DNA from: Burkholderiales bacterium
GTDB taxonomy: Bacteria; Pseudomonadota; Gammaproteobacteria; Burkholderiales; SG8-41
Length of the DNA stretch: 33,400 nucleotides
Assembly (NCBI GenBank): GCA_035650035.1
Contig: DASRIK010000577.1
Location: 1 to 33,400, forward strand
Direction: 5' to 3'
The translations under genes and the position numbers were made by a program. Of this stretch, positions 1 through 33,400 are shown in pieces. Numbering within the stretch: the first letter of the stretch is position 1; the number at the start of each line of letters is the position of its first letter. Below the pieces are notes generated by a model that was not told the origin of the DNA, ran no database searches, and was given only the letters and a program-made list of their open reading frames with translations.

Positions 1-1
1 C

Positions 2-490
2 CAGTACCTCGGCAGCTTCGGTCTCTCCGACTCCGCCACGCGCCAACAGGCGCGTGCAGCCATGGCCGGCCGTCTCGCAGCCGCACAGGACTTGGCGGAC
101 TTCCTCGGCATCGGCCCGGTGTATCCGCTCGAGTCGTCGACTGCCGCACAGTTTTCAGGTCTCACCGCGCGCATCGAGGCCGATGAGGGCGGAATCGGTG
201 CACGCATCGCCGAGCGCACGACGCCGCGCCACAAGCATCTCTACCTCATGGGCATGCACGTCGGCATGACGCTCGTGTCGATGCAGGGCGAGGGCTGGCG
301 CGGCGGGACCGTGCCGAGCCAGCAGATCGCACGCCATGCAACACTCGCCGGGCTTGCGCGCGGGCAATGGGAGCCGCTTGCCCGCATACCGGGTGGCGCC
401 ACACAGGCCGAAGTGGTCGCTGCGTATGAAGCGTCGGCCCGCGGTATCCAGCAGGCACTGCTCTCGGGGAACATTCCGGCTAAACGATAA
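2..490 (+). CDS. hypothetical protein, 3' part of a CDS entering from upstream of the window
   Basis: Frame 2 is open from nt 2 (QYLGSFGLSDSATRQQARAA then MAGRL...) with strongly G/C-biased third codon positions. ORF-track entry 62..490 is its tail; stop TAA 488-490. No motif recognised. Confidence 0.6.
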   Translation, partial: QYLGSFGLSDSATRQQARAAMAGRLAAAQDLADFLGIGPVYPLESSTAAQFSGLTARIEADEGGIGARIAERTTPRHKHLYLMGMHVGMTLVSMQGEGWRGGTVPSQQIARHATLAGLARGQWEPLARIPGGATQAEVVAAYEASARGIQQALLSGNIPAKR

Positions 491-510
491 ACGCTTGTCT
501 GAACGAAACG

Positions 511-543
511 CGCCACGGGCTCGTCAGCGCTGCGCCCGTGGCG
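511..543. terminator. GC-rich hairpin between convergent genes (possible bidirectional terminator)
   Basis: CGCCACGGGC (511-520) is the exact reverse complement of GCCCGTGGCG (534-543), with a 13-nt loop. It lies between stop 490 (+) and stop 558 (-). There is no clean U-tract on the plus side and only CGTTTCGTT on the minus side. Confidence 0.3.
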
Positions 544-557
544 ATGTACCGGGCCGT

Positions 558-1796
558 TCAAATATAGACGAGGCTACTTACGGGCTTCGCTGACGCAGCC
601 GTCGCGGGCACGACTTTTCGTTTTGCCGCAGCCGCGCGAGCCGGCGCGCGCAATGCAGGATTCACCTTCTGCGCGTATGGCAGCAGCGCTTCCAGTGTCA
701 GGCCTTGTGCACGGCGGTCGTCGCCCGGGAAGCCGCCCGGTACGACCAGATCGCTGAACGCGCGCACCCAGAAGAACTCGACGATCGAGGCTTGCTGCTC
801 GGGGTTGAATTTCCTGAGACCGCCTCCGTTCGCGGCCAGCGCGGCTGCGGTGACCGTGTAGGCTGCGCTGTCGTCGTACTTCCCGGTATGGAACAGCGAC
901 TCTACGCCCGCGCCGATCTGCGCTTCGAGCGCACGCGTCATGTAGAGGGGCCCTTCCTGCACACCCTGCCATACATGCGCGAGCTCGTGGATGATCGTCT
1001 GCATGTCGACTCTCGCGCCCGGCCCGAAGTTCAGCAGATACATCGTGGTGAATGCGCGTGGAATTTCGATGTTCAGGTAGCGGATCACGTCACCAGGCAG
1101 GTCCGCAAATCCGAGCTTCACGCGATCGAGCTCGATCGCGCTGCCGAAGACCTTCTTCGCTTCGGCGAGCTCCTGTTTCGTGAGCGGCCGATAGCCGCCG
1201 CACATCTCGAGCACGACCGCGAACGCGAGCAGCAGGACCGAGACGCTCATTTCGGCCGCGGCCTTGAGCAATTGCAGCGGCGCCTTGCCCAGCGCCACAA
1301 GCCCTTCGAAGAATCCGCGGCGGAACGCTTGCGCGACACCCGTGACGATGTCTTTCGCGAGAGACGCGAGCGAAATGCCCATTGTCAGCAGCGCTTCCAG
1401 TGCCGTGCGTAGCGCGCTCACCGCCCGCCCGGCGAGCGCCACCAGGATCTGGACCACTTTGCGGCCGGCAGCGATAAGCGCGCCGAAAACTGCCTTCAGA
1501 ACGGTGACCGTCTGGCCGACGACGGCGAGCACCGCCTCGATGGTCGCCGCGACCTGACCTGCCGCCCACAGCAGCACTTCGCTGATCGCGCGGCCCGCGC
1601 GCAGCACCGCTTCGACGTATTTCTTCAGTTGCTCCATGCCTTTCGTGACCGCTGCGGCGAGGATGTCCGCCACTTTCTTGCCGGCGTCGAGCAGCGCGTC
1701 CACGAGATCGGACACTTTGTGGATGGTCCAGTTCACCGCTTCCCCGATCGCCGCAGCGAGCCGGCAGTCCCCAGGCGCGCAGTCTGCCGGAAGCAA
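558..1796 (-). CDS. HExxH zinc-metallopeptidase-like protein (DUF4157/eCIS-core-like domain) with N-terminal amphipathic helical repeats
   Basis: 412-aa ORF with a TTG start at 1796; an alternative ATG is at 1637. aa 204-280 read 'YRPLTKQELAEAKKVFGSAIELDRVKLGF...PRAFTTMYLLNFGPGARVDMQTIIHELAHVWQG'. HELAH is at nt 975-989, in a context resembling the DUF4157 consensus as I recall it. aa 30-180 hold about 8 units of the type 'aG(K/R/Q)xVxxhLxA', followed by a TM-like stretch MSVSVLLLAFAVVLEM. Confidence 0.75.
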   Translation of the reverse strand: MLPADCAPGDCRLAAAIGEAVNWTIHKVSDLVDALLDAGKKVADILAAAVTKGMEQLKKYVEAVLRAGRAISEVLLWAAGQVAATIEAVLAVVGQTVTVLKAVFGALIAAGRKVVQILVALAGRAVSALRTALEALLTMGISLASLAKDIVTGVAQAFRRGFFEGLVALGKAPLQLLKAAAEMSVSVLLLAFAVVLEMCGGYRPLTKQELAEAKKVFGSAIELDRVKLGFADLPGDVIRYLNIEIPRAFTTMYLLNFGPGARVDMQTIIHELAHVWQGVQEGPLYMTRALEAQIGAGVESLFHTGKYDDSAAYTVTAAALAANGGGLRKFNPEQQASIVEFFWVRAFSDLVVPGGFPGDDRRAQGLTLEALLPYAQKVNPALRAPARAAAAKRKVVPATAASAKPVSSLVYI

Positions 1797-1862
1797 CTCT
1801 CGCGTCGCAATTGGCTGAAAGGCTCGATTTCGGCCGTTCGTCTCGAGACCTTCGACGGGTGC

Positions 1863-2933
1863 CTACTTCGGTCTCGGGCTTTCGAGCTCCGCGTCGGCGC
1901 GGGAGAGGCGGCCTGCGCGCACATCGGCTACACAGCGCGCCACGGCACGGGCGACGTTCCGCACTTCTTCCCACAGCGCGTGGTCGCGATCGAGCGCGTC
2001 GTGGCTCGTTGCATACGGCTCGTAATAGCCGATGTAACGATCGAGCCGCGCGTGAAAGCCCGCATCGATGAGCCCCATCCATTCGAGCCAGTCGGAGAGC
2101 GCGCGCCGCGACGCTTCGACACCTTCGACGTCACCGTGTACGACGACGCCGTAGACGCGGTCGGCAAGGTGTTTCGGATAATCCCAGCCGGCGAGCTCGA
2201 TCTGCTTGGCTTTGTGGGCGTCCTTCCCGGCTGTTCGGGTGGGATCCGGATTGCCGCCGTCGGCGCAGACGAGCCGGTCGATCATGAGCTTGAGCGGGCT
2301 CGCCACCTGGTACCAGTACACCGGCGTCAACAGGATCACGCCGTGCGCCGCACTCCAGCGCTCGTAGATCTCGGCCATCCAGTCGTTCGTCTGCCGCGTC
2401 GCATGATTGGGGTAGCAGCTGCACGGCCAGTGGCACAGCGGCATTGCGGTCGAGACGCATCCCTTGCACGGATAGATGCGGCGCAGCGGGTCCGACGTGA
2501 GGTGACTCAGGTCGAGCAGATCGGGTTCGATCCCTTCGGCGCGCAGTTGCTCGCACACCGTGCCGGACAGTCTGAACGTTTTCGAGATTTCGCCGGGGCA
2601 CGTGCCGTCGTTGCGCGAGCTTCCACAAATCACGAGCACGCGTGTCGGCGTCGACGGATCGCGCCGCCGTGCATCCGCGGCACGTATCTTTTCTCGCGTT
2701 TCGCGCCATTCGACCGAGAGGTCGTAGTTCGGGTCGGCGAACTCGGGCCCGGCTTTCTCGGTCATCGGTGCTTTTCGGCCTTCGCTGTAGGCCTCCCACG
2801 CTATTTTCTCCATGGCGTCGATGGCCGCGTCGTGGGCCCGAAATGCGGGATCGTAGAACTCTTGACGGAAGCGCCTGCTGAACTCTTCGCGCGACATGGG
2901 ATCCGTCGCCTGACCTTTACGCACCGATGTCAT
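1863..2933 (-). CDS. flavodoxin-like NAD(P)H-dependent FMN reductase / iron-sulfur flavoprotein family protein
   Basis: 356-aa ORF. Motifs are 'RVLVICGSSRNDGTCPGEISKTF', the Cys cluster 'YPCKGCVSTAMPLCHWPCSCY' and 'GVILLTPVYWYQVASPLKLMIDRL', typical of this flavoprotein family. Confidence 0.75.
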   Translation of the reverse strand: MTSVRKGQATDPMSREEFSRRFRQEFYDPAFRAHDAAIDAMEKIAWEAYSEGRKAPMTEKAGPEFADPNYDLSVEWRETREKIRAADARRRDPSTPTRVLVICGSSRNDGTCPGEISKTFRLSGTVCEQLRAEGIEPDLLDLSHLTSDPLRRIYPCKGCVSTAMPLCHWPCSCYPNHATRQTNDWMAEIYERWSAAHGVILLTPVYWYQVASPLKLMIDRLVCADGGNPDPTRTAGKDAHKAKQIELAGWDYPKHLADRVYGVVVHGDVEGVEASRRALSDWLEWMGLIDAGFHARLDRYIGYYEPYATSHDALDRDHALWEEVRNVARAVARCVADVRAGRLSRADAELESPRPK

Positions 2934-3086
2934 GGATTGCGCTCTCGATTCGGACTGCCGGTGACGCGGAGTTTACAACGGTCATTCGTACGATTGCCGT
3001 GCTCATCGCCCGATCAGAATGAATGTCCGGGGGCGCCGACGCGAATGCGTTTACGCTCCCGACGTCGAACCGACACGAGGTCGCAG

Positions 3087-3497
3087 ATGTCCGAAAGAAC
3101 GAAGGTCCCAGTTCACTACCGGCCGGCGTTCGCCTCGTCGGCTGCAAGGCGTATTGACAAGGCGTCGGTCGCCGGTACGATGAGAGCGACCACAAGACCG
3201 CTGCATTATCCTCGGATGCCAACTTACCGCGTCGTCATATTACTCGCCCTCCTGCCACTGCTTTCGTATTGCGCGAAAAGCACGGAAGACGTGGCGGCGT
3301 TCCAAGAGCGGCGCACCAAGTGCGATCACTTTCGCGGTGAAGACCCTTACAACAAGGACCGAGCACAGTTCATAGCGGAGCAACTGAAGAAGTACTGCGC
3401 CGGAACCGACGCAGAGCTCGCTCAGCTCAAGAAAAAGTACGCCGGAGATCACGCGGTGATGAATAGGCTGAACACCTACGAAGAACGCATCGAGTAA
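3087..3497 (+). CDS. small membrane-anchored or secreted protein (hypothetical), partner of the downstream PG hydrolase
   Basis: This is the 3' tail of ORF-track entry 1629..3497. ATG 3087 has an SD (GAGG 6 nt upstream). Alternative starts are ATG 3180 and ATG 3216; the last gives MPTYRVVILLALLPLLSYC-AKS, a signal peptide with an imperfect lipobox. The mature part is about 70 aa, helical, with 2 Cys. It is followed 24 nt later by the next gene, which has its own SD. Confidence 0.55.
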   Translation: MSERTKVPVHYRPAFASSAARRIDKASVAGTMRATTRPLHYPRMPTYRVVILLALLPLLSYCAKSTEDVAAFQERRTKCDHFRGEDPYNKDRAQFIAEQLKKYCAGTDAELAQLKKKYAGDHAVMNRLNTYEERIE

Positions 3498-3521
3498 CCT
3501 CGCAGCGCCACCGGGAGAAGC

Positions 3522-4343
3522 ATGACAACCATCTCCGCATCCGTTGGTAAAGGCGGCCGAAACCTGCCGCGCGACGTCGGCATAGTGCAGACATTGCTCA
3601 ACCGCCACGTTACGAAACTTGGACTCGCGGTTCTGAAAGTCGACAATTTTCCCGGGCAAAAAACAGTCGAGGCTATACAGACCTTTCAGCGGCGCGTAAT
3701 GAAGCTCAACATGATCGATGGACGAGTAGACCCGAACGGGCGTACGTTGCTCGCGCTCATCGGCACACCGGCCGTGAATACCGCTGCTTCTACAAAACTC
3801 AGCGGTTCGGCCTGGTGGCACGCGAATCAGGCCAAATTTCCAAACAGCGACTCGATCGCGGACCTTGCGCTGCCGTTCAGGGCAAACGTAGAGGCGTTCG
3901 TGGCCGCTCTCAAAGTCGCGGGCGCATCCGTGGACATCGCCTCAACGCTCCGCAACAAAAAACGCGCGTATCTGATGCACTACAGCTGGAAGATCGCAAA
4001 AGGGCTCATCCAACCCGCGGCCGTTCCCGGCGAGACCGGCGTCGACATCGTGTGGGACCACGGCGATATCGCTAAATCAAAGGCGGGTGCGCAGGAGATG
4101 GTCAGTTCGTTCGCCATCAAATTTCAGCCGTCTTTGACCTCGCTTCACCTGTCCGGCCTTGCCATCGATATGGATATCGACTGGTCCGCAACCCTTAAAA
4201 TCAAAAACAAGAACGGCCAGACAGTAGAGATCGCGGGGCCCGGAACCGGGGCAACCAATACAATACTCCACAGCGTCGGCGCTTCTTACGGAGTGCGCAA
4301 GCTGTTGTCGGACCCACCGCACTGGTCTTCCACGGGCCACTAA
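3522..4343 (+). CDS. peptidoglycan-binding domain + M15/LAS-family zinc peptidase (VanY/endolysin-like cell-wall hydrolase), no signal peptide
   Basis: 273 aa; SD GGGAG precedes ATG 3522. aa 15-80 ('DVGIVQTLLNRHV...FPGQKTVEAIQTFQRR...DGRVDPNGRTLLAL') match the PG_binding_1 pattern. 'SLHLSGLAIDMDI' gives the LAS H-x6-D zinc ligands (H209, D216), with a C-terminal 'PPHWS' (H267). 'STLRN' matches the M15 SxxR motif. Confidence 0.75.
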   Translation: MTTISASVGKGGRNLPRDVGIVQTLLNRHVTKLGLAVLKVDNFPGQKTVEAIQTFQRRVMKLNMIDGRVDPNGRTLLALIGTPAVNTAASTKLSGSAWWHANQAKFPNSDSIADLALPFRANVEAFVAALKVAGASVDIASTLRNKKRAYLMHYSWKIAKGLIQPAAVPGETGVDIVWDHGDIAKSKAGAQEMVSSFAIKFQPSLTSLHLSGLAIDMDIDWSATLKIKNKNGQTVEIAGPGTGATNTILHSVGASYGVRKLLSDPPHWSSTGH

Positions 4344-4401
4344 GTCCGTAACGCTACAACTGCTGTCGTCTCGCTCCGGGCGCGGGGCCCGCGCGCTTGT
4401 C

Positions 4402-5379
4402 TTACTTCGCGTCTTTGACGATCCCCGCTTTAGCCATGATCGTTTTGACGGTCTCTCGGCGCTCGTCGAACTTCTTCACGATCTCGCTCGGCGGGATGTA
4501 TTCCCAGCGCGCGTTGCGCTCGTTCACGAACTTCACGAACTCGGGATCCTTCACCGCTTTCTCGATCGCGGGCACCAGCACGGCCACGACTTCCTTCGGG
4601 AGCTTCGGCGGTCCCATCAAGAAGTTGGTGGATTCCCAGCTCACGTTGTAGCCGAGCTCTTTCAGCGTCGGGAACTTGTCGTACGGTGCCGGGGCACGCG
4701 CATCGCCAAGCGTCGCGAGGAACTTGACCTGCCCGGCGTCGATCATGCTTTTCGCCGAGCCGAGCGCGGCGACACCGAGCTCGGCATGGCCGCCTGCGAC
4801 CTGAGCGATCGTCATTGCGCCTGCACCAGGCTGCGGAATCGTGTTCACCTGGATGCCCGTGCCCGAGATCATCGCCATCGCGGCGACCCACCAGCTTTGG
4901 CCGACGCCTGCCGTGGAGAAGTTGAGCTTGCCCGGATTCGCCTTCGCGTACTGAATCGCGTCCTGAATCGTGTTGAGCGGCAGTTTTGTCTTCGTTGCGG
5001 AGACGACGATCGGGAAATACGTCGCGTAGCCGCCGAGCTGAGTGAAGTCGTGATAATCGAGCGGCGAGACGCCCTGAACCTTGTTCGTGATAATCGTCGC
5101 CGACCCCCAGCCGATCGTGTAACCGTCGGGTCGTGCGCCATGCAGCTCTCGATAACCGATGGAGCTGCCGCCGCCCGGTTTGTTCACGACCAGAATCGGC
5201 TGGCCGATCATCTTCGATACGCGCTCGAAGATCGGACGTACGAGCACGTCGCCATCCGCGCCGGCCTCGACCGCCACGATCGCAGTGATGGGCTTCACCG
5301 GGTAGCGGTCCGCAGCCTGGACAAGGCTCACGCCCGGGAGTGCGCACAGCGCAGTCAGCGCCCACAGTGTCTTTCTCAT
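4402..5379 (-). CDS. tctC: tripartite tricarboxylate transporter substrate-binding protein (Bug family)
   Basis: Start ATG 5379 has SD AGGAGGAG and gives the signal peptide MRKTLWALTALCALPGVSLVQA, then 'YPVKPITAIVAVEAGADGD'. Bug hallmarks are present throughout. ATGA overlap with the tctA stop (5376-5379). Confidence 0.9.
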   Translation of the reverse strand: MRKTLWALTALCALPGVSLVQAADRYPVKPITAIVAVEAGADGDVLVRPIFERVSKMIGQPILVVNKPGGGSSIGYRELHGARPDGYTIGWGSATIITNKVQGVSPLDYHDFTQLGGYATYFPIVVSATKTKLPLNTIQDAIQYAKANPGKLNFSTAGVGQSWWVAAMAMISGTGIQVNTIPQPGAGAMTIAQVAGGHAELGVAALGSAKSMIDAGQVKFLATLGDARAPAPYDKFPTLKELGYNVSWESTNFLMGPPKLPKEVVAVLVPAIEKAVKDPEFVKFVNERNARWEYIPPSEIVKKFDERRETVKTIMAKAGIVKDAK

Positions 5380-6914
5380 GATCTCTCCTCCTTTGGATTG
5401 AAGCCGACGTGTGATTCGTTTTGTGAAGGGTAGCGTTGCGCGCGATATTTCGCCACAAGCCGGTAGACGATGAAAGTACCCGCGCACGCGAGCAGCACGG
5501 AGGCGAGCGGTCGGCCCGCGATGAGCGTCACATCGCCTTTGAACATCAGCAGTGTCTGCCGCAGGCTGTTCTCCGTCGTGGGTCCGAGCACGATCCCGAT
5601 AATGAAAGGTGCGATGGGATAACCCCAGCGCCTCAGGAAAAATCCGATGACGCCCGCCGCGATCATCACCCACACGTCGAAGAACGCGTTGCGCACGCTG
5701 TAGACGCCGACGAGGCAGGTCACGCTGATGATCGGCAGCAGGATCTGAGGCCGGATCGTGGCGATTTTCGCGAACGCGCCGACGAGCGGGAGATTCAGCA
5801 CCAGCAGCATGAGATTCCCGATATACATCGCCCCAATGAAGGTCCAGAACACCTGCGGGTGCGTCGTAAAGAGCATCGGCCCGGGTTCGACGTTATGCAT
5901 GCGTAGCGCAGCGAGCATGATCGCCGACGGCGCGGCGAATGGAATACCGAGGGTGAGCAGCGGAATCATCGAGCCCATGACCGCACTGTTGTTCGCGGAC
6001 TCCGGGGCGACCACGCCTTCGACCGCGCCTTTGCCGAACTCCTGCGGTCGCTTGGACAGACGCTTCTCGACCGCATACGCAACGAACGTCGAAATGACGG
6101 TGCTCGGCCCGGGGAGCAGCCCGACGAAGAAACCCAGCACGGAACCGCGCAACGTTGGCGTAAGCGAGCGCTGAAGCTCTTCTTTGCTCGGATAGAGCTC
6201 GCGCAGACGCACGCGTCCGACCTGGGGCTTTACGTATTTCTGAATCGCGATGGTAAGGATCTCCGAAATGCCGAACAGACCCATCGCGATCGGCAGAAAG
6301 TCGATCCCGAGCATGAGCTTCTCGGTACCGAAGGTGAACCGCGGGTAGCTGTCCATCGGATTGACGCCGATCGTGCTCAGGAACAGTCCCAGCACGATCA
6401 TGAGCGCGCCTTTCAGCGGCGCGGCGGCGGAAAGCGCGGCGAGCAGCACGAAGGCGAGAATCATGAAGGCGAGGAACTCCGGCGGGCCGAACGAGAGCGC
6501 GGCATTGCCGAGAACCGGCGCGAGAAACTGAAGGCCGAGAAGCCCGAGCGTTCCCGCGACGAACGAGCCGGCCGCGACGAGCGCGAGCGCGGCACCGGCG
6601 CGGCCTTTGCGCGCCATCTGGTACCCGTCGAGGCATGTAACGACGCTCGCCGCCTCGCCTGGGATGTTGACGAGCACCGACGTCGTCGAGCCGCCGTACA
6701 TCGCGCCGTACCAGATGCCGGTCATCATGATGAGGCCGGTTACCGGCCCGTACGGAATGGTGAAAGGGAGAAGCAGCGCCATGGTCGCAGTGGGCCCGAG
6801 TCCCGGCAGCACGCCGACGATCGTGCCGATGAGCGCACCGACGAAGCAGGCGATGAGGTTGACCGCGGTGAACGAGTTGGCGAAGCCGGTCAGGAGAAGA
6901 TCGAGACCGGACAT
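5376..6914 (-). CDS. tctA: tripartite tricarboxylate transporter large permease
   Basis: 512 aa starting at MSGLDLLLTGF (ATG 6914). Polytopic, with 'GALIGTIVGVLPGLGP' and 'GIWYGAMYGGSTTSVLVNIPGE' typical of TctA. The longer track ORF to 7013 was rejected. Confidence 0.9.
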   Translation of the reverse strand: MSGLDLLLTGFANSFTAVNLIACFVGALIGTIVGVLPGLGPTATMALLLPFTIPYGPVTGLIMMTGIWYGAMYGGSTTSVLVNIPGEAASVVTCLDGYQMARKGRAGAALALVAAGSFVAGTLGLLGLQFLAPVLGNAALSFGPPEFLAFMILAFVLLAALSAAAPLKGALMIVLGLFLSTIGVNPMDSYPRFTFGTEKLMLGIDFLPIAMGLFGISEILTIAIQKYVKPQVGRVRLRELYPSKEELQRSLTPTLRGSVLGFFVGLLPGPSTVISTFVAYAVEKRLSKRPQEFGKGAVEGVVAPESANNSAVMGSMIPLLTLGIPFAAPSAIMLAALRMHNVEPGPMLFTTHPQVFWTFIGAMYIGNLMLLVLNLPLVGAFAKIATIRPQILLPIISVTCLVGVYSVRNAFFDVWVMIAAGVIGFFLRRWGYPIAPFIIGIVLGPTTENSLRQTLLMFKGDVTLIAGRPLASVLLACAGTFIVYRLVAKYRAQRYPSQNESHVGFNPKEERS

Positions 6915-6915
6915 G

Positions 6916-7413
6916 TCAGCTGGCGCCGAACAGGATGCCGCGCGGGAGATCGATGTAGAGCCATTTCTCGAAAACGAGATAGATGAAAAGCGCCGTTCCG
7001 GCAGCGATCGCAACAGGTTTGCGCCAACCTTCGAGCTTCATCGTCTTGCAGAACGCGAGCACCGCGAGACCGGTCACGAGCGCGTAACCCAGCAGCGGCA
7101 TCGTGAGAATCCACAGACAGAACGTAGCCGCCATCAGCGCAAGCGTTCTGCGTTGCGCTTTCTCGAGTGGCTGCGGGGCGGGTGGCGTGCCGATGTGTGA
7201 CGCGAACAGGATTGCCGCGAATATGCCGATCGCGCTGCCGACGAAAAATGGATAGAGGCCCGGGCCCGGACGGGCGATGCTGCCGAAGCCGTAGCCCCAC
7301 GAGATGTATGCGATCGCTCCGCCGATCGCGAGCAACAGAAGATCGACGGCGGCTTCCGCGCCGAGCTTGCCAGCGTGACGCACCTCTGATCTCTTTCTCC
7401 GAAGCGCGACCAT
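6916..7413 (-). CDS. tctB: tripartite tricarboxylate transporter small membrane subunit
   Basis: About 155-165 aa with 4 TM segments, located between tctA and the CoA-transferase. ATG 7413 lies inside a 24-nt repeated element, so GTG 7383 (VRHAGKLG...) may be the true start. Confidence 0.8.
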   Translation of the reverse strand: MVALRRKRSEVRHAGKLGAEAAVDLLLLAIGGAIAYISWGYGFGSIARPGPGLYPFFVGSAIGIFAAILFASHIGTPPAPQPLEKAQRRTLALMAATFCLWILTMPLLGYALVTGLAVLAFCKTMKLEGWRKPVAIAAGTALFIYLVFEKWLYIDLPRGILFGAS

Positions 7414-7420
7414 AGCGTGT
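7397..7420. repeat. 24-nt direct repeat, copy 1 (CTCCGAAGCGCGACCATAGCGTGT)
   Basis: 23/24 identical to 8663..8686. On the coding (minus) strand it reads ACACGCTATGGTCGCGCTTCGGAG and ends 14 nt upstream of GTG 7383. Confidence 0.85.
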
Positions 7421-7426
7421 GGGACG

Positions 7427-8644
7427 TCAGATCACGTTCCGCTCACGGAATCGTTCTATCTCCGTCGCACTGTAGCCGATCTCTTCCAGAACGCTTTCAG
7501 TGTGCTGCCCGAGCGCCGGCGCAACGCCGATGCGGGGCGGCGTCTCCGAAAAATGCCAGGGTGAGCCGTGCACCTTCAGTTTCTTGTCGTACTTCGGGTA
7601 TTCGACTTCCGTCACGTAACCGTTCGCGAGGACATCGGGATCGTTCGACGCTTCGAGGAGCGTGTTGATGGGCGCCGAAACAACGTCGGCTTTGCGCAGG
7701 GCCTCGACCCATTTGTCCCGCGGGCCTGTCGCGAACAATTGATCCAGTTTTTTGAGAAGCGCCTGGCGCTGCTCGTCCGACGCGATCACGACGCCCAGAT
7801 CGCCGAACCCGGCGCTCACCAGCGTGTCGTAAAAGCCCAGCGACGACATCGCGGCCTTCCACTTGGCATTGCCCACGAGCTGGAACACCATCGGCTTGCC
7901 ATTGATGTCGTTGAAGCTTGCGCTCATTCCAGGGCGTTCAGGCGTTCCGGTGATGCGCGCCTGACCTGTAACCGGATTGCGGTTGCGCCACATCGCGGTG
8001 GTGAGCGTCCAGCCCATGAGCCGGATTTGTCCGCCGAGCAGCGAGCAGTCGACCTTCTGGCCGATGCCGTGCGTGCGGGCGCAATGCAGCGCTGCAAGCA
8101 TGCCGCCGAACGCCAGGATCGCGCACGTCTCGTCGGCCACTGACACGATGCCCGTTTTGAGCGGCTGGCCCGGCGAGGAGTACGCTTCGGCGATACCGCC
8201 CAGCGCCTGCGCCATCGAATCGGTACCCGGCAGGCTCGCATGCGGCCCTTTCGGACCGTACGCCGAAATCGAGACGTACACGAGCTTCGGGTTGATCTTC
8301 TTCAGGTCCTCATAGCCGAAGCCATTCTTCTCGGCGGCGCCGGGGCGAAAGTTCTGGCCGAAGATGTCCGCGCGGGCCACGAGTTTGTACAGGATCTCGC
8401 GCGCTTCGGCGGATTTCATGTTGAGCGTGACGCTCTTCACGCCACGGTTGTTCGTTTCGAAAAAGATGCTTGGGAAACCGGGATAGATGCTGGAGGCGCG
8501 GGAGTTGTCGCCCTTGCCCGGCACTTCGATCTTGATCACTTCGGCGCCCAGATCGGCCATGAGCATGTAAGGAACGGTGCCGGCCTGTGCGGTGGAGCAG
8601 GCGATAACTTTGACGCCGTCGAGCGGACCACGTGGCTTTGCCAT
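7427..8644 (-). CDS. CaiB/BaiF family-III CoA-transferase
   Basis: 405 aa from ATG 8644 (SD GGAGG). The N-terminus 'GPLDGVKVIACSTAQAGTVPYMLMADLGAEVIKIE' is the classic family-III signature. It lies 13 nt upstream of tctB on the same strand. Confidence 0.9.
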   Translation of the reverse strand: MAKPRGPLDGVKVIACSTAQAGTVPYMLMADLGAEVIKIEVPGKGDNSRASSIYPGFPSIFFETNNRGVKSVTLNMKSAEAREILYKLVARADIFGQNFRPGAAEKNGFGYEDLKKINPKLVYVSISAYGPKGPHASLPGTDSMAQALGGIAEAYSSPGQPLKTGIVSVADETCAILAFGGMLAALHCARTHGIGQKVDCSLLGGQIRLMGWTLTTAMWRNRNPVTGQARITGTPERPGMSASFNDINGKPMVFQLVGNAKWKAAMSSLGFYDTLVSAGFGDLGVVIASDEQRQALLKKLDQLFATGPRDKWVEALRKADVVSAPINTLLEASNDPDVLANGYVTEVEYPKYDKKLKVHGSPWHFSETPPRIGVAPALGQHTESVLEEIGYSATEIERFRERNVI

Positions 8645-8662
8645 GGCGATATTCCTCCAATC

Positions 8663-8686
8663 CTCCGAAGCGCGACTATAGCGTGT
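8663..8686. repeat. 24-nt direct repeat, copy 2 (CTCCGAAGCGCGACTATAGCGTGT)
   Basis: 23/24 identical to 7397..7420. On the minus strand it reads ACACGCTATAGTCGCGCTTCGGAG, contains a TATAGT -10-like hexamer, and ends 19 nt upstream of ATG 8644. Confidence 0.85.
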
Positions 8687-8727
8687 CGGCGGCAACGTTA
8701 GACACATGCCGCCTGGTTTCCTCTAAG

Positions 8728-9213
8728 ATGCGCGAGATGCAACGCGCGACAAGGCTTCTCACTCTATGCGCCGTGGCAACATGCACGTTCGGACCGGGCA
8801 TGGTCCCGGCGGAGTCGGGCTCTCTGGCTATATCGCAAAGCCGTGGGGCCCTTCTTCGCGTCGGGCACGAGGGATTGGACGTTGACCGCGCGCTCAAGCG
8901 CTATTCCGGGATGATCACTGCGCTGGGTGAACCCGACGAGCAGGGACGTGTCTACTCGTTCCAGGTGAAGCCGCTGCCGGCGGGTTCGGGGTACGTGCCA
9001 AACGAGCTGCGCGGCTGGCGCCTCACGCTACTCGCAGGCCAGCGGTTCGCGAGCGTGTTCGAAGTGCAGAGCAATACCGAAGCCGAGATCACCGTCACGC
9101 CGCGTGATGGGCCATTGAACGGCATAGCGGTGCGCGATCTCTTTGTCGTCGAGCAGATCGCCGTCGAGCGTCGGCAGCCTGCTGACACAGCGGACTCGAA
9201 ATCGCAGTTGTGA
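8728..9213 (+). CDS. hypothetical secreted protein
   Basis: From ATG 8728 (or 8737) the product begins MREMQRATRLLTLCAVATCTFGPGMVPAES, a signal-peptide-like N-terminus. The remaining ~130 aa have no recognisable motif. No clear SD. The stop overlaps the next ORF's GTG (GTGA at 9210-9213). Confidence 0.5.
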   Translation: MREMQRATRLLTLCAVATCTFGPGMVPAESGSLAISQSRGALLRVGHEGLDVDRALKRYSGMITALGEPDEQGRVYSFQVKPLPAGSGYVPNELRGWRLTLLAGQRFASVFEVQSNTEAEITVTPRDGPLNGIAVRDLFVVEQIAVERRQPADTADSKSQL

Positions 9214-9218
9214 CGCGG

Positions 9219-9704
9219 ATGAAGCTCGTTGCAGCGCTTGCATTGTCGGTTGCATTGGTCGACATATCGAGCGCAGCCGCGCAAGGCAGCCGCATTCCCG
9301 CCGATGTGGTCGACGCATTTCATGCGGCCCTCCGCGCCAGGAACACCGCCGCCGCCTTATCACTGCTCGACCGCGGTCTCGTAGTGTTCGAGTTCGGCAC
9401 TGTCGACCCGACTGTCGAGGCTTACGCGTTCCAGCATCTGCCGTTCGACATGGACGTCGCCGCAGCGACTCAGTGGAAGCTCGAAACGCGGCGGGTGGGC
9501 GGTGAAGGCAGCGAGCGGTGGGTGCTGAGCACATACCGTGTTACGGGCAAGCACCGCGACGGCAGCCCCATCGATCTCACCACCCTGGAAACAGTGATCC
9601 TGCGCCGGAGCAGCGATCTCTTCCGCATCGTCCACTTCCACTGGTCCACGAACGATCCTGCTTTCCAGGCGCGCGCGCAGCAACAGCGTTCTCAGGGCAA
9701 GTAG
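9219..9704 (+). CDS. NTF2-like (SnoaL/DUF4440-type) protein with signal peptide
   Basis: MKLVAALALSVALVDISSAAAQ is a signal peptide. 'VVDAFHAALRARNTAAALSLLDRGLVVFE...' and the C-terminal 'FRIVHFHWS' fit the DUF4440/SnoaL-like pattern. The alternative GTG 9210 is coupled to the upstream stop. Confidence 0.6.
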   Translation: MKLVAALALSVALVDISSAAAQGSRIPADVVDAFHAALRARNTAAALSLLDRGLVVFEFGTVDPTVEAYAFQHLPFDMDVAAATQWKLETRRVGGEGSERWVLSTYRVTGKHRDGSPIDLTTLETVILRRSSDLFRIVHFHWSTNDPAFQARAQQQRSQGK

Positions 9705-9710
9705 ACGCAT

Positions 9711-11165
9711 TCACCCCACGATCGGCTGAGCGAGTATCCACAGACTCAACGTCGTGTAAGCCACCATCAGCACGACCATCGGAATCTGGCTTACGACCGC
9801 GGCGTAGCGGCTGCCGAATACGCGTAAGCCTTCGGTGTGTGCAAGCACAACCGCGATAACGTGGCCGATCACGATGATCGTGACAGCGCTATACCAGAAA
9901 ACGTATGGACTCAGGATGCCCAGATCCACTTTATATTGGGCGGTGCCGAAGAGGTCCCACCCCCAACCGAAGGGATCGGAGACGAGCGGAATGATGAACT
10001 GGCCCGCGGTCACCAACAGAGAGAAATAGTGCGACAAGTGGTATGCGACAGCGATCGGAACGAGCGTCAGCACGAAGGAACAGGCGGCTTTGCTCGCGCT
10101 CACATCGCGCCGTGCGAGTCGCACCATCACCCAGCTCGTGAGCCAGAAAACCGCCACAAACGCCAGCGCGAAGCCGACGAGTGCAGTCGTCTCGATCACT
10201 TGTGTCTCATCGAATCCCCACTCCGAAAGTTCGAACAGCGCTGTCGATGCCATGCGCGACTGATGCACCACCGTTATCATGCGCTGGTTCAGTGCTGTTT
10301 CGAGAAAACCGTCGAACGTGACGGACGCGAGCATCAGCAGCACGAACGCGAGGAAGGACATGCTGACCGGTTGCCGCGTGATCAGGCCGGCGCCGGGGAA
10401 CCGCACGTTGAGCTCGCGTGGCGTAGCGGCGAGTGGCGCAAAGCGCGCGAGTATGCCGAACACAATCGAGAACGCCTCGCCTTTGGCAAGCCATACCTGT
10501 CGACCAAAGAGCAGCATGCCGGTCCAGGTGACGCCCGCATACGCGAGCATCGCGCACGCAAGATAGCGCGGCACATCGTTCCGCTGCCATATCAGCTCCG
10601 CCCAGGCAAAACATAGAAAGAGCGCCACGCCCGGCCACACATCCAGCCACGGCGGATAAGGCAGTCGCGGCGCACGCTGTCTACCGCTGTTGAGGCGCGC
10701 GAAGCCGCGCTCGCCCCACTCGAAGATCGTGCGCAGGGGGTTCACGAGCGCCCACAGGTCGCCGCCCAACGCGCAGATGAATGCGAGGCCAACCCACCAC
10801 ACCACCCAGATCATCGTTGGAGCGAGATTGACGTATGGATCCTGCGCGCCGAGCAAGCCTGCAAACGCCGTCAGAACGAACACTACGACAGCCAGAATAC
10901 GTACAGCGCCGACCGTCACCGGATGCGCGATCCAGCGCACCGCCGCGAATCGCAGCAGATCGAACTGCGGCCATCCCGCGGCGATGCTTCGCTCGCGCAC
11001 GAACAGTGCGATCACCACGAACGTGAGCACGATTGTTGCGCCAGCTCCCGTGAGCCAGAGCCATAGTGGCAGTGGCAGATCGAACCGCTGACCGAAGCCA
11101 TGCGCTGCCGCGGGGAGGGACCACGATGTCAGCGCAATCGCCGCGACGAGCCGCGCCACACTCAC
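9711..11165 (-). CDS. polytopic inner-membrane protein (about 12 hydrophobic segments), unknown function
   Basis: The proposed GTG 11165 overlaps the stop of the upstream cupredoxin-like gene (GTGA). The product begins VSVARLVAAIALTSWSLPAAAHG. It contains many TM-length hydrophobic stretches. The track ORF extension to 11891 was rejected. Confidence 0.7.
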   Translation of the reverse strand: MSVARLVAAIALTSWSLPAAAHGFGQRFDLPLPLWLWLTGAGATIVLTFVVIALFVRERSIAAGWPQFDLLRFAAVRWIAHPVTVGAVRILAVVVFVLTAFAGLLGAQDPYVNLAPTMIWVVWWVGLAFICALGGDLWALVNPLRTIFEWGERGFARLNSGRQRAPRLPYPPWLDVWPGVALFLCFAWAELIWQRNDVPRYLACAMLAYAGVTWTGMLLFGRQVWLAKGEAFSIVFGILARFAPLAATPRELNVRFPGAGLITRQPVSMSFLAFVLLMLASVTFDGFLETALNQRMITVVHQSRMASTALFELSEWGFDETQVIETTALVGFALAFVAVFWLTSWVMVRLARRDVSASKAACSFVLTLVPIAVAYHLSHYFSLLVTAGQFIIPLVSDPFGWGWDLFGTAQYKVDLGILSPYVFWYSAVTIIVIGHVIAVVLAHTEGLRVFGSRYAAVVSQIPMVVLMVAYTTLSLWILAQPIVG

Positions 11166-11554
11166 GGATGCACTTCGACATAGAGGACCGCTTTGCCGTG
11201 CCGGTAGCCCTTGACGTGCTCCGACACCGAAAAGCGACCGGCGAGATGCGCTTTGAACGACATGACCGCCGGTGACTGCGGCGTGACCCGGTGCTCTACG
11301 TCGTAGCCGTGTAAATGGAGCGACATCGCTCTGTCGCTCGACCAGCGCAGCTCCACGTGATCGCCTTTTTTGACCCGGATCGTGTTGTTGGCCGTAACCA
11401 CTCGTCCATTGGCGATTGCGAGCTCGAATATCTTCGACGGGGGCTGCGGTACCTCCGTGGCTTCGGCTGCCCACAGAAGCCGTGTCGGCGCGATGCAAAG
11501 AGCGATGCCGAGGATCGTTGCGTGGGCTGCATGAAGGTAGAAGCGCTGATGCAT
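11162..11554 (-). CDS. periplasmic cupredoxin-fold-like protein (no Cys ligand)
   Basis: 130 aa with signal peptide MHQRFYLHAAHATILGIALCIAPTRLLWA. 'IRVKKGDHVELRWSSDRAMSLHLHGYDVEHRV...AGRFSVSEHVKGYRHGKAVLYVEV' resembles a cupredoxin beta-sandwich with His residues, but the mature part has no Cys. Confidence 0.6.
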   Translation of the reverse strand: MHQRFYLHAAHATILGIALCIAPTRLLWAAEATEVPQPPSKIFELAIANGRVVTANNTIRVKKGDHVELRWSSDRAMSLHLHGYDVEHRVTPQSPAVMSFKAHLAGRFSVSEHVKGYRHGKAVLYVEVHP

Positions 11555-11566
11555 GCCGTGAGGAAC

Positions 11567-11605
11567 AGTAAAACGCGAGAGGCCGGGCAGCGCCCGGCCT
11601 CTCGC
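11567..11605 (-). terminator. rho-independent terminator downstream of the beta-propeller gene
   Basis: A perfect 13-bp stem pairs 11575-11587 with 11593-11605 (GCGAGAGGCCGGG / CCCGGCCTCTCGC), with the 5-nt loop CAGCG. On the minus strand it is followed by GTTTTACTGTT. It starts 30 nt after stop 11635. Confidence 0.7.
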
Positions 11606-11634
11606 ATGCGCGTGCGGCCGATCTACGTGGCTGC

Positions 11635-13617
11635 TCAGTCGTTCTTACGCCGTTCCGAGTTTGGCTGATGCACCTCGATGCGGCCATGGTTGAAGGCACC
11701 GCCGGCGCTGTATGTGCAACCGGCGGTGCAGACGACGTGAAATACGTCAGGTGCGGCTTGTTTGCCTTTGCCGTTGTCTTGCACGCAAGCGCGGAATGTA
11801 GCGGCAGCCCCGTTGAAAGTGCCTTTTCCTTCCACTTGCACCGAATTCGCCGTGGGCAGGACGGAGCCGCACTCGTCGCGGACGCTGCCAAGGAAGGTCA
11901 GATCGTCCACTCGAATACGCACGCCGGCCGCATGGTCCTTGAGTTGCAGCTTTCCTTCGATGCCGTCGCGCTTCCGTTGGGCGTGGAACTCGAGCTGGAT
12001 TTTATTGTTGCCGCGACCGCTGCCCGTCTCGAGGAATCCATCAGCCTTCGCTACGCGACGCATGCACGGGTTGTACTCAGGATTCGTCAGCTCGAGGATT
12101 CTTAACCCACCCTGATTCCAGCCGGTGTACAGGAGACAGTTCGCCGCGTCGTACCTCGGATCGGGCCGCGTGAAATCGTTCTCGCCGGCACGCGTGGTCG
12201 CGACGTTGGGTGCTTTGTAATACGCGATCTCCCTGGGATGCGTCGGGTCGCGATAATCGACCACTCGAATACCTTGATTCGCGCCCGCGTAAAACACGAG
12301 GCGCATGTTCAGACGATCGTCGAAGCCGATGTAATGAATCATGCCGCCGTTGATCTGCTCGCTCAGCACCCTGACGGCGTTATCGGGATCGTTCACATCG
12401 GGCTTGAACGTGCTCACGACACGAGGACGCAGCTCGTCGCTGATGTCGATGAGCCGGCCGAAGGTGCGCTGTCTCAGGTGTACGTTCCATTCGCCGTCGA
12501 GACCCGCTCCGGATTCGTCGGTGGTGATGATGTACTCCTTGCCATTCTCATGGATGACGTATTCGGTCGCGTGCGAGGCCGCTGTCGAGCCGTCGTCGAA
12601 GTCCGGATCGAAAAAATGATACGCGGGATCGTTCTTCGGATCGCACCAGGAGAGAAAGCTGATATAGCGGAGCTGAGGATTCGGGCGTCGGAAGGCGACG
12701 TCTGAGGAGTCGAGAATCAGAAGGCCGTTCGCGCACCGTCCCGAGCCGTCCGCAGGAAAACCGCCGAGAGCGTTGTTGCCGCCATAGAGCGCGAGGTAAA
12801 GTCGCGTGCCCGCCTGATTTGTGCTGACGTCGTGGAAATTGCGTGTAGGAACCAGGCGATCCCGGATCTCCGGCGGGAGTTGATTGCGGTTCCAGTTCAT
12901 CAATTGCTTGGGATTTTGCTTGTCCGTGAGGTCCATCACGTGCAGATCGATGCGATTCGGATTCTGCTGAATCGTCTGACCGCCAAACGGAACGCCGTAA
13001 TACGTGTTGGTGTCGGGCGTCAGCCATCCATCGTGATTACCGGATGCCGTATTGGTCGTCGCGAGGAGCCGAGGCTGCAGGCAATCGCCCGAGATATCGT
13101 AGATATCGAACGGATTCGTGCCGTTCGGACCGAAATCCTTGAAGGCACCGACGAGGATGTTCTGCTGGATTTCGAGCGCCGAATACGCGCGCACCATCGC
13201 CGGCGTTCTCAGCGTTTGCACCCACACAGGCTTTGAAGGCACCCGCATATCGATGACGGACGTGCCCGTGGTAGGAAGGGACAGGTTCGATGGGTCGCGC
13301 ATGCTGGCGTATGCGCACAAACCGATCAGCTGAACGTCGCCGAAGCTCCCGCGTAAGCCAAGCGGCTCGTGGCCGACCTGTCGCAAGCCACATGATTGCC
13401 CTTGAAAGCCGCCGGGGACATCCCGCTCGGCGACAGTGAGCCCACCCTGAAGACTGGTCTCGGGCCGATCGCCAGGCTCGGGCACGCAGAAGCTCTCGGC
13501 CCGCGCTGTATGTGCAACAAACGAAGACAGTAAAACGGTTGCGAATGCCAACGACAACAGCTTGGTGCGACGACAAAACGTGCTCCTGGATCGAATCATG
13601 GTGGAATCCCTGATCAT
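11635..13617 (-). CDS. secreted LVIVD-repeat-like beta-propeller protein with C-terminal beta-rich domain
   Basis: 660 aa. The alternative ATG 13599 has a better SD and gives MIRSRSTFCRRTKLLSLAFATVLLSSFVAHTARA. There are seven recurring 'hhDhSdPxxP'-type blade motifs (VIDMRVPSKP, IYDISGDCLQP, VMDLTDKQNP, LILDSSDVAFRRPNP, LIDISDELRP, VVDYRDPTHP, ILELTNPEYNP). The C-terminal ~140 aa contain 'FRACVQDNGKGKQAAPDVFHVV...GRIEVHQ'. Confidence 0.7.
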   Translation of the reverse strand: MIRDSTMIRSRSTFCRRTKLLSLAFATVLLSSFVAHTARAESFCVPEPGDRPETSLQGGLTVAERDVPGGFQGQSCGLRQVGHEPLGLRGSFGDVQLIGLCAYASMRDPSNLSLPTTGTSVIDMRVPSKPVWVQTLRTPAMVRAYSALEIQQNILVGAFKDFGPNGTNPFDIYDISGDCLQPRLLATTNTASGNHDGWLTPDTNTYYGVPFGGQTIQQNPNRIDLHVMDLTDKQNPKQLMNWNRNQLPPEIRDRLVPTRNFHDVSTNQAGTRLYLALYGGNNALGGFPADGSGRCANGLLILDSSDVAFRRPNPQLRYISFLSWCDPKNDPAYHFFDPDFDDGSTAASHATEYVIHENGKEYIITTDESGAGLDGEWNVHLRQRTFGRLIDISDELRPRVVSTFKPDVNDPDNAVRVLSEQINGGMIHYIGFDDRLNMRLVFYAGANQGIRVVDYRDPTHPREIAYYKAPNVATTRAGENDFTRPDPRYDAANCLLYTGWNQGGLRILELTNPEYNPCMRRVAKADGFLETGSGRGNNKIQLEFHAQRKRDGIEGKLQLKDHAAGVRIRVDDLTFLGSVRDECGSVLPTANSVQVEGKGTFNGAAATFRACVQDNGKGKQAAPDVFHVVCTAGCTYSAGGAFNHGRIEVHQPNSERRKND

Positions 13618-13791
13618 TGGGTTTGTCTGGGGTGTGTCTTATCTGTCATGACTCACGAAAGTGAGACCAGCGTGTTGTTGATAACGCGCACTGCGCCGCC
13701 CCCATGCGGCCTGAATACTATATAGGCGTTCGTTATCGGCCACAATGAGGCCCGAGAGAATCGCGGAGATGGACCGTATTAGAATCAACGC

Positions 13792-15306
13792 GTGAAGCGC
13801 GTCGAGAAAACAGTCTTCATCAGCTACCGGCACACGAACGAGCCGTGGGCGCTCGCGATCTATCAGAATCTGACGAGCCATGGTTACGATGTGTTCATGG
13901 ACTTCATGCGGCTTGCCAGTGGCGACTTCGAGGCGGTGATCCTGGGTAACCTCCGCGCGCGCGCGCATTTCGTCGTGCTGCTTACGCCTTCGGCGCTGGA
14001 GCGCTGTGACAACCCGGGCGATTTCCTGCGACTGGAGATCGAAACCGCGCTGGACTCGCGGCGCAACATCGTGCCGCTCATGCTCGAGGGCTTCAACTTC
14101 GGAACCCCGAGCATCGCGAGCAAGCTCACGGGAAAGCTGGCCGTACTCAAGCAATACAACGGCCTCGATGTTCCGGTGGGATATTTCCCGGAAGCGATGT
14201 CGCGCCTGCGCGATCGATACCTGAACGTCGCACTGGAGGCTGTGCTGCATCCGCCGTCCGTCGTCGCCGAGCAGGCAGCCAGGCAGGATCAGCGCGCTGC
14301 GAGCAACGCCCCTCCTGTATCGGAGCAAGAGCTTGCCGCGCAGCAGTGGTTCGAGCGCGGATTCGACGCGGTCGATACCGGCGAGCAGTTGCGCTGCTAT
14401 ACCGAGGCAATCCGTCTGAAGCCGGATTTCGCGGACGCGTACAACAATCGCGGCGTAACGCGTAAAGCTCTGGGCGATATGGCAGGCGCGATTCAGGACT
14501 ACATGGAAGCCCTTCGTCTCGCCCCGCAAATGGACGAGGCGTACAACAACCGCGCCACTGCGCGCTCGCTGACTGGTGATCTCGACGGCGCGTTGCAGGA
14601 CTACACCGAAGCCATTCGTCTGAATCCGCAGAACGCGCTCGCTTACTACAATCGCGGCAACGCTTACCTGGCGAGAGGCGAGCTGCCTGCCGCAATAGGA
14701 GACTTTACTGAAGGGATCCGCCTGAAGCCGGACGATTCGGACAGCTATCACAACCGCGCCATCGCGCGGAGTACCGGCGGAGATCTCGAGGGAGCGCTGG
14801 CGGATTATTCTGAAGCGATCCGTTTGAAGCCGGGCAGCGCCGAGACTTACTACGGTCGGGGCAAAGTGCGCAAAGCCGCAGGTGACGTAGACGGGGCGAT
14901 AAACGATTACGGAGAAGCTATCGGCCTGAAGCCGGATTATCCGAACGCCTACATCAGCAGAGGCATCGCACGGCGAACGGCAGGGGACATCGACGGAGCG
15001 CTCGAGGACTATACGGAAGCCATTCGCCTCCAGCCTGACGACAGCGCAGCGTACTACACGCGAGGCATCGCACGCATGATCAAAGGCGACATCGACGGCG
15101 CGTTACAGGACTGCACACAGTCCATATGTCTGCAGCCGGACGATCCTGATGCTTTCTATCTGCGCGCGTTGTTGTGGGAGACGGCAGAAAATCCCGGCGC
15201 GGCGATTGCGGACCTCGAAGCTTATCTGAAGATGGCGAATGGGGCGCCTGCGACACAGCAAGCAGAGGTGAAGTCGAAAATCCGTACGCTGAGAAAAAAG
15301 ATCTGA
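13792..15306 (+). CDS. TIR domain - tetratricopeptide repeat fusion protein
   Basis: 504 aa with a GTG start. TIR-like N-terminal motifs are 'KTVFISYRHTNEPWALAIYQNLTSHGYDVFMD', 'HFVVLLTPSALERC' and 'DFLRLEIETAL'. aa 183-488 hold nine 34-aa TPRs with consensus 'AYYNRGxAxxxxGDxDGALxDYxEAIRLxPDxxx'. There is no P-loop. Confidence 0.85.
   Translation: MKRVEKTVFISYRHTNEPWALAIYQNLTSHGYDVFMDFMRLASGDFEAVILGNLRARAHFVVLLTPSALERCDNPGDFLRLEIETALDSRRNIVPLMLEGFNFGTPSIASKLTGKLAVLKQYNGLDVPVGYFPEAMSRLRDRYLNVALEAVLHPPSVVAEQAARQDQRAASNAPPVSEQELAAQQWFERGFDAVDTGEQLRCYTEAIRLKPDFADAYNNRGVTRKALGDMAGAIQDYMEALRLAPQMDEAYNNRATARSLTGDLDGALQDYTEAIRLNPQNALAYYNRGNAYLARGELPAAIGDFTEGIRLKPDDSDSYHNRAIARSTGGDLEGALADYSEAIRLKPGSAETYYGRGKVRKAAGDVDGAINDYGEAIGLKPDYPNAYISRGIARRTAGDIDGALEDYTEAIRLQPDDSAAYYTRGIARMIKGDIDGALQDCTQSICLQPDDPDAFYLRALLWETAENPGAAIADLEAYLKMANGAPATQQAEVKSKIRTLRKKI
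14338..15255 (+). repeat. coding tandem repeat, 9 x 102 bp (TPR units)
   Basis: The exact 34-codon period is anchored at Y217, Y251, Y285, Y319, Y353, Y387, Y421 and F455. A recurring DNA string GAAGC(N)ATTCGTCTGAA(G/T)CCG encodes 'EAIRLKP'. Confidence 0.85.
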
Positions 15307-16286
15307 TGGCTATTCTTGTACTCGCTCGCATTGTCGGGGCGCTGAGCCTGCTCTCGTCCGCGGCGCATGCGGCCCAAGATCCCGCCGCTCTCTATCCAGC
15401 CAGGCCCGTGCGTCTCGTCGTGCCCTTCACGCCGGGCGCATCGAGCGACATCATTGCGCGTCTCCTGGGACAGAAGCTCGGCGAGGCGCTCGGCCAGCAG
15501 TTCATCGTGGACAACCGTCCGGGTGCCGGCGGTGGTGTCGGCGCGGAGACGGTCGCGCGTGCGGCACCCGACGGCTATACGCTGATGATCACCAACCCGG
15601 GCCCCGCGATCAACAACATCCTTCTGCGGAAGAAACCGAGTTACACGCTGAGCGATTTTGCGGCGATCGTCTACATCGGCTCCGCACCGATGATCGCTGT
15701 GGCGAACGTCAAATTACCGGCAAACGACATGAAGGAGCTCATCGCGTATGCGAAAGCGAACCCGGGTAAGGTGACGTGGGGCTCGTCGGGCAGCGGCAGC
15801 AATCCCCACGCCGCGCTCGAACAGTTGAAAGCGGCAACGGGCGTCGACATCACGCACGTGCCGTATAAAGGAACAGCGCCTGCGCTGACCGACACCGTCG
15901 GTGGTCAGATCGATGGGCTCTACACGACGACCATATCGGCAGAGAGCGTGATCAAAAGCGGCCGCGCGAAAGTGCTGGGCGTCGCAGGCCCTAAGCGCGC
16001 GGCCGTCCTTCCCAATGTGCCGACACTCGCGGAGCAGGGCATCAGAGGCGCCGATAATCTTCTGTGGGTCGGGCTCGTCACGACTGCCAAAGTTCCACGC
16101 GCGATCATCGAGAGACTCAACGGCGAAGCGAATCGAATCCTGCGCACGCCGGAAGTAAAACAGCGCTTCGAGCAGCTCGGTATCGATATCGAAGGCGGTA
16201 CGGCGGCGCATTTCGAGCAGTTCATCCGGGCGCAGGCGGAGAGCTTGAGGGCGTTGATCAAGGCAGGGGTGTTGCCGGTGGAGTGA
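15306..16286 (+). CDS. Bug-family (TctC-like) periplasmic substrate-binding protein, orphan
   Basis: ATG 15306 shares its A with the TGA (15304-15306) of the TIR-TPR gene. The signal peptide is MAILVLARIVGALSLLSSAAHA, followed by 'YPARPVRLVVPFTPGASSDIIARLL' (Bug signature). Confidence 0.9.
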   Translation: MAILVLARIVGALSLLSSAAHAAQDPAALYPARPVRLVVPFTPGASSDIIARLLGQKLGEALGQQFIVDNRPGAGGGVGAETVARAAPDGYTLMITNPGPAINNILLRKKPSYTLSDFAAIVYIGSAPMIAVANVKLPANDMKELIAYAKANPGKVTWGSSGSGSNPHAALEQLKAATGVDITHVPYKGTAPALTDTVGGQIDGLYTTTISAESVIKSGRAKVLGVAGPKRAAVLPNVPTLAEQGIRGADNLLWVGLVTTAKVPRAIIERLNGEANRILRTPEVKQRFEQLGIDIEGGTAAHFEQFIRAQAESLRALIKAGVLPVE

Positions 16287-16348
16287 CCACCCCACTCCAA
16301 CCCAACCCTCTCCCCGATGGGTAGGGGATCGTTTGTGTAGAGAAGAGA

Positions 16349-18061
16349 GTGATGACGGACAAATCGAAGAACATATCCCGGCCGCAGGACTACAAGCTCA
16401 TCGTCGAAAAGGACGTGAAGATTTCGATGCGCGACGGCGCGATCCTGTACGCCGACGTGCTGCGGCCGGACACGGGCGGCGAGCGCGTTCCGGCGATCAT
16501 GAACATCGGGCCGTATCAGAAGGACCGCCTGTGGATCCCGCCCGCCGATCTCGAGGAAGAAGCGAACCCGTATCTCGCATGGGAGACCGGGAACCCGATG
16601 TACTGGTGTCCGCGCGGATATGCGCTCGTACGCGTCGATTCGCGCGGCTCGGGCAAATCACCCGGTCAGTCGGACCCGAGCTCCTATGCCGAAGCCGTCG
16701 ATTTCTACGATGCGATCGAATGGATCGCGAAGCGCGAGTGGTGCTCGGGCAATATTGGCACGCTGGGCGTTTCGTATCACGCCAACTGCCAGTGGCGCGT
16801 CGCGAAGCTCCAGCCGCCGTCGCTCAAGGCGATCATTCCGTGGGAAGGCCGCGCGGATCTCTATCGCGACCAGACGTTCCACGGCGGCATTTACGCGATG
16901 GGTTTCTTCGCGAACTGGGTCGCGACCAACATGGCGCATCACATCATGGGCCGCGCGCGAAGCTATAACCCCGGCGCTTTCAACAACAACATGGTCTGGA
17001 ACTGGGTGAACCAGAATCTCGATTCCGAATTCTGGCGTCTGCGCAGCGCCGACTGGTCGAAGACGACGGTGGCGCTTTACAGCGTCGGCAACTGGACCGG
17101 CATGGGACTGCATCTGCGCGGCAACATCGAAGGGTTCGTGAATGCCGCGTCGAAGCACAAGAAGCTGCGCGTCCACAGCGGAACGCACTTTCACCCGTTT
17201 CATTCCGAGGAAGGCCGCCTCGATCAGCTGCGGTTTTTCGACCAGTGGCTGAAAGGAAAGGACACCGGAATCATGGATGAGCCGCCGGTGAAGCTCATGA
17301 TCCGGACCGGCGGCGGCAATGCGAGCACCTACAAGTTCCGCTTCGAGAACGAGTGGCCGCTCGCGCGGACGCAATGGACGAAGCTGTATCTCAAGGTCAA
17401 TGCGAAGGAGCAGAGCGGGAGCGGCGACGCGGAAGGCGAGCTTACGAATACGCTGCCGCGCGAGACCGGAAGCTCCACGTATTCCGCGAGCCCGCCTTCG
17501 CACGCGGGTGTGAGCTCGTCAGCGCCATCGAACGCGGCCGGGAGCGTGGACCGCACGGGAATCTCCTTCATCAGCGCGCCGCTCACCGAGGATACCGAAA
17601 TCACGGGTCCTGTCGTCCTCGTGCTCTGGCTATCGAGCACTTCGGAAGACGCCGACATTTTTACAACGATCCGCAATATCGGTCCTGACGGTAAGGACGT
17701 CTGGGAAGAAGGCCAGCAAGGCCACACCGATTACGTACCGGTCGCGAAAGGCTGGCTGCGCGCGTCGCACCGCAAGCTCGATCCCGAGAAGTCGCTGCCG
17801 TATCGTCCCTATCACGTGCACAACGAGCGCCAGTGGCTCTCGCCCGGCGAGATCGTCGAATGCCATGTGGAGATCTGGCCGACCTGCATGGTGTTCAGGA
17901 AAGGGCACCGGATCCGGCTCGATGTGCAGCCGCGCGATGGCGTTGGCTCGTCGGTTTATCGCCATTACCACGCGGACTACAACATCGGCGCGATGAACAC
18001 GATCCACGCGGGCGGAGACAAGGCGTCGTACCTGATGCTTCCGGTCATACCGGTCAGTTAG
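16349..18061 (+). CDS. CocE/NonD family alpha/beta hydrolase (S15 X-Pro dipeptidyl-peptidase-like)
   Basis: 570 aa (GTG 16349 or ATG 16352). Motifs are 'MRDGAILYADVLRP', 'YALVRVDSRGSGKSPG', the nucleophile elbow 'GTLGVSYHA', and a C-terminal beta-sandwich region 'ITGPVVLVLWLSSTSEDADIF'. Confidence 0.85.
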   Translation: MMTDKSKNISRPQDYKLIVEKDVKISMRDGAILYADVLRPDTGGERVPAIMNIGPYQKDRLWIPPADLEEEANPYLAWETGNPMYWCPRGYALVRVDSRGSGKSPGQSDPSSYAEAVDFYDAIEWIAKREWCSGNIGTLGVSYHANCQWRVAKLQPPSLKAIIPWEGRADLYRDQTFHGGIYAMGFFANWVATNMAHHIMGRARSYNPGAFNNNMVWNWVNQNLDSEFWRLRSADWSKTTVALYSVGNWTGMGLHLRGNIEGFVNAASKHKKLRVHSGTHFHPFHSEEGRLDQLRFFDQWLKGKDTGIMDEPPVKLMIRTGGGNASTYKFRFENEWPLARTQWTKLYLKVNAKEQSGSGDAEGELTNTLPRETGSSTYSASPPSHAGVSSSAPSNAAGSVDRTGISFISAPLTEDTEITGPVVLVLWLSSTSEDADIFTTIRNIGPDGKDVWEEGQQGHTDYVPVAKGWLRASHRKLDPEKSLPYRPYHVHNERQWLSPGEIVECHVEIWPTCMVFRKGHRIRLDVQPRDGVGSSVYRHYHADYNIGAMNTIHAGGDKASYLMLPVIPVS

Positions 18062-18905
18062 ACAGGATCACCGGAAGTTGCGCGTGCGCGATGATGTGAC
18101 GCGTCGCGCCGCCGAAGATGAGCTGACGCAGCCGGCTCTGCGTGTACGCCCCCTTCACCAGGAGATCGGCACCGCTGCGGGCGCACTCATGGAGCACCCT
18201 CTCCCCGGGTGAGCGTCCGTCTTTCGCGACGGTGCGCGGTGTCGCGGGTACGCCTGTGCGTGCGAGGTAGGCAGCGAGCTCAGCGCCCGTCGGGCCGGGA
18301 ACACCCCATCCTTCGACGGAAAGGACCGTCACGCTGCGCGCCCGCACGAGCAGCGGCATCGACAATGCAACAGTGCGTGCCGTTTCGGTGCTCGAGTTCC
18401 ACGCGATGATCACCTTCTCACAGCACACGTCCACGGGCGTCTGCGGCGCAAGCAGAACCGGCCGGCCGCTTTCGAACAGCGCCGATTCCGCAAGCAGACG
18501 CCAATTCAACCAGTGACGCGCGAAGTCGCGCCCGATGACGATGAGCTCGAAGAGTCGTCCGTGACTGCCGATGACGTATTCTTCCGAGCCCTCGATTTCC
18601 CGCCATCCGACCGCCGGGCCGTCGGCTGCGGTCAGCGCCGAGATCGCGAGGCCCTGTTCGGCGGCACACGCCTCGAAGCGCATGCGCGCACGATCGGCGG
18701 CACGCCGGGATTCCTCCTCGAGCTCCTTGAAGTGCGAATCGGCGAGCATGTCGCCCTCCCCGCTATCCAGGATCTGTGGCCGCCGCAGAATGAACAGGCC
18801 CTCCACATACCCGCCGACAGGTTGGATAAGCCGTGCACACAGCTCGAACGCCCGCTGCGAAGCTTCATCGTCATAGAAGGGGAGCAGGATCGTCTTCATC
18901 GTCAT
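18054..18905 (-). CDS. tandem-domain universal stress protein (UspA family)
   Basis: 283 aa. Motifs are 'KTILLPFYDDEAS' and the C-terminal 'DLLVKGAYTQSRLRQLIFGGATRHIIAHAQLPVILSN' (Usp ATP-binding motif G-x2-G-x9-G(S/T)). ATGA overlap with the upstream Bug gene stop. The 3' end overlaps the convergent hydrolase gene by 8 nt. Confidence 0.8.
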   Translation of the reverse strand: MTMKTILLPFYDDEASQRAFELCARLIQPVGGYVEGLFILRRPQILDSGEGDMLADSHFKELEEESRRAADRARMRFEACAAEQGLAISALTAADGPAVGWREIEGSEEYVIGSHGRLFELIVIGRDFARHWLNWRLLAESALFESGRPVLLAPQTPVDVCCEKVIIAWNSSTETARTVALSMPLLVRARSVTVLSVEGWGVPGPTGAELAAYLARTGVPATPRTVAKDGRSPGERVLHECARSGADLLVKGAYTQSRLRQLIFGGATRHIIAHAQLPVILSN

Positions 18906-19912
18906 TTCTCCACGCGCGGCATGCCCGCTTCAGCAGCGACTTTCGTCCATTTCGAGATCTCGGCCGGAATGATCTTCCGCATCTCGTCCGGACCCTTGAG
19001 CTCGAGCACGGCGCCCATGGCCGCCATCTGCTTTTGTACGTCCGGCATCGTGAAATAGCGAACGATCTCTTCGCGCAGCTTCATGACGATCGCACGCGGC
19101 GTCCCTGAGGCGGTCGCGATCGAATACCAGTTCGCGCATTCGTAGCCTTTGATGCCCGATTCATCGAGCGTCGGCACGTCCGGGAGAAGCTCGGCGCGCG
19201 TGAGACTGCCGACGGCGAGCGGTCTTACCCGTCCCGACCGGATCTGCGGCAACACGGGCACGCTTGCCTGGAACGCGGCATGCGTCTGCCCTGCAATGAC
19301 ATCCATCATCGCCGGCGCACCGCCCTTGTAGAGAACGATGTTGAATTTTTCTTTGGAAAGACTCGTAAAAAGGGCTGTTGCGAAATGCAGAAAGCCCCCC
19401 GAGCTCGACAGAATGATCTGCCCCGGTTTGGCCCTGGCAGCCGACAGCAGCTCTTTCACGGACGCAACCTGCAGCGACGGACCTACGACGAGCACGAGAA
19501 AGCTGTTGCCGATTTTCGTGATGAATTCCAGCGCCGTGAGTGGATCGTAAGGGACTTTCATCACCACCGGATTCATCGTGTACGCCGAGGAGATGATGAT
19601 GAGCGTGTAACCGTCGGGCCGCGCCTTGGCGGCGAGGTCCGTGCCGATTGTTCCTTCGGCGCCGGTGCGGTTGTCGACGATCACGGGCTGGCCGAGCGTC
19701 TGGTGGAGATGCGTCCCGACCATCCGCGCGAGGAGATCGTTCGTCGCGCCGGGCGAGAACGGGACGATGAGGCGTATGGGTTTGTTCGGATAGGGCTGGT
19801 CCGCGTTGGACTCCGCCTTTGTGGCGCGTCCGGTAGCCGCATTCGCGGCAGCCGCGCCCACGCACAGAGTCACCATGAAAGCGATCAGCGCAAGGGCGAG
19901 CCTGTCGAGCAT
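18902..19912 (-). CDS. Bug-family (TctC-like) periplasmic substrate-binding protein, orphan
   Basis: 336 aa; SD GGAGG precedes ATG 19912. A signal peptide is followed by 'YPNKPIRLIVPFSPGATNDLLARMVG'. Confidence 0.9.
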   Translation of the reverse strand: MLDRLALALIAFMVTLCVGAAAANAATGRATKAESNADQPYPNKPIRLIVPFSPGATNDLLARMVGTHLHQTLGQPVIVDNRTGAEGTIGTDLAAKARPDGYTLIIISSAYTMNPVVMKVPYDPLTALEFITKIGNSFLVLVVGPSLQVASVKELLSAARAKPGQIILSSSGGFLHFATALFTSLSKEKFNIVLYKGGAPAMMDVIAGQTHAAFQASVPVLPQIRSGRVRPLAVGSLTRAELLPDVPTLDESGIKGYECANWYSIATASGTPRAIVMKLREEIVRYFTMPDVQKQMAAMGAVLELKGPDEMRKIIPAEISKWTKVAAEAGMPRVEK

Positions 19913-19920
19913 TGTGCCTC

Positions 19921-20943
19921 CTATAGAAGCGCAGGCATCACTTCGCGGGAGAAGAGCTCCATCGAGCGCAGCACGCGGGCCTGGTCCAGGTCGCCGAACC
20001 AGAAGCTGCAGTTGAAATGCGAGATGCCGACGAGCGCCTGCACGCGTTTGATCTGCCGTATGCAGGTCTCGGGGGTGCCGATCACGAGATAGCGCTCGAG
20101 CAGATCGTCGACCGCGGGCTCCGCGTTCCCGGGCACCGCGATCGCCTGTCCGTTTTCCACACGCTCGTAGTTGTTGCGCAGGCTCAGCGTGACGCGCATG
20201 TTCCAGCGCGCGTGTTCCGCGGCTTCCCGCGCATCCGCTTCATCCTTCGTTACGTACACGGCCCGTTGCACGCCCACGAGCGGCCGCTTTCCGGTTGCCG
20301 TTTCCGCCGCCATCCTGTTGAAGATCTGCCCGAACTCCGCCAGGCGTTCGACAGATACGCCGAACCCGCCGGTGAGCACGTTGAGGCCCCGGCGTGCCGC
20401 TGCTTCGATCGAGTATTCGCTTTGCGCAGTCACCCAGACCGGCGGGCGCGGCTTCTGCACGGGCTTGGGATAGATCGACGTCTCCGGAATGTCGAAAACC
20501 TTGCCGTGGTAGCTGAAAGGCCTGCCTTCGAACGCTTTCAGCAGAATGTCGAGCGACTCGTCCCAGCGGCTTCCGGAATCGAGCTTTAGACCGAAGCGCT
20601 CGAATTCGTAGCGCTGATAGCCGCGCCCGAGACCGACGTCGGTGCGTCCTCCGGAGAGCACGTCGAGCGTCGCGATCTCTTCCGCCACGATGAGCGGATG
20701 GTGCAGCGGAACGACGATAACCGCGGTGCCGACGCGAAGCCGCGTGGTCTTCGCCGCGATGTAACTGGCGAGTTGAAGCGGCCGCGAAAGATATCCGTAG
20801 GTCGAGAAATGATGCTCCGCGAGCCACGCGTTGCGAAAGCCGAGCGCCTCTGCGGCCTGCGCCTGCTCGATCGCCCGCGCGTAGAGCTCTTCGGAAGAGC
20901 GGGCCGATGGAGACTGCATGAGCAGGAACGTTCCGATGTCCAT
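19921..20943 (-). CDS. LLM-class (luciferase-like) flavin-dependent oxidoreductase
   Basis: 340 aa from ATG 20943 (SD GGAGG). The N-terminus is 'MDIGTFLLMQSP...AEALGFRNAWLAEHHFSTYGY'. The longer track ORF to 21108 was rejected. Confidence 0.85.
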   Translation of the reverse strand: MDIGTFLLMQSPSARSSEELYARAIEQAQAAEALGFRNAWLAEHHFSTYGYLSRPLQLASYIAAKTTRLRVGTAVIVVPLHHPLIVAEEIATLDVLSGGRTDVGLGRGYQRYEFERFGLKLDSGSRWDESLDILLKAFEGRPFSYHGKVFDIPETSIYPKPVQKPRPPVWVTAQSEYSIEAAARRGLNVLTGGFGVSVERLAEFGQIFNRMAAETATGKRPLVGVQRAVYVTKDEADAREAAEHARWNMRVTLSLRNNYERVENGQAIAVPGNAEPAVDDLLERYLVIGTPETCIRQIKRVQALVGISHFNCSFWFGDLDQARVLRSMELFSREVMPALL

Positions 20944-21095
20944 CGGGCCTCCTTCGGCCGTTACGCGGTCGGGAAACGATAACCTGCGGACCTGCGCCAA
21001 GGCAAACGCGATGACAGAGAGCCGTTCGGCCAACAAGCCGATACCGAGCTTCTGTTTTAGCGGCACAATCTGGGGGGAATTGTAGGGGAGCTCTA

Positions 21096-22802
21096 ATGGC
21101 TGAAACAAAGCCGGCGAAACGCCGGAGGTGCTCTGTTGGTTCGCTCTTCAGTCGCAAGTCGGCGCATGGAAGTCGGCCGTGGATGCTCATTTCAGTGAGC
21201 CTCCTGCTCGCCGGCTGCCAGGCGATGTACCTGCACGACCCCTCTAGAGCCAAGACCGCCGCCGAGGCGAGGAAAGCACTCGCGACCGTTGACACGGCTG
21301 CGCTCACGAAGGTCGAGCAAGCGAACCTGAACCGGCTTCTGGCCGAAGAGCTCAAAAGCCTGCGGGCACGGGCACGAATCGATTCGGACCTCGCGCTTCT
21401 CGAGATCGCAGATAACGAGCAAAACGTCGCGAGACATTACGTGAGACTTTCCGCGATCGTGGAGGAGCGATTCGGCACCGCCAAGTTCGACGTTCTCGCC
21501 CAGCGGCGCTTCGATCAAATACAACTGGAGGCGGATCGTGTGACGGCTGCGCACGCGAGAAGCGCTATTACGCGATTGAAGATCGCTGCGCCGGACTGCG
21601 GCCCCGACATGCCGCCCTTCGAGAAACTGTCTGGCGCGCAGGGCGTGGACACAAAAACACAGCTGGTCGCGCAGCTCGCGTATAACCGATACCTTGCCGC
21701 GTGCAAGCGCATGCTTGCAGACAGCCGCAAGCCGGATCCCGCCGGCGGCATGCTGCGGGCGGCGCAGGAGGAGGCAAGCAAGGCACGCGAGGCGCTGAAG
21801 AGCGACCAGGACAAGGCCGCGAAGGCGCAGAAGGCGTTGACGAGCGCTCGCACCGAGTACGCAAAGGCTGTCAAAGATCGGCAGAAAGCCGGTGAGGCTG
21901 GTGCCGTGGCCAGGAAGGCGCTCGAGGACAAAGCAAAAGACGTCCTGGACAAGATTCAAGCGCTTGAGTCCGCCAGCCCGGCCGCGGCAAACCACGAAAA
22001 AGTCGGCGCGCTTGTCGAGGTGCTTTCGGCCGCCGCAGGCGGCAAGGTCGAAACGACGAACGAAAATCTTGCGCCGGCGCTCATCATCGCGAAGCGCGTG
22101 CCGTCGCTCGTTGGTACGATCGAGCAAATCGAAGCGTTACGCTCGGCGCCTACCGTGTCCAATCTGGTGATCGCATTGAATCACCAGGTGCTGGCGGCCG
22201 AGCTCGATGCAAGGCTCGCCTCGATGCGCGAAGAAGAAGTGACGCTTCTGCAGGAAAAAGTAAGAGTCCTCGAACACGAGGCTTCATTGTGGCGTGCATT
22301 CAACGATCAGTTATGCAATCTTGCCCTGTTGGGGAGTGCCGCGAACCACCCGTCCACGACGTGTGAAGCGATCACGTTTCAGCCCGCGCCGGACAGCGGC
22401 ACCGAGACGGTGACGTGCAATATCCGAGTGTTGAGGCCCAACGGACCAGAGGAGAAGAGCATCCCCAAGTGTGTGCTGAGTCGCTCCTGGAAAGCACTGT
22501 TTTCGGATTCCAGCCTGAGCACAGCATCGCGACGCGCGCTATACGAGGCTGCGGTTGCATATCTCAACGCCCGAAACGCGGGCAACAGAGCGTACGAATA
22601 CGACTTCAAGGTGGTGAATCACAGACACCGGACCTCCCTCGAGCTGCGGGAAGCGGCGCTGCGCCAGTGGAACAACATCGTGGCAGTGCCGGTCGAGCAG
22701 CTCGACGCGTACTACGCGAGCGGCATCAAGCCCGCCGAGCTTGCCGACTTATTGGTGAAAGCGCTCGGCCTCACGGCGATCGCGATAGGAGTTGCGCAAT
22801 GA
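21096..22802 (+). CDS. large coiled-coil lipoprotein, unknown function (module gene A)
   Basis: 568 aa; SD GGGGAG lies 5 nt before ATG 21096 (alternative ATG 21183). Lipobox LLLAG-C41. There is a long K/A/E/Q-rich helical region, four Cys in the C-terminal ~150 aa, and a hydrophobic tail LGLTAIAIGVAQ. Confidence 0.75.
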   Translation: MAETKPAKRRRCSVGSLFSRKSAHGSRPWMLISVSLLLAGCQAMYLHDPSRAKTAAEARKALATVDTAALTKVEQANLNRLLAEELKSLRARARIDSDLALLEIADNEQNVARHYVRLSAIVEERFGTAKFDVLAQRRFDQIQLEADRVTAAHARSAITRLKIAAPDCGPDMPPFEKLSGAQGVDTKTQLVAQLAYNRYLAACKRMLADSRKPDPAGGMLRAAQEEASKAREALKSDQDKAAKAQKALTSARTEYAKAVKDRQKAGEAGAVARKALEDKAKDVLDKIQALESASPAAANHEKVGALVEVLSAAAGGKVETTNENLAPALIIAKRVPSLVGTIEQIEALRSAPTVSNLVIALNHQVLAAELDARLASMREEEVTLLQEKVRVLEHEASLWRAFNDQLCNLALLGSAANHPSTTCEAITFQPAPDSGTETVTCNIRVLRPNGPEEKSIPKCVLSRSWKALFSDSSLSTASRRALYEAAVAYLNARNAGNRAYEYDFKVVNHRHRTSLELREAALRQWNNIVAVPVEQLDAYYASGIKPAELADLLVKALGLTAIAIGVAQ

Positions 22803-23407
22803 AAGCGGTGAAGATGCTGATCACGGCCGCAGTGGCTGCTGTAATGGTCGGCTGTGCCACGCCGAGTGCCGTGTATGAGCTCGCGGACAAGAGCTCGGCC
22901 AATGCAGCCCTGTTCGGACAGCGTCTGGGCACGCTGGGCACGCAAAGCCGTGCACTGGCCGAGAAACGAGCGGCTCATGTCGCCTCGATGGATGCCTTCA
23001 ATGCGTCCATGCAGGCCGATTATCAGCGCGACCTCGCAATTACACGCAGGGCAGGAGCGGGGGACGCGGCGAAGCGGCTGATCGATGACCTGTCATCGTT
23101 CGTGCAGGAGCTCGAACGCATCGAGAAAAGCGGACAGTTATCGGAAGCTGCGCGGCGTCAGGAGCTGATGAACAGCTATGTGGCACTCGAGCCGAATACG
23201 GCGGCGCTCCGAAATGTAGCGAACATGTTAACGGCGCTTGCTAACCAGGAGAGTCGGGCTGATCGCGCGAAGTTCCTGGCCGACTTTGCCGCGCAGGTGC
23301 ATCGCGAAGCGCAGGTGCTGCTCGAAAAAGACGAGGCCTCGAGTAAGCACGCGACTCAACTGCTCGAGCACATAGGGCAAAAGCTCACGCCGGAAAGCAA
23401 GAAATAG
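22799..23407 (+). CDS. helical lipoprotein, unknown function (module gene B)
   Basis: 202 aa. ATG 22799 overlaps the stop of gene A (ATGA); SD GGAG is 8 nt upstream. MKAVKMLITAAVAAVMVG-C19 is a lipobox. The track ORF start at 22415 was rejected. Confidence 0.75.
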   Translation: MKAVKMLITAAVAAVMVGCATPSAVYELADKSSANAALFGQRLGTLGTQSRALAEKRAAHVASMDAFNASMQADYQRDLAITRRAGAGDAAKRLIDDLSSFVQELERIEKSGQLSEAARRQELMNSYVALEPNTAALRNVANMLTALANQESRADRAKFLADFAAQVHREAQVLLEKDEASSKHATQLLEHIGQKLTPESKK

Positions 23408-23429
23408 CCTTTCACGCAAAGGAGGTCAT

Positions 23430-23849
23430 ATGGCTACCGCGGACGTTCTCGAAGCGGCTCACCCGAAGGACCCGGAACTACCGCTCGCCGCCGCCATGGT
23501 CGAAGTGCTGCTCGCAGAGCACGCACAGGTGGTGGCGACGGTAAACAAGGCCCTTGAGAACAATCCAAGCGCGGACGACCGACGTGCGCTGCAAGGGAAG
23601 TTGATTGCGCTGAAGAACCGGGAAGACGCGCTTGTCAATGCATTGATTCAGCTCGATGCCGCCGGGCGGGATATTCCGACGCCGTCCGACGAGATGGTGC
23701 AGGAGCTCGCAAAGCTGGCCGAAGACGTGGAGCGGGCGACGAATCAGCGGCTTGCCGCCGCCGAGGCGCTCGGACTCGCCACGCAGTTCGTGACATTGGC
23801 GAGCGATGTTCTCACCGCCTTCAAGATTCCGGACGGGCCGCGAGCATAG
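23430..23849 (+). CDS. small all-helical cytoplasmic protein, unknown function (module gene C)
   Basis: 139 aa with a strong SD (AAAGGAGG, 4 nt before ATG 23430). It has no signal peptide and a heptad-like composition. Confidence 0.7.
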   Translation: MATADVLEAAHPKDPELPLAAAMVEVLLAEHAQVVATVNKALENNPSADDRRALQGKLIALKNREDALVNALIQLDAAGRDIPTPSDEMVQELAKLAEDVERATNQRLAAAEALGLATQFVTLASDVLTAFKIPDGPRA

Positions 23850-23867
23850 ACTTTCGTAAGGGTATCT

Positions 23868-24584
23868 TCAAGATCGTCGCAATCGTGGGGTCGCGCGCTT
23901 CTCCCGCTCGATTTTCGGTGTCGGCTGGCCGGACCACGTCATTCGGTACGCGCCGCCCCGTCGAACGTTCGCGACGACTGCGGGCCTGAAGCACGCGAGA
24001 TTCGTGCCGCGCGGCCGGCGTGTGCTCGGATAGATGATGCCCACCGAGCCTTTTTCCATGAGCCGCGCGGCGAGGCGCTGAGAAGGCGCGTAGCTCGACG
24101 GGTCTACGCATGACTTGAATCGAGGATCTCTTCTGATGTCGTGGAACTCGTTCGTGAAATCGGCGAGGAGCGCCTCGTAGGTGACGCTGTCCTCGAAGTA
24201 GCCGATCTCCCGATACTCGACGCTCTTGTGAAAAGCCACTTCCGCGAGCGCCGTCTCTTCCTCGAACGAGCAGTACCACGCGCCGCGCTCGGGGCCGTTG
24301 AAGCGGCTGCCTTGCGGATGCGCATACGTGAACGCTGCGTTGACGAGGCCGGCGTTGGGCACGCCGAAGACAAGCTCGTCGACACCGATGCCGGGCAGCA
24401 GACCGCGCTGGCCGCGCAGCCGCTCGTTGGTGGCGTTGTCCAGCTCGAAAAGATCCGCAAGATGCGCATCGTCCTCCGAGATCCCCGTGAGGACCGAATC
24501 TTCCCGCATGGCAAAGCGCGACGGCAGCAGACGGTACGTGTCGAACTGCCGCAGTCGGGTCGTGCGCGGAAGCGGCGCGCTCAC
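23868..24584 (-). CDS. RES-domain toxin (NAD+-targeting type II toxin family)
   Basis: 238 aa. 'HPQGSRFNGPERGAWYCSFEEETALAEVAFH' supplies the conserved R and E. 'SVGIIYPSTRRPRGTNLACF' supplies the conserved S. It starts 9 nt downstream of the antitoxin gene. Confidence 0.9.
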   Translation of the reverse strand: MSAPLPRTTRLRQFDTYRLLPSRFAMREDSVLTGISEDDAHLADLFELDNATNERLRGQRGLLPGIGVDELVFGVPNAGLVNAAFTYAHPQGSRFNGPERGAWYCSFEEETALAEVAFHKSVEYREIGYFEDSVTYEALLADFTNEFHDIRRDPRFKSCVDPSSYAPSQRLAARLMEKGSVGIIYPSTRRPRGTNLACFRPAVVANVRRGGAYRMTWSGQPTPKIEREKRATPRLRRS

Positions 24585-24593
24585 CGAGGTTCC

Positions 24594-25022
24594 CTAGCCG
24601 CCGCGGCGTGCGTCGAGGAGCTTACGCACGGTCTGCATCGCGACGAGCCCGCCGCCGATCATGTATGCGAGCGGGGTCCCGCCACCAAAGATCGTGTTCG
24701 TATTCGGGAGCTTCACCCACTGGTCGGCGAGTTTCTCGCCATAGAGAATGTGCAGCGCCTTGTAGATCCCGGTGAGATAGGAAATGCGCATGATGCGATC
24801 GACGTCGAGCACGCGATCCGGATTCTTCTTCCAGTCGTAGTAGGCGCTGCTCGAGAGTCCCCCAAGCAGCTCGCGTGCGTCCTCGTCGCGGATCTTCCAT
24901 CGCTCGATCATGCGGAAGAAGCCGCGCAGCGCCGAGCGCGACAGGCGTTCACGCTCGCTTTTCGAGCTGAGATCGGCGATGCGAGGCAGCTCGAAGCTGC
25001 TGGAAGGATAGGCAAGCCCCAC
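24594..25022 (-). CDS. Xre-like antitoxin with C-terminal DUF2384 (MbcA/ParS-type) toxin-binding domain
   Basis: 142 aa. GTG 25022 is preceded by SD AGGAG (8 nt). The C-terminus 'IFGGGTPLAYMIGGGLVAMQTVRKLLDARRGG' is the typical DUF2384 ending. Confidence 0.85.
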   Translation of the reverse strand: MGLAYPSSSFELPRIADLSSKSERERLSRSALRGFFRMIERWKIRDEDARELLGGLSSSAYYDWKKNPDRVLDVDRIMRISYLTGIYKALHILYGEKLADQWVKLPNTNTIFGGGTPLAYMIGGGLVAMQTVRKLLDARRGG

Positions 25023-25036
25023 GGTGAGATCTCCTT

Positions 25037-25073
25037 ATTCGGACAGAATACACTCCGAATTCGGAGGCCGCAA
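25037..25073 (-). promoter_or_regulatory. candidate autoregulated promoter/operator of the RES-Xre operon
   Basis: On the minus strand the arrangement is TTGCGG (25073-25068), a 17-nt spacer, then TATTCT (25050-25045). The spacer holds the perfect 12-bp palindrome TCCGAATTCGGA (25054-25065). A third half-site TTCGGA is at 25038-25043, overlapping the predicted start-site/SD region. Confidence 0.45.
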
Positions 25074-25115
25074 CCAGAGCGTCCGACCTTGAGGCACTCT
25101 TTCAATGCGCGGCGT

Positions 25116-26117
25116 TTATTGGCGGGGCAGACGCGCCGCCCGTACGACCTGGCCATACCGGTCGATGTCGGCGACGAGCAGCTCGCGAAGCTGCTCCGGC
25201 GTACCGGGCCACGGATCCACCCCCAAAGCGGTCAACCGCTCGCGGATGTCGGCTGTTTCGAGCGCCCTCACGAGCTCACGGGACAACCGCGCAACGATGT
25301 CCGGCGGCGTGCCGGCAGGCGCGAACATCCCGTACCAGAGCGGCATGGTGAAACCGGGAACACCGGCCTCGATGCCCGTGGGTACGTTCGGCAGCGCCGG
25401 GATCCGCTCGTCGGTCAGTACGGCGAGCGCCCGCACTTTTCCCGCACGGATGTGCACGAGCGCGGTCGAGACCGGCATCACCACTTCGTCCACCTCGCCC
25501 GTGAGCATTCCGTAGACGGCCTGTGTCACGCCTTTGTAGGGCACATGCACCATGTCGATTTTCTCGAGGTGCTTCAGCAGCTCGTTCGCGAGATGGTTGG
25601 TGGTGCCGGCGCCGCCCGAGCCGAAATTGATCTTGCCGGGGTGCGCGCGCGCAAGACTGATGAACTGCCGCAGCGTTTTTGCCGGAACGGACGGATGTAT
25701 GAGCAGCACGTTCGGAATCGACGTCAACCGCGCAACCGGTACGAGGTCTTTCACCGGGTCGTAGCCGAGCTTCGCATAGAGCGAAGGGCTGACGGCGATG
25801 CTGGAGGTGGCGATCAGGATCGTGTAACCGTCGGGCGGAGACTTCGCTGTCGAGGCGATGCCGACATTGCCACCGGCGCCCGGCCGGTTGTCGGCCAGCA
25901 CCTGCTCGCCCAGCTGTGCCGAGAGCTTCTCGCCCAGCATGCGCCCGACGATGTCGCTCGACGCGCCCGCGGGGAAGGGCACGATCAGCCGTATCGGTTT
26001 GGCGGGATAGGCCTGCGGCACCGCAGGTATCGCGGCGAGCGTACGAACGGAAGGGCAGAGCAGCGAAACCGACAGCACCGCCAAAAGAACCGCGCGACGT
26101 ATCTCGATGGGGCCCAT
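25116..26117 (-). CDS. Bug-family (TctC-like) periplasmic substrate-binding protein, orphan
   Basis: 333 aa; SD GGAGG. A signal peptide is followed by 'YPAKPIRLIVPFPAGASSDIVGRMLG'. Confidence 0.9.
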   Translation of the reverse strand: MGPIEIRRAVLLAVLSVSLLCPSVRTLAAIPAVPQAYPAKPIRLIVPFPAGASSDIVGRMLGEKLSAQLGEQVLADNRPGAGGNVGIASTAKSPPDGYTILIATSSIAVSPSLYAKLGYDPVKDLVPVARLTSIPNVLLIHPSVPAKTLRQFISLARAHPGKINFGSGGAGTTNHLANELLKHLEKIDMVHVPYKGVTQAVYGMLTGEVDEVVMPVSTALVHIRAGKVRALAVLTDERIPALPNVPTGIEAGVPGFTMPLWYGMFAPAGTPPDIVARLSRELVRALETADIRERLTALGVDPWPGTPEQLRELLVADIDRYGQVVRAARLPRQ

Positions 26118-26180
26118 TCGTGCCTCCTCTGCGCCTGGTCCGCCCGCGGCAGGCAGATTAACCGCGGCAGGGCGGCGCCG

Positions 26181-26945
26181 CTATCTGCCTTTCCACTGCG
26201 GCTTGCGCTTCTCCTTGAACGCGCGAGCGCCTTCTTTCGCGTCTTCGCTCTCGTAGAGTGGTGCGCAGATCTGTTTGCCGACTTCCAGCGCGGGCTCGAG
26301 CCCCATATTCAACGTGTGCCGCACTACTTGCCGCACCGCGCCGACCGACAACGGCGCGCACTCGATGATCTCGCCGGCCATCGCGAGCGCTGCGCCGATC
26401 AACTCTCCGCGCGGCACGACCTGATTCACGAAGCCGATCTCGTACGCGCGCTTCGCGTCGATCGTTCTGCCCGTCAGCATGAGCTCGAGCGCGATGCGGC
26501 TGCCGAGCATACGGATCATCGGCGGCGACCACGCGACACCGCGTCCGACTTTCGGCTCGGTGATCCCGAACTTTGCAGTGTCCGCCGCGATGCAGAGGTC
26601 GCACATCTGCGCCAGCACCCAACCCCCGGCGATGGCGAAACCGTTCACGGCCGCGATCACCGGCTTGCTCACGTGTAGCGTATCGCCGAGGATCGGCAGC
26701 GGCGGCAACGGCAGCCCTTCTTCGCGTGCGCCTTCCTTCAAGTCGCGGCCGGCCGAGAATGCCTTGTCGCCCGCGCCCGTGAGGATCGCGACTCTCAGCG
26801 CCGAATCCTTGTCGAAATCCTCGAACGCGCGCCAGAGCTGCGCGCACATCGGACGGTCGATTGCGTTGCGCTGGTCGGGACGGTTCAGCGTGATGAGCGC
26901 GCACTGTCCGCGTACCTCGAACAGCACTTCGTTTTGCGTTTCCAT
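26181..26945 (-). CDS. enoyl-CoA hydratase/isomerase (crotonase) family protein
   Basis: 254 aa from ATG 26945. Motifs are 'ALITLNRPDQRNAIDR', 'VAILTGAGDKAFSAGRDLKE' and 'KPVIAAVNGFAIAGG'. Confidence 0.9.
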   Translation of the reverse strand: METQNEVLFEVRGQCALITLNRPDQRNAIDRPMCAQLWRAFEDFDKDSALRVAILTGAGDKAFSAGRDLKEGAREEGLPLPPLPILGDTLHVSKPVIAAVNGFAIAGGWVLAQMCDLCIAADTAKFGITEPKVGRGVAWSPPMIRMLGSRIALELMLTGRTIDAKRAYEIGFVNQVVPRGELIGAALAMAGEIIECAPLSVGAVRQVVRHTLNMGLEPALEVGKQICAPLYESEDAKEGARAFKEKRKPQWKGR

Positions 26946-27360
26946 GACTCCTGCCGCAGCTAAAAAAGACTGTGTCTGTTTATCCTTTCGTGCGCGGCGA
27001 GGCAATAGTCATTCGTTCTATGGCGGCATGCGAAAGGGATCTCGTGCTTCTCACCGCGGCGTCCGAGCATTTCGGCGAGCCGCGCTGCGGTGAACGCGGT
27101 CGCGCCCTTGCACGCGACTGGCTCCTGCGTCCGCCCGGCTGAGTCCGCACGACCACCTCGATTTCGGATGGAGCGTGCGCGCGTTTCCGACCATCGTCCC
27201 CACGCCGACCAGTTGACGCTCGAAGCTTACACGATCACTCCCGGTTTCTCGCACGCAGCTGTGGCACCATTCGTACTGCGCATTCGCGCAACTTCACTGG
27301 GCTATCGCGGCGCTCCGTCGTCCATGCTCAGCAAAAGAAGAACGGAAGCTCGGGCTCGAT

Positions 27361-28596
27361 GTGATTCGACCATTCCTCCTGCGGCTTGCCCGCATGCAGC
27401 AGTTTGCGGCGCTTCGCCATCGCGGCTTCCGCCTGCTGTGGAGCGCCACGCTTCTTTCCTCGACGGCGCGGTGGGCCGACACGGTGGTGATCGGCTGGCT
27501 CACTCTGGAGCTGACGAATTCGGCGCTCATGGTCGGCATCGTCGCGGCGAGCAAGATGGCGGGCTATGTCGCAGCGCCATTCATGGGCGTCATCGCGGAC
27601 CGTATGGACAGGCGCCTGCTCCTGATCATCGCGGCAGTCGTGAACCTGGCGGTCTCGGCGCTAATGCTGATTCTCTTTGCTACGGGCGCGCTCGAGTTGT
27701 GGCACGTCATAACGCTCGCGCTCGTGAGCAGTCTCACCTGGGCGCTCGACAACCCGACGCGTCAGGCTTTCCTGCCGGACCTCGTGTCGAGAGACCGCCT
27801 CACGAATGCGATCGCGCTGAACGCGCTCGCGAACGAGATCACCGTCGTGGTGGGTCCGGCGTTAGGCGGGATATTGATTCCGGTATTGGGGATGGGCGGC
27901 GCGTACGGGATGATCTCAGCCATGTACGTGCTCGATGTGTTCGTGCTGCTCATGCTCAAAGATCGCAAGGACGTCGCCTCGCACGTGCACGAGTCGCCGG
28001 TCAAGAGTCTGATCGGCGGTTTCAAGTATGTCTGGCGCCACCAGACCGTGCTCGTGTTGATGGTAATCGCGTTCGTCATGAACCTCCTTGCAGCTCCTTA
28101 CCGATACGCCTTCCTTCCGGTCTTTTCGCGCGACATCCTGCACACGGGCCCGGCGGGCTACGGCATCCTCACGGCGATGGCTGGTGTCGGGGCGCTGGTC
28201 GCGGGGCTCTGGGTCGTGTCTTTAGGCGACTTCGAACGCAAGGGCAGGCTGCTGATATGGACGAGCATCGCGTGGCCGGCATCGCTGCTGCTGTTCGCCG
28301 TGTCGACGTCGTATTCCCTTTCGCTCGCGCTCATCTTTGTCGCCGGGCTCACGCAGGCGATCGTGTGGACCGTGATCGCGACGTTGATATTGAGTCATAC
28401 CGAACAGGCGATGCGCGGCCGTGTGATGGGTCTGCGCACGGGGGTCATTGCGAGCTTACCACTCGGGAATCTGTTCGCAGGCGCCGTAGCGGAGCGCTTC
28501 GGTGCTCCGATCGGGCAGGGCGCTTATGCGCTGATTGCGATAGTCGTCATGTTCGCGATCGTTCTGTGGGCGCCGAATCTATATCGGTCGGAATGA
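27361..28596 (+). CDS. MFS transporter (EntS/MFS_3-like)
   Basis: About 400 aa with 12 TM segments. 'MQQFAALRHRGFRLLWSATLLS' suggests ATG 27394 as the true start; GTG 27361 is the longest option. 'GVIADRMDRRLLL' is the MFS loop 2-3 motif. Confidence 0.85.
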   Translation: MIRPFLLRLARMQQFAALRHRGFRLLWSATLLSSTARWADTVVIGWLTLELTNSALMVGIVAASKMAGYVAAPFMGVIADRMDRRLLLIIAAVVNLAVSALMLILFATGALELWHVITLALVSSLTWALDNPTRQAFLPDLVSRDRLTNAIALNALANEITVVVGPALGGILIPVLGMGGAYGMISAMYVLDVFVLLMLKDRKDVASHVHESPVKSLIGGFKYVWRHQTVLVLMVIAFVMNLLAAPYRYAFLPVFSRDILHTGPAGYGILTAMAGVGALVAGLWVVSLGDFERKGRLLIWTSIAWPASLLLFAVSTSYSLSLALIFVAGLTQAIVWTVIATLILSHTEQAMRGRVMGLRTGVIASLPLGNLFAGAVAERFGAPIGQGAYALIAIVVMFAIVLWAPNLYRSE

Positions 28597-28626
28597 GACA
28601 TGGCGGCGCGTGTTCAGCGTGCTCTT

Positions 28627-29475
28627 TCAGCGTTTCTCGGGTGTCCAGCCATATGCCTTCGCGCACGCACCCCCCATCAGCATCGCCCGTTCACTGTCGG
28701 TCAGGCGATTCGTCTCGAGGAAGGGCTTCACCGCCTGCTCGTAGTTGCAGACCGCATACGCGCGCGTCCAGTCGGTACCCCAGAGGCAACGCTCGAGGCC
28801 CCACGCGTCGAATACACGCTGGAGCGGATCCCAGATGTCCGGATAGGGATACGGCTCGCGGGATAGCGTGCAGGCGCCACTCACCTTGATCACGGCATTC
28901 GGCCGTTTCGCGAGCGACAGTACCTTCGGCAGCTCGGCCCAGGGCTGCGGCGGGGCGGGTGGCGTGCGAGGCTGCATGAGTCCGAGATGGTCGATGATGA
29001 ATCGCACGTCGGGATGGCGGTCGATCAGCGTCGTGCCCGCGTCGATGTTGCCCCAGAACAAGATGTTCACGGGGAAGTCGTGTTTCACCGCTGCTCGCAG
29101 GATGCGGTCGAGGCCCGGATCGGCCGGGTCGCGGTCCCGTCCCGGATCTTTCGTCAGCATGATGCGAATGCCGACAGTGCCCGGCGTCTTCTTCCAGTCG
29201 GCGATGACATCGGCCACCGCCGGATTGTCCGGGTCTACCGGTTTTACGAGCGCAAAGCGGTCAGGATGAGCCCGTTGCACTTCGACGGAATAGCTGCCGT
29301 CATAGCGGTACATGGCGAACGGCGAGATGAAAATCGCACCGTCGACGCCCAGCTTGTCCATCGCCGCGACCATCTCGTCGCCAGTGACGTGATCGGGCCA
29401 GTTCGGCACGCTGTGCCAGGGGCGTTTCGGAGTGTTCGCCTCATAAGCGTGGACCTGCGAATCGATGATCGGCAT
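28627..29475 (-). CDS. amidohydrolase-2 family metal-dependent hydrolase
   Basis: 282 aa; SD GGAG. The N-terminus 'MPIIDSQVHAY' supplies the HxH-type metal ligand. Further motifs are 'RFIIDHLG' and 'LWGTDW'. Confidence 0.85.
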   Translation of the reverse strand: MPIIDSQVHAYEANTPKRPWHSVPNWPDHVTGDEMVAAMDKLGVDGAIFISPFAMYRYDGSYSVEVQRAHPDRFALVKPVDPDNPAVADVIADWKKTPGTVGIRIMLTKDPGRDRDPADPGLDRILRAAVKHDFPVNILFWGNIDAGTTLIDRHPDVRFIIDHLGLMQPRTPPAPPQPWAELPKVLSLAKRPNAVIKVSGACTLSREPYPYPDIWDPLQRVFDAWGLERCLWGTDWTRAYAVCNYEQAVKPFLETNRLTDSERAMLMGGACAKAYGWTPEKR

Positions 29476-29632
29476 TGCGAAAGCTCCTCTGTATGCGTCT
29501 ACTTTGTGGTCATGCCGCTAAACCAATTGCTGAATTGGCGGCGACGGCGCGGCTATAGATGATATCCGGCTATCATAGGACTGCGATAGAAATCCGTCGT
29601 TGCGGCCACCAGCGAGGTCGATGACCCGATAC

Positions 29633-30802
29633 TCACGCTGCCGCGTTCAGTATCTCCAGCACGTCATGCGCGGTGCTCATCTTGCGTGGATTCGTGTACA
29701 GCCATGCATCGTGCAGCGCATGCTCTGCGATCACACCGAAACGCTCGCGGCTTACGTCCACTTCCGTGAGCCGGCGGGGCAGGCCCAGCGCGCCGATGAA
29801 CGACGACACGACTTCCGCTGCACGCTCTCCAGGGTGGGCCATCGCTTCTGCAACGAGTCGCTGGCGGTCGGCGTTGGCGGGTTCGTTGTAACGCAGAACG
29901 TACGGCAGCATCACGCACGAGGTGTATCCGTGCGGGACACCGCACGTTGCGCCGAGCGCGTGGCCGATTGCGTGGCTTGCCCCCATTTGCACGCCCCCGT
30001 GCCGCCCCGCCGTCGAGAGCCAGGTCGCGAGCTGGCAGTCCAGGCGAGCGTCGAGATCGCGCGGATTTTGTTTCACGCGCGGAAGCGCCGCAGCCAGAAG
30101 CTTCAGGGCATGCACGTAATACATGTCGCTGACCGGATTGCTGAACTGCGAGCACAAGCCCTCGGTCGCATGATCGAGCGCGCGAATTCCGGTGGATAGC
30201 CAGACCCACATCGGCGTGTGTACCGTCGGCGCGGGATCCAGAATGACGACGCGCGGCACGAGCAGATGATGGCGATAGCTGTGTTTCGTCTTGCTTCGGT
30301 GATCCAGCGCGCCCGCCGTGGCGTTGAAGTCGCCGGCCGAGAGCGTGGTCGGAACCGAGATCTGGTCCACTGAAGGACCGTCGAATGTCGGGTTTTCACG
30401 TTTGCCGTCGGCGCCAAGCGTCGAGCGATACGCGTCGAATCCGTCGAGATCGTCGATGCCATGCTGCAGACAAAGCCGCACCATCTTGCCTGCGTCCGTA
30501 AGGGAGCCGCCGCCGAACGTCACGATCAAGTCGGCCCGAACAGCTCTCGCGGCGCGTGTGGCGTCGAGCACGGCCTCGCGCGGTGTAAGGGCAGGCATCG
30601 CGTCGTAAAGACCCGCATAGCGGCTGTCGAGTGCGTCCCTTACTTTCGCGACCTCATCGGTGTTGCGACTCATCGTGCGGCTCGCCATCAGGAACACCCG
30701 GCTTGCGCCGAGCCGGTCGGCTTCCGCCGTCAGCGCGACCGCAGTGGGTTGGCCATATACGATGCGTTCGGTTGCGGGAAAATCGAATATTCCGGACTGC
30801 AT
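29633..30802 (-). CDS. iron-containing alcohol dehydrogenase family (maleylacetate-reductase-like)
   Basis: 389 aa; SD GGAG. Motifs are 'LIVTFGGGSLTDAGK' (GGGS dinucleotide motif), 'HAIGHALG' and 'VPHGYTSCVMLPYVLRYN'. Confidence 0.85.
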   Translation of the reverse strand: MQSGIFDFPATERIVYGQPTAVALTAEADRLGASRVFLMASRTMSRNTDEVAKVRDALDSRYAGLYDAMPALTPREAVLDATRAARAVRADLIVTFGGGSLTDAGKMVRLCLQHGIDDLDGFDAYRSTLGADGKRENPTFDGPSVDQISVPTTLSAGDFNATAGALDHRSKTKHSYRHHLLVPRVVILDPAPTVHTPMWVWLSTGIRALDHATEGLCSQFSNPVSDMYYVHALKLLAAALPRVKQNPRDLDARLDCQLATWLSTAGRHGGVQMGASHAIGHALGATCGVPHGYTSCVMLPYVLRYNEPANADRQRLVAEAMAHPGERAAEVVSSFIGALGLPRRLTEVDVSRERFGVIAEHALHDAWLYTNPRKMSTAHDVLEILNAAA

Positions 30803-30921
30803 GCCGAATCTCCGATGCGGGATTGAACTGCTCGGGAGGCGAGCGCTCGGTCAGGCCGACTTCGTGCAGACGCCCTCAAACGGGGGCTGGACCCCGCATC
30901 ATCCGCATCGCCAGAAGTATT

Positions 30922-31683
30922 TCACCTGCCTCCGCTGACCAGCTCAAAGCCGGCGTCCGCCCATCGCTGACGTTGTGCGGGATCCGAGATGAACCTGACA
31001 AACGCGAGGCCGGCATCCGGCACAGTACTGTTCAGGGGAAGGGCGGCACCATACACCACAAAACTCTGGAAAGGGGGCGGCAGAAGACCGACCACAACGA
31101 CATCCTTGGCCTTGCGCACTTCGCTGATGAGATACAAGCCGACATCGGCTTCGCCGGTCGCGACCAGGCCTGCTCCGCCGTCGATCGCAGCCTTGAAGAG
31201 AAGCTTCGGATTTATGGCCTCTGCAATCCCAAGCTCCGCGAACGTATGCATAAGATGACGCCCACTGGGAACGCTTGCCTGCGGAAGGGCAATCCTTCGG
31301 GCATCGAGCAGCGTCTTGCGCACGGCATCAGCTGTCGAAATATCAGGGCGCTTTCCATCCGGCCGCGCGATAAGCGCGATGCCGACCCGCGCCACTGTTG
31401 AGCGTCCGTCTGATCGCATAGGCACGTTTTTCTCGGTCGCGGCGAGCAAAGGCTCGGGCAGCAGGACGACATCCGCGCTTTCGCCGGCTGCGAGCTTTCG
31501 CTGAATTTCCGTCACGAGTGCGAAAGTGAATGCCACACTGTGCCCGGATTGCTTTTCGAATTCCGGCGCGAGCAACCGCAGTACTTCCTGTGGCGCGCCG
31601 CCACTGTATACGCGGATATCCGCGGCATGCGCAGACTGAGCGAACATGCAGGCTGCGGCTACTGCTATCGACCTGAATCTCAT
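30922..31683 (-). CDS. periplasmic substrate-binding protein, ModA-like (type 2 PBP)
   Basis: 253 aa with signal peptide MRFRSIAVAAACMFAQSAHA. 'DIRVYSGGAPQEVLRLLAPEFEKQSGHSV' and 'ADVVLLPEPLL' resemble molybdate/anion-binding-like PBPs. No cognate permease or ATPase is nearby. Confidence 0.6.
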   Translation of the reverse strand: MRFRSIAVAAACMFAQSAHAADIRVYSGGAPQEVLRLLAPEFEKQSGHSVAFTFALVTEIQRKLAAGESADVVLLPEPLLAATEKNVPMRSDGRSTVARVGIALIARPDGKRPDISTADAVRKTLLDARRIALPQASVPSGRHLMHTFAELGIAEAINPKLLFKAAIDGGAGLVATGEADVGLYLISEVRKAKDVVVVGLLPPPFQSFVVYGAALPLNSTVPDAGLAFVRFISDPAQRQRWADAGFELVSGGR

Positions 31684-31698
31684 CTCCCCTCCATTTGA

Positions 31699-32625
31699 TC
31701 ATCGATTCGATGGGTCTGCCGCTACATTCAGGTCCGCGTTCCCATTCGCGGACGTCATTTTCCGCTCGACCAGGTTCACCTTGAGCCACTGCTTCATGTC
31801 ACGCCAGACGTGCGCAAGCTCCTCATCGGTCGGCATATCGAGCGCGTGCGGCAGTTCCAGCGTGACCACCGGGATGCCTTCCTTCAAACCGCCGAAATTT
31901 CCCAGCGAACCAGGGAACACGCCCAGGCGTCTGAGATGCAGCCGGCCGAAACGTAGTGGCGCCTTCATGCCGGCTGGCGGCCCGTCAAAGTCGAGAACGT
32001 TGTGCGGCGCGTGAACGGACACGATCACGTCGGGCTTGAAGCGCTTGATCTCGTCGTATAGCCAGCGCGATTCTGGCTCCGAACCCGGTGCGCTACCCGG
32101 AAAGCGGCGCGGATCGCGCCTCGCCGAAACCGACCAGTAGCGGTGTGCTTCGGTGAACCAGTCATCGGTCGGGAAATTGCGGTTCAGGTCCACCCCGCGC
32201 GCGTTGACGCGCGTCGGCGGCTTTGCGAACAGCCCATCCGGGTTCATGACCGGAACCATGCGCCAATGGTATTGCTCGGCATCGCCGGACGGCTGTTGCA
32301 GCAGTTCGAGCCAGCGAAAGACGATCGATACTGCCGTCAGTTCGTCGCCATGGATGCCGCCGACGACCAGCACTCGTCCCCTGGCGTCCTGTGCCGGCTT
32401 GAATTCGCGAAGCATGATGGGCCGACCATTCACGGACCGGACCGGAACGGGAGCCAGCCTTGCCGCTACGCACGCTTTCGACTTGATGCGCGGGATCACG
32501 CGGGTGACGCTTGCACACCAGCTCTGCAACTCGCTTGCAGTCCGCATTGGGGGCGGCTGCATGGCATGAATGCTCGTGGGAGCCGACAGAAGAAGAACGG
32601 ATAACAGCGGCAGATTGCGCGGCAT
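31699..32625 (-). CDS. M14-family zinc carboxypeptidase (murein peptide amidase MpaA-like)
   Basis: 308 aa with a signal peptide. Motifs are 'VVGGIHGDELTAV' (HxxE zinc motif), 'VPVMNPDG', 'GVDLNRNFP' and 'VSVHAP'. Confidence 0.75.
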   Translation of the reverse strand: MPRNLPLLSVLLLSAPTSIHAMQPPPMRTASELQSWCASVTRVIPRIKSKACVAARLAPVPVRSVNGRPIMLREFKPAQDARGRVLVVGGIHGDELTAVSIVFRWLELLQQPSGDAEQYHWRMVPVMNPDGLFAKPPTRVNARGVDLNRNFPTDDWFTEAHRYWSVSARRDPRRFPGSAPGSEPESRWLYDEIKRFKPDVIVSVHAPHNVLDFDGPPAGMKAPLRFGRLHLRRLGVFPGSLGNFGGLKEGIPVVTLELPHALDMPTDEELAHVWRDMKQWLKVNLVERKMTSANGNADLNVAADPSNR

Positions 32626-33205
32626 CGTTTCTCTCTAAAGCGCTGGACCTGGCCCGGAATGCGGCGCATGACTGAGCCGCTACGCCGCTGTCGCATGATA
32701 CCTAAGCGCGCCGGATTCGCCAGACCAGAGGCGCTTGCTCATCGCAGCCAAGCGTCGAGTACGCGTCCGTCCAAATGTGACGTATTGCACCTCACACGAG
32801 ACTGTCCATAGTCCCAACCCGCACGCATATCGCCTCCCCTATTTGGAAGTCGCGCCGGTCGATTCCCGCATTCACACTGAACGTCACCGCATCAGAACCG
32901 ACTCACCACATGCGAGGGAGACAAATGCGTATCCGGATATTGCTTCTTTGGCCTCGATGTCGTGGTCAACGGTGTCGTTCTCGATTCCGACCTGAATCCG
33001 GGAGAAAGCTTTCTCTTCGGGCCGGCGTAAATGCTTTCTCGCTGCTCGGCATTGCGCTCGGTGCGCTTGGCTGGAGCCGAAGCCGCGAACGCTGAAGAAA
33101 AGAGTGTCGCCTCACTGGACAGCGTCCGGCCTGCTGCCGCATCATTTCGTTGTGTAAGGAAGCGGCGACTGGCCGCGCGTTCGAATGTACCGACGAGGCG
33201 CACAC

Positions 33206-33400
33206 ATGAAAATCAAATCGCTGGGACATGTTGTCGTACGGGTGACGGACCGCGATCGAGCCGAACGTTTCTATGGCGGCGTGCTCGGGTTGCCGGTCTG
33301 CGCACGGCTCGATCAGGACGGCTTCAGGATGGCGTTCTTCAGCCTCGGTAATCATCACGACTTCGCGGTGATGGAAGTGAGCGGGGAGGGCAGCAGCCGC
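33206..33400 (+). CDS. VOC/glyoxalase-extradiol dioxygenase family protein, 5' part (runs off window)
   Basis: ATG 33206 has SD GAGG 8 nt upstream. 'MKIKSLGHVVVRVTDRDRAERFYGGVLGLPV...FFSLGNHHDFAVME' is a typical VOC first module. It is absent from the ORF track because there is no stop within the window. Confidence 0.75.
   Translation, partial: MKIKSLGHVVVRVTDRDRAERFYGGVLGLPVCARLDQDGFRMAFFSLGNHHDFAVMEVSGEGSSR

Follow-up and report, generated by a model that had tools for sequence, protein, structure and literature searches.

A SARM1-like TIR domain fused to nine TPRs in a single bacterial protein, a candidate ligand-gated NADase sensor-effector

Single proteins that join a TIR domain to TPRs have already been connected with antiphage defence. 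In Escherichia coli, TIR-II is a single TIR-plus-TPR protein that protects against phages and acts alone, and mutation of conserved residues of the TIR NADase active site led to loss of defence in all 12 systems (PMC11350192). The same study described TIR-II as more abundant and widespread than any other TIR system in its survey, with about 70% of its homologues lacking an ATPase, reported it also in Caudoviricetes, and obtained no escape phages (PMC11350192). An earlier survey defined a 'Group 6' of TIR-TPR proteins, which are actinobacterial, longer than 700 aa and without the Box 1/2 consensus, and found no bacterial homologues of SARM1 (Toshchakov and Neuwald, 2020, PMC7075850). A related design is seen in DSR2, which is described as a single protein without NTPase, in which a NADase head is joined to an alpha-solenoid sensor, and this sensor directly binds a structural protein of a phage (PMC11850899).

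The gene considered here lies in a Burkholderiales bacterium, within a window (the whole stretch of DNA that was analysed) of 33,400 nucleotides. An earlier note on this DNA had placed a bare TIR-TPR protein outside the characterised set. This view does not hold, since E. coli TIR-II is a published antiphage protein that combines TIR and TPR in a single chain (PMC11350192) and surveys list TIR plus TPR as well (PMC7075850). Therefore, the architecture is not unprecedented and, given this antiphage precedent, a proven defence role would extend a known class and not found a new one. The reading that we favour, to which we assign a probability of roughly one half, is that of a cytoplasmic single-chain sensor-effector, in which a TIR NADase or cyclase would be gated by a ligand of the TPRs and the resulting loss of NAD+ would produce abortive infection.

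The TIR-TPR gene and its insertion site

The gene occupies positions 13792..15306 of the forward strand and, as read from the list of open reading frames and its translation, starts with GTG, ends with TGA and encodes 504 aa. The GTG at 13792 is the correct start, since the N-terminus agrees with that of homologues (MxRIEKTVF...). A contig in ENA encodes the protein with 100% identity, and the gene is called there in the same way (8137-9651, the next gene being at 9651-10631); the gene is real. Its product begins with a TIR_2 domain and continues through a conserved helical linker and nine TPRs to a C-terminal cap. The direct fusion of a TIR head to TPRs, which the earlier note had claimed, was thus confirmed by the 504-aa reading frame and by the Pfam TIR_2 and TPR families.

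To the left, a 660-aa secreted protein is encoded on the reverse strand (11635..13617); it has no Pfam match, its homologues are named 'post-COAP-1 domain-containing protein' by some sources, and its synteny is kept in relatives without the TIR-TPR gene. The 174 bp between both genes (13618..13791) are shared with this divergent gene and form the left edge of the insert, and a search of this region for the sigma-70 consensus gave no match. To the right, Pfam identifies a TctC/Bug-family solute-binding protein (15306..16286, forward strand), followed by an S15-family peptidase/hydrolase gene (16349-18061). In the sequence TGATG (15304..15308, forward strand) a single base belongs both to the stop codon of the TIR-TPR gene and to the ATG of the TctC gene, and the TIR-TPR gene is predicted to be translationally coupled to the gene of the solute-binding protein, a point that counts against the sensor-effector reading favoured here.

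In two syntenic relatives the flanking genes are adjacent and the TIR-TPR gene is absent at exactly this junction. In these gene-less relatives a gap of 161-232 bp is followed directly by TctC, and the right-flank orthologues (P0392 and P0394, 86-87% identical) adjoin a 648-aa gene. These relatives indicate a single-gene accessory insertion, so that the accessory status suggested previously now has direct support. Direct or inverted repeats, tRNA genes and integrases marking the insertion were searched for and none was found.

The context of the gene bears on a different explanation, according to which the protein is an endogenous NAD+-linked regulator, whose repeats would sense a cellular state or partner and whose TIR domain would lower NAD+ or make (c)ADPR, leading to dormancy or death with no invader involved. 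Co-transcription of the window gene with a transport and hydrolase operon fits such a role. However, the gene is accessory: besides its absence from the two syntenic relatives, a search with the patterns used found 269 stretches with family members among 185,579 species genomes. Further evidence on this regulator is given below with the family.

The TIR domain and its putative catalytic glutamate

Pfam, a sequence search of the PDB and an AF2 model all identify the head of the protein (aa 6-143; 13807..14220, forward strand) as a TIR domain, which the PDB search places with the SARM1 type. Pfam TIR_2 (PF13676) matches aa 8-106 with 51.1 bits against a cut-off of 28 and is found in all close homologues, and the TIR motifs named in the earlier note are present, namely VFISYRH (aa 8-14), HFVVLLTPSAL (59-69) and DFLRLEIETAL (77-87). 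When the protein was used as a single query, phmmer ranked the TIR domains of SARM1/TIR-1 best among PDB sequences (E 1e-15), a match that, together with the TIR_2 score above cut-off, bears out the proposed TIR membership. A family profile searched against all PDB chains matched, over aa 8-139, SARM1/TIR-1 TIRs only (E 1e-24 to 1e-20), with no other TIR at E<=1. The TIR of human SARM1 is 33% identical to that of the window over 122 aa, and under a single profile of 145 columns C. elegans TIR-1 reached 92 bits and human SARM1 75 bits, against 23 bits for two other TIR_2 domains of bacteria, from genes beside family members. Judged by such profile scores, which cover PDB chains and the two bacterial TIR_2 domains, the family TIR appears closer to SARM1 than to the other TIR groups compared.

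The AF2 model of the full-length protein (pLDDT 92.9, pTM 0.87) has the N-terminal beta-alpha order of a TIR/flavodoxin-like fold, with betaA at aa 7-11, alphaA at 14-29, betaB at 33-36, alphaB at 43-56, betaC at 59-64, alphaC at 78-88, betaD at 92-97, alphaD at 106-121 and alphaE at 129-143. This is the order of elements expected of a TIR domain, in agreement with the fold assigned earlier. In this model the pLDDT of the TIR region is mostly 82-92 and falls to 67 at aa 41-50. A model of aa 1-193 from a 12-sequence alignment was poor (pLDDT 52), and Foldseek with this TIR-only model placed SARM1 TIRs at the top, followed by plant TIRs, with low TM-scores.

The putative catalytic glutamate, E82, is encoded by a GAG codon (14035..14037, forward strand). 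It aligns with E642 of SARM1, a correspondence counted by hand from the phmmer alignment and the numbering of 7knq, and it therefore stands, as had been claimed, at the position of the catalytic Glu of NAD+-cleaving TIR domains. E82 is invariant in 140 relatives (55/55 and 85/85 family members), and across the 85 the invariant or nearly invariant residues also include F9, S11, Y12, R13, D33, D37, G44, F46, H59 and D77; the BB-loop Gly/Phe align with SARM1 as well. On the strength of these alignments, it is probable that the TIR domain cleaves NAD+.

Three residues of the window copy that lie in or near the pocket differ from the >90% consensus of the family; these are R14H, W78F and R81L, which correspond to R570, W638 and K641 of SARM1, and they speak against the sensor-effector reading. 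Substitutions at otherwise conserved pocket positions would suit a protein that serves as a weapon or recognition module in conflicts among bacteria or with eukaryotic grazers or hosts, or as a non-catalytic scaffold adaptor in the manner of Tcp-type TIR proteins. TIR and TPR are both protein-interaction modules, and soil bacteria meet amoebae and fungi. Nevertheless, the first residues of the protein already form betaA of the TIR domain, with no signal peptide and no secretion-associated domain or neighbour, and the invariance of the Glu and the pocket residues across the family favours catalysis. We regard a weapon or adaptor of this kind as highly improbable. A secreted virulence effector was also considered as a candidate and was rejected, given the absence of a signal peptide and the unfitting context.

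Linker, repeat array and distribution of the family

The helical linker (aa 144-180; 14221..14331, forward strand) is recognized by near-invariant columns and by a helix at aa 157-171 in the AF2 model. The family motifs LNVxLxAVLHPxS ... ELTAQxWFERG begin or end at the linker, the near-invariant columns around it are N145, L148, H153, P154, S156, L181 and E188, and TIR-only paralogues end near it, at 183-197 aa. Its length is about 37-45 aa depending on where the TIR domain is taken to end, a range that includes the 45 aa estimated earlier. The nine TPRs (aa 181-486; 14332..15249, forward strand) follow with the exact 34-aa period that had been described and with no insertions or deletions. 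The DNA of the array repeats with a matching period of 102 nt, repeats 2-8 are mutually about 49% identical, and the Pfam TPR families match with E-values down to 1e-55. A C-terminal capping helix completes the protein (aa 487-504; 15250..15303, forward strand; helix 487-503 in the AF2 model); this tail is conserved in a subset of the family, and the motif A[IV][AE]D..xYL is seen in some homologues. In Foldseek, the full-length model gave the TPR domain of OGT and designed consensus TPR proteins as best matches (the latter with an rmsd of 1.7 A). The matches of the full-length model are dominated by TPR proteins and are uninformative on the TIR domain.

The protein contains no Walker A motif by regular expression and no NTPase family by Pfam, NCBIfam or PADLOC, which upholds the absence of an ATPase module stated in the earlier note. 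A cryptic NTPase in the linker was considered and rejected, as this segment is too short and lacks a P-loop. Sensors of the SAVED, STING, cNMP-binding or CARF type were looked for as fusion partners and none was found, the only families being TIR_2 and TPR; the PADLOC match to SAVED_TIR spans the TIR part alone (aa 6-68).

Variation among the repeats is concentrated at certain positions. Over 517 repeats, the entropy is highest at repeat positions 1, 4, 8, 11 and 12, which share one face of TPR helix A, and the scaffold is otherwise near consensus. We take these to be the canonical TPR positions 2, 5, 9, 12 and 13, which form the ligand-binding face. The comparison of repeats supports a variability pattern of the kind shown by a putative binding surface. 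In the family, the number of repeats ranges from 2 to 17 and protein lengths step by 34 aa; tandem paralogues occur at some loci, up to four of them in locus L046, and TIR-only copies also occur. The family falls into at least 1,081 clusters when grouped at 50% identity, mostly in Acidobacteriota and with a patchy presence in other phyla. Its carriers include Paraburkholderia caribensis, Caballeronia telluris LMG 22936 and Variovorax sp. J22P240. Despite this patchy distribution the TIR domains are 70-83% identical between phyla, and from such comparisons the family has evidently spread laterally.

Around family members, the neighbouring genes are mostly housekeeping or metabolic. PADLOC (2023) was run on the protein and on flanking ORFs; it returned weak partial TIR and TPR matches only for the protein and revealed no recurrent system in the flanks. 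The 262 ORFs lying no more than two genes from a family member yielded 53 and 54 PADLOC families, scattered and non-recurrent, against 20 in a somewhat smaller distal control (131 ORFs). These counts are inflated because one protein matches several related models, and the matches include some false positives such as DnaG. Since PADLOC on flanking ORFs reports families and not proteins, enrichment is only roughly judged. When the ten longest flanking ORFs were followed up, only one was assigned, a TIR-STAND protein of 1546 aa that neighbours a family member in Variovorax, carries TIR_2 together with an NTPase domain of the NPHP3_N family, and is matched by STAND_TPR in PADLOC. Some loci pair a family member with a TIR-STAND protein or with another TIR gene.

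No copies of the family were found in 50,697 phage records or in 2.9 million viral contigs (IMG/VR), and matches in the plasmid collection are confined to Paraburkholderia megareplicons, namely two over the full length, in P. caribensis records of 1.9-2.0 Mb, and a third that is weak and partial. The enrichment of homologues near defence genes, raised as a check in the earlier note, is weak, with no conserved neighbour and sporadic PADLOC matches. Given this weak defence-island association, and the absence of copies outside chromosomes and Paraburkholderia megareplicons in these phage, viral and plasmid sets, a defence or abortive-infection role for the TIR-TPR protein is one that we infer.

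Housekeeping-like neighbourhoods and a family not carried on phages or mobile plasmids are also what an endogenous regulator would lead one to expect. The regulator is further favoured by the SARM1-type TIR domain, as in SARM1 of neurons, and by the strong conservation of the TIR domain and linker in the family (about 75% mean identity). On the other hand, hypervariable residues on the binding face, changes in repeat number and tandem paralogues fit changing targets better than a fixed partner, and we consider an endogenous regulator possible but doubtful.

Thoeris-type signalling must also be weighed here. In such a scheme the TPRs would sense infection and the TIR domain would make a cADPR isomer or related messenger for an effector encoded elsewhere. 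Many bacterial TIRs are signal synthases, SARM1 itself produces cADPR, and TPR proteins take part in TIR signalling, both in BcTir/BcTpr and in Thoeris, where a ThsI protein carries a TPR domain. The Thoeris systems known so far are operonic, however, and in 77 loci neither a Thoeris-type operon, whose effector would be of the ThsA type or otherwise activated by a messenger, nor an effector gene within 10 kb was conserved. Clustering of ORFs from 80 loci, based on a crude calling of the longest non-overlapping ORFs in high-GC DNA, gave no conserved partner gene, the commonest neighbour cluster being present in 7/80. In addition, a systematic survey excluded standalone TIRs on purpose as likely NAD+ depleters. 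For the present family, signalling of this type seems improbable.

Proposed mechanism and comparison with known systems

A ligand-gated NADase sensor-effector is the most likely function of the TIR-TPR protein. We hypothesize that the SARM1-type TIR domain would act on NAD+ as a glycohydrolase or as an ADP-ribosyl cyclase, E82 being the catalytic residue, and that the nine-TPR superhelix would be the sensor, binding a protein or peptide on a concave face that corresponds to the hypervariable face of helix A. The conserved helical linker would couple the TIR domain to this sensor. At rest the TIR domain would be inactive, either as a monomer or because it is held by the linker and the TPRs. A ligand, most plausibly a protein from a phage or from another invader, would relieve this inhibition or gather TIR domains, possibly by oligomerisation; composite TIR-TIR active sites would then form, NAD+ would be consumed and growth would stop.

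If this mechanism holds, the protein would be among the simplest receptors of immune type, with its repeat sensor connected directly to an enzyme that destroys NAD+ and no ATPase switch. The family is abundant in poorly studied soil phyla, and its near-consensus TPR scaffold, variable on one face, illustrates how a designable scaffold for binding can occur in nature. Since these searches found no bacterial TIR nearer to SARM1, the family could inform the origin of the axon-death enzyme of animals and the gating of TIR activity by repeat domains. A bolder proposal, which we make tentatively and think rather unlikely, is that this soil-bacterial family represents the prokaryotic lineage closest to the SARM1 TIR acquired by animals, in which case repeats in cis would gate a TIR NADase without any NTPase, by the logic of SARM1. 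If true, it would provide a minimal NTPase-free pattern-recognition receptor whose concave TPR face diversifies to follow its targets, and a tractable bacterial model of SARM1 autoinhibition and activation.

Among TIR domains of known structure, SARM1/TIR-1 is the closest by a wide margin (33-40% identity, 75-92 bits). SARM1 and the window protein are alike in carrying alpha-helical repeats in the same chain as the TIR domain and in having no NTPase. In SARM1, however, the order is ARM-SAM-SAM-TIR, with a C-terminal TIR and a SAM octamer ring, whereas the window protein has an N-terminal TIR, no SAM and TPR repeats; and allosteric sensing of NMN/NAD+ is known for the repeats of SARM1, whereas sensing by the window TPRs is proposed. 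The TIR-STAND proteins (Avs with TIR, TIR-NLR and bacterial NACHT) likewise have a TIR as effector at the N-terminus and helical repeats, often TPRs, as sensor at the C-terminus, but they contain a STAND NTPase that drives oligomerisation, in place of which the window protein has about 37 aa between the TIR domain and TPR1. In BcTir/BcTpr, and in Thoeris through a ThsI protein that carries a TPR domain, TIR and TPR act together against phages, as proposed here, although in the two-gene systems of BcTir/BcTpr and Thoeris the TPR protein serves as effector or receives the messenger and is not a fused sensor. Group 6 proteins resemble the window protein in their N-terminal TIR followed by multiple C-terminal TPRs, but the window family is SARM1-like and keeps a canonical Box 1 (VFISYR), unlike Group 6, which lacks the Box 1/2 consensus. 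In function, the mechanism proposed here is most closely paralleled by DSR2, which differs in its SIR2 effector, its non-TPR solenoid, its large tetramer and its presence in defence islands. Finally, E. coli TIR-II, with which the comparison is one of architecture only, is reported in Caudoviricetes, in contrast to a family with no copies in the phage records or viral contigs searched, and it resembles the window protein, whose family has no conserved partner gene, in joining TIR and TPR in one chain.

TIR head and TPR array

The TIR-TPR gene is an ORF of 504 codons at 13792-15306(+) with a GTG start, and the N-terminus of its product agrees with those of many homologues. Reading of the sequence bore out the ORF, the TIR motifs and the glutamate codon 82 (GAG, 14035-14037) quoted in an earlier note on this DNA. 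Pfam revealed a TIR_2 match at aa 8-106 (51 bits; cut-off 28 bits) and TPR families in the remainder (E down to 1e-55), to which NCBIfam and PADLOC added only TPR models of a generic kind and incomplete TIR matches. The nine TPRs with an exact 34-aa period described earlier lie at aa 181-486 without a break in register, and a capping helix closes the array; the DNA has the same period of 102 nt, and repeats 2-8 are ~49% mutually identical. The claimed lack of an NTPase also stands, since neither a Walker A motif (motif search) nor an NTPase family (Pfam, NCBIfam, PADLOC) was detected in the protein. The full-length AF2 model (pLDDT 92.9, pTM 0.87) displays TIR topology at the N-terminus; a TIR-only model was of poor quality and was not relied on.

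When aa 1-179 were searched by sequence against all PDB chains, only the TIR domains of SARM1 and C. elegans TIR-1 were retrieved (E 1e-15), the matches after them being noise; with the Pfam result, this confirms the TIR identity previously proposed. A 12-sequence family profile recovered SARM1/TIR-1 at E 1e-24 to 1e-20 over positions 8-139, and none of the other solved TIRs (bacterial, plant, Toll-like) at E<=1. By BLASTP, the human SARM1 TIR shares 33% identity with the window copy (122 residues); for other family members the identity reaches 40%. One 145-column profile gave 92 bits for TIR-1 and 75 for SARM1 vs 23 bits for two unrelated bacterial TIR_2 domains adjoining family members. Counted along the printed alignment (7knq numbering), Y12/R13/H14 correspond to SARM1 Y568/R569/R570, D37 to D594, G44 to G601, F46 to F603, F78 to W638 and E82 to E642, SARM1 residues that we take to form its pocket and catalytic site. 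E82, assigned before to the catalytic position, is invariant in relatives (55/55 and 85/85). The window copy departs from the >90% consensus at R14H, W78F and R81L and is, judged by its sequence, slightly atypical.

Insertion at a variable site

Syntenic relatives were identified via homologues of the upstream 660-aa protein (11635-13617(-)) and of the downstream TctC (15306-16286(+)). A 36.7-kb contig matches the window gene for gene (SnoaL - 484 aa - 130 aa - 648 aa / TctC - S15 - Usp - TctC - luciferase and, further on, RES - Xre - TctC), with only 161 bp between the 648-aa gene and a TctC 86% identical to that of the window, and no TIR-TPR gene. A second contig has the same adjacency (648-aa protein 92%, TctC 87% identical). 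Other genes occupy the junction elsewhere: a phage-integrase fragment upstream of a 651-aa gene in the relative L084 (652-936), and an HNH gene and an 83-aa gene before TctC in the contig of homologue P0393 (JGI 3300041965, 1296-1667). The site is therefore variable, and the TIR-TPR gene is an accessory gene inserted there on its own, as had been suspected. Its GC3 (0.72) is slightly below the 0.76-0.81 of its neighbours, the 660-aa gene excepted (also 0.72), its stop codon and the ATG of the TctC gene behind it share a base (TGATG), and no repeats, tRNA gene or integrase were found at its ends in the window.

The neighbours are metabolic and transport genes, including five TctC genes, TctA, a CoA-transferase, an S15 hydrolase and a luciferase-like oxygenase. 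The 660-aa secreted protein, whose homologues some sources call 'post-COAP-1 domain-containing protein', forms with a 130-aa and a ~484-aa gene (fused as one 726-aa ORF in the mechanical ORF list) a conserved trio without Pfam match at 9711-13617(-), whose synteny extends to several metagenome contigs from soil. The host probably belongs to Burkholderiales, as flank homologues carry the names Burkholderiales or Casimicrobiaceae, and the window has five TctC/Bug genes plus TctA. In conflict with this, the only named record of near identity, a 2.4-kb contig (L005, 1-2449; 98% over 2449 bp), is binned as Bryobacteraceae (Acidobacteriota), probably a binning error. A 142-aa Xre/MbcA/ParS-like antitoxin gene (24594-25022(-)) is followed directly by the gene of a RES-domain toxin (23868-24584(-)), a pair kept in the syntenic relative lacking the TIR-TPR gene. 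RES toxins attack NAD+ too, and the pair is therefore a second NAD+-targeting module in the window, ~8.5 kb from the TIR gene.

Family spread, repeat variation and neighbourhood

A word-indexed search returned >7,000 matches; the best 120 of these are nearly all PF13676 plus TPRs, 370-750 aa long and 50-64% identical. When 1.84 billion representatives were scanned exhaustively with a TIR+linker profile (HMMER), 1,081 clusters matched with E<=1e-30, and 5,428 did so with E<=1e-10. Relatives are encoded by 269 stretches of GTDB contigs (one genome per species), the best 80 of which belong mostly to Acidobacteriota (Acidobacteriaceae, Terracidiphilus, Korobacteraceae, Bryobacterales) and otherwise to Paraburkholderia, Caballeronia, Variovorax, Chloroflexota, Bacteroidota and several Gammaproteobacteria. 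TIR identity across phyla (70-83%) nearly matches the 75% within Acidobacteriota, which points to spread by lateral transfer.

Protein lengths step by 34 aa, with 2 to 17 repeats. Among 517 repeats the scaffold stays near the consensus AxxNRGxAxxxKGDLxGAIxDYxEAIRLKPDxA, and entropy peaks at positions 1, 4, 8, 11 and 12, one face of helix A; these presumably equal canonical TPR positions 2, 5, 9, 12 and 13, the known ligand-binding face. The best-supported reading is a ligand-gated NADase: the concave TPR face would bind a protein or peptide, binding would release or cluster the SARM1-type TIR, and this would then consume NAD+ through E82. The sequences themselves show what the domains are, which residues are conserved, how the repeats vary, and that the gene is accessory and has spread laterally; from these, catalysis, a ligand, its mode of action and a part in defence are inferred. 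Among rival readings, an endogenous regulator of stress or NAD+ seems unlikely, a Thoeris-like signal synthase whose effector is unlinked improbable, and a non-catalytic scaffold or inter-organism effector very improbable.

Tandem paralogues occur in six loci, two in each of five and four in L046 (10001-18163, Terriglobales MAG; 436-638 aa, same orientation); the four would be well suited to measuring how single positions of the TPR face diversify. Copies of TIR plus linker only (183-197 aa; L044 9402-9953, L034 9402-9953, L016 10001-10594), in two loci directly upstream of a full-length gene, could be decoys, regulators or decay products. P0014, a 746-aa homologue on a 390-kb ENA contig, carries ~200 extra aa C-terminal to the array with no obvious TPR character.

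Association with defence genes, which the earlier note had named as a test, is weak. No neighbour is conserved (the commonest cluster, housekeeping, is in 7/80 loci), Pfam-annotated neighbourhoods are mutually unrelated, and PADLOC matches among 262 ORFs lying at most two genes away from a family member are scattered, with no recurrent system. These include two ThsB-like TIRs, a TIR-STAND protein, PDC-S35, PDC-S41, MzaA, a Shedu-like protein and SAVED-HNH-like nucleases; the flanks gave 53 and 54 PADLOC families vs 20 in a somewhat smaller distal control, counts inflated by multi-model matches and including DnaG false positives. No family member occurred in 50,697 phage records or 2.9 million viral contigs, and matches in the plasmid collection are limited to megareplicons of Paraburkholderia (two of full length, in P. 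caribensis records of 1.9-2.0 Mb, and one weak partial). In Variovorax sp. J22P240, a family member is immediately preceded by the gene of a 1546-aa TIR_2 + NPHP3_N (NACHT-like) NTPase protein that PADLOC matches to STAND_TPR (L080, 4669-9309), so that a TIR-NLR-like gene adjoins a TIR-TPR gene. In an Anaerolineales MAG, the member is directly followed by the gene of a second TIR_2 protein, unrelated to it (L055, 10549-11397; 282 aa, 96 bits against the Pfam model).

Comparison with known systems

The earlier note had also placed an NTPase-less TIR-TPR outside characterised systems, a view now out of date: its domain assignments and accessory status stand, its claim of novelty does not, and the defence association is weak. 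TIR-II of E. coli is one TIR+TPR protein with antiphage activity, ~70% of its homologues have no ATPase, and its authors describe it as more widespread than their other TIR systems; in all 12 systems, defence was lost when conserved residues of the TIR NADase active site were mutated (PMC11350192). Its likeness to our protein was judged at the level of architecture. Group 6 of a 2020 survey also comprises TIR+TPR architectures, but these are actinobacterial and their motifs differ from those of the present family; that survey reported that it had found no homologues of SARM1 in bacteria (PMC7075850). Standalone TIR proteins were explicitly left out of a systematic survey of TIR signalling from 2025. 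The bacterial affinity of the SARM1 TIR is, in general, already known, since a 2026 TIR atlas places SARM1 within a mainly bacterial clade (PMC13142454). The uncharacterised TIR-TPR protein belongs to a kind already known, and its interest lies mainly in joining a SARM1-like TIR to an unusually regular, diversifying TPR sensor. For the proposed mechanism the closest analogue is DSR2, in which the head is SIR2 and the sensor a solenoid.

Follow-up and report, generated by a model that had tools for sequence, protein, structure and literature searches.

A co-inherited three-gene module of orphan families, encoding two predicted lipoproteins and a small helical protein, in soil Proteobacteria

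What kind of system is built from two predicted lipoproteins and a small protein that carries no export signal, when none of the three has a recognised family? This question is raised by genes A, B and C in a contig of a Burkholderiales bacterium (GenBank assembly GCA_035650035.1, contig DASRIK010000577.1, positions 1 to 33,400 of the forward strand); we refer to this whole stretch of 33,400 nucleotides as the window. The initial annotation, made from the sequence alone, had described the trio as a tightly coupled envelope operon beside a RES-Xre toxin-antitoxin (TA) pair, and had suggested that novel defence or envelope-stress systems are found in such neighbourhoods.

Re-reading of the sequence found the gene calls, Shine-Dalgarno sequences (SDs), lipoboxes, ATGA overlap and cysteines of that annotation to be correct in all checkable details (Table 1). 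In gene A, the next in-frame start after the ATG is M30, with none between. Of the natural variants, 11 of 15 in gene A and 8 of 9 in gene B lay at third codon positions, and dN/dS in informative pairs ranged from 0.07 to 0.45, with similar values for all three genes (e.g., 0.2 for gene A against the related locus L003 and 0.15–0.36 for gene C). Together with the recurrence of the trio in every related locus, these patterns indicated that genes A, B and C are real. Upstream of the module, inspection of 23 loci by eye revealed no common promoter motif, and a sigma-70 scan returned none. A 1134-aa protein (P0038) with the appearance of a fusion was rejected as a true domain fusion, since the A part still carries an SD, an ATG and a signal peptide of its own.

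Table 1. Coordinates of the module, of its sequence features and of the neighboring RES-Xre pair in the window.
Feature	Position	Strand	Description	Basis
SD of gene A, GGGGAG	21085-21090	+	5 nt upstream of ATG	Sequence reading
Gene A	21096-22802	+	568-aa prolipoprotein, ATG start	ORF
Signal peptide of A, aa 1-40	21096-21218	+	Basic n-region, h-region MLISVSLLL, lipobox L-A-G-C41 (LLAG-C41)	
Cys-rich insert of A, aa 407-459 (C407, C423, C441, C459)	22314-22472	+	Predicted beta strands, tip of long helical hairpin	
Hyper-conserved C-terminal region of A, aa 521-568	22656-22799	+	Most conserved stretch family-wide	
Hydrophobic membrane-type helix, last ~20 residues of A	22740-22799	+		Hydropathy
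Gene B	22799-23407	+	202-aa prolipoprotein; ATGA start overlaps gene A stop	ORF and sequence
Lipobox of B, M-V-G-C19	22853-22855	+	Position of the Cys codon	Sequence reading
SD of gene C, AAAGGAGG	23418-23425	+		Sequence reading
Gene C	23430-23849	+	139-aa acidic protein, 22 nt after gene B	ORF
RES	23868-24584	-	Tail-to-tail, 18 nt past gene C	Pfam RES, 2.9e-32
Xre	24594-25022	-		Pfam Xre_MbcA_ParS_C, 3.6e-7

The co-occurrence of the three genes elsewhere, which the initial annotation had named as a check, was found in all loci long enough to reveal it. Genes A, B and C were colinear in every related contig of sufficient length (approximately 35 distinct loci, with GC contents of 0.49–0.72), the 4 nt overlap of A and B was present in 40 of 40 sequences examined, and gene C followed gene B in all 33 sequences that extended far enough. 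The ATGA overlap and this recurrence of the trio bear out the description of a tightly coupled operon. Pairwise identities were strongly correlated between the proteins (r = 0.94 for A-B and 0.93 for A-C, values reached in 0 of 2000 Mantel permutations), and the mean pairwise identities of 0.34, 0.36 and 0.32 showed the three to be equally diverged. A conserved fourth gene was not detected by all-against-all BLAST of the flanking ORFs. An exhaustive profile search placed the A family in at least 569 clusters at 50% identity, all metagenomic and all unnamed, and patterns that reach only close relatives gave two matches in 185,579 species genomes. These comparisons indicate that A-B-C is a self-contained module, inherited as a unit in hundreds of soil-bacterial lineages.

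Searches for known relatives of the three proteins upheld the earlier statement that no family could be recognised: A, B and C had no Pfam, NCBIfam, PADLOC or PDB-sequence assignment. Scans with the Pfam, NCBIfam and PADLOC models returned coiled-coil noise only, and in PADLOC-DB v2 no component was matched, the best E values (0.0046–0.43) falling on coiled-coil stretches. Nothing consistent emerged from Pfam searches with nine divergent or longer A relatives, 27 B homologues, 22 C homologues and 36 A tails. Profile searches of the PDB with A gave only myosin- and tropomyosin-type coiled coils (E ≥ 0.007), those with the A tail gave only Sss1 (E 3.5), and those with C gave no match. A match of B to the pilotin OutS (E 0.0022) was rejected, as it covers only residues 6–53 of B, i.e., the signal peptide and linker. 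Foldseek with the model of A found no match at E ≤ 0.001 in the PDB or BFVD; the best PDB hit had an E value of 0.045, and TM scores were at most 0.23 against the PDB and 0.28 against BFVD. The A protein of the window had no match in the phage (50,697 genomes) or plasmid collections, three divergent relatives had none in the plasmid collection, and three subfamily profiles had none in IMG/VR. Paralogy among the three proteins was not detected by hhalign (A versus B, A versus C and B versus C), and no description of such a module was found in the literature.

Both A and B begin with an N-terminal signal peptide that ends in a lipobox of the form [LVI][ASTVI][GAS]-C. The lipobox cysteine C41 of A was invariant in two alignments of A homologues (A1 and A3) and near-invariant in a third (A2), and it was invariant or near-invariant in 58 A homologues; the strict pattern fitted 99 of 121 A homologues, with variant lipoboxes recognised by eye in most of the others. 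The corresponding C19 of B was invariant in 27 homologues. This conservation across the family supports the earlier prediction that A and B are lipoproteins. In A, the residue at position +2 is Q rather than Asp, consistent with an outer-membrane lipoprotein signal.

The AlphaFold2 model of A (pLDDT 74.7, pTM 0.64) depicts the approximately 527 residues of the mature protein as a rod-like, all-alpha structure with a small Cys-rich beta insert, whose strands correspond to residues 427–456. The initial annotation had described hundreds of residues of coiled coil; the helical character of this region stands, but not its reading as one long coiled coil, as the model gives an intramolecular bundle of helices of 40–60 residues. 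The six cysteines of A (168, 203, 407, 423, 441 and 459) were each at least 90% conserved, and the four of the insert showed no variation in alignments A1 and A3, their conservation in A2 being 90% or higher. A distant A subfamily lacks the Cys-rich insert. We infer that A is a rod-like helical lipoprotein, that its cysteines form disulfides and that its lipobox is processed.

The hyper-conserved C-terminal region of A has the consensus W-N-L-V-x-x-P-x-x-Q-L-x-A-Y-Y-x-x-G-I-K-P-A-E-I-A-D-L-I-V-K-A-L-G-F-T-A-I-A-I-G-V, and it closes with the hydrophobic tail that had been noticed at the outset (LADLLVKALGLTAIAIGVAQ). Over 19 residues the Kyte-Doolittle (KD) hydropathy of this tail is 1.92, the same as that of the B signal peptide; the family median is 1.68, with the threshold of 1.6 reached by only 56% of homologues. 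The mean Eisenberg hydrophobicity is 0.61 and the hydrophobic moment 0.19, and 88 of 121 A homologues fell in the membrane region of the Eisenberg plot. Based on the low moment, the tail does not have the character of an amphipathic surface helix. The uninterrupted hydrophobic run spans only 12–16 residues and is closely preceded by two conserved residues, D551 and K555. The protein ends 0–3 residues past the run with at most one basic residue (K or R) there, and the tail could thus serve to anchor A in a single leaflet, to oligomerise as a helix or to dock B. AlphaFold2 left the tail unpacked from the body (pLDDT <50). No other hydrophobic segment was found by KD hydropathy in mature A or mature B. 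With a predicted lipid at the N-terminus and a conserved transmembrane-like helix at the other terminus, mature A is probably held at both ends. Sorting signals of the PEP-CTERM, GlyGly-CTERM and LPXTG type consist of a motif, a helix of about 20 residues and a basic cluster, and often have a cognate sortase nearby. The A tail was rejected as such a signal based on its having no more than one K or R after the hydrophobic run and no sortase-like gene in the flanks.

Less can be drawn from the models of the two smaller proteins. Mature B has 183 residues, is not proline-rich and is predicted to form three long helices, in a low-confidence model (pLDDT 47) built from a four-sequence alignment. 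C is predicted to comprise three helices; in an alignment of 22 homologues its N-P-S turn is conserved and the proline P85 does not vary. Its highest 19-residue KD value of 1.45 gives neither a signal peptide nor a transmembrane segment, and its net charge is -9. Hydropathy and alignment agree with the original view of C as small and helical, with no signal for export.

Based on these features, we tentatively favor a reading in which A and B form a membrane-tethered periplasmic complex that possibly bridges the envelope. From the architecture we infer the A-B contact, the insertion of the tail into a membrane, the membrane of each anchor and the biological role. In this reading A-B-C would be an autonomous, horizontally mobile operon, made up of three orphan families, for a membrane-anchored periplasmic complex. 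A would be exported by Sec, lipidated at C41 and oxidized, its six cysteines forming up to three disulfides, and would fold to a helical rod of approximately 9 nm. In the simplest case the lipid would lie in the outer membrane and the C-terminal helix in the inner membrane, an arrangement in which A would act as a strut across the envelope and share the topology of a phage unimolecular spanin (u-spanin). B, made in fixed proportion to A through translational coupling, would be its obligate partner, a second lipoprotein in the role of cap, regulator or co-anchor. C would remain in the cytoplasm, co-evolving with A and B; its task may be to handle A or B before they are exported, or to connect the complex with the interior of the cell. 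The module as a whole would be an accessory envelope trait, plausibly one that protects against, or responds to, envelope attack. A helix of 60 residues measures about 9 nm (1.5 A per residue) versus the 20–25 nm of the usual periplasm, and bridging by A would therefore need extended linkers. Two further observations speak against this reading: a cytoplasmic C has no obvious reach to a complex that exposes two residues in the cytoplasm, and a purely structural element of the envelope would not usually be accessory and patchily distributed.

Among cellular proteins, a tether of this kind can be compared with Braun's lipoprotein (Lpp), an outer-membrane helical lipoprotein that forms a 58-residue trimeric coiled coil and whose C-terminal lysine is linked to peptidoglycan. 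Like Lpp, A would be a helical lipoprotein of the outer membrane, attached at its far end to a further layer of the envelope and serving as a tether or ruler. However, A has ten times the size of Lpp; it terminates in a hydrophobic helix, the final residue of which varies (Q, K or R), and it is an accessory rather than a core protein.

A somewhat unlikely alternative to the bridging complex is a periplasmic scaffold on one membrane, in which lipids alone anchor A and B, both in the same membrane, and the A tail, outside the membrane, either docks onto B or forms the core of an A oligomer. The shortness of the hydrophobic run and the conserved D/K pair before it would fit such a role, as would the small-residue pattern A-x-G-x-x-A-x-A-x-G, which suits helix-helix packing, and the unpacked state of the tail in the AlphaFold2 monomer; the translational coupling suggests a stoichiometric contact between A and B. 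A precedent, in concept only, is provided by the OutS/PulS pilotins, small helical lipoproteins whose binding partner is the helix at the C-terminus of a larger protein of the envelope. However, the mature domain of B has no homology to these pilotins, the similarity to OutS being confined to the signal peptide and linker, and there is no secretin. The hydrophobicity and low moment of the tail are membrane-like rather than interface-like, and a one-membrane scaffold leaves C unexplained.

The surroundings of the module bear on whether it could instead be an envelope conflict system, for anti-phage defence or superinfection exclusion, in which A-B would block or sense the entry of phages or damage to the envelope, with C as the effector or regulator in the cytoplasm. 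In the window the operon is flanked on both sides by Bug/TctC and enzyme genes, as the initial annotation had described, and in the closest relatives (58–61% identity) it also lies between Bug/TctC genes. Among approximately 17 loci with usable flanks, about one third had defence, TA or mobile-element genes, among them Septu PtuA/PtuB with a patatin in L014, a STAND-metallophosphatase with HipBA in L009, and IS integrases in L008 and L021. These neighbors, and the RES-Xre pair of the window, are consistent with a conflict system, as are the variation in insertion site between loci and the patchy accessory distribution (those two species-genome matches, from patterns reaching close relatives, versus the 569 metagenomic clusters). 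Against it, most flanks hold metabolic or transport genes, PADLOC has no match for A, B or C, and no nuclease, NTPase or other effector domain is present in any of the three. The phage, plasmid and IMG/VR collections also yielded no relatives, and the equal, moderate rates of all three genes carry no arms-race signature. A defence or envelope-stress role is weakly hinted at by these neighborhoods, and we consider a conflict system improbable.

Lytic-enzyme genes also occur near some modules (patatin in L001 and L014, DUF900 in L001, Amidase_2 in L009 and VanY in L010). They would be in keeping with a lipoprotein toxin, whereby A damages membranes through its terminal hydrophobic helix, B delivers or releases it, and C, which is small, acidic and helical like many immunity proteins, is a cytoplasmic immunity or holding factor. 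We regard this as quite improbable. In A, conservation is highest at the C-terminus, whereas a polymorphic toxin would show the reverse; the evolutionary rate of C does not exceed that of A; C has no transmembrane segment, whereas immunity proteins against membrane toxins are normally membrane-embedded; and the module is not linked to any secretion system. The comparison with ClyA and the tripartite toxins (AhlABC, SmhABC, Hbl and Nhe) points the same way. These share with the module three adjacent genes for helical proteins, and A has hairpins with a beta tip; however, the beta insert of A is polar and Cys-rich with no hydrophobic tongue, A and B are predicted to be lipid-anchored, and A, B and C are not paralogues. 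A has no resemblance to ClyA or colicin folds, and for a ClyA-like fold there was no Foldseek PDB match below E 0.04 (TM ≤ 0.23), with Pfam and PDB profiles also negative.

The phage spanins raise a further possibility, that A-B-C is a domesticated lysis module which fuses or disrupts membranes for programmed lysis or for the release of vesicles or tailocins. The u-spanins are small, with phage T1 gp11 having about 130 residues, and lambda Rz1 is small and proline-rich. T1 gp11 combines an outer-membrane lipoprotein signal with a C-terminal transmembrane domain, and the u-spanin periplasmic domain is predicted to be mainly beta sheet with no periplasmic cysteine; in two-component systems the i-spanin has an N-terminal transmembrane domain, and the periplasmic domain of Rz1 is unstructured (PMC6139136). 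The lipobox and C-terminal hydrophobic helix of A would give the u-spanin topology, the tail being a borderline transmembrane segment, and the richness of A in long helices is reminiscent of i-spanins. Lambda Rz/Rz1 likewise pairs a helical periplasmic protein with an outer-membrane lipoprotein, encoded by overlapping genes and with conserved cysteines, and peptidoglycan-hydrolase genes adjoin the module in L009 and L010. However, A has no sequence or fold similarity to u-spanins, and its mature form is about four times their size, nearly all helical and with six conserved cysteines. Relative to Rz/Rz1, A has a lipobox in place of an N-terminal signal anchor, B is larger and helical, and there is no holin/endolysin context. 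A is chromosomal, always accompanied by B and C, for which spanin systems have no counterpart, and outside any lysis cassette: no holin or endolysin is conserved beside it, and searches for homologues gave none in the 50,697 phage genomes or, with the three subfamily profiles, in IMG/VR. We consider this origin highly improbable.

Lastly, the RES-Xre pair, on which weight had initially been placed, does not withstand comparison: it was found only in the lineage of the window (L007 and L012) and in none of approximately 33 other distinct module loci, including the 58–61% identical relatives. The pair thus does not belong to the module and, judged from these loci, is a chance neighbor. One five-gene system of A-B-C and RES-Xre, for which the 18 nt tail-to-tail spacing in the window might speak, is already refuted by these data, and the two units are convergently transcribed.

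The preferred reading, a tethered complex that possibly bridges the envelope, can be carried further. We give little credence to the more ambitious proposal that A-B-C is the first cellular, non-phage family to span the envelope with anchors at both ends, that B and the cytoplasmic C control it, and that it physically couples or conditionally fuses the two membranes. It would then be a new type of accessory envelope machine, which soil Proteobacteria would use in defence, in controlled lysis or to release vesicles. The module may equally be an ordinary accessory periplasmic scaffold.

What is new here is a set of three co-inherited families that are unannotated, are covered by no model in Pfam, NCBIfam or PADLOC and lack a solved relative, with no detectable fold match for A. 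This places A-B-C among the more clear-cut orphan operons of soil and rhizosphere Proteobacteria, and as a well-defined family with testable predictions it is a tractable three-gene system. The architecture of A, with its predicted lipid anchor, apparently disulfide-braced helical rod and hyper-conserved membrane-type helix, is unusual and otherwise known only from phage u-spanins. If the module is a conflict system, it would rely on lipoproteins and act at the envelope, a rare mode for the defence systems known so far. If A bridges or remodels the envelope, it would represent a new class of component in Gram-negative envelope biology.

Listing the open reading frames and inspecting the sequence confirmed all three genes, with the lengths and starts described in the initial annotation. 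Gene A has a GGGGAG Shine-Dalgarno sequence 5 bases upstream of its ATG, the ATG of gene B lies inside an ATGA overlap with the stop codon of A, and gene C starts 22 nt past B and is preceded by the strong Shine-Dalgarno sequence AAAGGAGG. The proposed lipoboxes were read from the sequence as L-A-G-C41 in A and M-V-G-C19 in B, and C, as had been claimed, has no signal peptide (maximum 19-residue Kyte-Doolittle (KD) window of 1.45, net charge -9). There is no alternative in-frame ATG, GTG or TTG before M30 in A, and a start at M30 would leave the lipobox with no basic n-region upstream; the start of A is therefore secure. Given the shorter of the two calls for the monooxygenase gene, the divergent intergenic region upstream of A measures 152 nt, and a search of it for a sigma-70-like promoter found none. 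The longer, mechanical ORF overlaps the start codon of A.

Positions of the module, its neighbours and related features in the window and in related contigs (L numbers)
Contig	Positions	Strand	Feature	Match or remark
Window	19921-20943	minus	Luciferase-like monooxygenase, 340 aa	Gene call on near-identical contig L007
Window	19921-21108	minus	Mechanical ORF, 395 aa, TTG start	
Window	21096-22802		Gene A, 568 aa	
Window	22799-23407		Gene B, 202 aa	
Window	23430-23849		Gene C, 139 aa	
Window	23868-25022	minus	RES toxin, 238 aa, and Xre/MbcA/ParS-type antitoxin, 142 aa	Pfam, 2.9e-32 and 3.6e-7
L001	Flanks		Patatin, DUF900 hydrolase	
L001	6370-9855		653-aa HExxH protein (VIAHETTHALLDG) after module, then 506-aa HEHKDH protein	No Pfam match
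L028	1848-2520		The same HExxH protein after module	Begins just 76 nt past C
L005	1966-2060		B frameshifted directly past lipobox	Damaged copy or assembly error
L008	11566-11917		B ending after 82 residues near contig end, IS integrase upstream	Damaged copy or assembly error
L039	1-512		A divided over two reading frames	Damaged copy or assembly error
L008, L021	Flanks		IS integrases	
L009	Flanks		Amidase_2 with PG_binding_1, STAND-metallophosphatase, HipBA	
L009	7282-9771		Amidase_2/PG_binding_1 gene preceded by 299-aa hydrophobic protein and 266-aa Cys-rich secreted protein	
L010	Flanks; VanY at 5818-6426		VanY (VanY/M15 peptidase), DinG-like helicase	
L011	10001-13405		P0038 (divergent A-family member), 1134 aa	
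L014	347-8574		Full Septu pair upstream of module: PtuA, 466 aa, and PtuB, 277 aa	1e-110 and 1e-30
L014	347-8574		715-aa patatin-like phospholipase and 639-aa protein, upstream of module	639-aa protein without Pfam match
L020	2208-2633		DUF5675 protein	60 nt past C
L029	4492-6024		510-aa gene for the P0038-type upstream protein, separate from A	35 nt before A
L040 (= L041)	5807-8690		Module of distant subfamily, A of 504 aa	Tail ends IGAGVNK
Remaining loci	Flanks		ABC and MFS transporters, oxidoreductases, TonB-dependent receptor, hydrolases	

In addition to C12 of the signal peptide, A contains cysteines 41, 168, 203, 407, 423, 441 and 459, each of which was at least 90% conserved among 58 A homologues. 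This conservation argues for A being extracytoplasmic in an oxidising setting, with up to three putative disulfides. An AlphaFold2 model based on an 8-sequence alignment (mean pLDDT 74.7, pTM 0.64) predicted the body of A to be an up-and-down bundle with long helices at residues 67-106, 131-160, 218-265, 354-413 and 476-529, and a short beta insert (421-456) between the last two that contains three of the four cysteines of the cluster. Low confidence was confined to the first 56 and last 40 residues. The most conserved part of A is its C-terminus, with the consensus W-x-N-L-V-x-x-P-x-x-Q-L-x-A-Y-Y-x-x-G-I-K-P-A-E-I-A-D-L-I-V-K-A-L-G-F-T-A-I-A-I-G-V followed by 0-3 residues. The tail (the hydrophobic C-terminal helix, the last 19-20 residues) had a KD value of 1.92 in the window's A, matching the signal peptide of B; across the family the median was 1.68, and 56% of homologues had values of at least 1.6. 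Its Eisenberg mean hydrophobicity was 0.61 and its moment 0.19, and the tails of 88 of 121 homologues plotted in the membrane rather than the surface-helix region. No further hydrophobic segment was found in mature A or B.

B is predicted, in a low-confidence model, to form three long helices, and the block directly behind its lipid cysteine is conserved (C-[AQS]-T-P-x-x-V-x-x-L-A-[ED]-K-T-[SA]-A-N-[AV]-G). C is built of three helices and has an N-P-S turn; one of its prolines is invariant. Pairwise comparison revealed no paralogy among the three proteins.

The absence of a recognised family was borne out by profile searches, in which A, B and C of the window had no significant or consistent match in Pfam, NCBIfam or PADLOC. 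The same was true of Pfam searches with divergent A members, 27 B homologues, 22 C homologues and 36 A tails, and of profile searches of PDB sequences. Foldseek searches with the A model returned nothing at E <=0.001 (TM at most 0.23 in the PDB and 0.28 in BFVD), and the proteins listed were all generic long-helix proteins. The one sub-threshold match, of B to the pilotin OutS (E 0.0022), was rejected, as it spanned just the signal peptide and the residues beside the cysteine. Cluster names were 'hypothetical protein' or missing, and literature searches found no description of a module of this type. Searches with the window's A found no relatives in phage and plasmid collections, nor did searches with three divergent A relatives among plasmids or with three A subfamily profiles among IMG/VR viral contigs.

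The family itself is large. A word-indexed protein search identified 8 relatives of A, 4 of B and 4 of C, none with a name or Pfam domain, and all contigs encoding these A relatives held the trio (A 521-568 aa, B 188-219 aa, C 117-143 aa). An exhaustive HMMER search with a profile built on 8 sequences identified 569 cluster representatives (50% identity) at E <=1e-3, with 288 at E <=1e-10 and 81 at E <=1e-30, most of them full length (500-580 aa). A genome scan, whose patterns reach only close relatives, found the module in two MAGs (one Burkholderiales, one Polaromonas), and a metagenome scan found 28 further loci. When 40 locus sequences were searched with HMMs of all three proteins, the co-occurrence of the genes was confirmed: A and B were adjacent in every locus, and C was next in all 33 with sufficient extent, the other seven stopping inside B or less than ~135 nt past it. 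The B copy of L008 is itself truncated. In 39 of 40, A and B overlapped by 4 nt (ATGA or GTGA); in L005, the apparent exception, B also starts with ATGA and has a normal lipobox, after which the contig is frameshifted. B-C spacing ranged from -11 to +51 nt. Even the divergent A-family members P0061 (E 1e-60), P0038 (E 2e-82) and P0117 (E 7e-24) are followed by an overlapping B (~205 aa) and then by a third gene (~120 aa), and in P0115, whose contig stops 130 nt after A, a B-like prolipoprotein begins 2 nt past the stop of A. The subfamily of L040 and L041 lacks the four-cysteine insert but retains C168, C203 and the tail, along with B and a third gene about as long as C that the C profile did not detect; a 75-aa gene after C there might, at a guess from its sequence, be an antitoxin.

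The module loci range in GC from 0.49 to 0.72, which indicates that the module spans wide taxonomic distances. In each informative pair dN/dS was 0.07-0.45 for A, B and C, and variants in environmental contigs were mainly at third codon positions, as befits real genes. The pairwise identity matrices of the three proteins across 20 loci were correlated (r=0.93-0.94, the observed values being reached in 0 of 2000 Mantel permutations), and their mean identities were 0.34, 0.36 and 0.32. Together, these data show that A, B and C travel together and evolve at an equal pace, a pattern more in keeping with subunits of a single machine than with a toxin and an immunity partner that evolves fast. Many rhizosphere and soil metagenomes contain the window sequence or DNA nearly identical to it. 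Four RNA-Seq-labelled rhizosphere or sediment libraries (X25-X28) contained low-depth contigs over parts of A, B and C, with a depth over the module of 2-4, near that of neighbouring genes; this is a weak hint of expression, with DNA carry-over possible.

All-against-all BLAST of flanking ORFs identified no recurrent neighbour gene. The flanks are mixed, and the picture is of an accessory gene set settling in variable regions, rather than a dedicated resident of defence islands. The cell-wall enzyme genes beside some copies (L009, L010, L020), and the genes for patatin or another alpha/beta-hydrolase at L001, L010 and L014, could be there by chance. The two contigs with the HExxH protein are otherwise unrelated; in L001 a 506-aa protein that has an HEHKDH motif and likewise no Pfam match comes after it. 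In P0038 an upstream gene, encoding a ~590-aa protein that lacks a Pfam match and has a hydrophobic segment close to either end, runs in frame into A. It was not accepted as a fusion, as the A part still has an AGGAGG, an ATG and a lipoprotein signal peptide of its own; one subfamily may have this upstream protein as a fourth component.

The firmer part of the picture is that A and B are, by their sequences, predicted lipoproteins produced in fixed proportion, and that A is a predicted helical rod with putative disulfide bracing, its C-terminal helix having the composition of a membrane-embedded segment. With a lipid at one end and such a helix at the other, mature A is probably fixed at both. 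To our knowledge, phage unimolecular spanins are the only proteins with this topology. [quoted passage not shown] The simplest model by analogy with them, which we hold tentatively, is that the outer membrane would receive the lipid of A and the inner membrane its helix, with B as lipoprotein partner. Position +2 of the A lipoprotein is Q, A, S or G, and nearly never Asp. Against this bridging arrangement, the hydrophobic run is short, a conserved Asp/Lys pair stands just before it and almost no positive charge follows it; the predicted rod, at ~9 nm, is less than a typical periplasm, and the role of C is left unexplained. In the main rival, which we consider rather unlikely, the tail would be a protein-protein docking or oligomerisation helix, and A and B would hang from one membrane.

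Other roles rank lower. An envelope-acting defence or exclusion system is unlikely, as there is neither a PADLOC match nor an effector domain and the flanks are mostly metabolic. We doubt still more that A, B and C are a membrane toxin, helper and immunity protein: the C-terminus of A is conserved, C and A evolve at an equal rate, and no secretion system is linked to the module. A domesticated spanin-type lysis module is very improbable, as the collections searched gave no phage homologue and the module has no lysis cassette.

A functional link to the RES-Xre pair is the least credible reading. The pair is a complete type II toxin-antitoxin system and is indeed convergent with the module, 18 nt from the stop of C; Bug/TctC binding proteins and catabolic enzymes, also as claimed, make up the wider setting. 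However, it adjoins the module in just one lineage, that of the window (L007, L012), and is missing from every other module locus, including relatives 58-61% identical that have the module between Bug/TctC genes, so that the pair is not a meaningful neighbour. It appears to have inserted independently, between the module and the TctC gene that comes next.

Returning to the bridging model, A fits the definition of a lipoprotein by sequence but differs from the u-spanin in context, size, secondary structure and cysteine content, and was rejected as a spanin on these points; its tail is borderline as a transmembrane domain. A also failed the tests for a two-component spanin, a ClyA-type toxin, a pilotin, a protein with a C-terminal sorting signal and a member of any PADLOC system. 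We hypothesise that A works like a doubly anchored envelope tether. Since all three proteins lack a characterised relative, yet the module is large and strictly conserved, we rate A-B-C as categorically new, both as a family and as a system. Orphan envelope operons are common; this one is clean and testable, and its predicted topology is unusual.
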